This document shows positions 1-64,000 of a stretch of DNA of 64,000 nucleotides, piece by piece. Positions within the stretch are counted from its first letter, which is position 1. Each line of letters begins with the position of its first letter. The stretch covers positions 28,024-92,023 of the forward strand of contig CAYPBQ010000001.1 in the NCBI GenBank assembly GCA_964409035.1, in the 5' to 3' direction. This DNA comes from an uncultured Candidatus Saccharibacteria bacterium. GTDB lineage: Bacteria; Patescibacteriota; Minisyncoccia; Phycocordibacterales; UBA12088. The notes under the pieces were generated by a model that was given only the letters and a program-made list of their open reading frames with translations, made no database searches and had not been told where the DNA came from. Position numbers and translations under genes: made by a program.

Positions 1-1164
1 GCTATTACATACTGCTCCTACCTCTCTTACTGAATCCGTTGTCCTCTCACTAAGCATAGCTCCAGTCATGTAATACAGACCAAAAAGTACTAGCACTATC
101 CCAGCAAAAAGTGTTGACCATTTAACAAATCGAGTTGATGTAGCCCACACCTTCATTGACACAACTGCAATAGCAAATACCACAATCTCATCCAACATAT
201 AAAACAGCATAAATACCGCAATCGAGCTCATGTATCCAAACGTTGAAAGTTCAAGTGTGGATAAAAATCCAGCGTACGTAACAGGAATTGCGGCAGAACA
301 AGGAAATTCTACTACGGTAATAACACCAGCAAACACCATAACCGCTCCAAAAGTAGCCAAAATACCCTTACCCGCAAATGCCTTTTCAAGCAACGCGGAG
401 GTACTTGAAATAACGATACCAGTACCCGCATCACATGTTAGTCCTTGTGTTTGAAAACGGTAGTACTCGTGTAAAAAGTATAATCCCCCAGCGAGTGATA
501 TTGCTCCTACCAGCAATTCGAGCGTACCGACATACGGACCCACTAGTGTAAAAAGGGTATGCCATAACACAATAAGCAATCCGTACGTTAGTGCGGTAAT
601 AGCAATAAATAAACCGCCATACAAGATCACAAATTTTCTTTCTCGCAATTTAAGTACCATACCAAGCACAAGCATAAGCGCGCCTAGTGAGCACACATTA
701 AATCCATCGAGTATACCAAGAAGCGCTGACAGTGTAGGCACAGAATATGACATTGGATCAACTGAACCTACAAATGGAAGCGTAAAAATGCCTGGTGCTA
801 TGTCATCTATATTCATTACCTTGTTGTAAATTCGCTCCTTAACATTTTCATCAAAGCCAACAAAGAAACTGTCTTCATAAAAAATAAGCGGTACCAATCC
901 ACGATAACGCTGTGCGTCGGTGTAACTTTCTAACACCTCATTAAGAGCGACAATATTTTGTGCCTTTGTGACATCGTATTTCTTCACCTCCAGATCGGGA
1001 GCCTCGATTTGGAGCTCATTCAAAAATTGCTGAGCTGCCTTACAATGCGGGCATGTTGGTGAGTAAAAGAATAGCAGTGCTTCTGCGCCCTGCTCGCTCG
1101 CTACCACCGATGAAGTAGGTGTAAAGGAAATAATCAGCGACAGTATAAAAAATATAATCTTCAT
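1..1164 (-). CDS. Thioredoxin-like domain (CPHC) fused to a CcdA/DsbD-like multi-TM domain. Partial: the C-terminus runs off the window start.
   Basis: Hand translation from ATG (rc of 1162-1164): MKIIFFILSL...SPTCPHCKAAQQFL..., followed by >=6 hydrophobic helices with conserved Cys. No stop before coordinate 1. Absent from the ORF track because it is open-ended. Confidence 0.55.
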   Translation of the reverse strand, partial: MKIIFFILSLIISFTPTSSVVASEQGAEALLFFYSPTCPHCKAAQQFLNELQIEAPDLEVKKYDVTKAQNIVALNEVLESYTDAQRYRGLVPLIFYEDSFFVGFDENVKERIYNKVMNIDDIAPGIFTLPFVGSVDPMSYSVPTLSALLGILDGFNVCSLGALMLVLGMVLKLRERKFVILYGGLFIAITALTYGLLIVLWHTLFTLVGPYVGTLELLVGAISLAGGLYFLHEYYRFQTQGLTCDAGTGIVISSTSALLEKAFAGKGILATFGAVMVFAGVITVVEFPCSAAIPVTYAGFLSTLELSTFGYMSSIAVFMLFYMLDEIVVFAIAVVSMKVWATSTRFVKWSTLFAGIVLVLFGLYYMTGAMLSERTTDSVREVGAVCNS

Positions 1165-1171
1165 GATCACA

Positions 1172-1612
1172 CTAGGATACTTCATTCAACCAACTTCTAG
1201 CAGCACGGACATCGCTAAACCACTTGATTTTTTCTTCATCGTTACGTATTGCAGAAAATACATGCAATACCCCAAGCGCTAAACGCTCTATGTGAGATGA
1301 TGAACCAATAATCGCCACTCTCTTTAGTTGTGGTTGATTGATTATTCGTGCATACACCTCTTTAGTTGCGGGTGTAAGTACCTCAGTCGCGCTATCGCCA
1401 AATTGAATGAGATCGACGATAGCAGTATATGCTTTTTCTGGATTCATTCTCAAAATCTTTCGAAAATCGTCCTCTATAAGCTCAGCAGTTCTTGCGTTGT
1501 CCTCCTCATTGGATTCATTCCAAAAAAATATAAGAACAAGAAGATTAGCTGCTGGATTGTTCTCTGAGTAAAACAACTTATAGCCCTCCCTAAGGAGTTC
1601 ATCAGTTTTCAT
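1172..1612 (-). CDS. hypothetical protein
   Basis: 146-aa ORF with no recognisable motif. Tightly packed between flanking genes. Confidence 0.45.
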   Translation of the reverse strand: MKTDELLREGYKLFYSENNPAANLLVLIFFWNESNEEDNARTAELIEDDFRKILRMNPEKAYTAIVDLIQFGDSATEVLTPATKEVYARIINQPQLKRVAIIGSSSHIERLALGVLHVFSAIRNDEEKIKWFSDVRAARSWLNEVS

Positions 1613-1649
1613 ACTCTAAGTATAAAGGATATTAGTCCACTCGTTAAGA

Positions 1650-1892
1650 CTAGTATCGTTTGAGTAGCAAAATAAACATAAGCGCAGCCGCACCAAGCGA
1701 TACAAGATTGACTGCAAAATTATAGGTTAACACCCCAAAGCTTGCCTCATGAAATAGCAGCATTAGTACTCCAGCACCAAAAAGTGCTGCAAACGAGGGG
1801 CGTATATCATTTCCATACTTATACAATGAATATACCTGAATTACCCATGCAAGCATGATGAGTAATAATCCGCCCGAAACTAAATCAATCAT
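1650..1892 (-). CDS. small membrane protein
   Basis: 80 aa, two predicted TM helices. Overlaps the next ORF by 4 bp. Confidence 0.4.
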   Translation of the reverse strand: MIDLVSGGLLLIMLAWVIQVYSLYKYGNDIRPSFAALFGAGVLMLLFHEASFGVLTYNFAVNLVSLGAAALMFILLLKRY

Positions 1893-2116
1893 GAATGACG
1901 CTCAAGTGAGATAAAGTACCCCATACATATACCCATCACTGAAAGTGAGCCCACCATAAACGGAAGAAGCGACGCATGCTCACTCGCAAACAATAACACC
2001 ACTGCGGTTAATCCAACTGAAATTGCAGCTATAGATACTGCAATAGTTACAAACGGATTATCACGAGCCTCTTTTTTTTGTACTTGTCTTGGCATATAAA
2101 AAATTACCTCTTGCAA
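1889..2116 (-). CDS. small membrane protein
   Basis: 75 aa, two hydrophobic helices. Confidence 0.4.
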   Translation of the reverse strand: MQEVIFYMPRQVQKKEARDNPFVTIAVSIAAISVGLTAVVLLFASEHASLLPFMVGSLSVMGICMGYFISLERHS

Positions 2117-2299
2117 CTAGTATACCTCAGATACAAAAAGTGCGTGCCAAGTAATCCACAACTCTTATCCTAAGACCATTATCCAAATATCAGTGTAAAA
2201 AGTGTAGCAATAATTCCTAAAGAAACACCAAGAGTAAGACCAAAGAACCACTCGATACCATGCTTGTCTAAATTAAATCTGCGCTCAACTTCTCGCTCG

Positions 2300-4357
2300 C
2301 TAATTAAATAGAGCCTTGAGTATTCTTGTTGCATTTTTTGTAAGGCGTCGCGACTCATACGCTCTACAAAGGGATAGTATCGCTCGTGCATGGATAGGAT
2401 ACGGGTATGTAGTTTCAAGTAAATCTTTGACCGTGAGACCTTTACTAGTTGCAAGTATAAGTTCTCGTACAAGCTCGCCAGCATATTCGCTGACAAGCGT
2501 ACCACCGTAGATTTCTCCATTTTTACCAATATAGAGTGAAATGTATCCATGTATAGAGTGTTCAATTATAGACCTGTCATCATCGCGTAATGAAAATATT
2601 TCTTTAGTATAAAATTGCTTTCGTTCATTAAGGTGATGCTCTTGTAGTCCAAATGTCGCAAGTGCTGGAGATGTATACATCACATTTGCAAATGCGTCAA
2701 GAGACAGCTTCTTCCAAAAGAGCTTTGGGGAGAAGAATGTTCGCAGCACAATTGAAGCATGGAGTTCAGTAAGATGGGTAAACTGCCCACCACCTGCAGC
2801 GTCCCCGACTACATATACATGCTTATTTGATGTACGCATGAACTCATCATGTACTATCATACTACCAGAGTAAGCGATGCCTGCATGTTGTAGTAAAAGC
2901 CCTTCGTGTGATATTTCTCTTCCTATTGCGACCAATACGTTATCTGCAAGAATGCGTATTGTTGATTGACCACACGTAATGATTACTGCATCAGAGGTGA
3001 TTTCTGTCACCTCACTGTCAAAATAAAAATCAATCCCCTCTTCTTTCATCGAAGAAAGCAGTAGCTCCCCTGCTTCTTTTTCATAATTTGGAAGAAGTGC
3101 TGATGTGTTACTGATTATTGTTACCTTGCTGCCCAAACGTGAAAATGCCTGACCAAGTTCAAGCCCAATCGGACCTGCACCAATTACAACCATGTGCGTG
3201 GGGAGTGTGCCAAGTGTAAACACATCGGGATTGTATAGTACGTGTGGAAGTGTCGCGCCTGGAACAGTAAGTTTTCGTGGCGAGCTACCGGTTGCAATTA
3301 CTATTTTTCTTCCTGAATGAATTTTGCCATTTACTGATACTGCGTTCATGCTCTTAAAACTTGCTGATCCTATAACCACATCGTGTCCAAGTGATCGTAA
3401 AAACTCCGCACTTTCTTTTTCTCTAAATACTTGTTTTGCTTCATTAAGTAATTCACGCACTTTATCAAACGACACTTTGCCGCGCGTGGTAATACCTAAC
3501 GGTGAGAGAGTGCGCGCGGTATGAACCTGATTAGCTATATGAATTAGTCCCTTACTCGGAACACATCCATTATTCAGACAGTCACCGCCAATATTATTTT
3601 CATCTCTCTCTATAATGAGAGTTTTGCACCCTACCCTTCGAAGAAAACCTGCAATATTAAGACCAGCCGCCCCTGCGCCAATTACAATGACATCATAATC
3701 ATATGATGATCTGTACATCACTCGCGGTAACAGTGATGAGATAATAAACAGAAGCCCAAATAGCGCTATCGCAATCAACACACCCAGTACCGTGGGCATG
3801 GCAATAACGTTACCAAAATACACATACGCAAATGTGCCCGGGATAATACCAAAAAATGTGCCAATTATATAATCAAGCGCTCGCACACGTGTTAGTCCAA
3901 GAGTAACGTTGAGCACATTAAAAGGAAACAAGGGTACAAGTCGCAAGAACAAAATGGTTATTAGTCCTTTTTCCTCCAGCTTTCTATCGTATTCATATAA
4001 TCTATGTGCGTATGTGCTTAGCAGAGAGTCAACTACCTCTCGCCCAAAGAATCGCGTAAGAAAAAATGCAATGCACGCCCCGACACTTGCACCAAGTATG
4101 ACTGCCGATGCCCCGGCAAGGGGGCCAAATAGTACCCCAGCTAATATGGTAAGCGGGGTTCCTGGTAAAAATAGCACCGTCGCAAGTGCGTAAATGCCGC
4201 TAAACAGTAAAAGTGACTGTGCTGCTGATTGAGATGAGAGAAGGTTTCTTATTGCATCGGGAGATACAATATCAAGCAACATGTAGCGGTGTGACAAATA
4301 CCCAACCACACCAACCAGCACAAAAAGCGCAACCACTTTTACTAATGATGTGCTCAT
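2300..4357 (-). CDS. DedA/TVP38-family membrane domain fused to a class-I pyridine nucleotide-disulfide oxidoreductase (dihydrolipoamide dehydrogenase / mercuric reductase family)
   Basis: N-terminal ~200 aa is multi-TM and DedA-like. Then a Rossmann motif DVIVIGAGAAG and the redox-active disulfide GGDCLNNGCVPSK, a second NAD fold VVIGAGPIGLE, and a C-terminal dimerisation region. Confidence 0.8.
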   Translation of the reverse strand: MSTSLVKVVALFVLVGVVGYLSHRYMLLDIVSPDAIRNLLSSQSAAQSLLLFSGIYALATVLFLPGTPLTILAGVLFGPLAGASAVILGASVGACIAFFLTRFFGREVVDSLLSTYAHRLYEYDRKLEEKGLITILFLRLVPLFPFNVLNVTLGLTRVRALDYIIGTFFGIIPGTFAYVYFGNVIAMPTVLGVLIAIALFGLLFIISSLLPRVMYRSSYDYDVIVIGAGAAGLNIAGFLRRVGCKTLIIERDENNIGGDCLNNGCVPSKGLIHIANQVHTARTLSPLGITTRGKVSFDKVRELLNEAKQVFREKESAEFLRSLGHDVVIGSASFKSMNAVSVNGKIHSGRKIVIATGSSPRKLTVPGATLPHVLYNPDVFTLGTLPTHMVVIGAGPIGLELGQAFSRLGSKVTIISNTSALLPNYEKEAGELLLSSMKEEGIDFYFDSEVTEITSDAVIITCGQSTIRILADNVLVAIGREISHEGLLLQHAGIAYSGSMIVHDEFMRTSNKHVYVVGDAAGGGQFTHLTELHASIVLRTFFSPKLFWKKLSLDAFANVMYTSPALATFGLQEHHLNERKQFYTKEIFSLRDDDRSIIEHSIHGYISLYIGKNGEIYGGTLVSEYAGELVRELILATSKGLTVKDLLETTYPYPIHARAILSLCRAYESRRLTKNATRILKALFN

Positions 4358-4359
4358 AA

Positions 4360-4482
4360 CTAATTAAGTAGATAAGCACTTACCGCATCAATAGCCACCT
4401 CACCAAAATAGATGCTGTACACCACTACTGCGAGCAAAAGAAGTAATGCAAACGCAAGAATTATTTTTGAGTGCTCTTTCAT
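4360..4482 (-). CDS. 40-aa small membrane protein, abutting the oxidoreductase start
   Basis: Hand-found ORF MKEHSKIILAFALLLLLAVVVYSIYFGEVAIDAVSAYLLN. Its stop lies 3 bp from the downstream start, so translational coupling is possible. Confidence 0.3.
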   Translation of the reverse strand: MKEHSKIILAFALLLLLAVVVYSIYFGEVAIDAVSAYLLN

Positions 4483-4584
4483 TTATTAAGTATGTCACAG
4501 GTACAGATTTACATACAGAGCACTTGGATAACTCCCACAAAACGATGGGGCGCAATCATTTGATTGCGCCCCTAGACAGGCTCA

Positions 4585-5202
4585 CTATGGCCTGATAACG
4601 GTGACCCTATGTCCTCCGTGCATATAGTCACCATCTACCACCCCCCCCACGTGATGATGGAGACCAATCACCTGCATCGCAGGATATTGCTTCTTTATAC
4701 TTCTAATAGCTTTTTCTGCATTATTCTGACAATGCTCACCACCATCGAGACAGCCATCATGTGAGTTCGCGAGAATCAAAATTTGTTGATCCTCAAGTTG
4801 GCACATTCTCCGAAGAAGTGCGACCTGAAGATCCAGCCATGTCCACAATCTGAACGTACTATCGAAGATTTGGCCTGAAATTGGCCCAAGCTGCTGAAGG
4901 GTCGCAACACCTCCAGGGACAATAATAGGGTATTCAGGAACCCTCCTTCTCAGTTGCTGAAAGCCTGTGGTTCTTTTTGCTTTTTTCCGGACAGCGTGGC
5001 CATGGTGCCCATCGACACAACTGATAATCACTGCGCCTCCGATTCTACATGGATCAATTAGCAAACCTTCTTCTTGGGAAGGTTCTGTTTTTCTTCTAAT
5101 TAGCCCCGCAATACTAAGAGGTTCAAACATTCTTAACAGACTAGTGCCCGCTGGCATATGCCCCTCCTTGTGACTGACCTCGAGAGACAATACTCCTCTC
5201 AA
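4585..5202 (-). CDS. hypothetical protein (His/Cys-rich, possible metal-binding hydrolase)
   Basis: 205 aa containing VDGHHGH, HDGCLDGGEHC and LHHHVGG motifs. No family recognised. Confidence 0.45.
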   Translation of the reverse strand: MRGVLSLEVSHKEGHMPAGTSLLRMFEPLSIAGLIRRKTEPSQEEGLLIDPCRIGGAVIISCVDGHHGHAVRKKAKRTTGFQQLRRRVPEYPIIVPGGVATLQQLGPISGQIFDSTFRLWTWLDLQVALLRRMCQLEDQQILILANSHDGCLDGGEHCQNNAEKAIRSIKKQYPAMQVIGLHHHVGGVVDGDYMHGGHRVTVIRP

Positions 5203-5241
5203 AATGGGTTGTCTAGGCAGTTATCAACAACAAGACCAAAG

Positions 5242-6351
5242 TTATGATTTCCAAAACTTTTTAGTAAAGCGCCAGCCGTATTTAGCCGCAACAAGAAGGA
5301 CAAAAAAGTACAAACAAAACACCACACCATAGGCAAGTACTGTTAATAATCCAAGAGTTGCCTTTTGTAGTGAGTGGCTTATCTCACTTACAAATTGTTC
5401 AAATGAACCTCTCCATGCATCAGTAAGGCGCTCAGTGTCAATGTATGGTCGCTCATATACCGACACAGTAAAGAAGGTGTATTCAATTCTATCTAGTTCT
5501 CGTATCTTTGCTCGCTCGAGTCTATCAATTTCACCTTCTATGATTAACTTTTCGTTTGTAAGTCTTTCTATGAGGCGTATTTTGCTATCAATGATGATTG
5601 CAAGACTGTCTGGATCGTTTGCCTTTGTGGCAATTGACTGTATTTCATCATATGAAGATAGCGCACCCGTGAGCGTGTCATCAATAACATCCAATTTGTT
5701 GGTGAGCGTTGCGATTGCGTCGGTATAATCTTTTACCTGCTCTTCAATGGTATAAGTAGACTCAGTTACATCCTTTGGATCGTAAGTATCTAGTACGGCT
5801 TTTATTTCTAGCGCCTTACTCTTTTCTACCTTAAATCGGTAGTCACATCCCCTATCAAACTCATTACTATTTTCAAAAATAACCTGTGTATCGCTCTTTA
5901 GTGCATACACTCCTTTGCATATAGAAGCAGCTGATGATGGCGTGTACGAATAGAAGAAGTCTTGCACCTCAAATGATTCTGCCATAGCGCCAACAGAACC
6001 TCCGTATGGTGGTACTGGCGAAATAACCTCTGCTGCTCCCATGGCATTTCTTGTCGAAAATGTTACATCGCCATATTGAGAAGTATTCACTGGATTTCCT
6101 GATCCCATCCACATGGGGGATTCGCTCTCGCTACCATAGCCAATATTTTTATAAGCAAACATGTCATCGCTCGATGCAAACGGCATTGAGACTGTCGAGG
6201 CTGAAAAAGATTTAAGAGACGCAAGTACGAGCGATAGTATAAATATACTCACAATTATAAATACCACCCCAAGACTAACCACCTTAAGTACACCAATTGG
6301 TGTCTTTATCGCATTTTTTAGTAATTGCATATTTTTTAATTGTAGCACCAC
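5242..6351 (-). CDS. DUF4349-like membrane protein (N- and C-terminal TM, central coiled coil)
   Basis: 369 aa. TM helices at both ends and a coiled-coil middle (LDVIDDTL...IDRLERAKIRELDRIE). Confidence 0.5.
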   Translation of the reverse strand: MVLQLKNMQLLKNAIKTPIGVLKVVSLGVVFIIVSIFILSLVLASLKSFSASTVSMPFASSDDMFAYKNIGYGSESESPMWMGSGNPVNTSQYGDVTFSTRNAMGAAEVISPVPPYGGSVGAMAESFEVQDFFYSYTPSSAASICKGVYALKSDTQVIFENSNEFDRGCDYRFKVEKSKALEIKAVLDTYDPKDVTESTYTIEEQVKDYTDAIATLTNKLDVIDDTLTGALSSYDEIQSIATKANDPDSLAIIIDSKIRLIERLTNEKLIIEGEIDRLERAKIRELDRIEYTFFTVSVYERPYIDTERLTDAWRGSFEQFVSEISHSLQKATLGLLTVLAYGVVFCLYFFVLLVAAKYGWRFTKKFWKS

Positions 6352-6388
6352 TACCTGATTGTGGTATCCACTTACTACACATAAGTTA

Positions 6389-6417
6389 TTGACAAAGTTG
6401 TTAAAGCGTTCTATTAT
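6389..6417 (+). promoter_or_regulatory. sigma70-like promoter for the helicase gene (TTGACA-17-TATTAT), implying a ~110-nt 5' UTR
   Basis: ttgaca at 6389-6394, a 17-nt spacer, then tattat. Confidence 0.45.
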
Positions 6418-6533
6418 ATATACAAGCTTTTGACTTTACGTGTGGGGCTCTCTAGCTTAAGGCATTGGTTCTATACCTCGCCTACTTATAACCTGCACAG
6501 CCCTAACACAACCCCTTATGGGGACAACTCATC

Positions 6534-7823
6534 ATGTATTCATCATCATCTAGTAGTAACAGAGGTGGCAAGCCTCGAAGTAACGCCCATACATCACACC
6601 GAAGATCTCCTCATAGTGGAGGCTCTCCATATCGTGGTGGTAGCTCATCACACTCATCACGCCCATCACGGGGACGTGGTGGTAATCGTGGAGGTGGGAG
6701 AAAAATGCCTACCTTTGACCCAACACGCTTTATCAATACAAACCCTGCAACTGTTGAAGAGGTTGTGTACGCGCACGCGCACACCTTCAGCACATTTGGT
6801 CTTGATACTCGCCTATCCAAAATAATTGAGGCAAGCGGTATTACAATCCCTACGCCGATTCAGGATCAAATAATTCCACATATCATAAAGGGGCATGATG
6901 TGGTTGGTATTGCTGAGACCGGAACGGGTAAGACTGCCGCATTTCTTGTACCTCTTATTGAGCGGACTATAAAAAAGGAAATCAGACAAACACTCATCCT
7001 AGCACCTACGCGTGAGCTTGCGGTGCAAATTGAGACCGAGCTTCGTACCCTATCTAAAGGACTTAATGTGTATTCAACCATTGTAGTAGGCGGCATGAGT
7101 ATTGGTCCACAGATACGCTCACTGCGTGGTATCAATCATTTTATTATTGGTACACCAGGGCGAGTACTTGACCTTATTGAAAGAGGAAACATTCAACCTC
7201 GGCACATGTCTGCGGTAGTGCTTGATGAGGCTGACCGCATGCTCGACATGGGCTTTATCAATGACATGAGAAAAATAATCTCTGCAATGCCAAAGGAGCG
7301 ACAGACACTATTTTTCTCAGCTACTATGTCTGATAAAACAGACTCACTTGTCAGAGAGTTCCTACACAAGCCAATCACTGTCTCAGTTAAGAAGCAGGAT
7401 GTCATTAGCACGATTGAGCAAACCATTGTTAAGTACGAGGCACATAGTAAATTTGATACACTAAGAGCACTTTTTGCTGACCCGTCATTTTCTCGAGTAA
7501 TCATCTTTGGTTCTATGAAGCACAGCGTGGAGGCACTTTCCAAGCAGCTTACCGAGGTGGGTGTTCCTTCGGAGTCTATCCACGGCAACAAAAATCACAC
7601 TCAGCGACAGCGAGCGCTATCAAGTTTTAAAAACGGCGTGGTAAAGGTATTGGTAGCTACTGATGTTGCCGCGCGTGGTATACACGTTAATGATGTATCA
7701 CACGTAATCAACTATGATCTACCACAGACATTTGAAGACTATGTGCACCGCATAGGTCGCACCGGTAGAGGCAAAAAACGAGGTAAGGCAATATCATTTG
7801 TACCATTTACACATCGCTATTAG
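6534..7823 (+). CDS. DEAD-box ATP-dependent RNA helicase with an N-terminal Ser/Arg/Gly-rich tail
   Basis: AETGTGKT, PTRELA, DEAD, SAT and HRIGRTGRG motifs. The true start may be the internal Met (MPTFDP, ~6705). Confidence 0.85.
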   Translation: MYSSSSSSNRGGKPRSNAHTSHRRSPHSGGSPYRGGSSSHSSRPSRGRGGNRGGGRKMPTFDPTRFINTNPATVEEVVYAHAHTFSTFGLDTRLSKIIEASGITIPTPIQDQIIPHIIKGHDVVGIAETGTGKTAAFLVPLIERTIKKEIRQTLILAPTRELAVQIETELRTLSKGLNVYSTIVVGGMSIGPQIRSLRGINHFIIGTPGRVLDLIERGNIQPRHMSAVVLDEADRMLDMGFINDMRKIISAMPKERQTLFFSATMSDKTDSLVREFLHKPITVSVKKQDVISTIEQTIVKYEAHSKFDTLRALFADPSFSRVIIFGSMKHSVEALSKQLTEVGVPSESIHGNKNHTQRQRALSSFKNGVVKVLVATDVAARGIHVNDVSHVINYDLPQTFEDYVHRIGRTGRGKKRGKAISFVPFTHRY

Positions 7824-7834
7824 CACCACGTACA

Positions 7835-7869
7835 AAAAGCCCCTAGTCACAGAGACTCGGGGCTTTTTG
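7835..7869. terminator. bidirectional intrinsic terminator between the convergent helicase and typA genes
   Basis: aaaagcccc-loop-ggggctttt, flanked by an A-run and a T-run. Confidence 0.7.
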
Positions 7870-7893
7870 TATATATTTACCTTCAACTCTATA

Positions 7894-9693
7894 CTAACTT
7901 TTGGATTTATTTTTTGATCGTTCGCTTTCTTTCAAGAATCTTTTTCGTAGGCGTACTGACTTTGGCGTTACCTCAAGAAGTTCATCATCTGCCATTATTT
8001 CAAGGCCAATTTCAATAGTAAGAGTAAGGGGCGGCACAAGATCAAGCGCTTCATCAGAACCTGATGCGCGCACGTTGGTAAGTTGCTTGCCCTTAGTTGG
8101 ATTTACTGCCATCTCTTCACCTTTTGAGGTATTTCCGATTACCATACCCTCATACACCTCCGTAGCAGGGCCGATATAAAGCGTACCTCTGTCTTGCAAA
8201 TTCCAGAGTGAAAATCCAAGCGCCTTGCCGGTTGCCATAGAGATCATTGAACCAACAAATCGTTTCTTCACTTCTCCCGCGTATGGCTTAAACCCAATAA
8301 ATCGAGAACACAAAATACCCTCACCCTTAGTATCAACAATAAACTGGTTTCTATATCCAAGAATACCTCGTGTTGGACCTTCAAAAATAAGGCGCACTGT
8401 ATTGCCCTCAGGGATCATGTTTTGCATGATAAAGAGCCGTTGAGAGAGCTTTTCGATAATCGCACCTTGAAAGGCAACTGGTGTATCAACAATTACTTCT
8501 TCAAATGGCTCCTTCTTTCCATCGGCATCTTCATGGAAGATTACCTGTGGTTGTGACACCGCAAGCTCATACCCTTCACGGCGCATGTTCTCAAGCAGAA
8601 TAGAGATGTGCATTTCTCCACGCCCGTATACCTTAAAGAAGTTACCATCAGAAAAATCAACTTGTAGTCCTACGTTTATTTCAAGCTCACGCTCAAGCCG
8701 AGCCTTTATCTCTCTACTCGTAACAAATTTTCCTTCCTTTCCTGCAAATGGCGATGCATTAGGCATAAACTCAAGCGCGATGGTAGGTTCATCAATCGCA
8801 ATAGCTGGGAGTGGCTCTGCTCGCTCGTCTGTGGTGAGCGTGTCGCCAATGTTGATATCAGGGAATCCTGCAATAAGAACAATATCGCCCGCATATGCCT
8901 CGGTTACTACCTCTTTAGAAAGACCAACAAATGTAGAAAGCTTGATAACCTTTCCACGCCGAGGCGCGCTACCTTGTTGAAGTAAAAAGAGGTTAGCACC
9001 ATCCTTAATACATCCCTCGTACACGCGAGCAATCGCAAGTCTGCCAGTAAAGTTATCGTACCCAAGGTTAAACACCTGCGCGCGAAGCACATCACCCTCA
9101 GTGTATGCTTTTGCTGGTGGTACCTCTTCAAGAATGGTATCAAGGAGTGGTGTAAGGTCAGTTGCAGTATCTTCAAGCTTTCGCTTTGCGACACCTTCCC
9201 TTCCTATTGCGTATACCACCTTAAAATTTGCCTGTTCATCACTTGCGCCAAGCTCAAGAAATAGTTCAAGCACTTGCTCCTCGCATCGGTGAGGGTCTGC
9301 GGCTGGCTTATCAATTTTATTGATAACCACATTAGGCTTGAGACCAAGCTCAAGAGATTTTTTAAGTACAAAGCGAGTTTGTGGCATTGGACCTTCTTGT
9401 GCATCTACCACAAGAAGCACAGAGTCTATCGAGCGGAGTACTCGCTCTACTTCTGAACCAAAGTCTGCGTGACCAGGAGTGTCTACGATATTAAGCTTGG
9501 TACCCTTATATGAAAGAGAGGCGTTTTTAGCATAGATAGTAATACCACGCTCTTGCTCAAGCGCATTAGAATCCATGGTGATGGTGTCGTCTGTCACCGC
9601 CCCCGTCTGGCGCATAAGCGCATCGGTGAGTGTGGTTTTGCCATGGTCTACGTGTGCGATTATGGCTATGTTACGTGTTTCTGTGTGTTGCAT
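7894..9693 (-). CDS. typA: translational GTPase TypA/BipA
   Basis: [38 protein letters not shown]-like domains. The track ORF begins at a TTG 33 nt upstream; the ATG at 9693 is preferred. Confidence 0.9.
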
Positions 9694-9804
9694 AAAAAAA
9701 TGCGCGCCCTTCGCGCCACAAAACAATACATTACTTTTGCTTCTTTATCAAGAGTGCGCGAAAACACCCAAATATCGATTACCCTCTTAACGAAAAAATA
9801 ATGC

Positions 9805-9832
9805 GAAGAGCCGCGAGCTTGCGCTCGCGGCT
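9805..9832 (-). terminator. intrinsic terminator downstream of the 9848-10549 gene
   Basis: gccgcgagc-ttgc-gctcgcggc hairpin, followed on the minus strand by a T-run. Confidence 0.55.
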
Positions 9833-9847
9833 CAAACAGCCCAGGAA

Positions 9848-10549
9848 TTAGATTATTCCCAAATACTCTCTCCCTGTCATGAGAACGCTTCGAATTTCAT
9901 TCTCTACGTCTTCAGGCAAAGAAATGTTGCCGCCCTTGCATAGCTGAAGGTCAGCACCAACCCGCACGAGGCGGATTGAAACTCTAAACATTCCGTAGTT
10001 AAAGGCTAGTATGAGGGATGGATCAAAATTTGCAGAAGTCCAATTTACAGAATACTGTACAGCAATGCTCAGTGCTGCAAGAGAATCTAAGAGTTTTCCT
10101 TTAGCAGTCAACGTCATTGCTGCTATTGCTTTGTTGCATATGTATTCTGCAATCCGCTCTTTTCCCTTATCCACTTCATGAAGGGTATACCAATGTAGAT
10201 TGGAATTTCCAGCTTCGCATAGCATCTTTAATGCTTCAATGGCGGAGGTACCTGTTGCATCCCTTACTATTATTTTTATGTGCTGGTCCATTTCCTCTTG
10301 TGCAGTACGCATCCTCCTAACGTGTAGCATACTTTCACCGATAATAATTGCTACGATTACTCCCGCAATCGAAAATGCCAGCAAATTATTGTAGTAATAA
10401 CCTACTGTAACCACAATTAGGCAGGTCAATAGAATTATAGTGAGTATAGACCTCCTTAATTTTGGGTCGTCTCTCAATATTGCTGTTTCAATTTTGCTCA
10501 ATCTTTCATCAAGCAAAAGAAGTCTCTTAATCGATTCAGAATTGCACAT
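9848..10549 (-). CDS. hypothetical membrane-anchored protein
   Basis: 233 aa. One or two TM helices near the N-terminus. No motif recognised. Confidence 0.5.
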   Translation of the reverse strand: MCNSESIKRLLLLDERLSKIETAILRDDPKLRRSILTIILLTCLIVVTVGYYYNNLLAFSIAGVIVAIIIGESMLHVRRMRTAQEEMDQHIKIIVRDATGTSAIEALKMLCEAGNSNLHWYTLHEVDKGKERIAEYICNKAIAAMTLTAKGKLLDSLAALSIAVQYSVNWTSANFDPSLILAFNYGMFRVSIRLVRVGADLQLCKGGNISLPEDVENEIRSVLMTGREYLGII

Positions 10550-10616
10550 GTACCTACACTCCCCTCACACCTCACCATGAGGTGTTTGCTTGCGACAATA
10601 TACATTGGTTATTTAC

Positions 10617-11885
10617 TCAGTCAATATTGTCTATAGTAGCTACATGATTCCCTGCCACATAGCCGGTCGTCCAGCACAATTGAAGCGAGTAGCCGCCAGA
10701 TGGGCGATTGATATGCAACAAATCACCGGTAACGAAAAGATTTGATACCTTCTTTGACTGCATGGTTCGTGTATCTATTTCAGACAGGACTACTCCGCCA
10801 TCAGCAATTACCGCTCTATCAAAGCCCATGAGCCCTTCAATAGTAATTGGTAGAGCCTTAAGCAAGTGGGTAATGACCTTTCTATCTTCTTTGCTTACAG
10901 AATGCACCCTCGTATCTATATCTACTTTATCCTCCAAAAGTATTTCAATACCCTTTGCCATCCCTTTTGGAACAATTTCTTTCAGGACTGTTCGCAGTGT
11001 TTTGTTTTTATTTACATCAAAGACACTTATTATTCGCCTTTCGAGTGATCCTAGATCAGTATCTGGATACGCATCAACGGTAGCTGTTACCGCACCAGTA
11101 TGTAGTAGATCAGCAACAGAGACCGCACTATTTAATATAAGAGGGCCTGATAATCCAAAGTGCGTGAATAGCAACTTTCCAGTTTTAGAAAACACTCTTT
11201 TACCTTCAAGAAAAAAGGTTATTTTCATAAATGAAAGAGACACCCCTGCAAGCTTTTTACTCCACAACTCTTTAGTAGCAAGAGGTACAATAGTAGGTGT
11301 CGGCTGCTCAACCGTATGCCCAAGTGCCGACAAAAATGCGTACCCGTCTCCCGTTGAGCCAGTCTCAGGGTGCGATACGCCGCCAGTAGCTAGGATGTAG
11401 TGCGTTGCTCTGTAAATTACCTTTCCAGCAACCACATGACTGATACTCCCATTCTCACACACTATATTTGTTATAGGGGTGCCAGTCTGTATATCCACGT
11501 TGCCTTTTTTCACATAGGCTACAAGCACATCAACCACGTCTTGCGCTTTTTGTGTGCTAGGAAAGGCTCTCTTCCTTGCTTCAACAACAATAGGGAGTCG
11601 GCGCGACTCAAAAAAGTGACATGTGTCCTTCATTCCAAATTGTGAGAATGGTGAGTATAAAAATTGCTCCGCATTGCCATAGTGGGAAAGGAGCACTCGT
11701 TCATCCTCTTCTGCATTTGTGATATTGCATCTTCCACCACCGGTAATACTTAGCTTCGCTCCCAGATGCTTATTCTTTTCAATAAGCAGTACCGTAAGTC
11801 CACGCTCAGCCGCGCGGCCCGCAGCAATAAGGCCTGAGGCGCCACCGCCAATTACGATCACATCATACTTCTCGCCGCTATCCAT
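10617..11885 (-). CDS. HI0933/YhiN-family FAD-dependent flavoprotein
   Basis: YDVIVIGGGASGLIAA...GGGRCNITN; a C-terminal family signature is present. Confidence 0.8.
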   Translation of the reverse strand: MDSGEKYDVIVIGGGASGLIAAGRAAERGLTVLLIEKNKHLGAKLSITGGGRCNITNAEEDERVLLSHYGNAEQFLYSPFSQFGMKDTCHFFESRRLPIVVEARKRAFPSTQKAQDVVDVLVAYVKKGNVDIQTGTPITNIVCENGSISHVVAGKVIYRATHYILATGGVSHPETGSTGDGYAFLSALGHTVEQPTPTIVPLATKELWSKKLAGVSLSFMKITFFLEGKRVFSKTGKLLFTHFGLSGPLILNSAVSVADLLHTGAVTATVDAYPDTDLGSLERRIISVFDVNKNKTLRTVLKEIVPKGMAKGIEILLEDKVDIDTRVHSVSKEDRKVITHLLKALPITIEGLMGFDRAVIADGGVVLSEIDTRTMQSKKVSNLFVTGDLLHINRPSGGYSLQLCWTTGYVAGNHVATIDNID

Positions 11886-11905
11886 ACGATTATTCTAGCA
11901 GATAG

Positions 11906-13378
11906 CTACTTAGAAAGATCAAGCACCTCATCAATGCGTATCTGCTCTACAAATTCTGGTACGTGCGAGACTAATATCATTGCCCCCTTGTACGCATCTA
12001 GCGCCTTAGCAATAACAGGTAGGTGTCTAAAGTTTATGTGGTTAGTTGGCTCATCAAGTATGAGAAGTCCCGGTCTTTCAAGTACAAGTCGTGCAAATGC
12101 CACAAGACCTTTTTGCCCCTCTGACAAACGACCGATTTTTGTTTTAATCATCTCTGCGTCAATCAAAAATCCCGCGGCAGTAGCGCGCAAACGCTCCTCT
12201 ACCTTTTGATCCATCACTTCAAGTAGTGATTCAAGTACCGTATGCTCAAAGTTAAGGGTAGAAAAATCCTGTCGATAGTAACCAATACGCACATCCCTCT
12301 CTAGCTCAACACCCTTAGCCTTTCCACTTGCGATACTCTCAAGCAACGTACTCTTGCCAATACCATTTGGCCCAACTAGTAGTAAGTGCTTATTTTTGTT
12401 TAATGATATATCAACTTTGTGTGTCACCACTTTATGATTTTTCATGGTGCTGAGCGAGGTGATATGCACCAATTTTCCTGAGAGCTCCTCCTGATGCGGA
12501 ATAGTAAATGGACGAATAGTCTTATCCTCCTTTCTCACCTCAACCATATCCTCTTCCATTTGCTCTGCCTTTTCTCTCATGCGCTTAGCAAGGAGTCGCA
12601 TCTGTCCGCCCTTATTTGCAAAAAAGTTTGCCTTGTCTTTATTCTCTTGCGCCGTTTTTGCAAGTTGAGCGTTTTTTCTGTTCTCCTTTTCAATTCGAGC
12701 ACTTATGTCTCTAAGTACATCAGTATAGTTACCCGCGTATTGCTCTACCTTTTTAGTGCGTACATCAAGGTATAAGACCCCCTCGGTAAAGGCATTAAGA
12801 AACTCAGTATCATGTGAGATAACAATGATTGATTTTTTGTAGTTTTTTAGAAAGTCAGTAAGGTGCGAGATGCCAGCTTTATCAAGATTATTAGTAGGCT
12901 CATCAAGGAGAAGAAGGTCTGGTTCTTGAATTAGTGCTGATGCTAAGAGTAGTCGCGCCTGTTGCCCACCTGAAAAGGTATTCATTATTCTGTCATGTAC
13001 TTTTTCATGCCCCTTAAGATGTACCACTTCTAGCACCTCATCTATACGAGGGTCGATATCATGTATTTTTTTCGGGAAGCACTTTTGAAAAAACTCTCTC
13101 ACAGAGAGCGTTAGCTCATCACGTGGAATCACTTGCCGCGATAGAGCAATAGACAATCCATGGGATATGTTTATTTTACCCTCCTCAGGAGTGTGTGTGC
13201 CCATCATGAGTGAAAAGATGGTACTTTTGCCCGCGCCATTTTGTCCCATTAGCGCAAGCTTTATTCCCCTTCTCACTGAAAAATCCACCGCATCCAAAAT
13301 GGGCTTATTGTGTCCAAACTCAAATGACACTTTTTCAAATGAAAGAATTGCTTCTGCTTTTGACATATGTACGTACAC
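11906..13378 (-). CDS. ABC-F family ATPase (two ABC domains, no TM domain)
   Basis: Two Walker A motifs (GQNGAGKST, GPNGIGKST), two LSGGQ-like signatures, and a charged linker between them. The start may be the Met at 13366. Confidence 0.85.
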   Translation of the reverse strand: MYVHMSKAEAILSFEKVSFEFGHNKPILDAVDFSVRRGIKLALMGQNGAGKSTIFSLMMGTHTPEEGKINISHGLSIALSRQVIPRDELTLSVREFFQKCFPKKIHDIDPRIDEVLEVVHLKGHEKVHDRIMNTFSGGQQARLLLASALIQEPDLLLLDEPTNNLDKAGISHLTDFLKNYKKSIIVISHDTEFLNAFTEGVLYLDVRTKKVEQYAGNYTDVLRDISARIEKENRKNAQLAKTAQENKDKANFFANKGGQMRLLAKRMREKAEQMEEDMVEVRKEDKTIRPFTIPHQEELSGKLVHITSLSTMKNHKVVTHKVDISLNKNKHLLLVGPNGIGKSTLLESIASGKAKGVELERDVRIGYYRQDFSTLNFEHTVLESLLEVMDQKVEERLRATAAGFLIDAEMIKTKIGRLSEGQKGLVAFARLVLERPGLLILDEPTNHINFRHLPVIAKALDAYKGAMILVSHVPEFVEQIRIDEVLDLSK

Positions 13379-13400
13379 CTTACCAATTCACTTCTACAGT

Positions 13401-13901
13401 CTACTTTTTTGTTGATTTTTTAGTTACAGATACTTTTGCCTTTTTTGGGGCAATAACCTCTTCTTCAATTTCTGGAGCATCATCTGCAATAAGTAACCCC
13501 TCAACCGCGCGAATCAGTCTTTCTAACTTTTGATTTACTGCCTTGAGTTCACTCGTGAGCGCATCCACACCCTCGTTATTTGCGGCGCTACTATGTGCAG
13601 ATTCAGTCACATGTCGCTTGGATGCAAATGATTGTTTAGCTTCTCTATCACCATATCTTCCTTCGGTAGTACCAAAGCATTCTTTGCAATACACCGGCTT
13701 TCCAGGAGATGGTCTAAATGGCACCTCGCACGCCTTTCCACATACAGAGCAAGTAGCCTTAAATAGCTCTAGTCGTTCAGTGCGTGGTGATCGCATTTTA
13801 GAACCGAACACCGCCCTCTGCGATTTAGCGCCACCAAACATAGGCTTTCCGCCCTTTTCATTAAACGACCGTTTTCCGCCCCTATTCATAAATGCTGACA
13901 T
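13401..13901 (-). CDS. CxxC-x17-CxxC zinc-ribbon domain protein with a Lys-rich tail
   Basis: CSVCGKACEVPFRPSPGKPVYCKEC has exactly C-x2-C-x17-C-x2-C. This family is common in Patescibacteria. Confidence 0.65.
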   Translation of the reverse strand: MSAFMNRGGKRSFNEKGGKPMFGGAKSQRAVFGSKMRSPRTERLELFKATCSVCGKACEVPFRPSPGKPVYCKECFGTTEGRYGDREAKQSFASKRHVTESAHSSAANNEGVDALTSELKAVNQKLERLIRAVEGLLIADDAPEIEEEVIAPKKAKVSVTKKSTKK

Positions 13902-13957
13902 AATGAGATGAGTGTGGTCTATTTTTGGCTAAATAGCAAGCCTTTAGGAGTGACTTG

Positions 13958-14362
13958 TTATGCCTGTGGCATTTTGAGTGCTTGATGGATTCCAAACACA
14001 TTATTCTCTGTATCCATAAAATAGGCCTGATGTGCCATTCCAGCAATCTCAAACTTTGGCGTATGTACTGAGCCTCCCGCTGCAAGTATCTTCTCAGACA
14101 TAGCATCTATATCATCTACGACCACTGTGCAGACAAAAGCGTTTACACCCTTACCCTTTTCAAGAGCTACGCCATGCCGCTTGAGGAGGCCGCCACTAAT
14201 ACCAGCTTCTGTGCTACCTTGCGGCGCAGTCATAACCATATAGTAGTCGTACCCAAGCCCCTTCCACTCCTCCATAACCCACCCAAATACGCTAGTATAA
14301 AAGGCAATCGCTCGTGGTATATCATCAACCTGTATTTCAAAATGCATTACTCGATTACTCAT
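13958..14362 (-). CDS. VOC/glyoxalase-bleomycin-resistance family protein
   Basis: 134 aa: HFEIQVDDIPRAIAFYTSVFGW...; paired beta-alpha-beta-beta-beta modules. Confidence 0.7.
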   Translation of the reverse strand: MSNRVMHFEIQVDDIPRAIAFYTSVFGWVMEEWKGLGYDYYMVMTAPQGSTEAGISGGLLKRHGVALEKGKGVNAFVCTVVVDDIDAMSEKILAAGGSVHTPKFEIAGMAHQAYFMDTENNVFGIHQALKMPQA

Positions 14363-14420
14363 GAATGTATTGCTAGATTAATAACTACATACTAACAGTA
14401 TTTTGCACAAACATACATTA

Positions 14421-14825
14421 TTACCAATTTAGATACGTTACCGTGAGCTGAAGGCATGTAGCGAATGTACCCCATAACAGATAAGGGATATTTATATACA
14501 CTACCCATCGCATATCTGGCACTGCATACCAGAGTGCAATGAGCGCCCATACGAGGGTCACCACCACAAGCAAGATATCAATAGAGGCAAGGAGATTGTT
14601 TTGCAACCCAAATTGAATTGGGGTAAATGCAAAGTTAACTATTAGATTAAGTGCAAATGGCAACGCAACAAGCCACGATAATGCGCCAGTATATGCCTTA
14701 TAAAATACCATGCTAAAGGTAACTGCAATTATGGCATACAACACTGTCCACACGGGGCCAAATAGCCACGCAGGTGGCGCCCAAGCAGGCTTAATAAGCG
14801 TGAGATAGTATGTTGGTTCATTCAT
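14421..14825 (-). CDS. tspO: TspO/MBR (tryptophan-rich sensory protein) family
   Basis: KPAWAPPAWLFGPVWTVLY, with five TM helices rich in Trp. Confidence 0.8.
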   Translation of the reverse strand: MNEPTYYLTLIKPAWAPPAWLFGPVWTVLYAIIAVTFSMVFYKAYTGALSWLVALPFALNLIVNFAFTPIQFGLQNNLLASIDILLVVVTLVWALIALWYAVPDMRWVVYINIPYLLWGTFATCLQLTVTYLNW

Positions 14826-14840
14826 ATACGTAGTATAGCA

Positions 14841-14869
14841 TTTGACAACGCATCTTATTCTATATATAT
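14841..14869 (+). promoter_or_regulatory. sigma70 promoter (perfect TTGACA, 17-nt spacer, TATATT) driving the adjacent non-coding RNA
   Basis: ttgaca at 14841-14846, tatatt at 14864-14869. Confidence 0.55.
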
Positions 14870-14875
14870 TCGACT

Positions 14876-15134
14876 CGGTTCAAGCAACACTGACTCTGGC
14901 GGCACACAGGTGCTCTTGTGCGTAGGGTTCGAATCCCTATCAGTGGGTCAATGACTTATAACCTCGAGGCTCAGCATAGATGGGAGACACAGAAACCAGT
15001 GCTGGGGCATTGGCGGAGTCGCAACTGAGATACCATCCCCGAGGTGTGAAATTTGCTTGTGATTGCATGTTGCAAGCAACGTAGTAGACCAGCTTGAACC
15101 ACCACGCCACCCTTCAGGGGTGGCGTTCTTCATT
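14876..15134 (+). ncRNA. ~255-nt structured RNA of undetermined class. It has a 5'/3' closing stem, an internal tRNA-like T-arm and an intrinsic terminator.
   Basis: The 5' ggttcaagc (14876-14884) is perfectly complementary to gcttgaacc (15092-15100). There is a T-arm-like hairpin tagggTTCGAATcccta (14926-14942) and a terminator hairpin acgccaccc-ttca-ggggtggcgt plus T-run (15104-15134). The RNA sits in a 340-bp gap with no credible ORF and no + strand gene downstream. Confidence 0.4.
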
Positions 15135-15162
15135 TTATATAGTGCAACTATTGTAGCTACTA

Positions 15163-15780
15163 CTAGAAACCTAGTTTCTCTTTTACAATAATTACCATCA
15201 CCTTTCTACCCATAAAGGCTGGCTCGCATTCAATGGTGAGCACTTTTGATAGTACAGTGCCTCCCATTCCCACCTCTTTCATACGAACATCTTCAAGAGG
15301 AACCACATACTCACGAATACGTTGCATTGCCTCAGCATGAGTTGGCATTATTTTCTGAGCTCCCACAACAAAAATAATATTTTTTGAGGTAAATACGATA
15401 GGTGGCAACTGGCTCCCTGATGCTGAAGCAATAACAAGCTCGCCACTTTGCGCAAGTGCGTGAACGCTACCAAGATAATATTCAGCAAATAGCGACGCGT
15501 TGCGTAGCTCTTGCTTCTTTGCAGGATCACTCTCAGCAACAACGCTTGCATGCAGGTTATTCCATCCGTGTGTATCAGATTTGAGATACTCCACTAGTCC
15601 AATCTCTTCAAGAGTACGAGATGAGCCGTTATTAACCGAAGCGCCCTGCGGGATAAGCTCAATTACCTTTTGAAGTGCTTCTTCTTTGGTGGCAACCACA
15701 ATTGCCTCAATGTTGCGATCTGCAAGTGCCTTAGTAGTTAGCTCAATAGTGCTGTCGTTGGGTATTGAATCGTAGTTCAT
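15163..15780 (-). CDS. LUD-domain protein (LutC/YkgG family)
   Basis: 205 aa; architecture typical of the lactate-utilisation LUD domain. Confidence 0.6.
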   Translation of the reverse strand: MNYDSIPNDSTIELTTKALADRNIEAIVVATKEEALQKVIELIPQGASVNNGSSRTLEEIGLVEYLKSDTHGWNNLHASVVAESDPAKKQELRNASLFAEYYLGSVHALAQSGELVIASASGSQLPPIVFTSKNIIFVVGAQKIMPTHAEAMQRIREYVVPLEDVRMKEVGMGGTVLSKVLTIECEPAFMGRKVMVIIVKEKLGF

Positions 15781-15842
15781 ATAATATTTGATTACTGGTT
15801 AAAGTGCGGATAACTAACATCACGATTGTACCACGCCATCAA

Positions 15843-16217
15843 TTATAAGGATGCTCTACGCAGACTTTTCTCTTCTTTAAGGCGGAAAGCGACTATTTTT
15901 TTAATGAGCGAAACAGGCAACGGCTCATTGTATGAAAAGCGTATGCATCCTTTAGAATAACTTATATTGCGCTTCGCAAGCTCATCAGCATACGCGGTAA
16001 CACCAGAGGGTGTGGGATAAAAGCCTATGTGACCCTTCATTGCTGCATAGTGGATAAAATTTTTTCCACCAATCCTTATCGTTGGCATGCCATACTTAAT
16101 TACTTCCTCTCCCTTTGGAACAAGTGATGTAATTAATGCCCTTATCTCTTTTACCTTTGGTAAAAGGTTACCATCTACATTCTTTATATACTCTTCTACT
16201 GTGGAATAAACTTTCAT
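15843..16217 (-). CDS. DUF1801 (YdhG-like) domain protein
   Basis: STVEEYI...KYGMPTIRIGGKNFIHYAAMKGHIGFYPTPS...IRFSYNEPLP matches DUF1801. The start was taken at the internal ATG (16217). Confidence 0.6.
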   Translation of the reverse strand: MKVYSTVEEYIKNVDGNLLPKVKEIRALITSLVPKGEEVIKYGMPTIRIGGKNFIHYAAMKGHIGFYPTPSGVTAYADELAKRNISYSKGCIRFSYNEPLPVSLIKKIVAFRLKEEKSLRRASL

Positions 16218-16237
16218 GTATATTTGATGGTATCTAT

Positions 16238-16654
16238 CTATAGACCAAAAAGCCCAATAAGTATTGCAGTTATCCAGCAGCACCCAGAGACTCCTCCCGA
16301 CACCAACAACACGCGCTGCTCATGAGGTAATAGCGATGCATACGGTACTGCTGTTGCCTTGAGCATAAGTCCAGAAATAAAAAAGCTATTCACTAGTAGC
16401 GTAGCCACACACGCTAGCTTGGCATAAAAGAGTGGCTTCTCTAGCATTACCGCCCACATAGGTAGCATGGTCGCAATACCAGTAGTGATAAGAAGCAACA
16501 AGCCAATCATAACCGCGCGGTGTGTCCACACAATCTTTTGCCTACTAATAGTGCCTACCCTGCCGCTAAAGTATGCAATTCCAAGATGATCGCCGTACAA
16601 TATCGCTGGTACGGTGATAATAAGCGCAAGTAAGTGAAGCGATACTGGATCCAT
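16238..16654 (-). CDS. integral membrane protein (4 TM), hypothetical
   Basis: 138 aa, hydrophobic throughout. Its start overlaps the stop of the upstream ORF by 1 nt. Confidence 0.5.
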   Translation of the reverse strand: MDPVSLHLLALIITVPAILYGDHLGIAYFSGRVGTISRQKIVWTHRAVMIGLLLLITTGIATMLPMWAVMLEKPLFYAKLACVATLLVNSFFISGLMLKATAVPYASLLPHEQRVLLVSGGVSGCCWITAILIGLFGL

Positions 16655-17124
16655 TACTTAAGGATTCCTATCTGATAACCAGTGATAGTTTCTTGAGGGC
16701 GAGCATCACCGCTGTGCTGTCCGGTAAATGCAGCAGTTCCGTCAATGCCACAGATACTAAGTATTCGCTTTGCGCCACCAGGGTGCTTTGAAATAAATGT
16801 AGTGAGGTCGTACACATTACCACTTACAATAGTCCAGCATGAGTTTTGGTTATTGTGTAGTGCAACATCAGCAGAGGTGTAGGTAGTAGCGCCAGGTGTA
16901 GACTCCGCTGGTACAGTAGATGGTGACGGCGCAGAAGTAGTTACATCAACAGACGCAGCTCCTGTTTGCGTGGGCGCGCTTGGTGTTACTGTTATATCTG
17001 CATTATTGGTTTCCGACACTGGTGCATTGAGTGTTTGAGTTGCAATCGGTGATACAACAAAGTACGCCCCAAAAGCTATGATAAAGACACCGGCAACAAT
17101 GCCAAGTAATGTTTTTGTTGTCAT
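16654..17124 (-). CDS. membrane-anchored cytochrome b5-like heme-binding domain protein
   Basis: N-terminal TM, a Thr/Pro/Ser-rich linker, then HNNQNSCWTIVSGNVYDLTTFISKHPGG (b5 HPGG motif). Start taken at ATG 17124. Confidence 0.6.
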   Translation of the reverse strand: MTTKTLLGIVAGVFIIAFGAYFVVSPIATQTLNAPVSETNNADITVTPSAPTQTGAASVDVTTSAPSPSTVPAESTPGATTYTSADVALHNNQNSCWTIVSGNVYDLTTFISKHPGGAKRILSICGIDGTAAFTGQHSGDARPQETITGYQIGILK

Positions 17125-17259
17125 ATGTCGATTATATACCAATCCCAATTTTTTTTCATCCAGTGGATGATGTGGGTGCGAGAGCGCTGAGGAAAGGCGT
17201 AATTTTCTATGCACCAAATCGTGACGGCATCATTTTTAACCTATTATGCGCGTAACGTC

Positions 17260-18135
17260 TTACCTCTCCTTCACAGATTCAAGCATTGCAGCCATGTTTG
17301 CGTAATCTTTACTTGCACCTGCGTCAATAATAATAGTGTTGCCATGACTTGCAGCACTTGTGATCGTATCAAGGCGGTTGGTGTCGGTAAGAAACTGAAT
17401 GGCAACATTATTATCAAGACCCGCCTTCTTCATTGTCTCCATTGCCTCCTCAAGCCCACGGGCAATTGCCGTACGCATTTGTGCCATTCCCTCTCCTTGA
17501 AGTTTCTTACTCTCTGCTTCTGCTTGTGCTGCACCGATAAGCTTAATACGTGCTGCCTCCGCCTCATTGCGTGCTGCTTCCATAAGCCTCTTACTCGCAA
17601 TCACTTTGTTAAACGCATCCCTCACTTCAATGCTCGGCTGTGGTTCATCTACAAGCACGTTTTCAATACTATATCCAAACTTTGCAAATTGCTCTGAAAG
17701 AGCAGTCTGTACTTGAGATTCAACCGCGTCGCGGTTAGCATAAAGCTCTGTCATCTCCATTCCTGAAGCTGTTTGTCGCACATTATTGAGAACGTATGAG
17801 GTAATTTGCTTTTCCGGTGACTCAAGTTCGTAGTGTGCCTTCACTGCACCGACAGCATCATCACTTGCCTTGTATTGAACCTTCACCGGCAGCATCATAA
17901 ATGCATTATCACTCGTCTTCACCGACACATCAGCGTGGATTTCCTGAAGCTGCAAATTCACCCGTGCCACTATCGTGGTAATCGGCCATGGCAACTTTAC
18001 ATTAAGCCCAGGAAACACCGCATGTGTGTGCGGCCGCCCAAATGTTTCCAAAATCGCCGCCGTCTTCCCCTTTACTACATACACCATTGACGGCAAAAAA
18101 ATTAACGCAATCACTAAGGCGATAATCCAAAACAT
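17260..18135 (-). CDS. SPFH/band-7 (stomatin/prohibitin-like) protein
   Basis: N-terminal TM, an SPFH core, and a C-terminal Ala/Glu-rich coiled coil. Confidence 0.8.
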   Translation of the reverse strand: MFWIIALVIALIFLPSMVYVVKGKTAAILETFGRPHTHAVFPGLNVKLPWPITTIVARVNLQLQEIHADVSVKTSDNAFMMLPVKVQYKASDDAVGAVKAHYELESPEKQITSYVLNNVRQTASGMEMTELYANRDAVESQVQTALSEQFAKFGYSIENVLVDEPQPSIEVRDAFNKVIASKRLMEAARNEAEAARIKLIGAAQAEAESKKLQGEGMAQMRTAIARGLEEAMETMKKAGLDNNVAIQFLTDTNRLDTITSAASHGNTIIIDAGASKDYANMAAMLESVKER

Positions 18136-18197
18136 ACGCGGAATGGCTAGTTGATATACTCAAAGTATATCAGGAAATTTGAGTATGTATTTAGCGG

Positions 18198-18659
18198 CTA
18201 AATTTTGCTTACATCACCATCAAGCAGTATAGGCTTCATTCCCAGAATCTCTTGTTTATATGAAAGCTCAGAAGAAACGGGATTCTGTATGTAAATCTTC
18301 TTTTTTAGATAAAATGCTACTCCAATTTCTATGAGTGTATTTCCACCAATGTATCCTTGAATGCCGCGCTTCTCATTATTAATGACAAGGATTCCATCAC
18401 ACCAATCTATTTTTTCATAATGATCGTTGATTGCTGATTCTTTTAGATCCCAAATGTTATGCCCTACAGGGAAAGCATCAATACCTCCATTTTGTTCGAT
18501 AAACTCACCAAAATATACTTTCTTGCCACCACCAAATTCTTTGGGCACTTCTAGTGCTAGCTCTGGAATCTTTACCTCATGGCCGTGCTTGATGAGTTCA
18601 TCCCTAGCAAATTCCATTTCTTTATAAAACCCAATACTTCCACAAATTGTCATTTTCAT
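18198..18659 (-). CDS. nucleoside 2-deoxyribosyltransferase-like (Rossmann-like) protein
   Basis: MKMTICGSIGF...CDGILVINN...GYIGGNTLIEIGVAFYLKKKI. Confidence 0.45.
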   Translation of the reverse strand: MKMTICGSIGFYKEMEFARDELIKHGHEVKIPELALEVPKEFGGGKKVYFGEFIEQNGGIDAFPVGHNIWDLKESAINDHYEKIDWCDGILVINNEKRGIQGYIGGNTLIEIGVAFYLKKKIYIQNPVSSELSYKQEILGMKPILLDGDVSKI

Positions 18660-18886
18660 AAAAAATTATTCGAGAAAAGCTCTTTAAGAGGGAAAGTCGC
18701 AACCATTACACCACTCCACAATATTCATATTATATCACACACTATTACCCCTCTAGACTGCAGGGTACCAAAAACTAAACCGCTGATATTCTGAGATACT
18801 CACAAAAATTATCCGATCTCAAACCTCAGCTTTTCCTGATTCAAATCTCAGGGGTTTTCTTAGTCTTTCTTCGGAGGAAGCCCCCA

Positions 18887-19174
18887 CTACCACTTTGGTT
18901 TCTCTCCTGTCTTGTACGCAGTGAAAATGAAAGCGGCGGTCAAAAGGATGATCGGCAGTCCTAGTACCAAGAAGTTACTCCCTGAATCAGGATTCCCCGG
19001 AATGGATTCTTCTCGATTAAGTACTAGAAGTAAGACGAGTGCAATGTATACAAACGTAGCAAGTAATCCTTGCCACGTGACAGGCACCCAACCCCATCCC
19101 CAGATCTTTTGCTTGAACCAGTAGTGTTGTGGATTGTCTCGTAGGTAATCGAAATATTTTTTAAACATAAGCAT
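18887..19174 (-). CDS. small membrane protein
   Basis: 95 aa, Trp-rich, two TM helices. Confidence 0.4.
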   Translation of the reverse strand: MLMFKKYFDYLRDNPQHYWFKQKIWGWGWVPVTWQGLLATFVYIALVLLLVLNREESIPGNPDSGSNFLVLGLPIILLTAAFIFTAYKTGEKPKW

Positions 19175-19177
19175 GTA

Positions 19178-19549
19178 TTAGGACTTACGTAGAATCTTCG
19201 GTATTGTCCTTCCCTTGGCGAGCTCATCCACCAGTTTATCAAGATAGCGCACCTCGCGCATAATCTTGTCCTCGATCTCCTCTACTCGTACACCACAGAT
19301 CATGCCGGTGATGAGCTTGCGTGATGGGTTGAGCTTCGGGGCCTCTTTGAAGAACGTTTCAAAGTTTACTTCCTTCTTGATCTGAGCATTCAATTTGCTT
19401 TGCGTGTATCCGGTAAGCCAACGAATAACCTCATCGACTTCTTCTTTGGTTCTACCTTTCTTTTCTGCCTTGGTAATATACATCGGATATACTTTCGCAA
19501 AGATATATCCGTATACGCGCTTGAGCGTTGCTTCACTTGATGACTTCAT
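19178..19549 (-). CDS. DUF2200-like protein
   Basis: [38 protein letters not shown]. Confidence 0.5.
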
Positions 19550-19565
19550 AAGTATAAGTATAGCG

Positions 19566-19760
19566 GAAAGACCTCTTAGATTCGAACCGATTTCGTGACC
19601 TTAATATAAAACTCGAAATAGCCCGTCCAGGTCACTACATTAGCGCCTCTAAAATATCCATTGTGTACATGATGCGTCGTGGTCACGTGGGCACTGACCA
19701 TAACTGCTGGCCGTCTCGAGCTCGAACCCTGGACGGGTAAGCCCTGCTTGACGGTTTAGC
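19566..19760 (-). other. tRNA-like fragments, possibly a pseudo-tRNA or a non-canonical tRNA-like RNA. Two T-arm motifs (GGTTCGAATC, GGGTTCGAGC) lie in tRNA orientation on the minus strand without a complete cloverleaf.
   Basis: The element fills a 250-bp intergenic gap. The 10-nt gcccgtccagg (19621-19631) is exactly complementary to cctggacgggc (19726-19736). I could not build a full tRNA by hand. Confidence 0.3.
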
Positions 19761-19798
19761 TACATTTTACACTCTCCAAACGACGCGTCTCGAGCACC

Positions 19799-20404
19799 TC
19801 AAAACTCTACTCCAACGCTCTGAGCTGACTTTTGACGGAGTCTTTCTAGCTTGGCCTTGTGTTTTTTTTGTTCCTCGCGCAAATAATTCAACGCCTCAAC
19901 AGAAAGTAGCTCAGGTCGAGTTTGTTCCACTATCTCGAGAAATGGCCATACGCTCGCCTGATTATTTTGGCTATGCTTGCTAATGATTGTATTGACTTGT
20001 TCTTTCGTTACCTGCAGAATCAGTAGTTCCATGCCTGCAAAGAAGATATCGCTCTCAGCATAACTCCGTATATGTCCGTGCTGAATCCATACTTCAGCGA
20101 TGTCACGCAACTCCTTTGTTTTTAACTTCTTTAGTATCAAATTAACATTGTGATTGTGTTTGAATTCAAACCGATCGTAGCCCTGCTCCTTGTGAAGATC
20201 AGAGAGGGCACGTTCCAGTTTTGTATACGTAACATAGGTTGAGTATTCATCGCGATTAAACTGACCCAGCACCCATTTTTTGATGAAGTTTCCTAATTCA
20301 TCTACTAACGGACTCAGCGTACGACTCAATAGCCAACCAACTACTCCCAATACTGGTAACCCAACCAAGAATCCTTTTAGAAATTCGGGGATCTGATCTA
20401 GCAT
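19799..20404 (-). CDS. hypothetical protein with an N-terminal TM
   Basis: 201 aa, no recognised motif. Confidence 0.45.
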   Translation of the reverse strand: MLDQIPEFLKGFLVGLPVLGVVGWLLSRTLSPLVDELGNFIKKWVLGQFNRDEYSTYVTYTKLERALSDLHKEQGYDRFEFKHNHNVNLILKKLKTKELRDIAEVWIQHGHIRSYAESDIFFAGMELLILQVTKEQVNTIISKHSQNNQASVWPFLEIVEQTRPELLSVEALNYLREEQKKHKAKLERLRQKSAQSVGVEF

Positions 20405-20519
20405 AGTCGATTGGAATGGCGTGGAAATAATCCTTGCAAAATCCAGTTCAGTAATTGTATCGCTGTTTCCATTTGGGTAAAACGTCGCGTTTCGTGGGCT
20501 CGAACCTAGCTCAACTTTG

Positions 20520-20590
20520 CTGCCGGACTTGGATTCGAACCAAGATACACGCCTCCAAAGGGCGTAGTCCTACCATTAGACGATCCGGCA
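20520..20590 (-). tRNA. tRNA-Gln (anticodon TTG)
   Basis: Hand-folded cloverleaf: acceptor TGCCGGA/TCCGGCA with a U1-A72 pair, D-arm GTCT..GGAC, anticodon loop CTTTGGA, T-arm CTTGG-TTCGAAT-CCAAG. Confidence 0.8.
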
Positions 20591-20631
20591 ATGGCTACAT
20601 CAGGCACTTTAGCATAAGAAATTGTATGATT

Positions 20632-21261
20632 CTAGCTGAAAAAGGATTTATGTAGTGGCACAAATGTTTCCACCGCCCACTCCCCTTTTGTTGTTTGTGT
20701 TGCGTGGAAGCCTCCGCAGTGTACAAGCTCAGAAATTACCGTAAGTGGACGCCTAAAAAATGGCACAAATGTGTTGCCCTTCAGAATGTCTGTCATTTCT
20801 AGAATAATTGCGTTATGCGCAATGATGAGTAATTTTTCTTCTGATGTAGCGCTTGCCTCAATGCGCGCTAATGCCTCTGCAGTTCTTGCTCTAAACTCAT
20901 AGGGATTTTCTTCATCACTGTAATGCATGTGGCTTCCTCCAAATAGAAGAAGCAGTGAGGCAACATAGAGTGATCGAGGATGAAAGTATGAAAGGTCTGC
21001 AAGCACTGATGGGCGCCGCTCTTCACGCAAATCTTCATGAAAAGTTATTGGCAGATTGAGGGTAGCTCCAACTATCGTTGCAGTCTGCATAGCTCTTGAA
21101 GCAGTGCTTGTTTCTATGCGACTGATTCCATATGAGGAAATGGCAGATGCAAGCGCGTTTGCTTGTGCCTCACCCTTTGGTGAGAGTGGTGTGTGGTGTC
21201 GGTGGTGGGTAAAGCGAGCATTATGCAACGTCTCGCCATGTCGCACGATAAATAGTTCCAT
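20632..21261 (-). CDS. histidine phosphatase (phosphoglycerate-mutase-like) family protein
   Basis: IVRHGETLHN motif (RHG catalytic His). Confidence 0.75.
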   Translation of the reverse strand: MELFIVRHGETLHNARFTHHRHHTPLSPKGEAQANALASAISSYGISRIETSTASRAMQTATIVGATLNLPITFHEDLREERRPSVLADLSYFHPRSLYVASLLLLFGGSHMHYSDEENPYEFRARTAEALARIEASATSEEKLLIIAHNAIILEMTDILKGNTFVPFFRRPLTVISELVHCGGFHATQTTKGEWAVETFVPLHKSFFS

Positions 21262-21262
21262 A

Positions 21263-22276
21263 CTATGAGAGAATCTCTAGAATAGAAAGCTCAAGCACAA
21301 TATACGGGTCGTATGCCTTTGGCATTGTACTGAGAGCACTAAGTAGCGATACCAAAGATTTTTTTGCAAGTGTCTCATCAATACTACCAAGGAGGAGTAT
21401 GTCTTCTTGAGAGAAGGCATTCTCGTACTTTTTTGCAAGGAGTGGTGCCACCTTATAGAGTAGTGCTTGTCTAAATTTTCGCACCAATAGCTCTGCGAGG
21501 AGTACTGGATGCATGCCATCTCGTGATGCATGTGAAAGTTCGGTAAAAGCCATCTCTTTGTCAGCATTCTTAATTGCAGAAATAAGAGAATACACCAATG
21601 CCCCTTTTGGCGCTCCTGTCATAGTCTCTACAACCTCGCGAGTGATGGAGGCTCCATCTGTCGCGCTCATGGCTTTTTGTAATATTCCATGTGCATCGCG
21701 AAAGGAGCCCTCAGCGATAAGTGCAATAAGTTCTGCTGCTTCTTTCTCAATGCGGTACTTCTCTTTTTTCGCTACTGCTTCAAGCATCGCAACAAGAGTA
21801 GTAAGTGATGGCTGTTTGAAGTGGAGTGTTTGGCAACGCGAAATTATTGTCTCAGGGAGGCGGTCAATCTCTGTTGTTGCAAGAATAAACATCACGTGCG
21901 CAGGCGGCTCCTCAAGAGTTTTGAGAAGCGCGTTAAATGCCTCTTTGGTGAGCATGTGTACCTCGTCAATTATGTACACCTTTTTAGGAGATTCAAATGG
22001 CAATACTGTTATAGCGCTTTTTAGTTCTCGCACATCATCAATACCTCTATTTGATGCTGCATCTATTTCAACCAAATCATTTTGCGTGCATCCAACTGCA
22101 TCAACAAGAATGCGCGCAATTGTTGTCTTGCCCGTTCCACGAGGTCCAGCAAAAAGGTACGCGTGCGCGACGGTATTATTCTTAAGCGCGCCTTGTAGTG
22201 TTTGCACTATATGATCCTGCCCAAGTACTTCATCAAAGGATTTCGGGCGATATTTTCTGTATAAGGCTTCGCTCAT
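21263..22276 (-). CDS. dnaX: DNA polymerase III subunit gamma/tau (short form)
   Basis: MSEALYRKYRPKSFDEVLGQ...AYLFAGPRGTGKTT...; box VII. ATG chosen at 22276. Confidence 0.85.
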   Translation of the reverse strand: MSEALYRKYRPKSFDEVLGQDHIVQTLQGALKNNTVAHAYLFAGPRGTGKTTIARILVDAVGCTQNDLVEIDAASNRGIDDVRELKSAITVLPFESPKKVYIIDEVHMLTKEAFNALLKTLEEPPAHVMFILATTEIDRLPETIISRCQTLHFKQPSLTTLVAMLEAVAKKEKYRIEKEAAELIALIAEGSFRDAHGILQKAMSATDGASITREVVETMTGAPKGALVYSLISAIKNADKEMAFTELSHASRDGMHPVLLAELLVRKFRQALLYKVAPLLAKKYENAFSQEDILLLGSIDETLAKKSLVSLLSALSTMPKAYDPYIVLELSILEILS

Positions 22277-22318
22277 GTATGGCTTAGTATAGCAGAGGAT
22301 TGAAGTAGCAAAAACTCT

Positions 22319-22362
22319 ACACAAAACGCGCCTTATTAGGGCGCGTTTTGTGTAGAGTTTTG
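22319..22362 (-). terminator. 17-bp perfect-stem hairpin terminator downstream of the 22371-22745 gene
   Basis: ctacacaaaacgcgccc-ttatta-gggcgcgttttgtgtag, followed on the minus strand by ttttt. Confidence 0.6.
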
Positions 22363-22370
22363 TTGAGCAA

Positions 22371-22745
22371 TTACTTCTTTTCTACTTTCTTTGCTGTCTT
22401 TGTTGCCTTTGGCTTTGGTGTGAGTTCTTTCTCAATTTCCTTCCAGTGCTTCTTTAGTTCTGCGCCAAGCTTCTTTGCTTCTACCTCTCCTACTGATGCT
22501 GCCTTTTCGTACTTTGCCGTAACAGTATCAACCACCTTCATAAATTTATCCTTGTCCACCTCCTTAAGCTTTTCTACCTGTTCAAGTACTTCACCCTTTG
22601 CTTTTAGCATCCAGCCTTTTGCTTTCTTTCTGTTTTTTGATGCGTCTTTAGTACCGTATAAAAAGTATGCGCTTGCGATTCCGGCAACGGCTGCTGCTGC
22701 TATACCTAGCTTTACCCCAGCGCCCGATGATTGTTTCTTAGCCAT
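22371..22745 (-). CDS. Lys/Glu-rich hypothetical protein with an N-terminal hydrophobic segment
   Basis: 124 aa of low complexity. Confidence 0.45.
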   Translation of the reverse strand: MAKKQSSGAGVKLGIAAAAVAGIASAYFLYGTKDASKNRKKAKGWMLKAKGEVLEQVEKLKEVDKDKFMKVVDTVTAKYEKAASVGEVEAKKLGAELKKHWKEIEKELTPKPKATKTAKKVEKK

Positions 22746-22770
22746 GCAGTATGATTACTTCCAATAATAA

Positions 22771-23091
22771 TTACTCTGAGTCCTCTTCTCGTTTAGTACG
22801 CCGTGCCCTCTTTGGCTTGGCACCCGATCCAAATCGCTCTGCTTGATGAGCGACAAACGACATGATCGGCATTATTTTTGACTCACCTTCCTCTACCATC
22901 TTTTTCACAGTATCAACTCCATCTGATACTGAACGCACTCCCTTTCTCACAGTGTCGGTAATTTCTGCGATGTTACGTACTATTTTAAGTACATAGTATA
23001 AAATCACTATAACTACCGCAGTCACCATCACTACCGCAAAAGAGGTGATGTAGAAAAAAATATTAGTCTGAAGAATGAGCTCGCTTTCCAC
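22771..23091 (-). CDS. small membrane protein (DUF948-like?)
   Basis: 106 aa. N-terminal TM, then a charged C-terminus. Confidence 0.45.
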   Translation of the reverse strand: MESELILQTNIFFYITSFAVVMVTAVVIVILYYVLKIVRNIAEITDTVRKGVRSVSDGVDTVKKMVEEGESKIMPIMSFVAHQAERFGSGAKPKRARRTKREEDSE

Positions 23092-23140
23092 CCTTATAGT
23101 ATCCCTCTCATATGCATAGGGCGCAATGTGTATAACAGCG

Positions 23141-24121
23141 CTATTGCCTATCCTGTATAAACTGTGTAATTACTTCCCTCACCTCAGCAGCAGTTTCTAC
23201 ATGCATCAGGCGGTCACGTAGCTCTTTTGCGCCATCAAAACCAGACACGTATGATTTATACATCCGTCGTACTTTTATAAAATGCTTATGTGGCAAGAGC
23301 TTTTCATAGAGGTCAGTATGCGCAAGGAGGGCGCTGAGTCTATCACTAAGTGATAGGGTTGATTCGTCTACGCGCTCATCAAATAGCCATGGTCTGCCAA
23401 ATACCGCACGCCCAATCATGGCTCCATCAGCGTGAGTTGCAGCTATTTTTGCTCGGGCATCTTCAATACTTTGCACATCACCATTACCTATTATGCGCGC
23501 AGCGCTCTTGTGCGCATCACGTATTTCTACTGCTCGTGCTATACGATCCCACCTAGCGGGTACAAGTGATAATTCTTTTTTTGTGCGTGCATGAATGGTA
23601 ACCGCAGAAGGCTCTGCGCTAAGGAGTGTAGGTAACCATGTTTCAAGCTCATCCTTGTTGTACCCCAATCGTGTTTTTACTGATACAGGAAGTCCACTCT
23701 TTTTTGCTGCACTAATAAGTGCAACTGCTTGCTCAGGGTACCGTATTAGCTCTGCGCCTGCCTTTTGCTTCATTACGCTTCTGTCTGGGCATCCCATGTT
23801 AATATCTACTCCATCAAAGCCAAGCTCAGCAACAAGCCTTGCCGCATACTCCATCATGTCGGGTGAGTGGGTAAATAGTTGTGCAACAATTGGTCGCTCT
23901 GCTTCGGAGTATTGCAAATCAAGCATGAGAGGGTTTTCAGCATCTGCGATTTTTTGTATTTCTCTCGTATGGTACAAGCCATCAGCAGATACAAATTCAG
24001 TCCACATAACATCCGCGCTCTTGTATGAAGCAATAAGATGTCTAAATGCGGGGTCTGTAGCATCCGCCATTGGCGCAAGTACAAAAAATGGCTTTTTTAG
24101 ATTTTTCCAAAATGAGTCCAT
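23141..24121 (-). CDS. dus: tRNA-dihydrouridine synthase
   Basis: FVLAPMADATD, a TIM-barrel FMN site, and a catalytic Cys in MGCPD. Confidence 0.85.
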   Translation of the reverse strand: MDSFWKNLKKPFFVLAPMADATDPAFRHLIASYKSADVMWTEFVSADGLYHTREIQKIADAENPLMLDLQYSEAERPIVAQLFTHSPDMMEYAARLVAELGFDGVDINMGCPDRSVMKQKAGAELIRYPEQAVALISAAKKSGLPVSVKTRLGYNKDELETWLPTLLSAEPSAVTIHARTKKELSLVPARWDRIARAVEIRDAHKSAARIIGNGDVQSIEDARAKIAATHADGAMIGRAVFGRPWLFDERVDESTLSLSDRLSALLAHTDLYEKLLPHKHFIKVRRMYKSYVSGFDGAKELRDRLMHVETAAEVREVITQFIQDRQ

Positions 24122-24157
24122 AGCTGAAGCCTAGCAATTGACTAATTACTGTCAAAT

Positions 24158-24484
24158 GTGCAAAGTGGTGCTAGTAAACAGGAGGTTCTGATGAATGAAA
24201 AGAGTGGGAGTACCTTTTTTATTCAAGGAGTAGGATATCTTGCAATAAGAACAGCTGGGGGGCTAGTGAAAATTCCTAGCTCAGATGGCGCGCTTATAAT
24301 ACGTAATGGAGCTAGCCAATTTGTTCCTTTTAAAAAAGGATTGAGCTTAATAGTGAGTAAAGAGACGACCTCACATACTCTCGCATTTATCTGCCTACCT
24401 AGGCTTGGCACTGCAAAAGAAGTGTTGCAAATAAGAAGAAGGCTAGGCAAAGAACAAGGCAAAGATGTGGTACTAAACATGTAG
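24158..24484 (+). CDS. hypothetical small protein, divergent from its neighbours and followed by a strong hairpin
   Basis: 108-aa ORF ending 1 nt before a 13-bp perfect hairpin. An antisense ORF (24223-24480) is the alternative. Confidence 0.3.
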   Translation: MQSGASKQEVLMNEKSGSTFFIQGVGYLAIRTAGGLVKIPSSDGALIIRNGASQFVPFKKGLSLIVSKETTSHTLAFICLPRLGTAKEVLQIRRRLGKEQGKDVVLNM

Positions 24485-24515
24485 AGGGGCGTTCAACATA
24501 GTTGAACGCCCCTAG
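24485..24515 (+). terminator. 13-bp perfect inverted repeat (aggggcgttcaac-ata-gttgaacgcccct)
   Basis: Read directly from the sequence. The T-run is weak. It may serve the + ORF or the convergent Clp-like gene. Confidence 0.45.
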
Positions 24516-24519
24516 TACT

Positions 24520-26961
24520 TTATATGGTTATCGTCTGTCCTCTACGAACCTCTCCTGCAATCAATTTATCAGCAACTTTTTGCTCTATTAATTCTTGTAT
24601 TGCTCTATTCATTGGGCGGGCGCCAAATTGCGGATCGTACCCTTCTTTTACTATCGTCTCAAGCATTGCATCTGATACTTCAAGATTGACCCCTTGTTCA
24701 CGCAATCGCTTTTTTAGCTTAGTCAGCATGAGTCCGGCAATTTTTCTAATATCTTCAATAGAAAGCGGATGAAAAACAATCACTCCATCAAAGCGGTTAA
24801 GTAACTCGGGTTTAAATATTCCTCTCTTAATAATTTCATTGGTGAGGTCATCTGCATGTAAAGAAGGGTCAGTGTTACTTTTTGCATACTCCCAAATTTT
24901 ATCGCTTGCAGCGTTTGAGGTTGCTATCACAATAACGTTACGCGCATTCACCCGTTTGCCATGCGCGTCAGAAAATTGCCCTTCGTCAAGAATCTGAAGA
25001 AACAAATCATGGACATCTGGATTTGTTTTTTCAAACTCATCAAGAAGAAGTATGCCGTACTGCCCTTCTCTAAGCGCGCTTGATAGTGTCCCTGCCTTTC
25101 CAGATTGAAATGAGCCTATAAGTCTATCAAGCGCATCTGCGCCTCTATACTCACTCATGTCAAAACGCATGATTTTTTCTTTGTTTCCAAAAAATACTTC
25201 CGCAAGTGCTTTTGTTGTTTCTGTCTTTCCTACACCTGTAGGTCCTAAGAACAAGAATGATCCCATGGGGCGCTCCATATTGCGCACCCCTGCTCGTGAC
25301 CTACGCATAGCCTTTGCTATTGCTGATACCGCTTCCACTTGCCCGATAATCTTTTCATGCAAGCGCTTTTCCAAATCAATAAGCATTTTTTGCTCATCCT
25401 TTGTTGGAGCGCTAAGCGGTATACCTGTTTTACCCTCAACAAGAGTAAGTACATCTTTTTGCAGAATATACTCCTGTTTATTTGCGACAGCAGATGCTAC
25501 TAGCTCGCGCATAAGGTCAAATCCCTTGTCTGGCATTACCCCGTTTGCAAAGTATCTATCCGCGCTTCTGATGATTTCTAAAATCGCCTGGTAGGTGAAA
25601 AACACATTATGCTTTTCTTCAAGTATGAGTGATTCCCGCCCCAAGACTCGCACCAACATATATTCATCAAGATCCTCAACATATACCGTATCGAAAAACT
25701 GCATGATAGTGCCATGCTTTTCAAGTGTGTGGTGATACGCCTGAGGATCATCAGTAAAAATTATTTGTAAATCTTTTGATGAAAAGTATGGAGTCATCAA
25801 ATCAATAACATCAACTCCAATAGCTTTTGTTGCCTCCATAAACGCGGTGACATTTTGTATCACCAAGATGATGTTACCAGCGTAGGCAGACTGATCGAGT
25901 ATTTTTATAAATTCATGTTCAAATGCGCCAGACGCTTTGCCTACCTCTACCATAGCGGTAGGGTTAACAATAAACACTGTCTTATCCATGAGTGGTGGTA
26001 ACGCGCTGCCCTCTCTGATGCGACGAGCAATTCTTGCGATAATTTCCATCTCTCCAATACCTGGCTCTCCAACTAAAAGTACATTTGACTGCCTATTTCG
26101 TGCCAAAATAGTCTCAAGCTTATCTACCTCTTCACGTTCACGCCATGCAAATTGTGATGATTCATACACCACATCTGTCACAATATCGTGACCATACTTG
26201 TCCAAAAAGTATGTCTGTCCGTAGCCAAGTGATCTACCAATAGCAGGAAATCTTCCTAGATTATCTCTGCCCCACCACCGCTGTCGCAATCTGCGCTCTC
26301 TAAAAATTTCTTCTACCCATAATGATGTTCCCAAAAAATCACTTTCTTGGACTTCTTCTTTAAACAAAAATTCTTGCAGTGAGTTGTCTGCGCGATAAAT
26401 CGCTGCTGCATATTTTGAGATGGTTACAGGACCATCACCATAAAATGTTAGTGCTCCACCACTTAGATGCTCTCTGTGTCCTTGCAAAAATTGCTCTCGC
26501 GCCTCATCACGTACTCCTAATCTAGTAAGAATAACACCGCCAAAGTATGAGGTGAGAAAGCCTTCAGTAACATCATAAGGATTGGTTGAGTAGGTAATAG
26601 AACCCACTTCAAAGCTAACCGAAGTTGACGCATGACTTTCAAGCTCTTCAAGAACAAAATCAAGTCCACGATAGTAGTATGATCTCCTAAACCACTCCAA
26701 AAGGGCAAAGATCATCCATACTGAACACAACACAAGAGAGCTACCTACCCACAATGTCTCAAAGCTAGTTATAAACGGTGATACGGAAGGAAAGACAATT
26801 GCAATACCGCCAAGAAGTACTGTCACAAAAAAGGCTACCGCTATAACTCTAGATATCCTTCTGCGTACTGGCGTATCCAACGTAGCCTCAAGCACAAAGA
26901 TAGGTGCAAAGTGTTTGTATACGTATTCTTGTAGATCAGCAAAGCTCATATTACATAACAC
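24520..26961 (-). CDS. Clp/Hsp100-family AAA+ ATPase with an N-terminal TM anchor and a degenerate first nucleotide-binding domain
   Basis: Two N-terminal TM helices. D1 Walker A reads GEPGIGEME instead of GEPGVGKT, and D1 Walker B is not DE. D2 is intact: [18 protein letters not shown], sensor-2 GARP. Confidence 0.8.
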   Translation of the reverse strand: MLCNMSFADLQEYVYKHFAPIFVLEATLDTPVRRRISRVIAVAFFVTVLLGGIAIVFPSVSPFITSFETLWVGSSLVLCSVWMIFALLEWFRRSYYYRGLDFVLEELESHASTSVSFEVGSITYSTNPYDVTEGFLTSYFGGVILTRLGVRDEAREQFLQGHREHLSGGALTFYGDGPVTISKYAAAIYRADNSLQEFLFKEEVQESDFLGTSLWVEEIFRERRLRQRWWGRDNLGRFPAIGRSLGYGQTYFLDKYGHDIVTDVVYESSQFAWREREEVDKLETILARNRQSNVLLVGEPGIGEMEIIARIARRIREGSALPPLMDKTVFIVNPTAMVEVGKASGAFEHEFIKILDQSAYAGNIILVIQNVTAFMEATKAIGVDVIDLMTPYFSSKDLQIIFTDDPQAYHHTLEKHGTIMQFFDTVYVEDLDEYMLVRVLGRESLILEEKHNVFFTYQAILEIIRSADRYFANGVMPDKGFDLMRELVASAVANKQEYILQKDVLTLVEGKTGIPLSAPTKDEQKMLIDLEKRLHEKIIGQVEAVSAIAKAMRRSRAGVRNMERPMGSFLFLGPTGVGKTETTKALAEVFFGNKEKIMRFDMSEYRGADALDRLIGSFQSGKAGTLSSALREGQYGILLLDEFEKTNPDVHDLFLQILDEGQFSDAHGKRVNARNVIVIATSNAASDKIWEYAKSNTDPSLHADDLTNEIIKRGIFKPELLNRFDGVIVFHPLSIEDIRKIAGLMLTKLKKRLREQGVNLEVSDAMLETIVKEGYDPQFGARPMNRAIQELIEQKVADKLIAGEVRRGQTITI

Positions 26962-27328
26962 TTATAGCCACCCCAAGCGCAATAAGTCCTGGAATGATAA
27001 CAGGGATAAAAAACCACACTACAAACAACAATAATCCAACTGAAAATGTGGCAAGTAGAAATACAAGCCCAATCAATATAAGAATACTGCGTATGCCAAA
27101 TCCCACTATACGCATGATAAGGCTTACAATAATTACCTCAGCGAGTTTATCTAGGTGTAATCCTCCATTATATTTTTCACCTAGTCGCTGAAAAGGGTCA
27201 AATAGCGTACGAAGAAGTATTGGTATCGAAAATACGTGGAGCACAAACCACATAAAATTTACCCACACACCAATATATTCTTTTGGTGCTCGTGTATAGT
27301 GCCAACGTGTGTAGTAATACAGCAGCAT
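26951..27328 (-). CDS. integral membrane protein (3-4 TM), hypothetical. Its 3' end overlaps the Clp-like gene start by 11 nt.
   Basis: 125 aa, hydrophobic. Confidence 0.45.
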   Translation of the reverse strand: MLLYYYTRWHYTRAPKEYIGVWVNFMWFVLHVFSIPILLRTLFDPFQRLGEKYNGGLHLDKLAEVIIVSLIMRIVGFGIRSILILIGLVFLLATFSVGLLLFVVWFFIPVIIPGLIALGVAISVM

Positions 27329-27347
27329 TAAAAATAGTATACTCGTT

Positions 27348-28202
27348 TTACTCGTTGGTGGGGAGAGTTGCTGTTCCCTCTAACGCATCTTCTCCAACAA
27401 AGCGATAATATATTTTTTTTCCAAATCGCATATCAATGTACGCAATAGTAGCAAGGTTAATATCGCGCAAAGGTTCCTCCTTGAAGATGGTCATAATCAC
27501 ATCCGCAAGTGATGAAAAATCATCATGGAGGTTAATGCGTAACTCAGGACCATCATTAATGGCTAAAAATGCCTCTTGCTCATCCGAAGAAATGTTGACG
27601 CGCATTACTGGATAACCATTTGCAGATAAAAATGATACCAGCTCACTTACGTGTGTATATGTCGCAGGAGTGAGTAATTGCATTGAAAGCGGCGGCTTTC
27701 CTGTTTCGTCCTTGGTGTACTTTACATACACCGCATCAGAAAATGTGGGGGCAAGTGCATACCCCATGGCGGTCTCGTCGATGTAATAGCATGATTCATC
27801 TGAAAGACACCACAATGCATGAGGTTCTCTCTCTACAACTGCTATTTCAAGAGTCGTAAGATTGGTACGCTTTACTGCTACTTCCTTAATTCTTGGGAGT
27901 GCTTCAAGAATCTGAGACTCAATAGAAGCGATAGGAACAAGCACTACATTATTACGTGGAAATATAAACAGAAACTTTTGCGAAAGAATCAATCTAGCTT
28001 GCGCCTCTATGGTGGCTACCTCTTCCACATGATTACCTTGCACAGTAATAGTAGCAACCCGCCAAAAAGATAAATAGAGCGAATATACCGCAGCAATAAT
28101 CACCACACATATCCCCAAGAAAAATAGCCCGACTCGTACCAGAATCTTTTTTCTATATTTAGCTTTACGCTCAAGCGAGGAAAATGTATGCGGCCTCGGC
28201 AT
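27348..28202 (-). CDS. ftsQ: FtsQ/DivIB-like cell-division protein (POTRA domain)
   Basis: Basic N-terminus, a single TM, then ATITVQGNHV...LEIAVVEREP (POTRA). Confidence 0.6.
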   Translation of the reverse strand: MPRPHTFSSLERKAKYRKKILVRVGLFFLGICVVIIAAVYSLYLSFWRVATITVQGNHVEEVATIEAQARLILSQKFLFIFPRNNVVLVPIASIESQILEALPRIKEVAVKRTNLTTLEIAVVEREPHALWCLSDESCYYIDETAMGYALAPTFSDAVYVKYTKDETGKPPLSMQLLTPATYTHVSELVSFLSANGYPVMRVNISSDEQEAFLAINDGPELRINLHDDFSSLADVIMTIFKEEPLRDINLATIAYIDMRFGKKIYYRFVGEDALEGTATLPTNE

Positions 28203-28206
28203 ATAG

Positions 28207-29478
28207 CTATAAGCGTATCACGTCTTTGCCCATGTAAGGACGAAGCGCTTCAGTAATGACAATTGAGCCGTCTTCCTGCTGATTGTTTTCAATAATTGAA
28301 ATCAAAATTCGTGGTGTGGCAATAGCGGTATTGTTTAGTGAGTGGGCAAAACGCAATTTACCTGTCTCATCTTTATATCTAATATTAAGTCTTCTGGTTT
28401 GAAAGTCGTGGAAGTATGACGCGCTGTGTGTTTCTCTGTATGTCTGTTCACTTGGTACCCACGCTTCAATGTCATACTTCTTTACCTGCCCAAGACCAAT
28501 ATCAGCTCCGCAATTGAGCACCACATGGTACGGAATGTTTAGTAATTGAAGTAATTTTTCAGAATTGCTGGTTAGCTCCTCATGCAAGGTCACCGAAGTC
28601 TCGTGTGACGCCTCGCACAATATAACTTGCTCAAACTTAAAAAATTCATGTACACGCATGATGCCCTTGGTGTCCTTTCCATGACTTCCCGCTTCTCGCC
28701 TAAAGCATGGTGAGAAGGCAAAATACTTCAATGGAAGCGACGCCCCATCAAGTACCTCGTCCATAAAATATCCCATCATGGCAACTTCTGCGGTACCCGC
28801 GAGGTAATCATTATCTTGTGTTTTGTACAAATCCTCTTCTGACTGAGGCAGATAACCTGTCCCTAAAAATGGTTCTTTGCGTACCATACTAGGTACTACC
28901 ATCGGAACGTACTCTGGCTTTTGCTTTAGGAAATGATCCATAACAAACTGCCATACTGCGAAATTAAGCCGAGCACCATCACCTGTTAGAAAGTATCCTC
29001 TAAATCCAGCAACTTTAGTCCCGCGATCTAAATCTAGCATGCCAAGCGCGAGCATTAGCTCAACATGATTCTTAGGTGTGAATGAAAAATGTGGAATAGT
29101 GCCCCATGTACGCACCTCCTTGTTGTCCTTATCACTCTCTCCATCTGGCACGGTCATATCAGGCACATTAGGAACCTGTACCATGAGCTTTTGCCACTCC
29201 TGCATAACTTGCTTCAACTTTTCCTCCTCCTTTTGGAGCTCATCCTTATGCACTCGCATTTTACTAATCAAGATCTCTCTCTCGCTTGCATTTGCTGCTT
29301 TTGTAATGCCATCCGATGCAGCATTTTGCATAGCCCGAAATTCGTCTACTTTCTGCTGAAGTAGTTTTCGCTCATCATCAATAGCCACAAGTGCATCAAG
29401 GTCAACCGTAACGTGCTTTTTCCTTGCCGCATCCTTTACCAAATCCAAGTTTTCGCGAATGAATTTTATATCAAGCAT
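28207..29478 (-). CDS. serS: seryl-tRNA synthetase
   Basis: MLDIKFIRENLDLV, an N-terminal coiled coil, and class-II motifs (FRREAGS, GSALA-like). Confidence 0.9.
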   Translation of the reverse strand: MLDIKFIRENLDLVKDAARKKHVTVDLDALVAIDDERKLLQQKVDEFRAMQNAASDGITKAANASEREILISKMRVHKDELQKEEEKLKQVMQEWQKLMVQVPNVPDMTVPDGESDKDNKEVRTWGTIPHFSFTPKNHVELMLALGMLDLDRGTKVAGFRGYFLTGDGARLNFAVWQFVMDHFLKQKPEYVPMVVPSMVRKEPFLGTGYLPQSEEDLYKTQDNDYLAGTAEVAMMGYFMDEVLDGASLPLKYFAFSPCFRREAGSHGKDTKGIMRVHEFFKFEQVILCEASHETSVTLHEELTSNSEKLLQLLNIPYHVVLNCGADIGLGQVKKYDIEAWVPSEQTYRETHSASYFHDFQTRRLNIRYKDETGKLRFAHSLNNTAIATPRILISIIENNQQEDGSIVITEALRPYMGKDVIRL

Positions 29479-29549
29479 AATAGTGATTATTTTCCCGTAT
29501 ACCCCTAACGGTAGCAGTACAGCGAAGAGTGGTCAAACACAGCTAGTCT

Positions 29550-30455
29550 ATGGGCACTATACTGCCCATAGACTACAATATGGATATGGGAGAGATGTAC
29601 ACCATTAGCACAAAAAACATATTTCCACTCCTTAGCCATATTTCTAATGCACCCGAGAAGCTTTATGCGATAGGAAGCCTCCCCACTCTCCAATATAGCT
29701 ATATATGCGTGATAGGAACTCGATCGCCAACACCATATGGAAGGATGGCAGTCGAGAGATTGTTGCATGGCCTTGTCGGCTACCCAATATGTATAGTCTC
29801 TGGCCTTGCGCTTGGAATCGATGCCGTAGCGCATGAATGCGCCCTCAAAGAAGGACTCTTTACCATTGCAGTCCCCGGCTCTGGGTTAAATCGAGATGTA
29901 ATATACCCCAGAAGACACGCACACCTTGCAGCACGCATCGCAGCTGAAGGCGGTCTACTCCTATCGGAATTTGAGCCGGATTTCAGCGCACAGATGTGGA
30001 GCTTCCCTAAACGTAATCGCATCATGGCAGGACTCTCCCACGCAACACTTATAATAGAGGCGACAGAGAAATCAGGTACGCTCATCACCGCCCGATTAGC
30101 CCTAGAGTACGGTAGAGAAGTGCTTGCTGTTCCTGGTTCAATTTTTTCGGCTACTTCTGCATTGCCGCACGCGCTTATACGAGATGGTGCAACACCGATT
30201 AGAACATCAGAGGACATTTTAGAGTCATTAGGCATCACACCCAAGAACGAAACTAGTGACATGACAGTGATTCTCTCAGCGCCCGAGCGTGCGGTAGTGT
30301 CTATTCTTGTTAAAGAGCCTAAGGAAAGAGACGAATTGTTGCGCGAATTGCGCATGCCGCCACATGAGGCAATAGCACTTTTTAGTGCAATGGAGCTTCG
30401 TGGGTTACTATTTGAGCAAGGCGGCCTATTGTATACAAATATCAAACAATCTTAA
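29550..30455 (+). CDS. dprA: DNA processing protein DprA
   Basis: GTRSPTPYG...GLALGIDAVAHE...GSGLN...EFEP...NRIMAGLS...TEKSGTLITA. Confidence 0.85.
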   Translation: MGTILPIDYNMDMGEMYTISTKNIFPLLSHISNAPEKLYAIGSLPTLQYSYICVIGTRSPTPYGRMAVERLLHGLVGYPICIVSGLALGIDAVAHECALKEGLFTIAVPGSGLNRDVIYPRRHAHLAARIAAEGGLLLSEFEPDFSAQMWSFPKRNRIMAGLSHATLIIEATEKSGTLITARLALEYGREVLAVPGSIFSATSALPHALIRDGATPIRTSEDILESLGITPKNETSDMTVILSAPERAVVSILVKEPKERDELLRELRMPPHEAIALFSAMELRGLLFEQGGLLYTNIKQS

Positions 30456-30589
30456 TGATGACACGCATCCACACTCTTCATTTGCTGATAGATAGACAAG
30501 TTATGCACAAATGTGGCATTTGCACTCTTTAAGGTGCTGTGGTATTGATTGCCCTGCAATAGTGCATATTCAAAAAACAATCATATAAC

Positions 30590-32950
30590 ATGAAATTAAT
30601 TATTGTTGAGTCGCCCGCAAAGGCAAAGACAATTTCAAAATACGTATCTGCCATGCCAGAATTTAAAGATGAGCGAGTAGAAGTACGCGCATCAATTGGG
30701 CATGTTCGTGACCTTCCAAAGAGCAATAAGCATGCTATTGACATTGAGGCTGGATTTGTTCCCCACTACGAGATAGCAAAGGGAAAAGATAAGGTGATAG
30801 CCGACCTCTCAGCTCTCTCTAAAAAAGCAGACGGTATCATACTTGCTACCGACCCCGACAGAGAGGGCGAAGCAATTGCCTGGCATTTATATGAAGCACT
30901 ATCGCTTCCCGCCTCAAAAACCAAACGAGTAACTTTTAATGAAATTACTAAAGAGGCAATTCAAGAAGCGATACGATCACCCCGCGATATAGATCAAAAC
31001 CTCCGCAAGGCCCAAGAAGCACGAAGAGTGCTTGATAGACTTGTGGGGTATGATCTCTCTGGCCTTATTTGGAAGAAGGTTCGCTATGGACTATCCGCAG
31101 GAAGAGTACAATCACCTGCGCTACGCATCATTATGGAGCGCGAGCGTGAGATACGTGCCTTTATACCTGAAGACTACTTTGTGCTTGAGGCAATACTAAA
31201 GGCTAACGGTGGTTCAGAATTTACCGCCACCTGCTCAGTAGAACCAAAAACAGCAGCCGAGGCAGATGACATAATCACCAAAGGAACTAAAGGCGCTTGG
31301 CATGTAAAAGAAATAAAAGAAACAGATGCTGCTCGAGCACCTAAACCTCCCTTTACCACATCAACATTGCAACAAGTAGCAAGTACTCGCCTAGGATTTT
31401 CTCCAAGCCGAACTATGGGCGCCGCGCAAAAACTGTATGAAGCTGGACATATTACCTACATGCGTACCGACTCGCCTGCGCTATCGTCGCAAGCCCGAAA
31501 CGCAATTGGCGAATACATCAATAATGCATTTGGAAAAAAGTACCACACACACAGAGAGTACAGCGCCAAGTCAAAAAATGCACAGGAGGCGCATGAAGCA
31601 GTACGCCCCACTACCATATCCGTACGAAACGCAGGTGACAATGAAGATCAAACACGTTTATATGATCTTATATGGAAGCGTACAGTTGCTTCGCAAATGA
31701 CTGATGCGCTCATGAAGAAGACGCGTCTTGCGGTTACTATCACCGATGAAGCTATTCCTGATTTTGTCGTGAATGGTTCTAGAATTCTTTTTGATGGATG
31801 GATGCAGGTTGATCCCGCCGCTAGGACAGAGGAGGTAGAAATACCACCAGTAAAAGAAGGTGAGTCTCTCTCACTTATTGATATACATAAGGAAGCAAAG
31901 CAAACACAACCACCCGGCCGCTACTCAGAAGCAGGGCTTATAAAGGAGCTTGAAAAAAGGGGTATTGGGAGACCATCTACCTATGCCTCTATTATAAAGA
32001 CACTTGGTGACAGAGGGTATGTCGAGAAGCAAGGACGCACGCTCATGCCTACCATTACCGGTGATGTGGTGTCCTCATTTTTGGAAACTCACTTCCCTAC
32101 ATATATCAGTGACACCTTTACCGCAGAGATGGAAGACGAGCTGGATGATATTGCAGATGGAAAGCGCTCGTACGAAAAAACTCTCAAGGATTTTTATACT
32201 CCCTTTACCAAAGAGGTAGAGTCAAAGGCTGACATAGAAAAACAAACATCTCTAGGTAAGGCTCCTGAAGAATTTGTATGCCCCAAGTGTGGAGCCGCAA
32301 TGGAGTATAAGCTTTCAAAAAATGGCACATTTATGAGTTGTGTGAAATTTCCTGAGTGTGACGGCGCACGCACACAAGAAGGAAAAGAAATAACACTTAA
32401 TGAGCCAATAGGTATATACCCAGAGACTGGCGAACCTATCTATCTCATGGATGGAAGATTTGGCGCATATGTACAAGTAGGTGATGGCGCTAAAAAGGAG
32501 GGTAAGAAAAAGACAAAGCCAAAGCGCGCAAGTGTACCAGCTGATTACGATCTTGCATCTATCACACTCAAAGACGCATTAAAATTTTTGAGCTTGCCAC
32601 GAGTATTAGGAAACCATCCTGAAACCGGCGAGGCAATTTCTGCTAGTGTTGGCAAGTTTGGGCCATTCATAGTTCATCAAAGTGATTTTAGATCTCTCAA
32701 GGAAGATGATGTGTATACTATTGAGCTTCCGCGCGCGCTTGAGATACTGAGCGAACCTAAGCAAAGGCGAGGTGCAAAGGTTGCAAGAGAGATTGGTGCG
32801 CATCCAAAGACCGGTAAACAGATAAAGGTATTCACATCAAAGCAAGGGTACTTTCTCAAACGTGGATTTACAAATGTATACCTACCTAAAGAAATAGATA
32901 TAGAGGCACTCTCGGTGGAACAAGCACTTGAATACCTAAAGAAAAAGTAG
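30590..32950 (+). CDS. topA: DNA topoisomerase I
   Basis: A Toprim domain MKLIIVESPAKAKTI, an active-site Tyr region, C-terminal Zn-ribbons (CPKCG) and a Lys-rich tail. Confidence 0.9.
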   Translation: MKLIIVESPAKAKTISKYVSAMPEFKDERVEVRASIGHVRDLPKSNKHAIDIEAGFVPHYEIAKGKDKVIADLSALSKKADGIILATDPDREGEAIAWHLYEALSLPASKTKRVTFNEITKEAIQEAIRSPRDIDQNLRKAQEARRVLDRLVGYDLSGLIWKKVRYGLSAGRVQSPALRIIMEREREIRAFIPEDYFVLEAILKANGGSEFTATCSVEPKTAAEADDIITKGTKGAWHVKEIKETDAARAPKPPFTTSTLQQVASTRLGFSPSRTMGAAQKLYEAGHITYMRTDSPALSSQARNAIGEYINNAFGKKYHTHREYSAKSKNAQEAHEAVRPTTISVRNAGDNEDQTRLYDLIWKRTVASQMTDALMKKTRLAVTITDEAIPDFVVNGSRILFDGWMQVDPAARTEEVEIPPVKEGESLSLIDIHKEAKQTQPPGRYSEAGLIKELEKRGIGRPSTYASIIKTLGDRGYVEKQGRTLMPTITGDVVSSFLETHFPTYISDTFTAEMEDELDDIADGKRSYEKTLKDFYTPFTKEVESKADIEKQTSLGKAPEEFVCPKCGAAMEYKLSKNGTFMSCVKFPECDGARTQEGKEITLNEPIGIYPETGEPIYLMDGRFGAYVQVGDGAKKEGKKKTKPKRASVPADYDLASITLKDALKFLSLPRVLGNHPETGEAISASVGKFGPFIVHQSDFRSLKEDDVYTIELPRALEILSEPKQRRGAKVAREIGAHPKTGKQIKVFTSKQGYFLKRGFTNVYLPKEIDIEALSVEQALEYLKKK

Positions 32951-33202
32951 AAACACCCAAGACTTGCTCGGGTGCTCCCCCTGTAATTGGGGCTATTTAT
33001 TTTTTCTCCTTTCAACTTCGCGTAGCCTTCTTCTTGCGTCTCTTTCTCTTATTTTCTTTAGCATTCTAGGACAAGATAACCTATTTGGATCAAGGTGAGT
33101 TTCTCCACATATCGGACATTTAAATCTTGGGTTTGGATGCAAATTGTCCCCCAACACACTTCCTCCCATTGCCTTTACCGCACAAGACTATACAATCTTT
33201 AT

Positions 33203-34726
33203 ATGGAAATGCAATCATCTAAAGAGCTTACCGCCCTCATGCACTCCCCCAGCAAGGAGGATGTTGCCTTGGTTGAAAAGGCGTATGCCTTTGCCGTGCA
33301 TGCGCACAAAGACCACAAGCGCCTAAGTGGTGAACCGTATTTTATCCACACCTATGCCACCGCAAAGAAACTCGCAGAGATAGGTATGGGCGCACAAACA
33401 ATCGCCGCAGGACTGCTCCACGACACCATTGAGGATGTGGGAGTTTCTCCCGAGGATATTCGGCGTGAATTTGGTGATGAAATACTTTTTCTTGTAGATG
33501 GAGTTACAAAACTAGGAAAGCTACGATACCAAGGGCTAGAGCGGCATGTCGAGTCCCTACGTAAATTGTTTGTGGCGACAAGTCAGGACGTGCGCATACT
33601 CATCATTCGCCTCATGGATAGACTTCACAATCTTGAGACACTTGAGCATGTACGTGAAGATAAGCGCAAACGTATCGCACTTGAAACACTAGAGATTTAT
33701 GCCCCGATTGCAGATAGGCTTGGTATGGGGTCACTCAAGCGTTCACTGGAAGATCTTTCGTTTGCCTACGTATATCCAGATGATTACAAAATGATTAGCG
33801 AGTTAATTAAGGATAAAGAGAAAAAAATGGAGATGGCACTGAGTGAAGTACAGTACACGCTCAAGCGCGAGCTCGCTAAGTCGGGACTTCGTGATTTTCA
33901 TACCAGCACTCGCATTAAAGGTTTATATAGTCTGTGGAGAAAACTTGCCAGAAAAGATAACGACATAGAGAAAATTTTTGATATTGCGGCGATACGCGTA
34001 GTAGTAACATCAATAGATGATTGTTATCGAGCGCTTGGCATAGTGCACGCACAGTGGAGACCACTTTTAGGAAGAATCAAAGATTTCATAGCCGTTCCTA
34101 AGCCTAACGGCTATCAATCACTACATACCACGATTTTTGCAGGTGATGGCTCTATAATTGAGGTGCAGATTCGTACAAAAGCGATGCAGCAGGAATCTGA
34201 GTGGGGTATTGCAAACCATCTTTCATACAAAGAGCAGGGTGTAAGAGAGGGGCGGTTTTTGTGGGTGTGGCAAATGCTTCCAGGATTTGGAAAAAGGAAG
34301 CCAGCAACGCAAACCGACACCACCAAGTCTAATAATGAAATTCCGGAGTGGATAGAAGAGATTGCGCATGCGCAGCGTTCAGTTCTTGAGGGGGAAGAAT
34401 TTCTTGATGAGCTAAAGGGTGACTTCTTTAGTCACAGAGTGTTTGTGTTTACCCCAAAGGGTGACGTGATTGATTTGCCAATTGATTCTAGTCCTGTGGA
34501 CTTTGCATATACCATTCATTCAGATATTGGCGACCACCTTTCGGGAGCAAAGGTAAACGGCAAACTCGTCTCTCTTGATACAAAATTAAAAAATGGCGAC
34601 ATAGTTGAAATAGAAACAAAAAAATCAAACAAGCCATCAAAGAAGTGGCTTGAGCACGCAAAAACATCAATTGCAAAGCGTCACATACGAAATGCACTGG
34701 GTCTTTCACCAAGCACTAAAAAATAA
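33203..34726 (+). CDS. RelA/SpoT-homolog (p)ppGpp synthetase/hydrolase; HD + synthetase + TGS domains, no ACT domain
   Basis: HD motif HTYATAKKLAEIG...HDTIED, synthetase RIKGLYSLWRK...AAIRVVV, and TGS VFTPKGDVIDLP. Start chosen at MEMQ; an upstream start at 33095 is possible. Confidence 0.85.
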   Translation: MEMQSSKELTALMHSPSKEDVALVEKAYAFAVHAHKDHKRLSGEPYFIHTYATAKKLAEIGMGAQTIAAGLLHDTIEDVGVSPEDIRREFGDEILFLVDGVTKLGKLRYQGLERHVESLRKLFVATSQDVRILIIRLMDRLHNLETLEHVREDKRKRIALETLEIYAPIADRLGMGSLKRSLEDLSFAYVYPDDYKMISELIKDKEKKMEMALSEVQYTLKRELAKSGLRDFHTSTRIKGLYSLWRKLARKDNDIEKIFDIAAIRVVVTSIDDCYRALGIVHAQWRPLLGRIKDFIAVPKPNGYQSLHTTIFAGDGSIIEVQIRTKAMQQESEWGIANHLSYKEQGVREGRFLWVWQMLPGFGKRKPATQTDTTKSNNEIPEWIEEIAHAQRSVLEGEEFLDELKGDFFSHRVFVFTPKGDVIDLPIDSSPVDFAYTIHSDIGDHLSGAKVNGKLVSLDTKLKNGDIVEIETKKSNKPSKKWLEHAKTSIAKRHIRNALGLSPSTKK

Positions 34727-34729
34727 TTG

Positions 34730-35719
34730 TTATATAGAGAAATTCCGCACAGAATAGAGCTCGCTCTCCTCCTCTTCCTTCTTTGGCATATCATCAGCAT
34801 ATATTGATGCCTCTTCTGGAGCTGGCTCAATACCTGAAGCTTCTGCAAGAGTCATAACAGACGAGTCTTGTGCTCCCAAAAAGTGCTGCAGTCGATCTAG
34901 AATACTTTTGATATCATTTGTATCATAAAAGTCGATAGTGACTTTTCCTCCTTGATCTTTTGGTTGAATAGTTACTCTTGTGCCCAGTGTCTCGGTAAGG
35001 GTTCGCTCAAGCTCAAGCATGTCAGGAGGAAGTGGCTTTTTTCGAGCTCTGTCTTCTGCTATACGCCTTGCGATACCCTCTGCCTCGCGTACGGTAAGTC
35101 GCTTGAGTAGCATTTCCTTATACAAAGTACGCTGCTCCTCAGGTCTATCAACCAACATCATAAGCGGCCGAGTGAGCCCCTCAGTTATCTCACCTTTTGC
35201 AAGGCTATCAAGCATATCCTGCGGAAGCATAAGCATACGTATCGTATTTGACACATATTCCCTACTCTTGCCCAGCTTCTTGCCTATCTCTGTATGTTTG
35301 TACCCATAGGTATCTACAAGCTGCTTAAAGGCGAGCGCCCTATCAACTGCATTGAGATCTTCTCGATGCAAGTTTTCAATGATTGCAAGCTCGAGCTTCA
35401 TCTTATCGCTCTGCTCTCCTGCTCGGATAATAACCGGCAACAATGTTAGACCCGCAAGTTTAGACGCGCGTAATCTGCGCTCACCTGCTATTAGTTCGTA
35501 TTCAACTGATAAGCCAACATCAGGGCGTTCAATTTCTTTTCTGGTAACTACAAGTGGTTGAAGCAAGCCATACTGTCTAATGGAGTCTGCAAGCTCTCGC
35601 ATTTTTGCTTCATCAAACTCCTTTCGAGGTTGAAATGGATTTGGCTTTATCTTGTCTAATTCAACCCAAAATATTGATTCGTAGTACTGCCTATCTGATT
35701 TTGCTTCTTGTGCGCTCAT
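34730..35719 (-). CDS. parB: ParB/Spo0J chromosome partitioning protein
   Basis: ParB box GERRLRA, an HTH region, and an acidic C-terminus. Confidence 0.85.
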   Translation of the reverse strand: MSAQEAKSDRQYYESIFWVELDKIKPNPFQPRKEFDEAKMRELADSIRQYGLLQPLVVTRKEIERPDVGLSVEYELIAGERRLRASKLAGLTLLPVIIRAGEQSDKMKLELAIIENLHREDLNAVDRALAFKQLVDTYGYKHTEIGKKLGKSREYVSNTIRMLMLPQDMLDSLAKGEITEGLTRPLMMLVDRPEEQRTLYKEMLLKRLTVREAEGIARRIAEDRARKKPLPPDMLELERTLTETLGTRVTIQPKDQGGKVTIDFYDTNDIKSILDRLQHFLGAQDSSVMTLAEASGIEPAPEEASIYADDMPKKEEEESELYSVRNFSI

Positions 35720-35784
35720 GCAAAACAGTATAGCAAAGATTGTTATAGTGGAAAAATTCCTGAAAAACGATATAGTTTGTCCAT

Positions 35785-35870
35785 GCTGGGGTGGCGGAAT
35801 GGTAGACGCGATTGACTCAAAATCAATTGCCCGAAAGGGTGTGAGGGTTCAAGTCCCTCCTCCAGCACCA
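35785..35870 (+). tRNA. tRNA-Leu (anticodon CAA), type II with a long variable arm, CCA encoded
   Basis: Hand-folded: acceptor GCTGGGG/CTCCAGC, anticodon stem ATTGA/TCAAT with loop CTCAAAA, variable arm TGCCCGAAAGGGTGTG, T-arm GAGGG-TTCAAGT-CCCTC. Confidence 0.85.
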
Positions 35871-36041
35871 TGAACAAAGGAGTCAGAAGCAAAGCTTTTG
35901 ACGACTATTGTGAATTGCTGGAGGAGTTGTACCACAGGGGCATTTCCATTTTACTAACTCACTTCGTTCATAAGTAAAATTGGTCAAAGGCGTAGGCGGT
36001 TTACGATTTTGCGAAATGTAATGAAGCAAAATTGTCGCCGA

Positions 36042-36106
36042 GCCGGAGTCGAGAGTGCTTAGTAGTTTAGAATGTAATGAATAAACTACTTAGCAACTCG
36101 TGACCA
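36042..36106 (+). repeat. copy 1 of a ~60-bp imperfect-palindrome repeat family (gtcgagagtgcttagtagttt...aaactacttagcaactcgtgacca)
   Basis: Related copies lie at 48927-48985 (same orientation) and 40936-40996 (inverted). Confidence 0.6.
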
Positions 36107-36120
36107 AGTCCCCCAAGCAC

Positions 36121-36432
36121 TCAATCATTTTTTAGTTTTTTTGCAGTTTCTTCTCGAGCCAAGCGCTGAGACAGATCTGTAAGTTCCTTTTGTGCCTGGA
36201 TTGCTTTTCTTTTGAAATCCTCTATTTGTGTCTTTAGTGTTTCTGCTTCTTGCTCTTTGCGCTCAAGTATTCTTTTCATTCTTTCAATTTCTCCTTCTCT
36301 TCTTTTTATTTCTTCCTCTTCCTTTTTTATATCAGCTTGCTTTTTACTTAGCTCTGAGTTTAGTCTGTCTTCCTGTTTTTCAAGATTTTCTATCTCTCTT
36401 TCTATCTGTTGAATTGATTGTTCTATTGCCAT
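36121..36432 (-). CDS. coiled-coil protein, hypothetical
   Basis: 103 aa, rich in E/K/R heptad repeats. Confidence 0.4.
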   Translation of the reverse strand: MAIEQSIQQIEREIENLEKQEDRLNSELSKKQADIKKEEEEIKRREGEIERMKRILERKEQEAETLKTQIEDFKRKAIQAQKELTDLSQRLAREETAKKLKND

Positions 36433-36509
36433 ACATGGATATTACTTATATGGGTATTCCGTGATTACAGTATACAAGCATTGTCTAAGAAGAAAAGTAT
36501 GAAATACTC

Positions 36510-37409
36510 ATGTCAATGAGAAAGCAAAAAGTAATTGTAATAGTTGGCCCAACCGCATCAGGCAAAAGCGACCTCGCCATTGCGCTTGCTAAAGAGCTAC
36601 ACGGGGAGGTTATATCAGCTGATTCTCGGCAGGTATATAAGGGATTTGATACCACAACCGCAAAGGTCACCCAAGAGGAAATGCTGGGTATTCCACACCA
36701 TCTACTTGATATTGTTGATGTAGAAAGAGAGTATACCGTGGCGGACTTTAAAAAGGATGCTGCAATATCAATTGAAGCCATAGCCACAAATGGAGCGATT
36801 CCAATTATTGCTGGTGGCACAGGATTTTATATCGATGCTCTTATATATGGACAGTCCTTACCCGAGGTACCTCCAAATAAAGATCTCCGCTCATCGCTCA
36901 GCAAAAAAGATGCAGAAAGTCTCTTTGAGATTCTACTAGTAAAGGACCCACATAGAGCAGCTACGATTGAAAGGCAGAATAAACAACGCCTCATCAGAGC
37001 ATTAGAAATTGTAGAGGCACTTGGATCAGTACCGCCAGCAATACACGCCACTCACACACCCTATGACGCGCTATGGGTAGGGATACTGTGGCAACGAGAG
37101 GATTTGATAAAACGCATCCACGAAAGAGTACTGCGTAGAATAGATAGCATAATCACAGAAGTTAGCGAACAAAAAGACCGCCTCACACCTGCTATTGCTG
37201 CTCGACTTGGATTTGATTTTACCCTCACCCTTTCACATATAGAAGGCAAAATGTCAAAGAGCGCCCTCATTGATGCCCTCACTCAAAAAGATGCAGCATA
37301 TGCTCGCAGACAAATGACGTGGTTCAAGCGAAATAAAGATATCACGTGGCTATCACCTGAAACACTTCCTATCTCAGCAATTGATCTTGCAAAACAATTT
37401 CTAGTATAG
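36510..37409 (+). CDS. miaA: tRNA dimethylallyltransferase
   Basis: P-loop VIVIVGPTASGKSDLAI, and SADSRQVYKG. Confidence 0.85.
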   Translation: MSMRKQKVIVIVGPTASGKSDLAIALAKELHGEVISADSRQVYKGFDTTTAKVTQEEMLGIPHHLLDIVDVEREYTVADFKKDAAISIEAIATNGAIPIIAGGTGFYIDALIYGQSLPEVPPNKDLRSSLSKKDAESLFEILLVKDPHRAATIERQNKQRLIRALEIVEALGSVPPAIHATHTPYDALWVGILWQREDLIKRIHERVLRRIDSIITEVSEQKDRLTPAIAARLGFDFTLTLSHIEGKMSKSALIDALTQKDAAYARRQMTWFKRNKDITWLSPETLPISAIDLAKQFLV

Positions 37410-37439
37410 GCCTGTATCTCACTCGCTAAGCGCTCGTTG

Positions 37440-37510
37440 CGGGCCCACTCCGACTCGAACGGAGGACGCTGGTTTTGGAGACCAGAATTTTACCTCTAAA
37501 CTATAGGCCC
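37440..37510 (-). tRNA. tRNA-Trp (anticodon CCA)
   Basis: Hand-folded: acceptor GGGCCTA/TGGGCCC, anticodon stem CTGGT/ACCAG with loop CTCCAAA, T-arm CTCCG-TTCGAGT-CGGAG. Confidence 0.85.
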
Positions 37511-37540
37511 ATTATTATTTATATTGCTCAGGAGGCGTAG

Positions 37541-37563
37541 AAAAGCGCCCATGAGGCGCTTTT
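37541..37563 (-). terminator. hairpin aaaagcgcc-c-atgag-gcgctttt downstream of rpmG
   Basis: Read from the sequence. Adenines and thymines flank it on both sides, so it may act bidirectionally. Confidence 0.45.
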
Positions 37564-37575
37564 CATACTACCCTA

Positions 37576-37728
37576 TTATTTAGCTTCTTTAAAGACTACG
37601 TGCTTTCTGAGCTTTGCTGAATACTTTTTGAGCTCAATTTTTCGAGCAACTTTCTTCTTATTTTTGCGGGTATAGTATGTCTCACCCGTTTCTTTATTTT
37701 TGATTTTAATCAATCTTTCATTGGCCAT
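37576..37728 (-). CDS. rpmG: 50S ribosomal protein L33 (cysteine-less C- form)
   Basis: Hand translation MANERLIKIKNKETGETYYTRKNKKKVARKIELKKYSAKLRKHVVFKEAK (50 aa). Below the ORF-track size cutoff. Confidence 0.7.
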   Translation of the reverse strand: MANERLIKIKNKETGETYYTRKNKKKVARKIELKKYSAKLRKHVVFKEAK

Positions 37729-37793
37729 ATTGGGAAACTATACATGGATAAATGCAATTGGTCAAACAATGTGTAGTTGGTATTTTTTAAGGA

Positions 37794-39317
37794 CTATTGT
37801 GAACATGAAGCGGTTCTCTGTTGATTACAGTAAATAGAAAAGTGCGATTTTCCTGAGCCGAGCGTGGGTACAACTCTCACATTATCTGCAGAAATATTAG
37901 TACCTGCAAGTCTTGAAGCGGCTAGCAAATTATCTTTTTCATTTTGAGTGTTAACTTCCCACTCCGCCTTCATTCCAGCACTATTTGCTGCTGTTACCAC
38001 CTTATTAATATTTTGAAGCTCTGATTGTGTATAGTAGGAATCATTGTAGGACGGATTAGTAAAATCAAAATCCGCACACGTGCCATTACTATGACATGCG
38101 TTGGCATGATTTACTGTGTCGTATGCTGATGTCATAACTAATGGCTCTGAGCCCGCAGTATCTAGATTGGTTTTGAGAGTTGATAGCTTTGTATTGTATC
38201 CAGGATCAACATAACAGCTTCCACCAGTATATGAGCATCCGCTATTTGGGTATGTAGTAGACGGCTCAAGACCAGCAGGAGGAGTATTTGCTGGTGGAGT
38301 AGGATTATTTACAACCTCACCATTAATCTTATCAATTTCAGCTCGAAGCGAATCAATTTCTCCTCTAATTTCAGTACACCGCGCATACAGCGCTTCGCCA
38401 GCCACCACATTGTTACACCCTCTCAGTGCATACTCTCTTCCAAGCTCAGCTACTCGCTCAGTGTTTGCTTTTAATAACTCATCTCTTACTGCAGTATCAT
38501 ACGATCTAGCAGCTGCATTTCTTTCTTGTTGTAGTTGATCAATTTTGTTCTGAACTTCTGCACGGCAAATATTTCTATCTGCGAGGTTTTCTGATTGACT
38601 ATTACATGCAGCGAGTTGCCTATTGAGCTCTGAAATTTGTCTATCTAGTGATGCAATCTGATTTGCGAGCTCACCTGCTCTACCTCCATTCACTACCTGA
38701 CCAGCATTAGGATTTGGAAGGAGACTGCTATTTCTTCCATCATTTTGGCAAGCAATCGCGCTCACGTCAGCAAGCGATCTTCCTGCAAGGGTGTTGAGGA
38801 CGGTATTTATTACGATCCATGCACCAAGCACCGCAACAAAGCCAAAGAGTACATTCCAAAATATTCCTTTTGCTTTAGAAATGTTTCCTGGGTTAGTGCT
38901 GGAGGTAAGGTACAAAAATCCCGCATAGGTGAACATAATGCTAGCAAGAAGTACCGATACAAGAATCAAAAAATTAATTATCCTCTGTATAGTGCGGAAA
39001 AATTCGCATGGACCACAGCTACTTGTATCGCCGACATGATACCCTCTATTACATGTTACCAATCCATTTGTATTTTCATTAGCACCAAACTGTGTGTTCA
39101 AAATAATACTTCCATCTACCTGTGCTAGTTGCGAAGAATCCTCATCTGAAGACTCAAATACACTAATTACAGAATGAAGAGAGGTTGAAAAATCAAATGA
39201 AGGCAACGTAATATTTCCACCTTCACTCTTTTCAATCACCACGCCCGCCCCTGTGAGCAGGAAAAATTGCATCACAACTGCGGCAAAAATTATTTTTACT
39301 GATGGTGATTGCTTCAT
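37794..39317 (-). CDS. secreted or membrane protein: Cys-rich N-domain + TrbC/VirB2-like two-helix module + coiled coil + C-terminal putative Zn-peptidase (M15-like, H-x6-D) domain
   Basis: Signal/TM at the N-terminus. CNRGYHVGDTSSCGPCEF. Two-helix module IMFTYAGFLYL..NISKAKGIFWNVLFGFVAVLGAWIVINTV, alignable to the 54.4-57.1 kb pilin-like genes. Coiled coil at 200-330. C-terminal motif CHSNGTCADFD. Confidence 0.55.
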   Translation of the reverse strand: MKQSPSVKIIFAAVVMQFFLLTGAGVVIEKSEGGNITLPSFDFSTSLHSVISVFESSDEDSSQLAQVDGSIILNTQFGANENTNGLVTCNRGYHVGDTSSCGPCEFFRTIQRIINFLILVSVLLASIMFTYAGFLYLTSSTNPGNISKAKGIFWNVLFGFVAVLGAWIVINTVLNTLAGRSLADVSAIACQNDGRNSSLLPNPNAGQVVNGGRAGELANQIASLDRQISELNRQLAACNSQSENLADRNICRAEVQNKIDQLQQERNAAARSYDTAVRDELLKANTERVAELGREYALRGCNNVVAGEALYARCTEIRGEIDSLRAEIDKINGEVVNNPTPPANTPPAGLEPSTTYPNSGCSYTGGSCYVDPGYNTKLSTLKTNLDTAGSEPLVMTSAYDTVNHANACHSNGTCADFDFTNPSYNDSYYTQSELQNINKVVTAANSAGMKAEWEVNTQNEKDNLLAASRLAGTNISADNVRVVPTLGSGKSHFSIYCNQQRTASCSQ

Positions 39318-39330
39318 AGGTGTGTATTGA

Positions 39331-40848
39331 TTAGTAGTTTAAGTCAACATTTCCATCAGGAAGCTCTGCTGGGTTTACGGAATTAGGAATATTTGTACCA
39401 GAAGTGGTGGTGTTTGCTGGCTTTTGATTAGTATAGTACTGATTATAATAATTAACCCTAGCCACATAATTACGCGTCTCTTCGAGACCTCCTGGATTAA
39501 TTGAGCATTCATATGCGCGTGCACCTGGACAATCTGATGAGTCTGCTAGTGCTGGCTTTTTACCCGCATCATTTAGTTGATTGCCAGCGCCAGAATTGTA
39601 TGAAGCGATTAAATCATTAGTATTGCCAGAGCGAACGTTGGGGTTGTTAAGGTTTGCATTTAATACCTGGACTCCAACACGAATATTTGTCTGTGGATTA
39701 CGTAGCTCTTGTTCTATTTGCGCATCTGTTAGACCAGGAAAATACTGCCGTGCGGTACTAGGTAGTACCTGCATAAGACCAACAGCACCTGCTGGGCTTT
39801 TTGCATTAGGATTTCCACCGCTTTCAGCACTCATAATAGCTCTCACCAACTCTGGAGAAATGGGTACTCCTTGGCGAGCTAATTCTGCCTCAATAATTGC
39901 AGCGTATGAATTTGTATTGTTAGCAACTAGTGCTGCTCCCTCGGGGGTTATGTTTGCCTGTGGAATAAATACATTTGGATTTGTGCTTATAGGAGCTGTG
40001 CCTGGGATAGTGCCACCTGGAGGTGTGGTCGTGGGTGGTGCCCCCGCAAGCTGTGCTTGTAGTGCTGCTTTTTCCCGCTCTAGTTCCGTAATTCTCCTAT
40101 CTACTGTAGAGCAGAGATTTTGATCCGCAGGAGCGATGTCACCCGTGTCTGCTCCTCCTGCTCCACCAGCTAAGCAGTTCAACTTCTCCGCCCGTAGTAT
40201 TGCTATTGATTGATCTATATTTGCAATTTGTGCGCGTAGCACTGCAGCAGTATCAACAACGGCAGTTCCTGCACTTGGATTTGGAAGGAGGCTACTATTT
40301 CTTCCATCATTCTGGCAAGCAATCGCGCTCACATCCGTAAGTGATCGGTTATACAAAATATTTAGTACGGTGTTTACCACAATCCACGCTCCCAATACTG
40401 CAATAAAGCCAAATAGCACATTCCAAAATATTCCTTTTGCTTTAGAAATGTTTCCTGAGTTAGTACTGGAGGTGAGGTACAACATACCTGCGTATGCAAA
40501 CATGATGGTTGCAACAATTACCGCAATGACAAATGCAAAGTTTAACACCCGTTGAATAGTTGCAAGAAATTCACACGGTCCACAGCTACTTGTATCTCCA
40601 ACATGATACCCTCTATTACATGTTACCAATCCAAGAGTGTTTGTATCGGTGCCAAACTGTGGGTCTAAAATAATTTCTCCGCTCACCTGTGAAAGGTGAT
40701 CAGAGGGAGAAATGGTAGATATAACTGATGATACAGAGTTCGACAACGAAGGAAGTCCCCATGCGCCAAGCACAAGTACGAGCTGCGCCACCACCCCTAT
40801 TACCGCTACCCAAGAAGTCTTGTTCACACAATAAGAATAGCACGTCAA
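39331..40848 (-). CDS. paralog of the previous gene: Cys-rich N-domain + TrbC/VirB2-like module + coiled coil + C-terminal lytic transglycosylase (SLT) domain
   Basis: The same N-terminal 190 aa at ~70% identity. The C-terminus has IMSAESGGNPNAKSPAGAVGLMQVLPSTA (SLT catalytic Glu-Ser and the AGAxGLMQ motif). Confidence 0.7.
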   Translation of the reverse strand: MTCYSYCVNKTSWVAVIGVVAQLVLVLGAWGLPSLSNSVSSVISTISPSDHLSQVSGEIILDPQFGTDTNTLGLVTCNRGYHVGDTSSCGPCEFLATIQRVLNFAFVIAVIVATIMFAYAGMLYLTSSTNSGNISKAKGIFWNVLFGFIAVLGAWIVVNTVLNILYNRSLTDVSAIACQNDGRNSSLLPNPSAGTAVVDTAAVLRAQIANIDQSIAILRAEKLNCLAGGAGGADTGDIAPADQNLCSTVDRRITELEREKAALQAQLAGAPPTTTPPGGTIPGTAPISTNPNVFIPQANITPEGAALVANNTNSYAAIIEAELARQGVPISPELVRAIMSAESGGNPNAKSPAGAVGLMQVLPSTARQYFPGLTDAQIEQELRNPQTNIRVGVQVLNANLNNPNVRSGNTNDLIASYNSGAGNQLNDAGKKPALADSSDCPGARAYECSINPGGLEETRNYVARVNYYNQYYTNQKPANTTTSGTNIPNSVNPAELPDGNVDLNY

Positions 40849-40920
40849 AAATAGAAAAAAGGTAAAAAACCTACATTCTGTGGATTTCAGACAAGGTGGT
40901 TATAAAATCAAAATACTCTT

Positions 40921-40935
40921 GTGGTGCGCCGGGAG
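40921..40935. repeat. 15-bp exact direct repeat of the tRNA-Tyr 3' terminus (cctcccggcgcacca, shown as the reverse complement), 228 bp from the tRNA
   Basis: tggtgcgccgggagg occurs at 40921-40935 and again at 41163-41177, where it forms the tRNA-Tyr 3' end. Confidence 0.6.
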
Positions 40936-40996
40936 GTCGGTCACGAGTTACTAAGTAGTTTAATCACTACGTTCAAAACTACTAAGTACTCTCGAA
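40936..40996 (-). repeat. copy 3 (inverted) of the ~60-bp palindromic repeat family
   Basis: Its reverse complement, ggttcgagagtacttagtagtttt...aaactacttagtaactcgtgaccga, aligns to the 36042 and 48927 copies. Confidence 0.55.
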
Positions 40997-41132
40997 CCCG
41001 CTTTTGCTAAGCTCGTATAAACTCGCTAAGCACGCTGGTCGCGCCTCGCCACCTCGCTCTGCTCGGTATGGCTCCGGCGGTTCGAATCCCACGCAAAGCA
41101 CGAAGGTGCTTTGCTTCCACGGCGCTCCTAAT

Positions 41133-41160
41133 CAAAATTCCCTCTGTTGAGGGAATTTTT
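41133..41160 (+). terminator. intrinsic terminator aaattccctc-tgtt-gagggaattttt
   Basis: 10-bp stem plus T-run. It closes a ~250-nt + strand segment that carries a T-arm-like motif (ggcGGTTCGAATCCca at 41053-41068) and a 9-bp hairpin (gcaaagcac-gaag-gtgctttgc). Confidence 0.55.
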
Positions 41161-41162
41161 CA

Positions 41163-41248
41163 TGGTGCGCCGGGAGGGATTCGAACCCCCGTAGCCCGAA
41201 GGCGCTTGGTTTACAGCCAAGTGCGATTGACCACTCCGCCACCGACGC
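41163..41248 (-). tRNA. tRNA-Tyr (anticodon GTA), type II, CCA encoded
   Basis: Hand-folded: acceptor GCGTCGG/CCGGCGC, D-stem GCGG/TCGC, anticodon stem CTTGG/CCAAG with loop CTGTAAA, long variable arm, T-arm GGGGG-TTCGAAT-CCCTC. Confidence 0.8.
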
Positions 41249-41281
41249 GTGTAGCCCTGCCAAGAGGCAAAGCTGTGCTAG

Positions 41282-43990
41282 CTACACTACCACCTTTTCT
41301 ACTTTTTTTGAAGTCACTCGTCTTGCCCGTGTGGTACTCTTTTTTACGTCAAAAACAAACTCATTGTCCTTCATATCCACACTCACAGTGCCACCATCCA
41401 TAACACCTCTTGAGATGATAAGTTCAGCAATCGGGTTTAGAATTTTGCTTTGAATCAAACGCTTGAGAGGGCGCGCTCCGTACTGCGGATTATATCCATC
41501 CTTACCCAAATAGCCGTAGACTGCATCACTAATATGAAGCGTGATATCTTTCTGCTTAAGTCGCTTTACCACAATCTCAACCTGTAAGCGTACAATCTCT
41601 TTAATAGCCTCAGGAGAGAGAATATTAAAGATGATAATCTCATCAAGACGATTGATGAACTCTGGTCTAAAGAATTCTCTTAACTCTTCAAGTACCTTGT
41701 CCTTCGCGTGGGTATACTCAGTTGCTTGATCACCCTCATTATTGGTAAATCCAAGGTGACTCATTCTGTCGATATATTGTGAACCAATGTTTGAAGTAAG
41801 GATGATGATTGTGTTTTTGAAGTTAACTACTCGTCCCTTGGCATCAGTAAGTCGTCCATTATCCAACACTTGTAGTAGTAGGTTAAACACTTCAGGATGT
41901 GCTTTTTCTACTTCATCAAATAGAAGTACGCTGTATGGTCTATGACGTACAAGCTCAGTGAGCGCCCCACCTTCCTCATGCCCCACATATCCAGGAGGAG
42001 AACCTACCATTTTTGATATCGCATGCCGCTCCATGTACTCACTCATATCAATACGAAGTAGTGAATCTGGATTATCAAACATAAACTCAGCAAGCGCTTT
42101 TGATAGCTCGGTCTTTCCAACACCAGTAGGTCCCAAGAAGAGGAATGAGCCGATTGGTCGATTAGGGTCAGAGATACCTGCTCGCGAACGCTTTACCGCT
42201 TGAGAAACTTTCACCACAGCTTCCTTTTGACCAATAACAACTGACTCAAGAGTTTCTTCCATTCTAGAGAGCTTCTGTGCTTCCTCCTCGAGCATTCGTG
42301 ATACGGGTACCCCTGTCCACATCGAAACCACTGCCGCAATATCAGCTTCAGTAATTTCTTCTTTCAAAATCCTGCGTGATTTTTGCAGTTTAATGAGTCG
42401 CTTTAGCTTTTGATCAAGCTCCTTTTCAAGGGCAGGTATTTCTCCGTATCTAATTTCTGCGGCTCTAGAGAGATCCGCCATCGCCTCTGCCCTTTCTGCC
42501 TCAAGGCGGAGTGTTTCAAGATTTTTCTTAATGTGCTTAATGTCTGTATGAGCTGCCTTTTCATTGCTCCACTTAAGCTCAAGCTCTGCAGTTTTTTCGC
42601 GAAGGTCAGCAATTGATTTTTCGATTTGTTTTATACGATCCTTTGCCTCCTTAATAAGTTTTGTATCTGGTGTTTCTGTTTCTCTTACATCTTTCTCAAG
42701 TGCCTTACGTTCAATTTCTAAACGCACAATTTTTCTGTGTGCCTCCTCCAGCTCTACCGGCTTATTCTCCAAAGAGATACGCAGCGCGCTTGCAGCCTCA
42801 TCAATAAGGTCTACTGCCTTATCCGGCAAAAACCTATCAGTGATATATCGAGATGAAAGTTCAACTGCCGCTACAATCGCATCGTCGGTTATACGCACAC
42901 CATGATATAGCTCATATTTTTCACGTAGCCCTCTCAATATCGCAACGGCGTCCTCTTGATTAGGCTCGTTAACATGCACTGGCTGAAATCGTCTTGTGAG
43001 CGCTGGATCCTTTTCTATGTGCTTTTGGTATTCCTTTAATGTGGTAGCTCCAATAACCCTAAATTCGCCGCGAGCAAGTGCTGGCTTTAGCATATTAGAT
43101 GCGTCCATTGCCCCTTCTGCTGCGCCGGCTCCAACTATGGTGTGTATTTCATCAACAAACAATATTACCTTACCCTCGGCTTTTTCAACCTCTTTCATAA
43201 TCGCTTTGAGGCGCTCTTCAAACTCACCGCGATACTTAGTTCCTGCAATAAGTAGTCCTAGGTCAAGCAACACAAGCTCTTTGTCTCGGAGTGACTCTGG
43301 TACATCATTATTTGCTATACGCATTGCTAGCCCCTCTACAATAGCGGTCTTTCCTACTCCTGCCTCTCCTATGAGTATAGGGTTATTTTTTGTTCTTCGA
43401 GAAAGAATCTGAATTACCCTAATTATCTCCGCATCTCTTCCTATGACTGGGTCTAGTTTATTTTCTAGCGCAAGCTGAGTGAGCGAGCGGGTATACTTTT
43501 GCAGTGCTCTGTTTTTCTTTTTAGGGGTTACATCGTGTGTGTTGTTGTCTTTCAACTCTTCAAGCACACGCACCACCTGATCTCTCCCAAGAGAGAATCG
43601 CGTGATAACTTCTTTTGCAGGACCAGGGAAATCAAGTATCGCAACAAACAGATGCTCAGTCGAAACATATTGCTCTGAAAAGTCCTGTGCGATTCTTCCC
43701 GCGCTCTCAAGTACCTGCGCTAATTCTGGAGTGATATACAACTGATACGATGGAGAAAGTACCGAGGTTGTTTCTGGAGACTCAAGCACATCAAGTAGTG
43801 CATCTGTAAGGAGCATTGAATCAACCTCCAATTTATCAAGAATAGAAAACACCATACTCTCCTCTTGCAAGACTAGTGCCGTGAGTAGGTGTAGTGGATT
43901 AACATGGTTTTGACCACGCTCAATAGCAAGCTCGTGCGCCTTGTGGACTGCCTCCTTTGCTTTAGCGGTAAAATTGTTGAATGGTGCCAT
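41282..43990 (-). CDS. clpB: chaperone ClpB (canonical, with a middle coiled-coil domain)
   Basis: D1 [15 protein letters not shown] and D2 [15 protein letters not shown], a long M-domain, and the Clp N-terminal repeats. Confidence 0.9.
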
Positions 43991-44060
43991 ATATGTTGTA
44001 TCTATTATGAATCAAGCGACTCATGAACGCCTTGAGAATATCACCTAGGCGCAAGCAATG

Positions 44061-44981
44061 CTACTGCTGTGGTTTAGCTCCCTGGGCCTCTTTGGTAACT
44101 ACTCCAGAAAGTAGTACTGATATAGTTTCGCTACCTACTGGCACAAAGGTGTCATTTGAACCTATTCCTACAATCTCATTAAAAATGTTAATAAGTGGCG
44201 AACCGTCAAATACTTTTGTTGTGATAGTGGTTTCAATTGAAGTTAGTGTTTTAGGTACATCAGTAGCGGTGGTTGATGTGGCTTTACCTGCGCTGGAAGA
44301 AATTTTTGCTTCTGATTTTATAAGCTCAGCAATTGCGCCAATTGATATTTTTGCCCTGTCTTCACCACTCAATTGTATGACTGTTTGACCCAATTTTAGT
44401 GTACTTTGATTTGCAAAACTAACGACAGGAAGAGCAATCTCTTCACCCTTACCAGGCACTAGCGCCATGAGCCCTATTGCCCCCTTGCCCTCAACTACTA
44501 TATCGGCTTGATACTCTCGATTATCTGCAAGCTTCACAATATAACTTTTACCAGGGATAAGTATGCTATCTGCAGTTGCAATTACACCGTGTTGCTTTAC
44601 CACAATGCCATACCCCTTAAATACATCACCAACAGAGGTGCTTGATGCGGTGGCACTTGATAAACCGCGAGTATATATACGAACAATTTTATCTGTATTT
44701 GCTGCAATTGCTTCTGCGACCTTATCATCCTCCTTTACCACAACTGTTGTCACTGATTCTTGGGCTGATGCAGTTTGTGTTTCTTCCCTCTCCATAGGGA
44801 TTACCCTCTCTACCGTTCTTTCTACAACTCTGTTTATGGTGCGAGTCATTGAGGAAGGGGCTTGATCAAGGAGTGATACTGTCACAATACCCGTAGCAAT
44901 ACTCGTGACAAAGCTAATGAGTAGGGTTAAGAGGATGATTTGTGATTTTGTAAGTCGCTCAATATCCATTAGTGGTATCAT
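44061..44981 (-). CDS. membrane-anchored trypsin-like (S1C/HtrA-like) serine protease-domain protein with a degenerate Ser motif
   Basis: N-terminal TM, a His region HGVIATADSIL, an Asp region, and a Ser region FDGSPLIN in place of GDSGGP. Confidence 0.55.
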   Translation of the reverse strand: MIPLMDIERLTKSQIILLTLLISFVTSIATGIVTVSLLDQAPSSMTRTINRVVERTVERVIPMEREETQTASAQESVTTVVVKEDDKVAEAIAANTDKIVRIYTRGLSSATASSTSVGDVFKGYGIVVKQHGVIATADSILIPGKSYIVKLADNREYQADIVVEGKGAIGLMALVPGKGEEIALPVVSFANQSTLKLGQTVIQLSGEDRAKISIGAIAELIKSEAKISSSAGKATSTTATDVPKTLTSIETTITTKVFDGSPLINIFNEIVGIGSNDTFVPVGSETISVLLSGVVTKEAQGAKPQQ

Positions 44982-45091
44982 ACCGTTTAATCACCTCACT
45001 ACGCAACACAAATGTAAGCAAATACAAAATTATTACCTTAGTTACCTAGCGCTGTGACACAAATATAATCACGTTTTTTGCCACTTGTCAA

Positions 45092-46327
45092 TTATTGGTG
45101 GCCAGCTGAGGCAACAATCTCGCCTATTGCGCTAATGGTATATTCTATATCAGCCATAGTAGTGCCATCTCCAAATGAAAAGCGTATTGCTGAAAGCGCT
45201 TCATCATCCCCACCTGTTATTGCTCTAATTACGTAGGAGCCTCCTTTTTGTTTTCCTAGGCACGCACTCCTAGTTGACGCATCAATACCTCGCTTTGATA
45301 GTGCATACATCATGTACTCACCCTCTATCCCAACAAACGATATGTTGACGTTACCACTTACCCTACATTCTCTATCGCCGTTAAGAACAGCTTTTGGATA
45401 GACTGCTAGCACGCCATCAATGAGTCTATTTTTTAGTGGGATAAAATGCTCATTGCGTTCCACTCTCTTTGCTTCAGCAAGCATGAGTGATTTTGCAAGG
45501 CCAATAATAAGCGGAGTGACTGGTGTACCAGGGCGAAGTCCCCTCTCTTGTGTACCGCCATACATTATGGGAGCAATTACCACTCCATTGCGTATATATA
45601 AAAACCCTACCCCTTTAGGTCCATACATTTTTTGCGCATCAATAGTCATCATATCCACACCAAGGCTCTCTACGTCACACGATATAAATACTGGAGCTTG
45701 GCTTGCATCAGTATGCAAAAGTGGCGTATGAATAAGCTCCTTACGACTTTTTATACTTGAAGCAATTTCCTTGAGAGGTTGTATCGTTCCTACCTCACTA
45801 TTAACTAACATTATTGATACTAGTACGGTATTTTCTTGAACTAGGTCAGCAACTATTTTAGGGTCAACAACTCCGCTCTTACCTACCGGTATTTCTGTTA
45901 TTGCTACGCCCTTTTTTGCTAACGCCTCCATGGTGTCTCTTACCGAGGAATGCTCTACGCTAAGCAACATCATATGCATTGAAGAAGGACTTCTTCCTTC
46001 TGCTACCAAGCGCTCAAATAATCCTAATATTGCAAGATTATTTCCTTCAGTACCGCCTGAGGTAAATACAATCTCAGCTGGAGTAGCGCCTATACACGCC
46101 GCCACCTCAGACCTCGCATTTTCGATAGCCTGTTTTGCAAGCTCTCCATCCGCATGGAGCGCCCCAGCATTTGCATAGATTGAAAGCATGTATGGCTCCA
46201 TCGCATCGTATACCGATCTATTTAGTGGTGTCGCCGCAGCAAAATCTAGGTATATTCTTTTTTGTTCATTATGATTCATTTCTTCTGTCATTGTGCGATT
46301 GTATCGTGAGTTGGTCATTTTTGCCAA
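45092..46327 (-). CDS. cysteine desulfurase (class-V aminotransferase, IscS/NifS-like)
   Basis: RIYLDFAAATP, a PLP-Lys region DAQKMYGPKG, and an active-site Cys near SACLG. The start may be an internal Met. Confidence 0.85.
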   Translation of the reverse strand: MAKMTNSRYNRTMTEEMNHNEQKRIYLDFAAATPLNRSVYDAMEPYMLSIYANAGALHADGELAKQAIENARSEVAACIGATPAEIVFTSGGTEGNNLAILGLFERLVAEGRSPSSMHMMLLSVEHSSVRDTMEALAKKGVAITEIPVGKSGVVDPKIVADLVQENTVLVSIMLVNSEVGTIQPLKEIASSIKSRKELIHTPLLHTDASQAPVFISCDVESLGVDMMTIDAQKMYGPKGVGFLYIRNGVVIAPIMYGGTQERGLRPGTPVTPLIIGLAKSLMLAEAKRVERNEHFIPLKNRLIDGVLAVYPKAVLNGDRECRVSGNVNISFVGIEGEYMMYALSKRGIDASTRSACLGKQKGGSYVIRAITGGDDEALSAIRFSFGDGTTMADIEYTISAIGEIVASAGHQ

Positions 46328-46353
46328 GATGAATGTGCTATAGTAATGACTGT

Positions 46354-46848
46354 ATGGAACGTATTATTTCTATTCCGTTTTTTGTTGAGAGCGTGGCGAT
46401 TTTACTTGCGGTATTGTGCTTTGTCCTTGTGATATGGGTGATACGCATTGAAATACGTCTCAGAAAATTACTCACTGGTAATAACGGCAAAAGCCTTGAG
46501 GGTGTAATTGGATCATTAGTAATACACAAAGATGAGGTTTCTAAATTTAAGGATGAGCTAGAAACATACCTAGAATCTGTAGAAACACGACTAAAGCGCA
46601 GCGTCCAAGCAGTAGAGACGCTTCGATTTAACCCATTTAAAGGTGATGGAAGCGGGGGCAACCTTAGCTTCTCTACAGCACTAATAAATGAGGAGGGTGA
46701 TGGTGTTGTATTTTCTAGCCTTTATGCAAGGGATAGAGTAAGCATGTTTGCAAAACCGGTAAAGTCACACGTGCCTGAATTTGAACTTACCGAAGAAGAG
46801 CGCATTGTACTTGATAAAGCGAAAGCAGTCCTTGCGCGAATGGGATAA
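46354..46848 (+). CDS. DUF4446-like membrane-anchored protein
   Basis: N-terminal TM, then ...RFNPFKGDGSGGNLSFSTALINEEGDGVVFSSLYARDRVSMFAKPV. Confidence 0.55.
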   Translation: MERIISIPFFVESVAILLAVLCFVLVIWVIRIEIRLRKLLTGNNGKSLEGVIGSLVIHKDEVSKFKDELETYLESVETRLKRSVQAVETLRFNPFKGDGSGGNLSFSTALINEEGDGVVFSSLYARDRVSMFAKPVKSHVPEFELTEEERIVLDKAKAVLARMG

Positions 46849-46871
46849 AAGTAGTACCACGTATAGGCATT

Positions 46872-48374
46872 ATGGATAATCTCACTCCCCCACAAAAAGT
46901 GGTACGACAACCGGTCATAGCCGTAATGGGGCATATTGACCATGGAAAATCGACACTTCTTGACTATATCCGCAAAACCCACGTGGTAGATAGTGAGGCG
47001 GGTGGCATTACCCAGCACCTTAGTGCCTATGAAGTTACGCACACCGATAGTACCGGTACACCGCGCCACATGACCTTTCTTGACACTCCAGGACATGAGG
47101 CGTTTCAGAGTATGCGAGCAAGGGGCGCTACCGTAGCAGATATTGTTATATTGGTGGTATCCGCTGAAGACGGTGTGAAGGCACAAACCAAAGAAGCCCT
47201 AAAGGCAATACAACAAGCAAAGATTCCGTATATTGTCGCAATAACCAAAATCGACAAGACAAATGCGGATATTGAACGCGTGAAGATGAACCTTATTGAG
47301 AACGAAATATATATTGAGGGCTTTGGTGGAGATACCCCCTATGTAGCGGTATCCGCAAAAACAGGTAAAGGCATAAGCGAGCTACTCGATATGATGCTCC
47401 TTGTTGCTGATTTAGCTGAACTTACTTTTGATCCACAAAAAAAGGCAGAAGGCATCGTGATAGAGGCACATCGCGATCCGAAGCGCGGTATTGCTGCTAC
47501 CCTACTTATCAAAGAGGGTACGCTTAGACCTGGAGAGTTTGTGGTGTCTGGATCAGTTATAGCCCCACTACGTATAGTTGAAGATTTTGCTGGCAACAAG
47601 CGAAATGAGGCGTCGGCAGGTTCTCCTATTTCTGTAATTGGATTTACTGATGTTCCTGAGGTAGGAGCTACATTTATTGCGGTAGCATCGAAAAAGGAAG
47701 CTGAGGACCTCGCTAGAGAGGCGGTACACATTTTACCTAATGACAGCGCTGACACTGGAGACGATCGAATGGTACTCCCTATTATTATAAAAGCGGACGC
47801 ACTTGGTTCTATTGATGCTATTAAGCACGAAATAGCAAAAATTGATCAAAGTAGAGTGTGCCTTAGAACGGTATACGCTAGTGTCGGTGACATAAATGAA
47901 AGCGACGTACAACGAGCAGTTGCCGATGCGGGTAATGCGCTTGTGGTTGGATTTGGTGTTGGCATGGATGCAGCAGCTCGTGAGGTCGCACGCCGAGATG
48001 GGATTACCACCCACACATTTACCATCATATACGAGCTCGCAGAATGGATTGCAAAAGAAGCAAAAGAGCGAACGCCATCACGATCGACCAGTGTCGAAGT
48101 TTCCTACTCAAAAATACTTAAAGTGTTTAGTTCAGTACGAAATACCTATGTACTCGGCGCCCGCGTTGAGCGCGGATTGCTGACTAAAAAGTCTACTGTT
48201 CACCTCATGCGAAATGATGAAGAAGTTGGAAGAGGAACCATTGAGGGTCTGCAAGCACAGAAGCAAGCAACAACCAGCGTGAATCAGGGTCAAGAATGCG
48301 GTGTTCAAGTTACCCTCAGCATTGCCCCACAACCAGGCGACTACATGGCTTCATTTGAGACGCAAGAGGACTAA
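46872..48374 (+). CDS. infB: translation initiation factor IF-2 (compact 500-aa form without the long N-terminal region)
   Basis: VIAVMGHIDHGKSTLLD, DTPGHEAF, TKIDK, and the C-terminal beta-barrel domains. Confidence 0.9.
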   Translation: MDNLTPPQKVVRQPVIAVMGHIDHGKSTLLDYIRKTHVVDSEAGGITQHLSAYEVTHTDSTGTPRHMTFLDTPGHEAFQSMRARGATVADIVILVVSAEDGVKAQTKEALKAIQQAKIPYIVAITKIDKTNADIERVKMNLIENEIYIEGFGGDTPYVAVSAKTGKGISELLDMMLLVADLAELTFDPQKKAEGIVIEAHRDPKRGIAATLLIKEGTLRPGEFVVSGSVIAPLRIVEDFAGNKRNEASAGSPISVIGFTDVPEVGATFIAVASKKEAEDLAREAVHILPNDSADTGDDRMVLPIIIKADALGSIDAIKHEIAKIDQSRVCLRTVYASVGDINESDVQRAVADAGNALVVGFGVGMDAAAREVARRDGITTHTFTIIYELAEWIAKEAKERTPSRSTSVEVSYSKILKVFSSVRNTYVLGARVERGLLTKKSTVHLMRNDEEVGRGTIEGLQAQKQATTSVNQGQECGVQVTLSIAPQPGDYMASFETQED

Positions 48375-48383
48375 TATCTTTAT

Positions 48384-48707
48384 ATGTCACTAAGAAATGA
48401 AAAAATCACCAGAGAGGTGCAGGAAATAGTAGCAAAGTTTATTAATGAAGAGGCTAGCAAGCAATCGCTCATTACTGTTACCAATCTCACTATTTCAAAC
48501 GATAGCAAACAAGCAACAGTGTATGTCACTGTCTTTCCAAGAGAAAAGGAAGAGCAAGCAATTGGCTTTCTAAGAAGAAAGCTACCCGAGCTACGGGAGC
48601 ATGTGAAAAAGGTACAACCAATGAAGCAAATACCCTTTTTTGCTATTGAAATTGATTCTGGTGAAAAGCACAGACAGGATATTGATGCATTACTACGCGA
48701 CGCATGA
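48384..48707 (+). CDS. rbfA: ribosome-binding factor A
   Basis: 107-aa KH-like protein, ...LITVTNLTISNDSKQATVYVTVF... It abuts infB. Confidence 0.85.
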   Translation: MSLRNEKITREVQEIVAKFINEEASKQSLITVTNLTISNDSKQATVYVTVFPREKEEQAIGFLRRKLPELREHVKKVQPMKQIPFFAIEIDSGEKHRQDIDALLRDA

Positions 48708-48744
48708 GTGTGGTATCATGCCCGAGTAGCAAATAAGGTACACC

Positions 48745-48816
48745 GGCCTGGTGGCGAAGTGGAAACGCTGGGGACTGCAAATCCTCCACGCGCGGGTTCG
48801 ATTCCCGCCCAGGCCT
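48745..48816 (+). tRNA. tRNA-Cys (anticodon GCA)
   Basis: Hand-folded: acceptor GGCCTGG/CCAGGCC, anticodon stem GGGGA/TCCTC with loop CTGCAAA, T-arm GCGGG-TTCGATT-CCCGC. Confidence 0.85.
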
Positions 48817-48873
48817 CTAGAAACACAAACGTGTTTCGCTGAGGCATGGGAGTAGGCAAAGAGTTTTGCCTAC
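48811..48873 (+). repeat. 63-bp direct repeat, copy A. It overlaps the last 6 nt of tRNA-Cys and contains two hairpins.
   Basis: aggcctctagaaacacaaacgtgtttcgctgaggcatgggagtaggcaaagagttttgcctac, repeated at 48995-49057 with 1 mismatch. Confidence 0.7.
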
Positions 48874-48926
48874 GTCGGGAATCGAAAGCCGGAGCCTTAT
48901 CGAGCAAAGCGAGATGGCGAGGCGGG

Positions 48927-48985
48927 GTCGAGAGTGCTTAGTGGTTTAGAACGAAGTGAATAAAACACTTAGCAACTTGTGACCA
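48927..48985 (+). repeat. copy 2 of the ~60-bp palindromic repeat family, lying between the two 63-bp direct repeats
   Basis: gtcgagagtgcttagtggtttagaacgaagtgaataaaacacttagcaacttgtgacca. Confidence 0.6.
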
Positions 48986-48994
48986 TTCCCAGAG

Positions 48995-49057
48995 AGGCCT
49001 CTAGAAACACAATCGTGTTTCGCTGAGGCATGGGAGTAGGCAAAGAGTTTTGCCTAC
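48995..49057 (+). repeat. 63-bp direct repeat, copy B
   Basis: 62/63 identical to 48811-48873. Confidence 0.7.
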
Positions 49058-49082
49058 AATACGTTATAATCAGCATGTAGAT

Positions 49083-49166
49083 GCCGGGGTGATGAAATGG
49101 TAGACATAGGAGACTTAAAATTTCTGGGGCATTGCGCCCGTGCGGGTTCGAGTCCCGCCCCCGGCA
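49083..49166 (+). tRNA. tRNA-Leu (anticodon TAA), type II
   Basis: Hand-folded: acceptor GCCGGGG/CCCCGGC, anticodon loop CTTAAAA, variable arm GGGGCATTGCGCCCG, T-arm TGCGGG-TTCGAGT-CCCGC. Confidence 0.8.
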
Positions 49167-49168
49167 CA

Positions 49169-50803
49169 CTAAATATTGCCAAACAGTCGAGACAGTAGGT
49201 CTTTCGTACTACACAAAACACTTTTTGCGCCTGTTAACTCTTCGGTCTTTGCACAATAAGAAAAAGTTTTTTGCAGCATATTCCCGGTGTAGTACTCAAC
49301 CGGTGCATAGTTATCGGTAAAAATTATATCATCAGAGAAATCTATTTTTTCAGTTGAAATTTCTTTTTCATGTAGTTCTTGCATTATCACACTTTCATGT
49401 GTGGTTATTTTTTTGCTAAGAAAATCAGGAGTGACGTCACCATTCACTCCCACAAACATTATATTTTGCGGCTCATTGCTCTTAGTTGATACCACCGCAA
49501 AAAAGTAGCTGTTTGGAAATACCTCCTTAAAGGTTTTCATTTCTGACTCAATAAATGAGGGATTCTTCGTTGAAAGGTTTCCGATAAAATTTCCGATAAA
49601 TAATCCATTAGGTGAGAGTTTTTCTTTTGCAAGGATGAAAAACTCCTTAGTAGTAAAGTGTGTTGGAATTGAAAAAAATGTGTAATACACATCACTAAAA
49701 ATAATGTCATATGGTAGAGTCGAATCATTCAAAAATCGACGCCCATCCATGACATGATTGTGAAGTCGTTCTGACTCTTCTAAAAAAAAGTATTCCTTTG
49801 CTCTTTCGTATAACCCAGGCTCAATCTCAACCACATCCACCTCAACATCAGGTAGTTCTGCAATAAGCGCTTTTGGTATTGAATATGCTCCTCCACCAAT
49901 TGAGAGTACACGCTTGGGAGCTAGTTCAAATACATCATACAGCTTGTAGTATCTCGTATAATCAAAAACCAGATCCGTAGGATCTGTTGTATCAAGGTGG
50001 GTTGCTGCAGACGTGGTAAGGTCCTGTGCTAAAAATCGTGTTGGCCGACCCATAAATTCACCATCATATATGGTAATTCTTTCATATAGACCATCATTTT
50101 TGTATACCGCCTCAACTTCAGTGGCCTGAGTAATGTACACAGATGTCCCAACAAAAAAGACAAACAATATGATAGCGATATCAATATTCTTTTTGTATCC
50201 TAGTACCACAAGTGGAACTAAGCCTAACGCAAACAATACCGCACTTACCCCTATCATTATTTCATGTACACCCACTAGCGGAATCAGCACAAAGCCAGCA
50301 AGCAAACTTCCAGAAATACTTCCAAGTGTAGACCAAAAGAATATCACCCCTGACACACTACCAATTCCCTCCCCTTTTAAAAGGTGACTCTGGAGTGTTA
50401 CCGCATAGGGAGAGAGCATACCCATAATAAATGCGGGGAAGAAAAACAAAAGAATAGAAGAAAGTAGTGGGCCAATAGAGATAGACAGGATAGTCCCCAA
50501 TACTGGTAAAAATACCACACCAATAAAATGGAATAGTATGAGCGAAAGTCCGCTCAGTAGAATTAGCCCATAAAAATAAATAAGTGATGGGTGTCTATCA
50601 GCAAGCTTTCCACCCACATAATATCCAACACTTAACGCCGCAAGGATAACGCTGATAATACTTGAAACACTATATATGGTATTTCCGTAAAATGGCGATA
50701 GTATCCTTGTGGCAACAATCTCAACAACAAGCACGCATGCTCCCGTGATAAAGACAACTATTGGTAATGCATTTCTTTTGATAAAAGATCCCATGTGTCT
50801 CAA
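49169..50803 (-). CDS. spermidine-synthase-like aminopropyltransferase fused to an N-terminal multi-TM (MFS-like) domain
   Basis: ~7 N-terminal TM helices. C-terminus VLSIGGGAYSIPK...DIIFSDVY (SAM-dependent PABS fold). Confidence 0.7.
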   Translation of the reverse strand: MRHMGSFIKRNALPIVVFITGACVLVVEIVATRILSPFYGNTIYSVSSIISVILAALSVGYYVGGKLADRHPSLIYFYGLILLSGLSLILFHFIGVVFLPVLGTILSISIGPLLSSILLFFFPAFIMGMLSPYAVTLQSHLLKGEGIGSVSGVIFFWSTLGSISGSLLAGFVLIPLVGVHEIMIGVSAVLFALGLVPLVVLGYKKNIDIAIILFVFFVGTSVYITQATEVEAVYKNDGLYERITIYDGEFMGRPTRFLAQDLTTSAATHLDTTDPTDLVFDYTRYYKLYDVFELAPKRVLSIGGGAYSIPKALIAELPDVEVDVVEIEPGLYERAKEYFFLEESERLHNHVMDGRRFLNDSTLPYDIIFSDVYYTFFSIPTHFTTKEFFILAKEKLSPNGLFIGNFIGNLSTKNPSFIESEMKTFKEVFPNSYFFAVVSTKSNEPQNIMFVGVNGDVTPDFLSKKITTHESVIMQELHEKEISTEKIDFSDDIIFTDNYAPVEYYTGNMLQKTFSYCAKTEELTGAKSVLCSTKDLLSRLFGNI

Positions 50804-50908
50804 AGGTTATTATTGTCTTTTATACTACCACATGTCACAGACTCCATAATTAACTCATTATTTTTAGCACTTTTACGCACCGAATACTCATGATATAGTG
50901 CAAGCCAT

Positions 50909-50990
50909 GCCGAGGTGGCGAAATGGTAGACGCACTTGCCTTAGGAGCAAGCGGGGCAACCCATGGAGGTTCAAGTCCTCTCCTCGGCAC
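50909..50990 (+). tRNA. tRNA-Leu (anticodon TAG), type II
   Basis: Hand-folded: acceptor GCCGAGG/CCTCGGC, anticodon stem CTTGC/GCAAG with loop CTTAGGA, long variable arm, T-loop TTCAAGT. Confidence 0.8.
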
Positions 50991-51189
50991 AATGAACAAA
51001 GGAGTCAAAGCGAGTCAGTCCTCTCCGGGGCACAACTCGACTCATTTGTTTGCTAATGACAAGAGAAGATACTTTAAGAAGTATTGTTTCTCATTTTTTT
51101 GAATTATAGATAGCATTTCTTGACGTTTCTATATTTCATTGTATTATATTTTTGGCGTTTTTTGTCATGACACCCTGAGGGAGGTTGCA

Positions 51190-51837
51190 ATGCGACTCAT
51201 CAGCGCTTTGTTTGTAATTGTTGTTTCTCTGTTCTCTAGCAACACAGCCCTTGCTAGAGAATGTGTCTACGAAAAAGAAGTACCGTCTACACTATATATT
51301 GAAGCAACAGAAATCTTGTATCCTAAGCTCGCGGATGATAACCAAGCAGTTATTGCTGGAATACTTCAAACAGCAGATGAATATTCTCATCTAGCAAAGG
51401 ATTCTACGAGATCACAAGAGGCTCGTGAATTCTCAGAACGCGCGGAACAAGCGTTGCTAAAAATGGTTACAATTCTTGTAAGATCATATGCAGCAATTCC
51501 AGAAATGGAACTTACTGCAGAAAAAATGAAGTTCGAAAAAGAGAATGGCCTCAAAAGTGTATCAGAAGACTTGGAACCACAGGTACGTGCAGTGGCGCGT
51601 ACACTGGTAAGTATTGGCTTAGATGCTAGCAGATTGAGTCTTGAGTTTACAAAGTTGAGTGCGGACATTACAATTTGGAATCTCAAGAACGCAGGCGAAA
51701 TCGAAATGCAGAACGTGCTTTCGCAACTTGATCGCACACTTTGCACATTTGAGTCTACAAATAACATTTTGCAGACAGTGGTGAGTTATGTATCAAACGC
51801 ACTGATGCTTGCCGCGGTCAAGCATCTCAACTACTAG
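51190..51837 (+). CDS. secreted hypothetical protein (signal peptide MRLISALFVIVVSLFSSNTALA)
   Basis: 215 aa from the internal ATG. Followed by a strong terminator. Confidence 0.5.
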   Translation: MRLISALFVIVVSLFSSNTALARECVYEKEVPSTLYIEATEILYPKLADDNQAVIAGILQTADEYSHLAKDSTRSQEAREFSERAEQALLKMVTILVRSYAAIPEMELTAEKMKFEKENGLKSVSEDLEPQVRAVARTLVSIGLDASRLSLEFTKLSADITIWNLKNAGEIEMQNVLSQLDRTLCTFESTNNILQTVVSYVSNALMLAAVKHLNY

Positions 51838-51857
51838 TACCAGAGGTGCCCCAGAGG

Positions 51858-51895
51858 CACACCCCCCAGCTCCGGCTGGGGGGTGCTTTCTTTCT
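51858..51895 (+). terminator. intrinsic terminator gcaccccccagc-tccg-gctggggggtgc + tttctttct
   Basis: 12-bp GC-rich stem plus T-run. Confidence 0.7.
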
Positions 51896-51924
51896 AAGCT
51901 AGACACTTAAGTTACCATTATTAC

Positions 51925-53490
51925 TCAGCACTCAATACAAACATTATTTTTTGTATCTGTACCTTTCTCGCTCTCCTGTAGTATCTGCTCTATAGGTAGT
52001 GGTTTGTCTTGGGTATATGGCAGGTCATGCATGATTGCTATCTCTGCCTTTTGAAGCTCGGCACCAATATCAAGAAGGTGTTCAGGAAGTATAATAAGTT
52101 CTAACTGCGCAATTTTTTTAGCTACCTCACTAGCTGTTTTACCCGACACCGTGAGCAATTCATCACCACTTGGAGTTTTAAAATATGCAGTAATTTTTTT
52201 ATCTTTTGTACTAATGACAAACATGCCTCGCTTATCAGCACTAATTACTGGGTCAAATACAGCATGTGGCTCTCTTTCCCATATTGCGCACTCAACAAGT
52301 TTTTTAGCATCATCCCACTCCCCTTCATAAATATGCGCAGATTGCGAGGTAATTTGAAGACTCCCCATTGGCACGCCCACTTCTGTGGCTATTTTTTTGT
52401 GAAGCGCCCGCAGTCCAAAAGCATTAGGTAATGCGGCCTTAAAAATATCGTGACTCCGTGCGGTAACCAGCATGTGTAATTTTTTATTACTATAGAGTAG
52501 TTGAATGTGTGTGATGCATGGCGGCTCTTTTGAATCCTTATCTATTGCAGGAACTAGCGTAGTTGCGATAGCGCGCCTAGTATCAAGAGAGTCGTTTAGA
52601 GACTTTATAATGATTTCTTTTATTTGGTCGACATCGCCTTGCGTTGTGGGATACCGCATTAACCTATTTCCATACGTGTATGTCACCCCTTGAGGCATAT
52701 CAGCAGAAAGAAACACTGATTTATAGTGATTGATAGCATTCATACTTAGCCCAATAGTTTGCCGTACGCTGCTTGGTAAATCACTTTCAATCATTGGGTT
52801 ATCTGGATCCTCATCATCAACCACCCATGTCACTCCTATAAGCTCTCTTTGTTTGGTGCCATACTGTGTGCCCTTTATCGTTCCATACCTCATAATCCTA
52901 TCCACTACCCGTGTCCATGTAGAAAGCACCCCATTACCGCGCACCACAAAGCCAATATGCTCTGATGGAAATACATCTATCACCTCTGGTACCGCTTCAG
53001 CAAAGCGTACTGGCTCCATATATGGCAAAGCAGGAGTATCAGTGAGCTCACTAACAAAAATAGAGAGGTCTTCATCTGTGGTCTCTATGAGATTTACATG
53101 TGCGATTATTTTTTTAACCACCTCGATGTCAATTTCTTTCTCAATCTTAAAATCGGTACCTACTACCACCCGATCTTCAGTAACGCCATCATGCCACAGC
53201 GCAAGCAATATCTCTCTCCCAGATACACCAAAAGGACTACACGAAAGGGCGCCATGATTCCACAAGTATAGGGTGGTAATCTGCGGATTAAGTGCAAGAT
53301 TTCGCAATAGTATATTTACTCCTTGCCTGCTATATAGGGTACCTATAAGAGCAGCTTTTTTTAGCAAATCAGGGTGGGCATTAATTAGCTTTTCTGGCTC
53401 ATTCCATAATGTGCAAAAGCCAATACTTACGCCTTCACCAAGCCACACCTTGTACTTATCTGGTAGGTAGAGTTTATCGTGAGATATCAC
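51925..53490 (-). CDS. thymidylate synthase (ThyA)-family protein with a ~195-aa N-terminal extension and a ~100-aa C-terminal extension
   Basis: Core matches ThyA: GTQYGTK (cf. DRTGTGT), RRAIATT, the EPPC nucleophile region, ...ARSHDIF..GVPMGSLQ...SAHIYEGEW. Confidence 0.6.
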   Translation of the reverse strand: MISHDKLYLPDKYKVWLGEGVSIGFCTLWNEPEKLINAHPDLLKKAALIGTLYSRQGVNILLRNLALNPQITTLYLWNHGALSCSPFGVSGREILLALWHDGVTEDRVVVGTDFKIEKEIDIEVVKKIIAHVNLIETTDEDLSIFVSELTDTPALPYMEPVRFAEAVPEVIDVFPSEHIGFVVRGNGVLSTWTRVVDRIMRYGTIKGTQYGTKQRELIGVTWVVDDEDPDNPMIESDLPSSVRQTIGLSMNAINHYKSVFLSADMPQGVTYTYGNRLMRYPTTQGDVDQIKEIIIKSLNDSLDTRRAIATTLVPAIDKDSKEPPCITHIQLLYSNKKLHMLVTARSHDIFKAALPNAFGLRALHKKIATEVGVPMGSLQITSQSAHIYEGEWDDAKKLVECAIWEREPHAVFDPVISADKRGMFVISTKDKKITAYFKTPSGDELLTVSGKTASEVAKKIAQLELIILPEHLLDIGAELQKAEIAIMHDLPYTQDKPLPIEQILQESEKGTDTKNNVCIEC

Positions 53491-53510
53491 TCCATGATAG
53501 TATCATCATC

Positions 53511-54185
53511 ATGAGACAGGGTAAATTTATAGTTATTGAAGGCACTGATGGATCAGGAAAAGGAACCCAATTGCAACTTCTCGACACATACCTAAAGGCA
53601 CACAACAAAAGATTTCAAGTAGTGGATTTTCCTCAGTACGACAATTTCTCAAGTGCATTTGTTGCCAAATACTTGAGGGGTGAATACGGCTCTGCAAAAG
53701 AGGTGGGGCCATACCGCGCATCACTTATGTATGCAATTGATCGCTATGACAAATCCTTTGACATTAAAAAATGGTTAGACAATGGCACACTTGTTCTTAG
53801 TAACAGGTATGTATCTGCAAGCATGGGTCATCAAGCAGGAAAGATACAAAACAAGAAAAAGCGAGATGAATACCTCTCTTGGCTTGTCGATCTTGAGTAT
53901 CGAATCTTTGGTATACCAAAGCCAGATGCCACAATACTACTCTACATGCCACCAGAGATAGGTCAGCGCCTAGTAGACAACAAGAAGGCACGAAGCTACA
54001 CCAAAGGTAAGAAGCGGGACATACATGAAGCTGATCTTACCCACCTGCGTGAGGCATCAGAGGCATTTTTGTACGTTGCCAAAAAATATAAGTGGCATGT
54101 GGTTAACTGCACCAACAATGGAGAGTTACTTTCAAGAGAGGAAATCCACCACGCAATACTAGCCATTATAAAAAAGTATATATAG
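53511..54185 (+). CDS. tmk: thymidylate kinase
   Basis: P-loop FIVIEGTDGSGKGTQ, DRY-like motif DRYDKS, and a lid region. Confidence 0.85.
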   Translation: MRQGKFIVIEGTDGSGKGTQLQLLDTYLKAHNKRFQVVDFPQYDNFSSAFVAKYLRGEYGSAKEVGPYRASLMYAIDRYDKSFDIKKWLDNGTLVLSNRYVSASMGHQAGKIQNKKKRDEYLSWLVDLEYRIFGIPKPDATILLYMPPEIGQRLVDNKKARSYTKGKKRDIHEADLTHLREASEAFLYVAKKYKWHVVNCTNNGELLSREEIHHAILAIIKKYI

Positions 54186-54193
54186 CGCATATC

Positions 54194-54290
54194 GCGATAC
54201 ATCGCGATATGTATATTACGAGTGACGCAAATCTGCCTATATCAAATATAGCGATATATCGCGATAGTGTGAGGGCTTTTAATCATGCAA
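54194..54290. repeat. cluster of ATATCGCGATA-type palindromes (3 copies) between tmk and tRNA-Lys
   Basis: catatcgcgatacatcgcgatatg at 54197-54220, and atatatcgcgatag at 54278-54291. Confidence 0.5.
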
Positions 54291-54312
54291 AAATTGCGCT
54301 ATATTGTTCCTA

Positions 54313-54385
54313 TCCGCTCGTAGCTCAGTTGGTAGAGCAACTCCCTCTTAAGGAGATGGTCGGAGGTTCGAATCCTCCCGAGCGG
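54313..54385 (+). tRNA. tRNA-Lys (anticodon CTT)
   Basis: Hand-folded: acceptor CCGCTCG/CGAGCGG, D-arm GCTC-AGTTGGTA-GAGC, anticodon loop CTCTTAA, T-arm GGAGG-TTCGAAT-CCTCC. Confidence 0.85.
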
Positions 54386-54396
54386 ACACGTAAGAA

Positions 54397-54426
54397 CAAA
54401 AAAACTGCCAGTTGGCAGTTTTTTTG
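54397..54426. terminator. bidirectional terminator aaaaaaactgccag-ttggcagttttttt
   Basis: A-run, hairpin, T-run. Lies between tRNA-Lys (+) and the first pilin-like gene (-). Confidence 0.65.
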
Positions 54427-54443
54427 TTCTATCACATATTATT

Positions 54444-54737
54444 TTATAGTGGTATTTCGCTTGGAAAATCAGACCCACTGTCTACCCTAAAGGTATCAAG
54501 TCCTACTCTGATAAGGGCAAATGATGACACCATCACAAAAAGCCCTACCAAACCCCACATCATATGTTGCTTTCCAGTCTCCCTCCCTGTTGAGCTATCT
54601 GCATTTCTGATGAACTCAATCCCACCCCATACAAATAGAAACAAGGCAATAACAGTAAGCGTTCCTATTATGGGGTTTATGATAAATCGATTGATATTAT
54701 CAATAAGCTGTATAAGTTCGAAAGGAAGTGGCTCCAT
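54444..54737 (-). CDS. TrbC/VirB2-like pilin-family small protein (divergent copy, no obvious signal peptide)
   Basis: Two hydrophobic helices separated by a short polar loop (..ALFLFVWGGIEFIRNADSSTGRETGKQHMMWGLVGLFVMVSSFAL..). Confidence 0.55.
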   Translation of the reverse strand: MEPLPFELIQLIDNINRFIINPIIGTLTVIALFLFVWGGIEFIRNADSSTGRETGKQHMMWGLVGLFVMVSSFALIRVGLDTFRVDSGSDFPSEIPL

Positions 54738-54760
54738 TTAACAAATAACCTTAAAAAAAA

Positions 54761-55135
54761 TTAAAATGTGAAGAGATTATTTCCCGTTACATATGGATTA
54801 GGCGCTCTGTCCTCAGCAGATACCCCAAACACATCTCTCAAAAACGCAACCAATCCCCAGATAGATGCAGCAACGAAGAGTGCAATAACGCCCCAGATCA
54901 TGAGGTTCTTTCCTTTCTCTTTATCCTCAGCATCACCAAGCATGTACTTTGCAAGACCCCAGAAGAAGAAGAGGAGAATTGCAGCAAAGGCAACGGGTAT
55001 AAGTACACCAACAACATTACCGATCTCCTGGACGAAGGCGACAATATTATCTGTTTGTGGCTGTGCAAACGCGACAAAAGGTACTAGTAAAAAAATTCCA
55101 AGTAATGAGGCGTTGATTTTAGTAATTTTTTTCAT
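54761..55135 (-). CDS. TrbC/VirB2-like pilin-family protein (signal peptide + two-helix core)
   Basis: Signal peptide, then IPVAFAAILLFFFWGLAKYMLGDAEDKEKGKNLMIWGVIALFVAASIWGLVAFLRDVFGV. Confidence 0.65.
   Translation of the reverse strand: MKKITKINASLLGIFLLVPFVAFAQPQTDNIVAFVQEIGNVVGVLIPVAFAAILLFFFWGLAKYMLGDAEDKEKGKNLMIWGVIALFVAASIWGLVAFLRDVFGVSAEDRAPNPYVTGNNLFTF
54823..54994. repeat. 172-bp block identical to 55229-55400 (a recent duplication or gene conversion between adjacent pilin-like genes)
   Basis: Direct comparison of the two stretches in the sequence. Confidence 0.75.
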
Positions 55136-55170
55136 TGAATGTTATTATTTCCTATAATTTAGTTGCAATT

Positions 55171-55545
55171 TTATTGAATACCTCTTTGCGGCACAGCCAC
55201 AGGGTTGTTAGTTTGATCAAGGTCATTAACCCCAAACACATCTCTCAAAAACGCAACCAATCCCCAGATAGATGCAGCAACGAAGAGTGCAATAACGCCC
55301 CAGATCATGAGGTTCTTTCCTTTCTCTTTATCCTCAGCATCACCAAGCATGTACTTTGCAAGACCCCAGAAGAAGAAGAGGAGAATTGCAGCAAAGGCAA
55401 CAGGTATAAGAATACTTATTACATTTGAAATACCTGTGACAAGATTATCTATATTAGTGAAAGTCACACCGGTACCCTGCCCTAGAGTGGTCTGTGGTAA
55501 TAAAAATAAACTTCCGATTAAGAGTGTTATTTTGCTTTTTATCAT
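55171..55545 (-). CDS. TrbC/VirB2-like pilin-family protein; its core is identical to the previous gene
   Basis: The 172-bp block 55229-55400 is identical to 54823-54994. Confidence 0.65.
   Translation of the reverse strand: MIKSKITLLIGSLFLLPQTTLGQGTGVTFTNIDNLVTGISNVISILIPVAFAAILLFFFWGLAKYMLGDAEDKEKGKNLMIWGVIALFVAASIWGLVAFLRDVFGVNDLDQTNNPVAVPQRGIQ
55229..55400. repeat. second copy of the 172-bp identical block
   Basis: As above. A third, ~85-90% similar copy lies at ~55640-55810. Confidence 0.75.
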
Positions 55546-55576
55546 AAAATGAGGTTATTTAGATAATTATCATCGA

Positions 55577-56002
55577 CTAAAGCGAAAGTACTTCTGGAGT
55601 AACTGTCGGTGAATTTTCGTCAGTTTCAGGATCGACACCAAATACTTCTCCCAAAAACGCAACCAAGCCCCAGATAGATGCTGCAACGAAGAGTGCGATT
55701 ACACCCCAGATCATGAGGTTCTTGCCCTTTTCCTTATCCTCAGCATCGCCAAACATGTACTTTGCAAGACCCCAGAAGAAAAAGAGAAGAATAAGAGCAA
55801 AGGCAATTGGTATCAAAATCCCAACAATCTCACTTACTGCAGATGCAATATCTACTAGACCATTTAAATCTTGCGCTCCCGCTACCAGTGGGAACATTAA
55901 AACAAGAGTTGCTACAGACCCAACAAATCTACTTTTTTTCTTTGTCATATAAAAGCTTGTAATGTTAATGCGCCGAAGCGCTACAGTAATATCTTTATCC
56001 AC
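55577..56002 (-). CDS. TrbC/VirB2-like pilin-family protein
   Basis: Core IPIAFALILLFFFWGLAKYMFGDAEDKEKGKNLMIWGVIALFVAASIWGLVAFLGEVFGV. Confidence 0.65.
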   Translation of the reverse strand: MDKDITVALRRINITSFYMTKKKSRFVGSVATLVLMFPLVAGAQDLNGLVDIASAVSEIVGILIPIAFALILLFFFWGLAKYMFGDAEDKEKGKNLMIWGVIALFVAASIWGLVAFLGEVFGVDPETDENSPTVTPEVLSL

Positions 56003-56066
56003 ATGATACCTTTACCTAGGGCATATGCAATAAATATGTGTGGATAACAATATTTGATTTACCAAG

Positions 56067-56441
56067 TTATATAGAGCTTCCAAAGCTCGGTATGGTAGAT
56101 CGCTCAAGGTTCCATCTATCATAATTTCCATCAACACCTATCACCTCTCTTAGGTATGCCGAGATGCCCCACACCGATGAGGCAACAAATAACGCTATTG
56201 TTCCCCACATTAATAACTCCTTTCCTTCTGTTTTTCCTTCCTCGCCAACAGAAAGAACAAATTTAGCGATACCCCACAGAAACACAAGCAGAATAATCGC
56301 AAACGCAACAGGAATCATGACCGCGATTACTCTTGAAAAGGCAATAAGTATAGATTGCACTGTTTGTGCATGGGTAACCAACGGCACCATGGGTAATAGT
56401 AATGTGCTATAGCCCAGCAATGATGAGAAAATTCTTTTCAT
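56067..56441 (-). CDS. TrbC/VirB2-like pilin-family protein
   Basis: Start taken at the internal ATG (MKRIFSSLLG...signal). Core IPVAFAIILLVFLWGIAKFVLSVGEEGKTEGKELLMWGTIALFVASSVWGISAYL. Confidence 0.6.
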   Translation of the reverse strand: MKRIFSSLLGYSTLLLPMVPLVTHAQTVQSILIAFSRVIAVMIPVAFAIILLVFLWGIAKFVLSVGEEGKTEGKELLMWGTIALFVASSVWGISAYLREVIGVDGNYDRWNLERSTIPSFGSSI

Positions 56442-56443
56442 AA

Positions 56444-56698
56444 TTACCCAAAAAAAGTTTGTCGTAAGATTCGAACCAGCCCCCACACCGTGCCGAGGAT
56501 AAACATAATGATCACCCCCCAAAAGATGCGGTACTTCCCTTCTGAGCGCGCCTTACTATCACCCGCAGAAAATATAAACACCGCCACTCCCCAAAAAAAG
56601 AGTAGTAGTGCCGCGCTAAACGCAAGGGTAATACCAAGCCCCGCAATATCGGAAATGATACACAGTATTTCTCGTAGATCTCCTCCTGAACATCCCAT
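56444..56698 (-). CDS. TrbC/VirB2-like pilin-family small protein (84 aa, no signal peptide)
   Basis: ..LAFSAALLLFFWGVAVFIFSAGDSKARSEGKYRIFWGVIIMFILGTVWGLVRIL. Confidence 0.55.
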   Translation of the reverse strand: MGCSGGDLREILCIISDIAGLGITLAFSAALLLFFWGVAVFIFSAGDSKARSEGKYRIFWGVIIMFILGTVWGLVRILRQTFFG

Positions 56699-56717
56699 AA
56701 TATATTGATTACACGCC

Positions 56718-57098
56718 CTATATCGTACCGGGCGCTATGTTGTTAACGGTCGCTCGTATAGCGGTAGATAATGCATATGAACCGAGGATAAGTAGCGCAC
56801 CAATAATGGTATAGATAAGATACTCCTTTGCCTGAGAAATTTTAGCAGGGTTGCCTTGTGCGGTAAGAAACAGAAAGCCGGTGTAGACAATAAAGAGCAC
56901 CGTAATAGGAAACATAATTGCCATAAAGGCAGAAAGTACAACCCTAAGAAGCCCTGTCATGTCAGTTATCCCTCTTTCCTCTAAGGGATTTCTGAGCCCT
57001 GGCCCAGCAAGAGCGGGATCAACAGCAGAAAAAAGTAGCGCGAGGAAAAACACAAACACCAGTACTGAGGAAAGAATATACTGTCGTTGTGTGTTCAT
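56718..57098 (-). CDS. TrbC/VirB2-like pilin-family protein
   Basis: Signal/TM, then ..MAIMFPITVLFIVYTGFLFLTAQGNPAKISQAKEYLIYTIIGALLILGSYAL.. Confidence 0.55.
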   Translation of the reverse strand: MNTQRQYILSSVLVFVFFLALLFSAVDPALAGPGLRNPLEERGITDMTGLLRVVLSAFMAIMFPITVLFIVYTGFLFLTAQGNPAKISQAKEYLIYTIIGALLILGSYALSTAIRATVNNIAPGTI

Positions 57099-57119
57099 AT
57101 ATATATTTATAGTACGCCA

Positions 57120-58454
57120 CTAGAAGGTTTTCTTCAATGACCCTTCTGCAAGCCCCATTGCACTACTTATATCTTTTCTTCCGCTTGATATGTCGTCAAT
57201 CATGGTGCTGAGTATTCTATCAGTGGTACGTGGGTCAGAATCAAGCCATGTAAAGGTATTAAGCGCGAGATTGTACGCAACCGCACCAAATGGATCAGTT
57301 GGCGGTGAGGCGAGCAATGTGCGGTGAAGTGGCGGCAACCCCGATGATGCAGACCAACTCTTGAGTGCAATCGCATCAGTAAGCCCACGAGCAGCAGCGT
57401 ATGCTCTTGTGGCATTTGGTGATGATTTTGGTATTGCAAAGCCCGTAATGGTGCCATAAGTAACACTGCGAGTTGCTCCACGTATGCGTGGCATAGGGCC
57501 GATATCAAAGTTAAGATTAGGATTTGCTTCGCGCAGTGCTTTGTACTCACTTGCAAATCCAAAATATACCCCAAGGTCACCCGCCAAAAATGCTTGCCTC
57601 GATTCAGGAAGCGCTCTATTCCACGTGTACACACTTCGGACTGGATCAGAAAATTCTGTATAAAAACGTACCGCAGCAGGACCTCCGCTAAGCGCTACAT
57701 CTCCCGCAGAAGAACTGGGCTGCGAAAGATTTACCTCAACAGAGCCATCGGGTAACCAACTAACCACTGGTATCTTTAGTTGAAGTAGTAGTGTTGATAG
57801 TACTGCCTTTGCATTGGTCACATTATCATACCCCCCCAGTGAGGTAGCAGCTTGGAGTACATTTTGATTATTATCAACAATCGTGAGCTTCTCTACCAAT
57901 CCCACAAACTCATCCCAATACTGTGGTGGGTTAGCTAGTCCGTTTGCAAAAAATAAATCCCTATTCCAGTACATAACAAGAGGATCAACAGAAAAAGGTA
58001 TTGCGAGTGTCCCCTCAGGGCGCAAGAATACTTCTGCCCCTTCTATGTACTCTGTTCTAAATGTTCGCTCTGGTAATGTCTCATAAGAGACAGGGCGAAT
58101 TTTATCTGCCTGTTTGAGGAGTGCTCCCTGGTCAATAAGAAATAGATCGGGTCCGCGCCCTGCCGCTATCGCATCTACCACTTCGGCATAATACACATCA
58201 CTTTCAATTTGCTTGTACGTTACACCCTTTAGATACTCTCTATCAGAGCTGAGGCTGCTGAGGTAATCCCCCATCTCAGCCTCAGAAAGTGTCCCCCATA
58301 TTGCAATATCACCGACCGCCTCTGTTTCCGCCCCTCTAAAAAGAGCAATTGCAGCAGTACCCGCAACGATAAGTATCCCAAAGATAATGAGAACGACGAT
58401 ACGAAATACTTTTGGTTGATCTTCAAACATATTACTTTTTGAACAATAATCCAA
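57120..58454 (-). CDS. ABC-transporter extracellular solute-binding protein (family-1-like) with an N-terminal membrane anchor
   Basis: N-terminal TM. Binding-protein-like motifs GPDLFLIDQG, MYWNRDLF, and a Trp-rich C-terminus. Confidence 0.55.
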   Translation of the reverse strand: MDYCSKSNMFEDQPKVFRIVVLIIFGILIVAGTAAIALFRGAETEAVGDIAIWGTLSEAEMGDYLSSLSSDREYLKGVTYKQIESDVYYAEVVDAIAAGRGPDLFLIDQGALLKQADKIRPVSYETLPERTFRTEYIEGAEVFLRPEGTLAIPFSVDPLVMYWNRDLFFANGLANPPQYWDEFVGLVEKLTIVDNNQNVLQAATSLGGYDNVTNAKAVLSTLLLQLKIPVVSWLPDGSVEVNLSQPSSSAGDVALSGGPAAVRFYTEFSDPVRSVYTWNRALPESRQAFLAGDLGVYFGFASEYKALREANPNLNFDIGPMPRIRGATRSVTYGTITGFAIPKSSPNATRAYAAARGLTDAIALKSWSASSGLPPLHRTLLASPPTDPFGAVAYNLALNTFTWLDSDPRTTDRILSTMIDDISSGRKDISSAMGLAEGSLKKTF

Positions 58455-58959
58455 AGTGATGCGCTCCAGGATCTATCTCTTCAAGCAGCGTGCATCCTAG
58501 GCCCTCAGCTATCTTTTTTATTTCTCCACCCTTCACAATATGCTCTGGCTGTGGACCAAGCCCCTTATATGACTCCTTCCAGTCTATAATAAGTAACTTG
58601 CCGCCATTTTTGAGAACACGAATACCTTCCTGCACCAACACCTGCTTATGCTCTATTTGAAATAGCGTATTTGAAATTATTACCGCATCTGCGCAATTAT
58701 CAGGAAGCCCCGATCCATGCTCATGCTCAAGATCACCAACCATCGTCTCAACATTAGCCAGTCTGCGCAGTCGTGCCTCTTTTGCTACATGACGCACTAA
58801 TTCATTTTGAATATCTACCGCGTACACTATCCCCGCCTCGCCCACTGCTCGCGCAGCTTCAAATACATAATGCCCAGAGCCAGCACCAAGGTCTACCACC
58901 CTCTGGCCGTACGCGAGTTTAAGTATGCCGATTGCCTCTTTTGGATTGAGAAACCGCAT
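58432..58959 (-). CDS. class I SAM-dependent methyltransferase
   Basis: Motif I VVDLGAGSGHY, an acidic residue in AVDIQ, and motif III-like KNGGKLLIIDW. Confidence 0.75.
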   Translation of the reverse strand: MRFLNPKEAIGILKLAYGQRVVDLGAGSGHYVFEAARAVGEAGIVYAVDIQNELVRHVAKEARLRRLANVETMVGDLEHEHGSGLPDNCADAVIISNTLFQIEHKQVLVQEGIRVLKNGGKLLIIDWKESYKGLGPQPEHIVKGGEIKKIAEGLGCTLLEEIDPGAHHFGLLFKK

Positions 58960-59023
58960 GTGTACAAGGAGTATAGCGCACTTTTATATATCGCGCGCAA
59001 TTTTATCAACAGAGTTGTAGATG

Positions 59024-61504
59024 TTACAGACAAATAAGCGAAGCAATAGCATCTCCTGGGCGCATCTTCATAATACGCACACCTTGTGTAGCACGTGACA
59101 GTGATGGAATCTCAGCAAGTCCAGTTCTGATAACCTGCCCCTTTTGTGACATTACCACTAGCTCACTTAACTCTTCATCAACTACACGCAGCGCCATTAT
59201 CTTTCCTGTCTTTGCAGTTACCGACGCAGCCTTTACACCTGATCCTCCACGTTTTTGTATTTTATATTCATCAATAGGTGTTTTTTTGCCGTACCCATTT
59301 TCAGACAACACCAAAAGCTCGGCTTTAACCGCATCCTTAGCTACTACTTCAGAGCCGATTATCTTGTCGCCTTTTTTGATGGTCATACCCTTTACGCCAG
59401 CTGCAGCTCGTCCCATTTCGCGTATATCATTTGCGCCAAATCGGATTGATTGACCATTTGATGTCACAAGCACGATAGAATCTTGCTTAGTTACAAACGC
59501 CGCACGCACAAGCTCATCACCTGCACCAAGCTTGATTGCGTTAAGCCCGCTTCGTCTAACTTCATAAAAATCTTTTGCGGGTGTGCGTTTAGCCACACCA
59601 TCTTTTGTTATCATAAAGAGTGATAGTGCTTCCGCTTGCTTTATCTCCTTTGGCATTGCCAAAATACTGGTGATGTTCTCCCCCTCACCAAGAGGAAGGA
59701 AATTAACAAGTGCCTTGCCCTTGGTTGAGCGTTTACCCTCAGGTATGTCATACATCTTTGTTTGGTATGCCTTACCTTTATTAGAGAAGAACAGCACATC
59801 ACTATGCGTTGACGCGGTAAGAAGTGTAGTGACAAAATCTTCCTCCTTTGTACCCATATCAATCACTCCCACGCCTCCACGCTTTTGCGCCTTATACTCT
59901 GCAGGATTGGTTCTCTTTATATAACCACCTTCAGTAAGCACCAATACATTTTCTTCATCTGCAACCAAATCCTCTGCAGACATTATTTTTACCCCTGACT
60001 TTACTATGCGAGTCTTTCGCTCATCACCATACTTCTCTCTATGAGCGCCAAGCTCGTGCTTTACCACAGCCAATATTTTAGCTGCGCTTGAAAGGATATC
60101 TTTGAGCTTCTTTATAAGAGCCTGTACTTCTTTGAGTTCATCCTCAATCTTCTTTCGCTCAAGTCCCGCAAGCTTTTGAAGACGCATTTCCAAAATGGCA
60201 TTTGCTTGTCGCTCAGAGAAACTAAACTTCTTCATGAGGTTTACCCGAGCATCATCAACATCCTTTGACTGTTTGATGAGTTTGATTATTTCATCAATGT
60301 GATCAAGCGCCTTTGAAAGACCAAGGAGAATGTGTTCTCGTTCTTCTGCAATACGCAAATCATATTCCGTGCGTCTTCGTACCACCTCTTTTCGGTGAGC
60401 AATAAACTCAACAAGCACCCCTTTAAGAGATAGCGTCTGAGGCACTCCATCAACAAGCGCCACCATGTTGAGGTGAAAGGTATCCTCTAGTTGTGTGTGT
60501 TTGTATATCGCGTTCAACACTTTTTGCGGTTGCGCGGTTGATTTAAGCTCGATAACAATACGCACATCTTTTGTTGATTCGTCTCTTAGGTCACGAATAC
60601 CTTCAATTTTTTTGTCTCGTACTAAGTCGGCAATCTTTTCAAGCAGGTCAGATTTATTTACTCGATACGGTATTGACGTGATGATAATTGCAAATTGCCC
60701 CTTCTTGTCTTCTATAATTTCTGCTTCACCCCTACAAACAATACCGCCACGTCCAGAGGCATATGCCTGCTTCATTTCCTTTTGGTTATAGGCAACAGCG
60801 CCAGTTGGAAAATCAGGTCCTTGTATATAAGTAAATATGTCATCTATGGTTGCATCAGGATTATCAATTAGATGTACTGTGGCATCGATAACCTCCTTCA
60901 TGTTGTGTGGAGGGATGTTGGTTGCCATACCTACGGCAATACCAAGCGTGCCGTTTAACAGTAGGTTTGGCACTGCTGCCGGAAATACTATTGGCTCCTT
61001 TCTGGTGCCGTCATAGTTTGGTCGCCACCCTACAGTGTCTTTTTCTAGGTCTTGTATAAGCTCTGAAGAAAGTCGAGATAATTTCGCCTCTGTATATCGC
61101 ATAGCAGCCGCAGGGTCACCGTCAAGTGATCCAAAGTTTCCTTGTCCTAGCACAAGTGGATACCGTGTTTTGAAATCTTGTCCAAGCTGTACCATCGCAT
61201 CATAAATGGCGCTATCTCCGTGCGGGTGGTACTTTCCCATCACATCTCCAACTACCGCTGCAGACTTTCTAAATTTAGCTCCCGCTGAAAGTCCCATTTG
61301 CTGCATAGTATACAAAATACGTCTATGCACTGGCTTTAGTCCGTCTCGCACGTCAGGGAGTGCTCTTGAGGTAATTACGCTCATTGCGTAGTTAAGGTAT
61401 GACTCCTTCATCTCATCAGCAATAGAACGAGCTACCACATTTACATGTGGAATTTTTTCTGAATTATCTTCTATTGGAGTGCTGTCGTTCTTTTTCTTGG
61501 GCAT
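59024..61504 (-). CDS. gyrA: DNA gyrase subunit A
   Basis: [27 protein letters not shown] with the active-site Tyr region, and a C-terminal beta-pinwheel with GyrA-box-like repeats. Confidence 0.9.
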
Positions 61505-61524
61505 ATGGTGACCTCAGTATATTT

Positions 61525-62106
61525 TTAGAAATCTGTTTTAGATGGTCGTACGTAACCACCAGTCTGAGTCTTGGTAGCTGACGGTGTGGTTGCCTTGGTG
61601 GTGTTACTGGATTTAGGCCCGTATGGATTTTGCACTGAAGCCTCGTACCCTACATCATCTGTAGCGGGTGTGGTAAGGGTACCATCCACCGTTGATTGCG
61701 TATAGCTATCAGTATATTCACCATACATTGATTCGTCACCGGTGGGATTTATTTCATTACCCCACGCATCGGTGGTGATAGCATCAGGGCGAGGAGGACC
61801 TTCCATAATGGCGCCTTTTGTCTCATCCACCAAATCTCCTGCCTTATCAAGCACCTCAATCATTGAAGTGGCGCCATTTGTAAATGCATTGATAGCTGAT
61901 GCCTCTTGTCCATTTGGTGAAATAGTGACAGAAAGACTAGGAGAATTAAACGCGACAGATGCCCACACAAGAGTGATAAGTGCGGTGATACCACCAGAAG
62001 TCATTAGTGCAATTTGCTTTCTTTCTGCAACTGGTCGCATTCGCAACTTATCAAGAAAATCGTACATATTATATATAGTATACGTTAGTATTATATTACT
62101 TAGCAC
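61525..62106 (-). CDS. hypothetical membrane-anchored protein with a Thr/Ser-rich C-terminus
   Basis: 193 aa with a single TM. Confidence 0.45.
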   Translation of the reverse strand: MLSNIILTYTIYNMYDFLDKLRMRPVAERKQIALMTSGGITALITLVWASVAFNSPSLSVTISPNGQEASAINAFTNGATSMIEVLDKAGDLVDETKGAIMEGPPRPDAITTDAWGNEINPTGDESMYGEYTDSYTQSTVDGTLTTPATDDVGYEASVQNPYGPKSSNTTKATTPSATKTQTGGYVRPSKTDF

Positions 62107-62738
62107 GATAAGACCACAACCTCTCCCGATTGAGTGTCGATGTCTTTCTTTTTTACAGTAAATTTCTCTTGCGGCTTTACACCCTCGACTCCTTCTTCTT
62201 TCAAGAATCGCTCAAGTGAGTCCTTTTCTCCAATACCCTGATAATGAATTGGAATAATTATCTTTGCATCAAGCGAGGTAGCGAGTTTGCTTGCCTCAGC
62301 AGGATCAAGCACTCCATCTCCACCAATAGGAATAAACAAAATATCTACATTATCAATTTCTTCCAAGATAGCAGGGGCAAGCTTGGCTTCAGACAATGCA
62401 CCTAAAAAGAGAAGGTCGATGCCCTCCATCTTCATAAAGTAGACACTGTTAATACGTGATGAGTCCTTTGTGTCATAGCTACTTTTTGTAGCAAATCCTT
62501 TTACAAAAATATCCTGTATTTCATATTCTCCAGGGCCAGTAATAGACACTGGCACTCTCTCGCCATGACCAACCTGATCTACACCATTCATATCAGGGTG
62601 ATTTATAGATATAAGGGCTATATCACTGCCAAATTTAGCTGAAGGAAGCCTAGAACTCTTAGACGGTGGATTATAGGCAATGGTAGTATCGCCATGAACA
62701 ATCTTTATACACTCACCGCCTAAGTGGGTAATAACCAT
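62100..62738 (-). CDS. MBL-fold metallo-hydrolase
   Basis: HGDTTIAYNP..., LISINHPDMNG, PIGGDGVLD. Resembles the YtkL/UlaG-like beta-lactamase superfamily. Confidence 0.6.
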   Translation of the reverse strand: MVITHLGGECIKIVHGDTTIAYNPPSKSSRLPSAKFGSDIALISINHPDMNGVDQVGHGERVPVSITGPGEYEIQDIFVKGFATKSSYDTKDSSRINSVYFMKMEGIDLLFLGALSEAKLAPAILEEIDNVDILFIPIGGDGVLDPAEASKLATSLDAKIIIPIHYQGIGEKDSLERFLKEEGVEGVKPQEKFTVKKKDIDTQSGEVVVLSC

Positions 62739-62840
62739 AGTAAGCAAAGTATAGCACACTCTTAATAATATTTAAGTAGCCAGGGTTTGTGGCTCTATTG
62801 CAAATAGGAGCGGCAAAGTAACCCTGCCGCTCCTATCTCC

Positions 62841-63116
62841 TCAGCCCATTAGAATTCCTACCCTCATTAATGTTTTTTCACGCATCGTTGCAGAAAATTC
62901 CTTTCTACAACAAGAAATGTAAATAACATAAATCAACCATATCGGCCAAAATAGCGAATATCTGAACATGACTTTCACTCTTTTGCTTGTCTGTTCTGCC
63001 TCGCTTGAATCGCCTCTCCATATATACATAAGCAATGCGCAAGTGTAATACAGCGCAAGAAGACAAAAAGGGACTAGATAGAGCCAGCAGAAAATGAAGA
63101 GAGTTGACGTCAACAT
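62841..63116 (-). CDS. small membrane protein, hypothetical
   Basis: 91 aa, two TM helices. An overlapping alternative ORF exists. Confidence 0.35.
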   Translation of the reverse strand: MLTSTLFIFCWLYLVPFCLLALYYTCALLMYIWRGDSSEAEQTSKRVKVMFRYSLFWPIWLIYVIYISCCRKEFSATMREKTLMRVGILMG

Positions 63117-63366
63117 TCAAATCTCCCACACAGTGAAGCGCTTATCTAGTTGTATATCACCCTGAGTCAATTTGCAATTACAAGCTCATATTAAGCCAAA
63201 TCTGAGCCAGTATTCCTGTTTGCCTTTGAGAAAATAGTACAAATAAGCTATTTACACATGGAAAATGTAGGTAAAAAATTGCTTTTTGCGATACAAGTTT
63301 ACTCACACATTAAAAGTCTCATGAGAATATAATGCAATTAAGCCGTGGTTTGGCGTGTGGTGTCTA

Positions 63367-63394
63367 TTGACATTATTTCAATTTATGCTATATT
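63367..63394 (+). promoter_or_regulatory. sigma70 promoter (TTGACA-16-TATATT)
   Basis: ttgaca at 63367-63372, tatatt at 63389-63394. Confidence 0.5.
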
Positions 63395-63399
63395 ACTCA

Positions 63400-63830
63400 T
63401 GTCGGATAGAAAAATTCTCCGACACGGACTAAAGAGGAATCCCTGACCTCCAAAAACAAATCAGGAACATCTCACACAACATTGCCCAGATGGGCAGGAG
63501 GTAGTTATGGGACCGTGATCTTTTAATGAGAGTCGAGAGGGGTTTTCTCTAATCGCCACATAGGCGGGGAGGGTAAGTCACCAAGGGCCCGAACAACGCA
63601 TGGCGTTGGGGTAGCTGTTGAGGAGAAATCTCCCATGAGGCGTCACACCCTCAGACTCCCAGAGGGAGTAACGGTGACCGGGCTGGTTCCAATAGACAAA
63701 AGAGCCGGCAGAAGCCGGCACCACTAAGGCACGAAGCGCCTTAGTGTCCGCTGAGGTTTTAAACCTCAAATCGAGGCTCGATCAAATTTGATTTTGATCG
63801 AGCCTCTCGCCATTTTATATGTTAAACGAC
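63400..63830 (+). ncRNA. ~420-nt highly structured non-coding transcript or leader (class unresolved). It contains multiple hairpins, a boxB/boxA-like pair, and two terminal hairpins.
   Basis: No ORF >60 aa. Hairpins: gtcgga..tccgac, gccca-gat-tgggc, gccggc-agaa-gccggc, gaggtt-ttaa-aacctc, and a 14-bp perfect hairpin at 63773-63806 followed by a T-run. Confidence 0.35.
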
Positions 63831-64000
63831 ACCTTTACAGGCAACTCTCTTTACATAAAGCCAAATTTAGGCTAGTATTCCTACGTTCTTTTATTAGTCT
63901 CAAAGAGAAAGGCTAACCCGCATGACGTGATACGGCTACGAGAAACGAAGTCATGCGAACCAATCTCTTTCAGAATACATGAGTAAACAAAAGCAAGAAG

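Follow-up and report, generated by a model that had tools for sequence, protein, structure and literature searches.

The question raised by this locus is what kind of RNA, if any, is made from a gap of 337 nt between a minus-strand TspO gene (ending at 14825) and a LUD gene (starting at 15163) in the 64,000-nt stretch of DNA analysed here (the window). An initial annotation had placed in this gap a stand-alone structured RNA with a tRNA-like T-arm that fitted none of the known classes considered, an interpretation that our sequence comparisons partly support. We show that the gap holds a stand-alone small-RNA (sRNA) gene, about 230 nt long, whose family is found widely among the CPR/Patescibacteria.

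The gene and the RNA classes tested

The gap, first described as a 340-bp stretch free of ORFs, contains only short and unconserved reading frames. The sigma-70-type promoter that had been recognized in it is present (Table 1), and its inferred start, G14877, lies 7 nt downstream of the −10 box and is the first base of the closing stem P1; the same −10-to-+1 spacing is found at tRNA genes of this genome. Promoter-like sites as such are not enriched (4 observed against 4.6 expected). Both hexamers are kept in the relatives L003, L037 and L044, and the spacer has diverged. As proposed initially, the nine nucleotides that open the transcript pair at all nine positions with the nine preceding the terminator (GGTTCAAGC, 14877–14885, with GCTTGAACC, 15092–15100). 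An A:U pair of P1 is replaced by G:C in L044, L037 and L038, and a scripted search located a P1 stem in 14 or more family members. The strong intrinsic terminator also lies where it had been seen, its 10-bp hairpin (15104–15126) being followed by TCTTCATTTT, and a hairpin with a T-run after P1 was noted in many family members. Downstream, the minus-strand LUD gene is convergent, and no gene of the same orientation follows the sRNA.

The predicted mature RNA measures about 228 nt to the ACCA and reaches about 260 nt if the terminator is counted; the structured RNA of the initial annotation stands, with its size of about 255 nt revised. Folding of the single RNA sequence from the window, terminator excluded, modestly outperforms that of shuffled sequences (z = −2.0), and the corresponding value for L044 is −4.2; the decisive indication that the element exceeds chance is comparative. 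Promoter, closing stem, terminator and the gene itself are retained in every close relative examined. We regard as confirmed that this is a real stand-alone small-RNA gene with its own promoter and terminator and a predicted independent transcript.

Table 1. Features of the sRNA gene, in window coordinates
Feature	Position	Strand	Basis or remark
Whole sRNA gene including promoter and terminator	14842–15136	+	
Sigma-70-type promoter: TTGACA 14842–14847, 17-nt spacer, TATATT 14865–14870	14842–14870	+	11/12 consensus match
P1 5′ strand GGUUCAAGC, closes whole RNA	14877–14885	+	9/9 pairs with 15092–15100
RAAC junction (AAC), its C doubling as first S1 base	14886–14888	+	conserved
tRNA-like domain (TLD): stem S1, D-loop-like linker, optional H1, T-arm	14888–14945	+	
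Stem S1, CACUGA × UCAGUG	14888–14893 × 14940–14945	+	covariation
D-loop-like linker carrying UGG	14894–14901	+	
Optional hairpin H1	14902–14921	+	
T-arm UAGGG-UUCGAAU-CCCUA	14923–14939	+	T-stem covaries
P2 5′ strand GGUC, pairs with GACC 15087–15090	14946–14949	+	MFE folds
Replica of 23S rRNA L1 stalk (helices 76–78), largest conserved module	14961–15045	+	Rfam LSU model
H76, CCUCG × CGAGG	14962–14966 × 15040–15044	+	
L1 T-loop strand 1, AGCAUAG	14973–14979	+	
H77, GAUGG × CCAUC, GGGAG motif next	14979–14983 × 15033–15037	+	
GAC × GUC	14986–14988 × 15018–15020	+	
H78	14996–15013	+	
GGAGUC motif	15015–15020	+	
L1 T-loop strand 2, UGAGAUACC	15026–15034	+	
Lineage-specific hairpin f, 11-bp stem, inserted between H76 and P2	15053–15079	+	folds
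P2 3′ strand GACC (15087–15090) and P1 3′ strand GCUUGAACC (15092–15100)	15087–15100	+	pairing
ACCA immediately 3′ of P1	15101–15104	+	genus-specific
Intrinsic terminator: 10-bp G+C-rich hairpin (15104–15126) ACGCCACCC-UUC-GGGGUGGCGU, then UCUUCAUUUU	15104–15136	+	kept in relatives

The initial annotation could not match the RNA to tmRNA, RNase P RNA, SRP RNA or 6S RNA, and Rfam and ARAGORN likewise find none of them here. For RNase P, SRP and 6S RNA there is no Rfam match at the gathering threshold or at E values up to 10, and the P4/CR-I motif GAAAGUCC and the GGAA...AGCAGC motif of SRP helix 8 are absent from the sequence. An SRP Alu domain, a 6S RNA and YrlA were each set aside for lack of an Rfam match. 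A reduced RNase P RNA was considered on account of ACAGAAACC, which recalls CR-IV/V but is the H77–H78 junction of an L1 stalk. The tmRNA models of Rfam, even with lax filters, and ARAGORN, permuted forms included, gave no match; 150 nt separate the T-arm from the 3′ end, the third pair is U:A in the closing stem and A:U in S1, with no G3:U70, and there is no tag frame, nor is the T-arm followed by the 5′ acceptor strand expected of a permuted two-piece form. The tRNA model (RF00005) found nothing at E values up to 10 with lax filters, even in a 91-nt search, nor did ARAGORN, and the eight true tRNAs of the window, which served as a control, score 53–71 bits. A tRNA gene interrupted by an intron or another insertion was rejected in that the 40-nt stretch from P1 to the T-arm lacks a D-arm and a 7-nt anticodon loop. 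A small protein gene was dismissed in turn: indels throw the reading frames out of register between the window, L044 and L003, so that no frame, and none of the short ORFs, is conserved among the three. A T-box leader finds neither an Rfam T-box match nor a downstream gene in the same orientation.

The L1-stalk module and the tRNA-like domain

In 23S rRNA the L1 stalk comprises helices 76–78, at about positions 2093–2196 in E. coli. Judged by its match to the Rfam model, the segment 14961–15045 is an almost complete copy of this stalk, which changes the identity of the RNA. The window module matches positions 2128–2213 of LSU_rRNA_bacteria (37.7 bits, E = 1.3e-10), and the L044 module scores 42.3 bits. 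A 23S rRNA gene (RF02541), full-length or fragmented, was ruled out, as these positions alone of 2925 are matched, at a score below the gathering threshold of 50, and as the RNA of 230 nt is bracketed by promoter and terminator with no rRNA in the window; the low score arises because just 86 model positions are present. The module scores clearly when searched in small windows, and a routine Rfam scan of the contig misses it because filters drop it. This marks a practical blind spot of such scans.

The stalk head is complete, with H77, H78, the GAC/GUC pairs, two interdigitated T-loops and the nucleotides of the GGGAG, GGAGUC (GGAGYC as a consensus) and UGARAUACCAC motifs that define the L1-stalk fold. 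Every conserved feature of the uL1-binding site (H77, GGGAG, GGAGUC and H78) is among those retained. Over 37 sequences these helices are 93–100% paired and covary on both sides (H77, 97.8% of cells; GAC/GUC, 100%, as A:U in 28 sequences and G:C in 9; H78, 93%); H76 is only 66% paired in the automatic alignment. AG-AUAGG and UGGGAGRC, both absent from the search pattern, yet vary little or not at all across the family. The "other hairpins" of the initial annotation belong to this module, which it had missed: the cctcgagg...ccccgagg pairing is real and corresponds to H76, but ctcag...ctgag makes no helix in this fold, its segments being the two T-loop strands of the stalk head. A CsrA-type sponge or an RNA rich in Shine-Dalgarno motifs was considered in view of the repeated GGAG and GGGAG, but the consensus of the L1 stalk accounts for these repeats. 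An autoregulatory uL1 mRNA leader acting in cis was also rejected on its position, with a convergent LUD gene downstream, no rplA or rplK in the window and no conserved neighbour.

The T-arm of tRNA form first noticed at this locus is genuine and belongs to a tRNA-like domain (TLD). The closing pair of S1 is C:G in 34 of 35 scored sequences, and the remaining S1 pairs and the T-stem covary; the strand 3′ of the T-arm covaries with S1, not with P1. In both members checked by eye, S1 and the T-stem add up to 11 bp (6 + 5 in the window, 4 + 7 in L091); the acceptor/T arm of a tRNA has 12 bp. From S1 to the T-arm the linker spans 6–53 nt across the family. With S1 as the acceptor-like helix stacked on the canonical T-arm, the UGG in a short linker might complete a tRNA elbow.

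The junction residues A5, A6 and C7 are invariant or nearly so (alignments A4 and A6), and P2 helices are longer in other family members. The bases 3′ of the P2 5′ strand (AAU-GA) look like a kink-turn bulge; read by eye, L044 resembles the perfect K-turn consensus (GGUC-AAC-GA / GA-GACC), to which the window is a poorer fit, and L003 has lost the P2 5′ strand and carries GAUC in place of GACC. At the position of hairpin f, L044 and L003 have a hairpin of unrelated sequence and short members such as L079 and L091 have none, so it is no family feature. The ACCA occurs in the window, L003, L037, L038 and L044, and no NCCA follows P1 in L066, L068, L071, L075, L079, L081, L091, L093, L096 or L098. 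As a functional 3′ end it was thus rejected as a family feature, as was a tRNA-like end built from the closing stem and ACCA. The tRNA-like domain is closed by its own internal 6-bp stem and not by the ends of the RNA.

Several known systems share parts of this design. The 85-nt module aligns position by position with the 23S L1 stalk and shares its helices, T-loop strands, motifs and covariation; unlike the ribosomal stalk, it lies outside an rRNA gene, far from any rRNA, and is fused to the TLD. The rplK-rplA (L11 operon) leader and the archaeal L1 operon site are likewise extra-ribosomal mimics of the uL1 site, but they are short cis-acting mRNA elements that copy the H77 core only, whereas the sRNA has the full stalk head with H76 and H78, stands alone away from rplK/rplA and occurs in a class reported to lack uL1 (PMC12641178). 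With the TLD of tmRNA it has in common an acceptor-like stem on a canonical T-arm, a stemless D-loop analogue with UGG near the acceptor strand and a helix in place of the anticodon arm; in contrast to tmRNA, the domain is internal and junction-closed, without an aminoacylatable 3′ end, G3:U70, tag reading frame or pseudoknot ring. YrlA, a bacterial Y RNA, is also an end-paired non-coding RNA with an internal TLD and a consensus T-loop. It has no rRNA-like module, however, and the sRNA has no visible Ro-binding motif; a Y RNA was rejected as no TROVE-domain (rsr/Ro60) gene is found among the 10 genes at 10617–18135 and Rfam gives no match. A double T-loop platform on which a tRNA elbow docks is common to the L1 stalk, RNase P and T-box stem I (PMC4810234). 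Of these, T-box stem I and the specificity domain of RNase P resemble the sRNA in their distal platform of interdigitated T-loops, length-constrained stem and kink-like basal loop; the sRNA differs from both in that its platform is an L1-stalk copy in sequence and its ligand-like elbow is built in, and in having no specifier, antiterminator or catalytic domain.

Spread and variation of the family

To sample the family, 185,579 species genomes were scanned with a pattern of a T-loop followed by the L1-stalk motif; this pattern demanded the T-loop and part of the L1 motif, and the family is thus sampled as two-module loci. The scan gave 38 loci, 35 of them true homologues (about 35 species), nearly all in CPR/Patescibacteria and in several of their classes; a contig labelled 'Gammaproteobacteria' encodes CPR-like proteins. 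No match was found with the same pattern on 2.9 million viral contigs. A covariance model, R1, recovered 37 of 37 members at 77–128 bits and none of three chance loci. The initial annotation had named conservation of the pairing pattern in relatives as the check, and the pattern is indeed kept through compensatory changes. In a MAFFT alignment, which is not fitted to structure, 86% of cells are paired against 66% in shuffles, and the covariation score of 0.58 (against 0.20) was reached by none of 500 shuffles; the model-fitted alignment gave 87.5% against 64% and 0.615 against 0.19, again with 0 of 500 shuffles, and slid controls on that alignment gave at most 0.155. In all 24 members measured, 30–34 nt separate the T-stem from the first L1 T-loop motif, although the scan itself tolerated a range 30 nt wide.

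Each homologue appears to be a stand-alone gene, with promoter- and terminator-like sequences noted in many. There is no conserved protein neighbour across the 35 loci, rRNA was found neither in the window nor at family loci, and the gene is unlinked to rplK/rplA, neither of which occurs in the window. Other routes to homologues were less productive: synteny with the LUD gene is gone at about 70% protein identity, and two core sequence patterns gave no match in a genome scan and 28 matches in a metagenome scan, all by chance in high-G+C coding DNA, and two patterns run on viral contigs picked up phage tRNA arrays only. No Rfam 15 family matches this RNA design, and we found no earlier description of such an RNA in the literature.

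The distribution of the family bears on its relation to the ribosome. The L1 region of CPR is unusually variable, with class-specific loss of uL1, H78 and Der (PMC9297842, PMC12641178). Class Paceibacteria is reported to lack rplA, the gene for uL1 (PMC12641178), and members are present in Paceibacteria-type lineages (Kaiser-, Wolfebacteria, Paceibacterota), intact and covarying. The 23S rRNA of ABY1 and Microgenomatia is reported to lack H78 (PMC12641178), and members from these lineages (L080, L084) keep H78 in the sRNA, so the module cannot have been copied recently from the local 23S rRNA. We infer from both sets of members that the role of the RNA may not be tied to uL1 alone.

Within the genus of the window the gene is less stable. 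In three of five variants part of the L1 module or the entire TLD is deleted, between short repeats, and L003 lacks the whole TLD; at least some populations of the genus can therefore do without the full RNA. The suggestion of a housekeeping RNA of the lineage is accordingly too narrow, because the family spans many CPR classes, and too strong, because strains of the genus carry whole-module deletions.

What the RNA may do

We picture the RNA as a rod of P1, P2 and helix 76, with the L1-stalk head at its distal end and a minimal tRNA-like domain branching from its base. In ribosomes, the T-loop platform of the L1 stalk has the elbow of the E-site tRNA as its RNA ligand; here an elbow appears tethered to that platform at a near-fixed distance, with a kink-like internal loop between, an arrangement that predicts docking in cis within the same molecule. 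The folded RNA would then be a free mimic of the exit-site state in which the L1 stalk holds a tRNA, and might act as a decoy or adaptor for factors recognizing that state: uL1 where it is present and elsewhere proteins that bind the E site, for example ABC-F ATPases or EF-P-like factors. Topology and spacing suggest this docked mimic, which we put forward tentatively, as somewhat short of probable; an RNA docked on itself could just as well serve something else as a rigid scaffold. It is more doubtful that the RNA serves CPR translation as a free L1 stalk clamped on a built-in elbow and working with the exit site, where it might bind or control ABC-F proteins, EF-P or uL1, or act on L1-reduced ribosomes. 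To our knowledge, few RNAs mimic a different nucleic acid of the cell, and a mechanism came to light with each of them. 6S RNA mimics an open promoter, tmRNA a tRNA and an mRNA, CsrB mRNA leaders, and ribosomal-protein leaders rRNA. A stand-alone copy of a mobile ribosome domain with its natural ligand, the tRNA elbow, tethered to it would, if true, be a new type.

Other explanations seem less likely. Binding of uL1 to rRNA-mimic sites is established biology, and with all conserved features of that site kept, the RNA could be a sponge or trans autoregulator that binds free uL1 and buffers expression of uL1 and the L11 operon, the TLD adding affinity. Decay of the L1 module in the genus would fit loss of the partner in rplA-less Paceibacteria (PMC12641178), yet intact copies persist in the Paceibacteria-type lineages despite their reported lack of uL1, the universal elbow at a fixed distance is left unexplained and the gene is unlinked to rplK/rplA, which makes such a role unlikely. 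We give still less credence to a ribosome-associated RNA whose TLD docks on the E site or on the ribosome's own L1 stalk while the copy supplements or modulates the reduced CPR L1 region, perhaps as a hibernation-type E-site plug. The variability of that region (PMC9297842, PMC12641178), H78 kept in the sRNA where the 23S rRNA lacks it and a strong promoter like those of the genome's stable-RNA genes speak for it; S1, however, lacks a free CCA end that could reach into the E-site pocket, no rRNA-complementary sequence was identified, deletion variants show that the RNA is non-essential, and the CPR ribosome literature, in which we found no CPR ribosome structure, reports no extra RNA. Improbable, too, is a platform that captures the elbows of cellular tRNAs in trans, as chaperone, sensor or sponge, with the cis TLD autoinhibitory or dimerizing. 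The long stem of constrained length, the K-turn-like basal loop and the distal double T-loop platform do parallel T-box stem I (PMC4810234), but the tethered elbow would out-compete free tRNA, and an Rfam T-box match, a specifier- or antiterminator-like element and a downstream gene in the same orientation are all absent.

Two further possibilities are hard to reconcile with the comparative data. Module deletions in the genus, the absence of a known function and the superficially debris-like look of an rRNA fragment beside a tRNA-like one might suggest a non-functional relic, a chimeric pseudogene, transcribed or not. We strongly disfavour it: 37 members in several CPR classes share one architecture with compensatory changes in every helix tested, many have promoter- and terminator-like sequences, the module spacing is fixed, and H78 persists where the 23S rRNA has lost it. 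Least credible of all, and already refuted, is a divergent tmRNA (one-piece or permuted), RNase P, SRP or 6S RNA, for which one might cite the tmRNA-style stemless D-loop, the length of about 230 nt, the closing stem, the ACCA of the genus and the divergence of CPR RNase P RNAs (PMC8172020). Neither Rfam, at E values up to 10 and in short windows, nor ARAGORN matches these families; the T-arm does not border the 3′ end, G3:U70, a conserved frame and the P4/CR-I and SRP helix 8 motifs are missing, and L003 lacks the TLD.

The exit-site reading of the docked mimic would, if true, connect the RNA with the ribosomes of CPR, whose peculiarities have long been noted. The family sits in a radiation with an eroded L1 region, and therefore offers a testable handle on how CPR ribosomes cope. 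An ABC-F gene at 11906–13378 lies 1.5 kb from the sRNA, a synteny limited to the genus.

An L1-stalk copy joined to a tRNA-like domain

The small stand-alone RNA encoded in the gap between the TspO/MBR and LUD-domain genes contains a bona fide L1-stalk fold together with a tRNA-like elbow module. In a permissive Rfam search, the corresponding 356-nt gap of L044, a contig of a same-genus relative, matched positions 2128–2213 of the bacterial LSU rRNA model (42.3 bits, E = 1.2e-11), which are helices 76–78 (H76–H78) of the L1 stalk, and the window gave the same match (37.7 bits, E = 1.3e-10) when 116 nt were searched. The cctcg...cgagg pairing described in the initial annotation is real and corresponds to H76 of this copy in the model alignment. 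In H77 the window has GAUGG/CCAUC where L044 has AGUGG/CCACU, a difference of two compensatory pairs, and the alignment also takes in the GAC/GUC pairs, H78 and every conserved unpaired nucleotide of the stalk head. The match, with E ~1e-10 at 116–356 nt, was lost to the cmscan speed filters in searches of 500 nt or 64 kb; routine scans can therefore miss short rRNA-like modules.

Other elements of the initial annotation were also recovered: a TTGACA-17-TATATT promoter (by sequence reading and scanning), a T-arm of tRNA form (TAGGG-TTCGAAT-CCCTA), a terminator made of a 10-bp G+C-rich hairpin and a T-run, and perfect pairing of the first nine bases, GGTTCAAGC, with GCTTGAACC to form the closing stem (P1). 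The paired stretch starts at G14877, 7 nt downstream of the promoter, and ACCA lies directly 3′ of the closing stem. Both flanking genes are on the minus strand, making the RNA gene an independent plus-strand unit. Since promoter-like matches showed no excess over shuffled sequence, and the energy of the single-sequence fold departs only moderately from expectation (z = -2.0), the case must rest on cross-genome comparison.

At gathering thresholds, Rfam detected only eight tRNAs in the whole window, all elsewhere, and a permissive search of 500 nt gave noise only. The T-arm-bearing 5′ part had no match among tRNA and tmRNA models, and ARAGORN found neither in the region. The initial annotation could not match the RNA to tmRNA, RNase P, SRP or 6S RNA, and the Rfam scan and membership tests rejected these classes. 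The membership tests also rejected a tRNA, a Y RNA, a T-box, an rRNA gene and a cis leader of the L11/L1 operon. This RNA is not represented by any family in Rfam 15, and no prior description of such an RNA was found in the open-access full-text literature, where the papers found cover ribosome reduction in the Patescibacteria radiation (CPR) and tRNA-elbow recognition.

Coordinates of the RNA gene, its parts and variants, and other features
Feature	Sequence	Position	Strand
RNA gene	window	14842-15136	plus
Promoter	window	14842-14870	plus
T-arm	window	14923-14939	plus
LSU rRNA (L1-stalk) match	window	14961-15045	
3′ strand of closing stem	window	15092-15100	plus
Terminator	window	15104-15136	plus
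TspO/MBR protein gene, flanking	window	14421-14825	minus
LUD-domain protein gene, flanking	window	15163-15780	minus
Two-ABC-domain protein gene	window	11906-13378	minus
tRNA genes (8)	window	20519-20590, 35785-35870, 37439-37510, 41163-41248, 48745-48817, 49083-49167, 50909-50990, 54314-54387	
tRNA-Pro(tgg) call	window	26146-26237	minus
ORF containing this call	window	24520-26961	minus
Longer full-length form	L044	1345-1590	minus
LSU rRNA (L1-stalk) match	L044	1414-1499	
Deletion variant	L037	2270-2443	minus
Deletion variant (L038-L043)	L038	847-1021	minus
Deletion variant	L003	3640-3830	minus

Conservation and covariation

The names carried by homologues of the flanking proteins point to a Patescibacteria (CPR) source of the Paceibacteria type. 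The RNA gene occupies the same gap on all contigs with close TspO homologues (91–100% identity); once the flanking proteins drop to ~70–84% identity, neither synteny nor the gap persists. Close relatives keep the promoter hexamers, P1, ACCA and the terminator, whereas the promoter spacer has diverged. Between the full-length window and L044 forms, compensatory changes are found in P1 (A:U to G:C), in the stem closing the T-arm domain (CACUGA/UCAGUG to CACCGG/UCGGUG) and in the hairpin upstream of the T-arm (CACA/UGUG to CGCA/UGCG). The genus holds five length variants, each recovered from several independent samples: the window form, the slightly longer L044 form (with identical copies) and three internally deleted forms, in which deletions run between short internal direct repeats (GGGAGACA and CAGCAC, each twice). 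The modules lost differ among the deletion variants, L003 lacking the whole T-arm domain; the existence of these variants indicates that this genus can dispense with the RNA.

The same architecture is conserved across the CPR. A genome scan with the pattern T-loop GGTTCRANNCC, 60–90 nt, GGAGNC, 4–10 nt, TGANATACCA returned 38 loci, 35 of them clearly homologous and three rejected as chance hits inside coding sequence of unrelated bacteria; 2.9 million viral contigs gave no match. By the taxon labels in the records, the homologues belong to MAGs named Paceibacterota, Parcubacteria, Kaiser-, Wolfe-, Sungii-, Falkow- and Woykebacteria, Saccharimonadales and generic Patescibacteria. A few members (L072, L083, L089, L092, L094 and L098) carry non-CPR labels (Gammaproteobacteria, Bdellovibrionales or Roseovarius); for L072, the named proteins closest to that of a neighbouring gene come from Parcubacteria/Patescibacteria, and that label at least looks unreliable. 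Invariance at the 24 positions fixed by the pattern is by construction, but AG-AUAGG and UGGGAGRC, outside it, are nonetheless invariant or nearly so. A covariance model trained on 21 members, short-calibrated and thus giving rough E-values, scored all 37 sequences at 77–128 bits and the deletion variants at 41–50 bits, and left the three chance loci unscored. No protein family recurs beside the RNA gene in the neighbourhoods of the family loci.

The covariation analysis suggested in the initial annotation showed that the helices covary across the family. A plain MAFFT alignment shows pairing in 86% of the cells of the T-stem, H77, GAC/GUC and H78, compared with 66% in shuffles; none of 500 shuffles attained its covariation score (0.58 versus 0.20). 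In the model-fitted alignment, which includes the acceptor-like stem closing the tRNA-like domain (S1), these values are 87.5% versus 64% and 0.615 versus 0.19 (slid controls ≤0.155). GAC/GUC switches cleanly, being A:U in 28 sequences and G:C in nine. S1 is preceded by a conserved RAA and opens with a C:G pair in 34 of 35 scored sequences; in the two members inspected by eye, the window and the distant L091, S1 and the T-stem total 11 bp, close to the 12 bp of a tRNA acceptor/T arm, while the S1-to-T-arm linker spans 6–53 nt and usually contains UGG. The conserved core of the tRNA-like domain is thus an acceptor/T minihelix with elbow-closing elements, as in the tRNA-like domain of tmRNA. In all 24 members measured, 30–34 nt separate the T-stem from the first L1 T-loop motif. 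A scripted search located P1 in at least 14 members, with hairpins and T-runs but no NCCA downstream of it. The next helix, P2, is present in folds of many members. Support is weaker for P2, H76 and the putative K-turn than for the remaining helices. We are highly confident that the RNA gene is genuine, that it is conserved and that it carries these modules.

Possible function and partners

In the ribosome, the T-loop platform of the L1 stalk receives the tRNA elbow as its RNA partner (PMC4810234). In the present RNA, an elbow is linked to an L1-type platform at a nearly constant spacing and a kink-like loop lies between them, so the simplest expectation is that it would dock intramolecularly on the RNA's own platform. 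The docked RNA would be a free replica of an L1 stalk holding an E-site tRNA, a mechanism that we put forward tentatively. A role in binding uL1 alone, the ribosomal protein encoded by rplA, is unlikely: rplA is reportedly absent from Paceibacteria (PMC12641178), yet Paceibacteria-type members keep intact copies of the RNA, and ABY1 and Microgenomatia members keep H78 despite its reported loss from the 23S rRNA of these groups (PMC12641178, PMC9297842). We accordingly prefer a reading in which the RNA would serve exit-site-recognising factors as a decoy or adaptor, with uL1 as one ligand where present.

Confidence in any specific partner is low. The product of a gene 1.5 kb from the RNA gene has 490 aa and two ABC domains but lacks a membrane domain; its best NCBIfam match is the ribosomal-protection-like ABC-F family (327 bits, short of the cutoff of 380). 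Binding of ABC-F proteins to the ribosome takes place at the E site, beside the L1 stalk. Synteny of the two genes is limited to the window's genus, and this candidate partner is therefore a lead and not evidence.

tRNA genes

CCA is encoded by only two of the eight tRNA genes in the window. ARAGORN additionally called a 92-nt tRNA-Pro(tgg) with no Rfam counterpart; it lies inside an 813-aa ORF on the same strand and is probably a false positive. In at least four tRNA genes (three tRNA-Leu and tRNA-Lys), a -10-like box (TATAGT, TATATT or TATAAT) ends ~8–12 nt before +1, so that the transcripts may have little or no 5′ leader; the promoter-to-+1 layout of the RNA gene is similar. In L092 (about 189–468), a distant family member, tRNA-gene-like sequences flank the RNA gene on both sides, a T-arm and acceptor end on the upstream side and GGTAGCTCAGTTGGTAGAG on the downstream side, and the RNA gene there may be part of a stable-RNA gene cluster.

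Follow-up and report, generated by a model that had tools for sequence, protein, structure and literature searches.

Tandem genes joining leader-type pilin modules to an SLT lytic transglycosylase and a putative zinc peptidase, candidate wall-opening proteins of a CPR-type bacterium

Organization of the gene pair

The window analysed here, a whole stretch of 64,000 nucleotides (64 kb), carries on its minus strand two neighbouring genes, designated A and B, with a gap of 13 nt between them (Table 1). An earlier sequence-only reading of this DNA had described them as two tandem paralogs of ~505 aa, a description that is borne out by ORFs of 507 and 505 aa and by BLASTP, which aligned residues 61-266 of A with residues 49-260 of B at 61% identity (E = 4e-84). 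This shared N-terminal part comprises ~210 aa, and the C-termini are unrelated to each other. A and B are thus tandem paralogs that are probably co-transcribed; promoter and terminator scans gave a signal no better than that of shuffled sequence.

A is identical to NCBI protein P0001 and has orthologs in P0002 and at L001 9824-11347, a related locus where the B ortholog lies at 8314-9810. The start of B is ambiguous, with three candidates: a TTG at 40848 that gives the longest ORF, a GTG at 40827 that agrees with the L001 ortholog, and a GTG at 40794 that corresponds to the NCBI call (P0003, 487 aa). In both ORF translations a hydrophobic N-terminal segment stands ahead of the pilin hairpin and a C-terminal extension of ~330 aa follows the pilin module. 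Moreover, of the cysteines (14 in A, 8 in B), which stand in close pairs, none lies in the hairpin loop; such a number and pairing fit extracellular, disulfide-bonded proteins.

Table 1. Positions of the A/B features and of the small-pilin array in the window
Feature	Position	Strand	Description
Gene A	37794..39317	-	507 aa, ATG; leader-type pilin module, ~120-aa helical stalk, LAS domain (Hedgehog/DD-peptidase-fold)
A C-terminal LAS-type putative zinc peptidase domain	37797..38270	-	aa 350-507
A helical, coiled-coil-like stalk with paired cysteines	38313..38681	-	aa ~213-335; composition scan, Cys positions
A Cys motif (C89, C101, C104) and two-helix pilin module	38763..39053	-	aa ~89-185; PF18895 on aa 107-172
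Gene B	39331..40848	-	505 aa from TTG; leader-type pilin module, helical/Pro-Thr linker, SLT lytic transglycosylase
B SLT / lysozyme-like domain	39547..39912	-	aa 313-434; E-S, GLMQ, SYNSG motifs
B helical linker, then Pro/Thr-rich spacer	40024..40266	-	aa ~195-275; composition scan; weak match to ABC_tran_CTD (coiled-coil family)
B Cys motif (C77, C89, C92) and two-helix pilin module, basic loop NISKAKG	40324..40620	-	aa ~77-175; PF18895 on aa 97-161
Array of seven small VirB2-like pilin genes	54444..57098	-	position-2, middle and last subtypes; directly downstream of SBP gene
Seventh array gene, extra 84-aa ORF	56444..56698		brings the array count to seven, not six

The membrane anchor is a defined pilin subtype

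Both proteins score above the gathering cut-off of the T4SS_pilin family PF18895 (30.9 bits for A and 31.2 bits for B, cut-off 26.6). The Cys-rich N-domain motif CNRGYHVGDTSSCGPCEF, one of three motifs that had been quoted from the letters, occurs in both. It had also been proposed that the two-helix module resembles the small proteins at 54.4-57.1 kb, and in fact the alignment matches them column for column, with the loop between the helices reading SSTNPGNISKAKG when A and B are aligned with the seven small pilins. Among these small proteins, five score above the gathering score of PF18895 and one just below it. The two hydrophobic helices, the short positively charged loop and a putative preceding leader, as expected of such pilins, are all seen in A and B, which at 507 and 505 aa exceed the size of small stand-alone pilins (~70-150 aa mature).

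Position-specific profiles allowed a finer assignment. The A/B module is that of the position-1 (“leader”) subtype, the one in position 1 of all 53 arrays compared, scoring ~90 bits where the other classes stay below 40; over the whole ORF the position-1 profile gave 96 bits for A (next class 35) and 95 bits for B (next class 25). A and B are the only carriers of a position-1 module in the 64-kb window, and positional classification found no such member in the window's own seven-gene array, which lies 13-16 kb from A/B in a conserved GyrA-MTase-SBP-array context. The curated PF18895 score together with the membership of one defined pilin subtype shows that this segment is not a generic pair of transmembrane helices.

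The kinship of the module to true VirB2 is remote. A pilin profile built on 25 modules recognised none of the solved VirB2, TraA and TrbC among PDB sequences, returning generic membrane proteins at E >= 0.01, and the TrbC family PF04956 was seen in relatives only and below threshold (E ~1e-3).

Linkers and C-terminal domains

The C-terminal domain of B is an SLT domain, as had been proposed. PF01464 matched aa 329-434 with 84.1 bits (cut-off 21.3, E = 6.9e-24), PF13702 with E = 5.4e-07 and NCBIfam lytic transglycosylase models with E ~1e-13. B carries the quoted signature ESGGNPNAKSPAGAVGLMQVLPST and the series MSAESGGNP ... GLMQV ... ASYNSGAGN, which we take to be the catalytic-Glu E-S, GLMQ and (A/S)YNxG motifs of SLT family 1.

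The claim that the paralogs differ only in this terminal enzyme did not hold, since their linkers differ too. A long coiled coil had been ascribed to both; A does have a stalk of ~120 aa, with weak matches to the coiled-coil families FlxA and ZapB and to SMC-related proteins at E = 2e-5, whereas in B the helical part is shorter and leads into a Pro/Thr-rich linker. The helical linker of B is missing from its homolog at L065, another related locus.

For the C-terminal domain of A, an M15-like zinc peptidase had been suggested from the motif CHSNGTCADFD. The motif is present, and so are its H-x6-D spacing and a distal histidine; the expected match to a curated M15 model is not, as the Pfam M15 models gave no match even at E <= 10. 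The single sequence found nothing in the PDB. A word-indexed search with the C-domain alone returned no relatives, and these were gathered by exhaustive HMMER, revealing a LAS-type family for which Pfam has no model and which comprises no fewer than 148 clusters (50% identity). Seven residues are invariant across this family (H404, C408, H409, C414, D416, E454 and H492), and H409-x6-D416 and H492 are unchanged both in 60 and in 92 aligned relatives, which suggests that H409, D416 and H492 may serve as metal ligands. Structure was predicted with AF2 on a 60-sequence alignment, a 2-sequence alignment having given a poor model (pLDDT 61); Foldseek against the PDB gave no significant match. The family profile aligns to the zinc motif of Shh (E = 0.0045), and the features of the domain are those of the Hedgehog/DD-peptidase fold, its best sequence matches being Hedgehog signalling domains, not peptidases. 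By hhalign the family was linked neither to the M15_3 domain of L065 (probability 3%) nor to the C-terminus of P0004 (0.9%), the likeness being limited to motif and position.

The nearness to Hedgehog signalling domains could mean that the A domain is a binding module like the Hedgehog ligand domains, its target being peptidoglycan, a molecule on the host surface or some partner protein, and that B is the only enzyme. It would agree with this that A and its ortholog lack the Glu that is conserved at ~97% in the TEAWPPT motif, TSAYD standing in its place in A and P0002, and that no E-x-x-H motif lies beside the third histidine. Yet all seven family-invariant residues are kept, including H409, D416 and H492 with the H-x6-D spacing, and the positional counterpart of A in L065 is a recognisable Peptidase_M15_3, so that we find a purely binding role highly improbable.

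Genomic settings of the family

Within the 64-kb window no VirB4, VirB6 or VirD4 gene was found, and A/B are surrounded by housekeeping genes (ClpB, MiaA and tRNAs). The synteny with T4SS genes that had been anticipated therefore fails in the window, although it holds for the family. Genes joining the leader pilin to the LAS domain (pilin-LAS) recur in three settings: near dnaA in VirB4 clusters, at the head of an array, and between ClpB and MiaA, where A/B are found. At no fewer than 15 metagenome loci a pilin-LAS gene lies ~1.5 kb downstream of VirB4, placed between VirB4 and YidC-DnaA-DnaN, and one or more markers of the cluster are seen at 28 loci. Beside pilin-LAS in these clusters stand proteins of 334 aa and 417 aa that have no Pfam match and are not glycosidase-like. 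In L096 and L128 an SBP-linked pilin array starts with pilin-LAS.

The order ClpB-[pair]-MiaA is found in L001 and L080, and L065 has ClpB-[pair] with Peptidase_M15_3 as the second enzyme; no identity was found for the payloads of the L080 pair. At 11 of 11 metagenome ClpB-MiaA loci the SLT partner is absent, and the pair is thus not required. The pilin-LAS gene alone is widespread, unlike the tandem pair, and the SLT partner and the tandem pair as such are lineage-specific. Regarding the host of the locus, 77 of 79 related genome loci are labelled Patescibacteria/CPR-type or unclassified bacterium, in agreement with the CPR-type cell that had been supposed. The fusion had been called an unfamiliar architecture, which is right in that we found no published description of it; in sequence databases it is common.

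We also considered a mobile element at tRNA-Tyr, where the 3′ end of the tRNA is repeated. The copies bracket just ~240 bp of DNA upstream of B, and a mobile-element origin of A/B is contradicted by the ClpB-pair-MiaA synteny kept in distant genomes.

Could A and B be housekeeping autolysins, serving growth or turnover of the cell's own wall or the separation of daughter cells independently of a T4SS, with the hairpin as a merely convenient two-helix anchor? The chromosomal locus amid core genes kept across distant lineages would suit such a role, as would the lack of T4SS genes in the window, where no SLT or LAS gene other than A/B was seen. Nevertheless, the anchor is one specific pilin subtype, and the same fusion stands inside the VirB4 clusters and leads pilin arrays. 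Furthermore, pilin arrays in these lineages are likewise located in core-gene contexts, so that such a context is no argument against a role in the apparatus. Altogether, we judge the autolysin explanation to be quite unlikely.

Proposed role of the pair

Since the anchor is pilin-like and relatives of one of the two genes stand beside VirB4, A and B are probably wall-opening tools of a T4SS. The reading that we favour, and hold to be rather probable, is that of an outward-facing peptidoglycan-degrading pair carried on leader-type pilin hairpins and directed to a patescibacterial T4SS or pilus. The sequence-only reading had arrived at a similar interpretation, a peptidoglycan-remodelling pair tied to such an apparatus; it is supported by the present results, and nothing that the reading had named in advance as fatal to it was found. 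Against the favoured reading count the lack of VirB4, VirB6 and VirD4 in the window and the housekeeping surroundings of A/B, the failure of the pilin profile to recognise a solved VirB2, TraA or TrbC, the missing Glu in A and its ortholog, and the 11 metagenome ClpB-MiaA loci that do without an SLT partner; nor has a pilus yet been seen in a Patescibacterium (review PMC12857230).

Each enzyme would be anchored in the cytoplasmic membrane by its VirB2-like hairpin of the array position-1 subtype. The predicted topology has an N-terminal signal or anchor, the Cys-rich segment outside, helix 1, the NISKAKG loop inside, helix 2, and the stalk and enzyme outside. B, as an SLT lytic transglycosylase, would cut glycan strands, and A, as a zinc enzyme of the LAS/Hedgehog-DD-peptidase type, would cut peptide stems or cross-links, such that the two jointly could open the wall completely. 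The pilin-type anchor may guide the enzymes to the place where the patescibacterial T4SS handles pilins; with this targeting, the wall would be opened only at the exit point of the pilus or channel.

Which wall is cut, that of the cell itself or that of a host, is another matter. Perhaps the enzymes are shown on the pilus or cell surface and aimed at the peptidoglycan of the host bacterium that the epibiont feeds on, with leader modules at the tip of a filament or decorating it. Reviews propose that patescibacterial lytic transglycosylases weaken the host envelope (PMC11665869). In arrays, the same pilin subtype occurs with FN3-like N-terminal domains, and its C-terminal payloads vary (SLT, LAS family, M15_3 and unknown domains); exchange of payloads on an unchanging delivery module recalls polymorphic effector systems. 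Moreover, the ~120-aa stalk of A could reach roughly 15 nm or more, and the window's own array has no position-1 pilin. On the other hand, no PF18895 protein comes with evidence of polymerising, large C-terminal domains may not fit the packing of a filament, most family members (~300 aa) have no stalk, and a position next to VirB4 is equally expected of an assembly factor. We regard host-directed display as unlikely.

A bolder form of this idea would make the leader pilin a general payload-carrying subunit of a VirB2-like filament, with the SLT and LAS domains that it bears in this lineage acting, on coiled-coil stalks, as a “drill head” against the host wall; a leader subunit that is incorporated first would be located at the filament tip. 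Such a drill head is speculative, and we would give it a small chance. If true, it would represent a new mode of enzyme delivery by a T4SS-type pilus and would offer a direct route to epibiotic feeding.

What the essential T4SS of Patescibacteria and its VirB2-like pilin array do is still an unsettled question (PMC11665869, PMC12857230). To this, our analysis adds the position-1 subtype of the anchor, the three recurrent pilin-LAS settings and the lineage-specific SLT partner, all of them newly found. They define a payload-carrying pilin subtype, an unmodelled LAS-type family and the settings that tie this family to VirB4 and to pilin arrays. A wall-opening function may have escaped notice, given its fusion to a pilin module and a peptidase domain that no Pfam model covers. 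The two enzyme domains, both small, and the anchor now offer concrete and inexpensive experimental handles on how ultra-small monoderm epibionts pass a pilus or channel through their own or the host wall.

Comparison with known systems

The family of A can be set beside the Peptidase M15/LAS enzymes (VanX, VanY, Ply500, T5 endolysin and MepA) and the Hedgehog N-domains. It differs from them in having no Pfam M15 match, in the two invariant cysteines C408 and C414 that flank the first putative ligand, and in having, rather than an E-x-x-H motif, a conserved Glu 38 residues ahead of the last His.

As for the anchor, the closest counterparts are the VirB2-like pilin arrays of Patescibacteria, e.g. 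SEML1_0014-0019 of Southlakia (PF18895; Quinonero-Coronel et al. 2025, PMC12102498), which share with A/B the phylum, the Pfam family and a two-helix hairpin with a basic loop. The array pilins have ~100-150 aa and no enzyme domain, whereas A and B have ~505 aa and C-terminal hydrolases; pilin-hydrolase fusions are not mentioned in PMC12102498.

In Southlakia epibionticum, SEML1_0006 (lysozyme-like) and SEML1_0007 (Hedgehog/DD-peptidase) adjoin VirB4 (Wang et al. 2023, PMC10633639 Table S2; PMC12102498), and this pair is essential for epibiotic growth (PMC10633639, PMC12102498). It may be viewed as analogous to A/B, being a glycosidase with a Hedgehog/DD-peptidase-fold partner tied to a patescibacterial T4SS, as A/B would be. 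The Southlakia proteins are of 643 and 1113 aa, with phage-tail-lysozyme, glucosaminidase and Cys-proteinase domains and no PF18895 annotation, whereas A/B are fused to a pilin, use an SLT domain and have no VirB4 near them in the window.

Finally, the VirB1-like hydrolases of Gram-positive T4SSs (PrgK of pCF10, TraG of pIP501, TcpG and CwlT) are membrane-anchored as A/B are expected to be, and, as A/B would, they combine an SLT/muramidase with a peptide-cleaving domain in opening a monoderm wall for a T4SS (PMC12102498). Their two activities reside in a single polypeptide, while in A/B they would be divided over two paralogs; their peptidases are of the CHAP or NlpC/P60 cysteine type rather than of the LAS/Hedgehog fold of A; and their simple N-terminal transmembrane anchor is replaced in A and B by a hairpin of the pilin family.

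Results

Genes A and B lie head to tail with a 13-nt spacer, tRNA-Tyr being located upstream of B and tRNA-Trp downstream of A. As the sequence-only reading had proposed, they code for tandem paralogs of about 505 aa in which all the quoted motifs are present. Residues 61-266 of A and 49-260 of B are 61% identical (E = 4e-84), with no similarity past that region. The claim that only the enzyme domains differ was right about the C-termini, which are unrelated, but not about the linkers: between hairpin and enzyme domain, A has a helical stalk of ~120 aa with weak matches to coiled-coil families, whereas in B a shorter helical stretch leads into a Pro/Thr-rich linker. Candidate starts of B are 40848 (TTG), 40827 (GTG, as in the ortholog at related locus L001) and 40794 (the NCBI call, P0003). 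Cysteines number 14 in A and 8 in B, mostly in close pairs and none in the inter-helix loop. Because the loop is positively charged, and given the enzyme identities, the N-segment and C-terminus are predicted to be outside and the loop inside.

The last 15 nt of tRNA-Tyr (41163..41248), CCTCCCGGCGCACCA, together with ~14 nt downstream, recur 241 nt further on. Between the repeats lie a hairpin of 13 bp and a 32-nt stretch that matches the tRNA T-arm region in inverted orientation. Rfam has no match there, and the structure resembles an att-type scar or a very small insertion at the 3' end of the tRNA.

Coordinates of the features (window positions unless a locus is named)
Feature	Position	Strand	Remarks
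Gene A	37794..39317	minus	ORF, 507 aa, head to tail with B
Gene B	39331..40848	minus	ORF, 505 aa, head to tail with A
tRNA-Tyr 3'-end repeats	40906-40936 and 41130-41177	minus	downstream of tRNA-Tyr
Seven tandem small-pilin genes	54444..57098		PF18895, array analysis
197-nt cores of three small pilin genes	54822-55018, 55229-55425, 55635-55831
Seventh pilin ORF, 84 aa	56444..56698	minus	two helices, no signal peptide
SBP gene	57120..58454		beside the array
Tandem leader-type pilin fusions	L080:6150-7889, L080:8001-9443		between ClpB and MiaA; third lineage with such a pair
VirB4-dnaA cluster loci, examples	L114:6482-7486, L138:8326-9579

The pilin-like nature of the two-helix module was borne out by PF18895 (T4SS_pilin; A 30.9 bits, B 31.2 bits, gathering score 26.6). 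A genome scan seeded with the N-region common to A and B gave 79 loci, all but two labelled Patescibacteria/CPR or unclassified bacteria, in agreement with the suggested CPR-type origin. Pilin arrays of at least 4 genes were found in 53 of the 79, and in all 53, from loci recruited with patterns from A and B, the best match of both modules was the array's first gene; this constant position-1 match is an observation, not a consequence of how the loci were recruited. With position-specific profiles, position 1 scored 90 bits for A (next class 38) and 87 bits for B (next class 29). The PCG...C motif noted earlier is part of the position-1 consensus. The same profiles detected no position-1 member in the window's own array, which opens with a position-2 type (s6, 91 bits). 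Other extracellular payloads are also borne by this subtype, e.g. an FN3-like N-terminal domain in arrays.

The SLT domain attributed to B was recovered strongly (PF01464, 84.1 bits), with E-S, GLMQ and SYNSG motifs. As a single sequence, the C-terminal domain of A had no match in Pfam, NCBIfam or PDB. An exhaustive HMMER search returned 148 cluster representatives (E <= 1e-3), most of them proteins of ~300 aa that carry the domain C-terminally, and a pilin module precedes it in 122 of 147 relatives. H404, C408, H409, C414, D416, E454 and H492 (A numbering) are invariant, and the consensus reads W-VTEAWPPTV-H-N-CH--GTCVDANF ... GLRAVYEV ... HFSVY, TSAYD replacing TEAWPP in A and its ortholog. 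Against PDB, all 23 matches of the family profile were Hedgehog N-domains (E = 0.0045 at best), and the alignment falls on the zinc-site motif TEGW...H...H-x6-D; fold scores were moderate. From the invariant residues and this exclusive match, we assign the domain, on profile evidence, to a new subfamily of the LAS/Hedgehog-DD-peptidase superfamily. The proposed M15-like H-x6-D therefore stands at superfamily level, but not as an M15 HMM match. That the domain is a non-catalytic, Hedgehog-like binding domain seems very improbable.

Pilin-hydrolase genes recur in three settings, and PF18895 matched 10/10 pilin-LAS proteins drawn from all of them. At the first, L001 (87% identity) has the window's order IF-2 ... 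ClpB - B - A - MiaA, while L065 (35% identity) has IF-2, aminotransferase, ClpB, pilin-SLT (398 aa) and, directly after, pilin-Peptidase_M15_3 (340 aa; PF08291, 25.7 bits, threshold 23.2). Eleven metagenome loci carry a lone pilin-LAS gene convergent with MiaA, without an SLT partner, several with full IF-2-aminotransferase-trypsin-ClpB synteny. Between ClpB and MiaA, L080 has fusions of 579 and 480 aa whose payloads had no match in Pfam or PDB; in the former, a Cys-containing module (…R-x-L-x-x-AG-[IV]…C…C…LD-x-EVI…) occurs twice. The C-terminal end of P0004 (SHGSGHKLDI…NHWD) reads like an M15 motif, yet hhalign gave this no support. Pilin-SLT fusions were rare in a word-limited protein search (B, its L001 ortholog, the L065 protein and P0154).

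The second arrangement is VirB4 - 334-aa protein - pilin-LAS - 417-aa protein - YidC - DnaA - DnaN, at least one marker of which occurs in 28 metagenome loci. Co-occurrence with T4SS genes was seen elsewhere rather than here: no VirB4, VirB6 or VirD4 was found in the 64-kb window, but VirB4 (P-loop_TraG, AAA_10, CagE_TrbE_VirB) is visible in 15 of the 28. In these clusters (L086, L091, L097, L106, L114, L138 and others), pilin-LAS always lies directly between two conserved Pfam-less proteins, the upstream one (~334 aa) secreted and beta-rich, the downstream one (~417 aa) TM-anchored and possibly a beta-propeller; VirB4 in turn has conserved proteins of ~219 and ~658 aa upstream of it. These neighbours are candidate uncharacterised T4SS components. 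In the third setting (L096, L128), pilin-LAS is the first array gene, immediately after SBP.

The other genes examined in the window are housekeeping (GyrA, SBP, methyltransferase, Tmk, ThyX-like, IF-2, aminotransferase, ClpB, MiaA, ParB, RelA/SpoT, TopA, SerRS, BipA and others). A 92-nt tRNA-Pro(UGG) called by ARAGORN at 26146..26237 (-), within an 813-aa Clp-type ATPase ORF (24520..26961), is probably a false positive, since the Rfam tRNA model did not report it at gathering score. In the related lineages the arrays have a conserved core context of their own, with the order MurLigase-S1-GyrA-MTase-SBP-array-IF-2-aminotransferase, which the window shares. In 51 of 53 related loci (L003-L079, L081) the solute-binding-protein (SBP) gene (SBP_bac_8/SBP_bac_1, ~430 aa) stops a few nt ahead of the first pilin gene; this conserved, operon-like arrangement without VirB4 nearby hints that the array is tied to nutrient uptake. 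The seventh pilin ORF stops just ahead of the next pilin gene (56067..56522, minus; probable true start ATG 56441). As two PF18895 modules are fused in one protein of ~220-270 aa at this position in other arrays (L050:10769-11572, L045:10667-11377), the two genes may be a split double pilin. Three adjacent small pilin genes, ~407 nt apart, share a 197-nt core (96% and 85% DNA identity) and differ in N-terminal mature segments and C-terminal tails, cassette-like, with constant hairpin and variable exposed ends. Their identity is far above the array maximum of 54% reported in PMC12102498.

Discussion

The earlier observation is confirmed and its interpretation supported. Judging from domain content and gene neighbourhood, A and B are probably a pair of extracellular enzymes anchored in the membrane, one predicted to cut glycan and the other peptide, and serve a patescibacterial T4SS/pilin apparatus, to which the pilin-type hairpin would supply targeting. 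Against this stand the absence of T4SS genes from the window, the remote homology of PF18895 to true VirB2 and the moderate fold scores. The substrate may be either the wall of the producer itself or that of its host; that the enzymes are host-directed and displayed on the filament appears unlikely, and that they are housekeeping autolysins with an incidental anchor is rather doubtful, this and the non-catalytic reading being less likely. In the window's lineage, it appears that a stalk was first added to an ancestral pilin-LAS gene of the ClpB-MiaA locus and that the gene was then duplicated, one copy taking up the SLT payload.

Already known are the components and the association of T4SS with wall hydrolases; apparently undescribed are the fusion with one specific pilin subtype, the LAS subfamily without a model and their genomic logic. 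No pilin-hydrolase fusion is described in the papers found on PF18895/T4SS_pilin or on patescibacterial T4SS, pilins and lytic transglycosylases. VirB2-like arrays of 2-11 genes were reported in 383 assemblies, with VirB1 absent from most genomes having VirB2, and Southlakia peptidase and lysozyme homologues adjoining virB4 are essential (Quinonero-Coronel et al. 2025, PMC12102498). Beside VirB4, SEML1_0006 has two lysozyme-like domains and a Cys proteinase, and SEML1_0007 a C-terminal ECOD 'Hedgehog/DD-peptidase'; both are essential and neither is annotated PF18895 (Wang et al. 2023, Table S2, PMC10633639). In the favoured reading, the A/B pair would be a functional analogue of VirB1-like hydrolases, because a wall-cutting pair would serve the T4SS/pilin apparatus.

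Follow-up and report, generated by a model that had tools for sequence, protein, structure and literature searches.

A tandem array of seven T4SS_pilin-family genes next to a solute-binding-protein-like gene in a patescibacterial genome

Genes and features of the array

The window (the whole 64-kb stretch of DNA analysed here) contains seven small, co-directional ORFs on the minus strand at 54444-57098; the seven-gene tandem array proposed in an earlier note is thus real, with every ORF in its place. The array is headed by g7 (56718..57098), a protein of 126 aa with two TM segments that belongs to the 'C0' type. It is followed by g6 (56444..56698), a short protein of 84 aa, and by g5 (56067..56441), which encodes 124 aa from a likely ATG at 56441; its longest ORF (56067-56522) would give 151 aa and overlap g6 by 79 nt, an overlap that the start at 56441 removes. 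The next gene, g4 (55577..55948), encodes 123 aa from a likely ATG at 55948 (longest ORF 55577-56002, 141 aa) and is of the major type ('penultimate-type', C3). Two further major-type pilin paralogs of 124 aa each, g3 (55171..55545) and g2 (54761..55135), precede g1 (54444..54737), a short protein of 97 aa that ends the array and is of the 'C1' type. The spacing between genes in the operon is 2-35 nt, except for one gap of 118 nt.

PF18895 (T4SS_pilin) is the top Pfam match of all seven proteins, with scores of 35.9 bits (g7), 19.4 (g6), 24.3 (g5), 41.0 (g4), 42.7 (g3), 40.8 (g2) and 27.7 (g1). Five of them (g1, g2, g3, g4 and g7) pass the gathering cut-off of 26.6 bits, which upholds the earlier assignment to a T4SS pilin family. 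The other two, g5 and g6, fall below it but still match PF18895 best; HMMs derived from the array also pick them up, and their orthologs are conserved. The narrower assignment to TrbC/VirB2 (PF04956) holds as a relationship and not as a membership: g2 is the sole match among the seven, at 19.3 bits (E 1.3e-3) against a cut-off of 27.9 bits. Among close homologs, PF18895 is matched by 38 of 38 and TrbC/VirB2 by 3 of 38 at E up to 0.01 (best 4.4e-6), and the best sequence match in PDB is the pKM101 pilin TraM (E 0.0098). Judged by sequence, the link to PF04956 appears weak. NF045849 (Mbov_0395, Mycoplasma ICE pilin-like), the sole NCBIfam family matched by six of the seven genes, scores 16.4-30.1 bits, below its cut-off of 40 bits. 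A phage holin-like identity, which the earlier note had offered as an alternative, is rejected: a search of the seven proteins against PHROGs (E up to 0.01) returned no holin or other phage family, and the Pfam search returned no holin family.

The seven genes encode homologous two-helix membrane hairpins of the T4SS_pilin family. The AF2 model of g2 (pLDDT 81.8) is a helical hairpin with helices at residues 28-66 and 69-103. A Foldseek search of this model against PDB gave nothing significant (best E 1.4), a two-helix hairpin being too simple for the method. Signal peptides, previously suggested for most of the proteins, are recognisable by eye in g2, g3, g4, g5 and g7 (the N-terminus is rich in K/R and leads into a hydrophobic stretch, with an AxA-type site ahead of Q/G), but a signal-peptide-like N-terminus is absent from g1 and g6. 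Together, the g2 model and these five N-termini display the signal peptide, two hydrophobic helices and short charged loop characteristic of VirB2-type pilins. The core FWG...GK...WG..ALFV..S.WG, formerly described as common to the whole array, is visible in the alignment for g2-g6 but degenerate in g7 and g1.

Directly upstream of the array lies a solute-binding-protein-like gene (57120..58454, minus strand; 444 aa as the longest ORF, ortholog 436 aa), the first gene of a conserved module. Its product matches SBP_bac_8 (1.5e-18) and SBP_bac_1 (4.3e-17) in Pfam. In the AF2 model (pLDDT 88.6), residues 14-40 form an N-terminal helix, and the chain then adopts an MBP-type two-lobe fold, for which the top Foldseek matches are YcjN and maltodextrin- and oligosaccharide-binding proteins (E about 5e-21). 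[quoted passage not shown] A consensus scan of 54100-59200 for sigma-70 promoters and terminators, which missed this hairpin, found no more sites than in shuffled sequence, and tRNA-Lys is the only Rfam match above threshold in 54200-58600. The operon probably runs in the order gyrA, a methyltransferase, the membrane-anchored MBP-like binding protein, the seven PF18895 genes, and the terminator hairpin.

The 118-nt gap (55949..56066) lies upstream of the major-type genes and contains two perfect TTATCCACA 9-mers, the DnaA-box consensus, at 55995-56003 (+) and 56039-56047 (-), that is, two of the four perfect matches in the whole 64 kb. The equivalent gap in 78 arrays has a median length of 98.5 nt, versus 2-22 nt for the other gaps, and the motif with at most one mismatch occurs in 35 of 66 such gaps, a 20-fold enrichment. 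A record of the sister lineage described below (L001) has one perfect box at the same place. There is no general excess of RNA structure in the gaps upstream of the major-type gene (median z -0.3); the hairpin predicted in the gap of the window is simply the inverted pair of DnaA boxes. A replication origin at these boxes was considered and rejected, since there are only two of them and the cumulative GC skew has no inflection; it is further disfavoured by the position of the arrays at about 57-63% of two complete chromosomes.

Homogenised cores in three old paralogs

An exact repeat is shared by g2 (54822-54994) and g3 (55229-55401). The earlier note had reported this identical block at 172 bp; it is confirmed, with a length of 173 bp. 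The block spans both TM segments and the intervening loop (about aa 48-104 of g2). A third copy in g4 (55635-55831) is 85% identical over 197 nt and 88% identical over the strict 150-nt core (18 of 150 nt differ), in agreement with the roughly 88% given before. The chance of 173 consecutive identical bases is about 3e-11 to 5e-7 at a per-site identity of 85-90%. Overall, g2-g4 are 55-65% identical, with cores reported as 100% identical for the three members (the g4 core being 88% identical over the strict 150 nt); in their N- and C-terminal parts, which are predicted to face outward, identity is only 16-48%.

Comparison with a sister genome provides the history of these copies. The sister array has six genes versus seven in the window, and its major-type slot is occupied by two copies (r_d and r_e) versus three. 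The core of these two middle copies is again identical between them, and at synonymous sites it departs from the core in the window. Within a genome, the strict 150-nt core shows 1 difference between g2 and g3 and 4 between r_d and r_e; between the genomes there are 19-22. Unlike the cores, the termini pair across genomes: the mature N-terminal part of g3 is nearest to r_d (48%) and the termini of g2 are nearest to r_e (45% and 42%), with dS about 0.9 for these counterparts. The 173-bp block is therefore a gene-conversion tract, and g4, g3 and g2 are copies of the penultimate-type subunit whose TM core has been homogenised by conversion within the array since the split from the sister, while the mature N-terminal segment and the C-terminal tail are strongly diverged.

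Of the two processes originally put forward for these copies, ongoing non-reciprocal homogenisation of the core is thus supported, and very recent duplication is not, the three similar copies being old paralogs. The exact 173-bp block, the equal length of g2 and g3, the spacing of about 407 bp, and the one additional copy relative to the sister would all fit a plain tandem duplication, in which g2 and g3 are young copies that never underwent conversion. However, a young duplicate should be uniformly identical, and the identity of g2 and g3 outside the block drops to 33-67% in the 5′ 150 nt and 40-47% in the 3′ 90 nt. Given also the nearer relatives of their termini in the sister genome and the separate identical core there, plain duplication is very unlikely.

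The identical blocks could in principle also reflect the collapse or chimeric joining of strain variants during assembly. A repeat of 173 bp exceeds typical short reads, and the seven-gene version is present in one record only, as against three records (L001, L002 and L003) for the sister lineage. An exact-sequence look-up in the contig index gave nothing for g2 and Logan contigs for g4, and two Logan contigs stop at 55372, 30 nt into the g3 copy, so that the unitigs break exactly at the edge of the repeat. However, a true repeat with two left contexts would make a de Bruijn graph break just there, k-1 = 30 nt inside it. Moreover, the unique segment made of the g3 tail, the spacer and the g2 head forces at least two copies, and an analogous mosaic is present in the three sister-lineage records and in other species. 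We consider an assembly artefact highly improbable.

The mosaic of identical core and divergent ends is also found independently in four further loci (L006, L043, L027 and L013). Two others were left out as clean conversion cases, because their identical blocks of 367 nt (L046) and 327 nt (L062) span the whole N-terminal part; L046 has an N-run and L062 a truncated copy. A mosaic of this kind could be neutral, since conversion lasts only where constraint preserves similarity.

Related loci and the nature of the encoded structure

Homologs of the array genes and syntenic loci come from Paceibacteria-type MAGs. The arrays in 79 related loci lie on the same strand and mostly consist of 5-7 genes, and 441 VirB2-like pilin arrays of 2-11 genes have been published for Patescibacteria (Quinonero-Coronel et al. 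2025, PMC12102498). The multiplicity that had been called unusual is therefore the norm. The order of genes and types is conserved: the C0 type heads the array in 76 loci, the C1 type is the last gene in 72 of 77, and the best matches of g4 occupy the penultimate position in 56. C0-type members mostly have three hydrophobic segments and C1-type members two. Tandem arrays are defined in PMC12102498 as at least two PF18895/PF04956 genes, in tandem or one gene apart, in a Patescibacteria genome; here, seven such genes are adjacent. The region is likely a conserved chromosomal operon, the form that the patescibacterial 'VirB2-like pilin array' takes in Paceibacteria-type genomes.

Outside the major-type slot, the orthologs in the sister genome are 88-99% conserved, with dN/dS about 0.01-0.06 and dS 0.75-1.4: 92% and 0.049 for g7, 96% and 0.044 for g6, 88% and 0.055 for g5 (called at 124 aa there as well), and 99% and 0.012 for g1. 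These four genes encode ancient, position-specific subunits under strong purifying selection, which argues for non-redundant subunits, as in Southlakia. In Southlakia epibionticum, all members of a six-gene array (SEML1_0014-0019) were scored essential (Wang et al. 2023, PMC10633639).

Taken together, we give a probability of about 60% to the reading that the operon encodes a heteromeric VirB2-type surface structure. Its proteins would be inserted N-out/C-out, five of the seven after Sec-dependent cleavage. A VirB4-type T4SS whose genes lie in another part of the genome would then extract them, and together they would build a single heteromeric filament or channel at the surface. The role of major subunit, with a promoter of its own, may fall to the penultimate-type protein, with g7, g6, g5 and g1 as minor or base subunits. 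In the T-pilus, the termini of VirB2 face outward and the loop faces the lumen. By analogy, conversion might preserve interchangeable packing cores in g2-g4 and leave the termini, which face outward, free to vary, so that one structural unit would come in three surface variants. The MBP-like protein, co-transcribed with the array, probably cooperates with this structure on the cell surface, perhaps as a binder of host-derived glycan.

The earlier note had suggested antigenic or functional variation. Extended to the whole array, the paralogs would be alternative, interchangeable major pilins, and differential expression or recombination among them would alter the surface of a filament that contacts the host, serving host range or evasion. 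Several observations are consistent with this: the near-identical cores and divergent termini of g2-g4, the copy number of three versus two in the sister genomes, the recurrence of recombination tracts in several lineages, the precedent of Anaplasma virB2, with its hypervariable N- and C-proximal regions and host-specific expression (PMC3556328), and the adaptation of arrays to host strains suggested in PMC12102498. On the other hand, four of the seven genes are one-to-one orthologs with dN/dS of at most 0.055 and fixed positions across about 77 species, the six paralogs of Southlakia are each essential and hence not redundant alternatives (PMC10633639), and the array has neither silent-cassette nor invertible-promoter architecture, all genes lying in one co-directional operon. 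Variation is thus plausible for g2-g4 only, and not for g7, g6, g5 and g1; as an account of the array it is possible, though we lean against it.

The relation to a secretion system is indirect. VirB2-type pilins are encoded with, and assembled by, a VirB4-containing T4SS, an arrangement seen neither within the window nor in the neighbourhoods of related arrays. A Pfam scan of 47 ORFs in the window (the 7 of the array and 40 others) found no VirB4, VirB6, VirB3/PrgI or VirD4, and so bore out the earlier remark that no secretion ATPase or channel gene adjoins the array. Likewise, the conserved genes flanking related arrays, up to 7 kb from each end, include no T4SS gene; all those found are housekeeping genes (S1, GyrA, IF-2, DUF4446, aminotransferase, trypsin-like, ClpB and YceG). 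Because no T4SS gene lies near the array, the link to a T4SS comes from family membership and from Saccharimonadia rather than from this genome. VirB4 is present in 2,417 of 3,035 Patescibacteria assemblies (80%). A pilin is found in 1,948 assemblies, near virB4 in 1,135 of them and away from it in about 800.

Theoretically, the two-TM proteins might instead form a membrane oligomer with the MBP-like protein, such as a minimal uptake or sensing complex independent of any T4SS, 'pilin' being a family name only. A homolog of the binding-protein gene abuts the array directly upstream, on the same strand, in 68 loci; the gap to the first pilin ORF has a median of 4 nt, and 4-nt overlaps are also described as frequent. 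The binding protein is strongly conserved (dN/dS 0.023 against the sister ortholog; about 40% identity class-wide, with >1,500 homologs), and neither a permease, an ABC ATPase nor a T4SS gene is adjacent. An SBP-dependent ABC importer finds no partner either: there is no BPD_transp permease in the 64-kb window or among the conserved neighbours of related arrays, and the sole ABC_tran protein in the window, encoded about 44 kb away at 11906-13378, is soluble and of the double-ABC kind. To our knowledge, no patescibacterial VirB2-type filament has ever been observed; equally, we know of no transport system built from VirB2-like hairpins, which speaks against such a device. Furthermore, Saccharimonadia carry the same family inside an essential T4SS cluster, the family has sequence affinity to TrbC/VirB2 and pKM101 TraM, and the adjacency could be conserved synteny in a long gyrA-led operon. 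A T4SS-independent device is therefore unlikely.

Patescibacteria are host-dependent and represent a large share of bacterial diversity. Their T4SS and its pilin array have been tested in a single species, Southlakia, and are essential there (PMC10633639). In the sampled Paceibacteria-type genomes, the array is an autonomous, highly conserved operon outside the T4SS cluster, with the gene for a sugar-binding-type protein at its head. The order of subunits is fixed, and a single major-type slot evolves fast and duplicates; this slot is marked by concerted evolution of the buried core, divergent exposed ends, and a conserved upstream region of its own. These features help to decide whether the structure is a heteromeric pilus, to tell its major subunit from the others, and to locate a possible seat of host specificity. 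As a speculation to which we give little weight, the MBP-like protein and the array could constitute a distinct surface organelle across these genomes, in which a heteromeric VirB2-type tube with a glycan-binding receptor docks on the host and draws material from it; the major subunit would come from an internal DnaA-box promoter tied to the cell cycle, and conversion would hold the core constant as the exposed termini diversify. If such an organelle worked without the dnaA-proximal T4SS, or only loosely with it, the VirB2 fold would have been put to a new use.

Comparison with known systems

The canonical pilins VirB2, TrbC, TraA and TraM (PF04956; T-, F- and N-pilus) share with the array proteins the succession of signal peptide, helix, short charged loop and helix, and a mature size of about 70-100 aa. 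However, sequence similarity is weak, with scores below the PF04956 gathering threshold. Canonical conjugative systems have a single pilin gene within a virB/tra operon, unlike the seven-gene array, and their pilins polymerise with phospholipid into an extracellular filament. Mbov_0395 (NF045849) is likewise small, with two TM segments, and serves a monoderm (MPF-FATA-type) conjugation system, but it is encoded by a single gene inside an ICE, and the array scores 16-30 bits against its cut-off of 40.

Clusters of 8-15 virB2 paralogs are known in Anaplasma phagocytophilum and A. marginale (PMC3556328), and amplification of trwL in the Trw system of Bartonella is cited in PMC12102498. As far as these accounts go, both resemble the array in the window in having tandem VirB2-family paralogs with a conserved signal peptide and two hydrophobic helices, diversity near the mature N-terminus and the C-terminus, and a copy number that varies between strains. 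As described there, however, they belong to diderm MPF-T systems of intracellular animal pathogens with virB4 adjacent, whereas the array in the window belongs to a monoderm ultra-small bacterium and a distant family (PF18895), with no adjacent ATPase.

The closest likeness is to the patescibacterial arrays, including that of Southlakia, which belong to the same Pfam family and likewise consist of small genes (about 85-185 aa) arranged in tandem and in one direction; their paralogs are divergent, and they lie on the chromosome, outside any relaxase context. The Southlakia array adjoins VirB6-, VirB4- and PrgI-like genes (PMC10633639); the array in the window, in contrast, is not beside virB4, virB6 or prgI and follows the MBP-like gene next to gyrA. 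The 55-65% overall identity of its three major-type members compares with a reported maximum of 54% within arrays (PMC12102498), and that study makes no mention of gene conversion within arrays or of linkage to a binding protein. Tandem arrays are already known and are the norm in these ultra-small bacteria, so the basic classification is unchanged; new here are the gene conversion that keeps the cores of three copies alike and the conserved sugar-binding-type partner gene.

An ordered array of a known kind

Seven co-directional ORFs fill positions 54444-57098 of the minus strand, g7 being the first in transcription order and g1 the last, which bears out the array described in the earlier note. 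With the longest possible starts they encode 84-151 aa. The most likely starts of g5 and g4 are the ATG codons at 56441 and 55948, the former supported by the 124 aa called for its counterpart in the sister genome; with these starts g5 and g6 do not overlap and the sizes are 84-126 aa. Spacing within the array operon is 2-35 nt; g5 and g4 alone stand further apart, at 118 nt. A hairpin between g1 and the convergent tRNA-Lys gene (54398-54425, perfect 12-bp stem, A7/T7 flanks) looks like a bidirectional terminator from its sequence; a consensus terminator scan did not pick it up. Upstream of g7, on the same strand, are genes for a 444-aa solute-binding-protein-like protein (21 nt away) and a methyltransferase, and gyrA.

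The best Pfam match of all seven proteins (7/7) is PF18895 (T4SS_pilin), and five of them pass its curated cut-off of 26.6 bits, g5 (24.3 bits) and g6 (19.4 bits) falling below it. The pilin-family assignment made previously thus stands, with a weak relation to classical TrbC/VirB2 (PF04956): g2 scores 19.3 bits, under the cut-off of 27.9 bits, and among 38 close homologs 3 reach E <= 0.01 (best 4.4e-6). The top PDB sequence for the subfamily profile is the pKM101 pilin TraM (E = 0.0098), and sub-threshold NCBIfam matches lead to NF045849, a Mycoplasma ICE "pilin-like conjugal transfer protein". A PHROGs search of the seven array proteins matched no family; a holin assignment is therefore unsupported. 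In its AlphaFold2 model (pLDDT 81.8), g2 folds as a hairpin of two helices, residues 28-66 and 69-103, behind a signal-peptide-like N-terminus; a Foldseek search with the hairpin model was uninformative. The PF18895-type family is very large, comprising 13,868 50%-identity clusters at E <= 1e-3. Its top-scoring members (P0163-P0197 and similar proteins) are 200-370 aa long with two or three pilin domains per ORF, and could be true fusions or read-through calls across packed or overlapping array genes.

Two further genes in the window carry a PF18895 domain. They are adjacent minus-strand paralogs of ~505 aa (37794-39317 and 39331-40848), with tRNA genes and ClpB on their flanks, and lie 14 kb away from the array. 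In both, a Cys-rich N-terminal part precedes the pilin domain, which is followed by a coiled coil and then a C-terminal domain. One has a VirB1-like SLT lytic transglycosylase as its C-terminal domain; in that of the second, a peptidase-M15-like H-x-x-G-x-A-D motif was recognized by eye. Judged by domain content, they look like cell-wall hydrolases anchored via a VirB2-like hairpin. Separately, a 521-aa protein (51925-53490, minus strand), 88% identical in the sister genome, has a thymidylate-synthase-like region and, at its C-terminus, a PterinBD-DUF4346 domain; its gene adjoins that of thymidylate kinase.

Homologs and syntenic loci were found in Patescibacteria MAGs, chiefly Paceibacteria (Zambryski-, Kaiser-, Adler-, Taylor-, Wolfe- and Campbellbacteria). 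"VirB2 arrays" of 2-11 tandem PF18895/PF04956 genes have been reported in 383 Patescibacteria assemblies, with a mean within-array identity of 25% (maximum 54%), and of 1,948 assemblies with pilin genes only 1,135 had them close to virB4 (PMC12102498). Southlakia epibionticum has six PF18895 genes in tandem (SEML1_0014-0019), all scored essential by Tn-seq, next to VirB6-, VirB4- and PrgI-like genes (PMC10633639); a 2025 review regards this array as the earliest sign that a monoderm T4SS may carry a pilus (PMC12857230). This type of feature is therefore already known, and the present array belongs to it. Nor is the multiplicity unusual, as had been supposed: besides the published range, a profile-guided scan of species-representative genomes yielded 79 loci, and in nearly all of these HMMs from the window genes detected same-strand arrays, mostly of 5-7 genes (range 1-10).

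Clustering revealed a conserved gene order. The head is formed by g7-type genes, one or two in number, with a signal peptide and two TM helices. Next come a g6-type gene and middle genes of variable type, and then a g2-type gene in "penultimate" position ahead of a short g1-type gene, which lacks a signal peptide and is the final array gene in 72 of 77 cases. The best matches of g4, g3 and g2 are all at the penultimate position, and the window array therefore represents five ancestral types, with the g2 type present in triplicate.

A distinctive gap before the penultimate-type gene

Over 78 arrays, the median length of the gap ahead of the penultimate-type gene is 98.5 nt, versus 2-22 nt for every other gap. 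In the window, this g5-g4 gap (55949-56066) contains an inverted pair of perfect DnaA-box-like TTATCCACA 9-mers, at 55995-56003 (plus strand) and 56039-56047 (minus strand), two of only four perfect matches in the 64 kb. The motif occurs with at most one mismatch in 35 of 66 related gaps, usually right after the upstream stop codon and in either orientation, and one perfect box is at the same place in the sister locus. Its density in the gaps exceeds that in the rest of the same loci 20-fold (<=1 mismatch) or 117-fold (perfect). A second motif, AAAAATGGTCGTT, lies ~40 nt ahead of the start codon in 13-15 gaps and is absent from the window gap. We read the gap as a probable conserved internal promoter or operator of the penultimate-type gene, and DnaA may, judging by the consensus sequence, bind at the TTATCCACA boxes.

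Core conversion among the g2-type genes

The sister genome (GCA_964562615.1) carries a syntenic locus with six array genes. Four window genes, g7, g6, g5 and g1, have 1:1 orthologs there (92%, 96%, 88% and 99% identity, respectively) and are under purifying selection, with dN/dS of 0.049, 0.044, 0.055 and 0.012 at dS of 0.75-1.4 (GyrA as a reference, 0.011). The low values for g6 and g1 indicate that both of these signal-peptide-less genes are real and strongly constrained. The g2-type copies number three in the window versus two, r_d and r_e, in the sister.

An exact 173-bp block common to g2 and g3 (54822-54994 and 55229-55401) spans TM1, the loop and TM2. It might have been an assembly artefact. 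However, two independent Logan unitig assemblies from SRR14271332 and SRR14271331, likely the source runs of the window, are 100% identical to it and both stop at 55372, that is k-1 = 30 nt inside the g3 copy. A k=31 graph breaks in this way at a true repeat, which argues against an artefact, although there may be more than two copies; the read graph branches at the repeat.

Plain duplication of one gene would also give identical blocks, but outside the block the g2/g3 DNA identity falls steeply, with 33-67% left 5' of it and 40-47% left 3' of it. The two sister copies have their own identical block of 150 bp. Over a strict 150-nt core, g2 and g3 differ at 1 position and r_d and r_e at 4, versus 19-22 differences between genomes. 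The closest termini, in contrast, are found across genomes: the N-terminal part of g3 with r_d (48%), and the N-terminal part and tail of g2 with r_e (45% and 42%). Cores grouping by genome and ends by ortholog are the hallmark of concerted evolution, with conversion acting between old paralogs. The sequences thus argue that the g2-type copies are old paralogs under gene conversion, not recent duplicates; the recombination signal suspected earlier in the identical blocks is confirmed, and the very recent duplication is not. The mosaic of identical core and divergent ends arose independently in four related loci (L006, L043, L027 and L013), some of the pairs being non-adjacent. Longer exact blocks, of 367 and 327 nt, between the neighbouring paralogs at 10050-11206 of L046 and 10001-10942 of L062 span the whole N-terminal part, the paralogs differing in glycine-rich or truncated C-tails; L046 contains an N-run, and assembly problems may be involved.

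Identity is 16-48% in the termini of g2-g4 versus 88-99% in the remaining array members, indicating that the g2-type slot evolves much faster than the rest of the array. A rival, less favoured reading is that the array is a pure variation system.

The binding-protein partner and a possible surface structure

Directly upstream of g7 lies a gene for a membrane-anchored, MBP-like binding protein (57120-58454, minus strand). Such a gene immediately precedes the array, in the same orientation, in 68 loci, contig ends cutting most of the others, and a reverse search from its homologs likewise reaches PF18895 genes downstream. Its distance from the first pilin ORF has a median of 4 nt, and many 4-nt overlaps suggest that the two are often translationally coupled. 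The model shows an N-terminal membrane helix and, with confidence, a maltose-binding-protein-type fold (pLDDT 88.6), with YcjN and oligosaccharide-/maltodextrin-binding proteins as the top Foldseek matches (E ~5e-21). The protein has more than 1,500 homologs at ~40% identity and is conserved throughout the Paceibacteria-type genomes sampled; it is an orphan, accompanied by neither a permease nor a transporter ATPase.

As noted before, no ATPase or channel gene stands beside the array: VirB4, VirB6, VirB3/PrgI, VirB8 and VirD4 domains are absent from the 47 window ORFs scanned (seven array and 40 others). The same domains are absent from the conserved neighbours of related arrays, which include S1, GyrA, a methyltransferase, Lactamase_B_3, IF-2 and DUF4446. 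In a rival reading, the array proteins would form a T4SS-independent membrane complex acting with the binding protein. We favour a pilus-like reading, in which they would be inserted N-out/C-out and a T4SS encoded at another place in the genome would build them into a single heteromeric surface structure, with the separately promoted penultimate type as the putative major subunit.

The binding-protein linkage, which goes unmentioned in the 2025 survey (PMC12102498), the recurrent core conversion and the DnaA-box-like gap are unreported, if modest, additions to the published picture. In the T-pilus, the VirB2 termini are outside and the loop lines the lumen; by analogy, the converted core may be a buried packing unit and the variable termini the exposed surface. 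The virB2 arrays of Anaplasma (PMC3556328) have hypervariable N- and C-proximal regions, a pattern shared by g2-g4.
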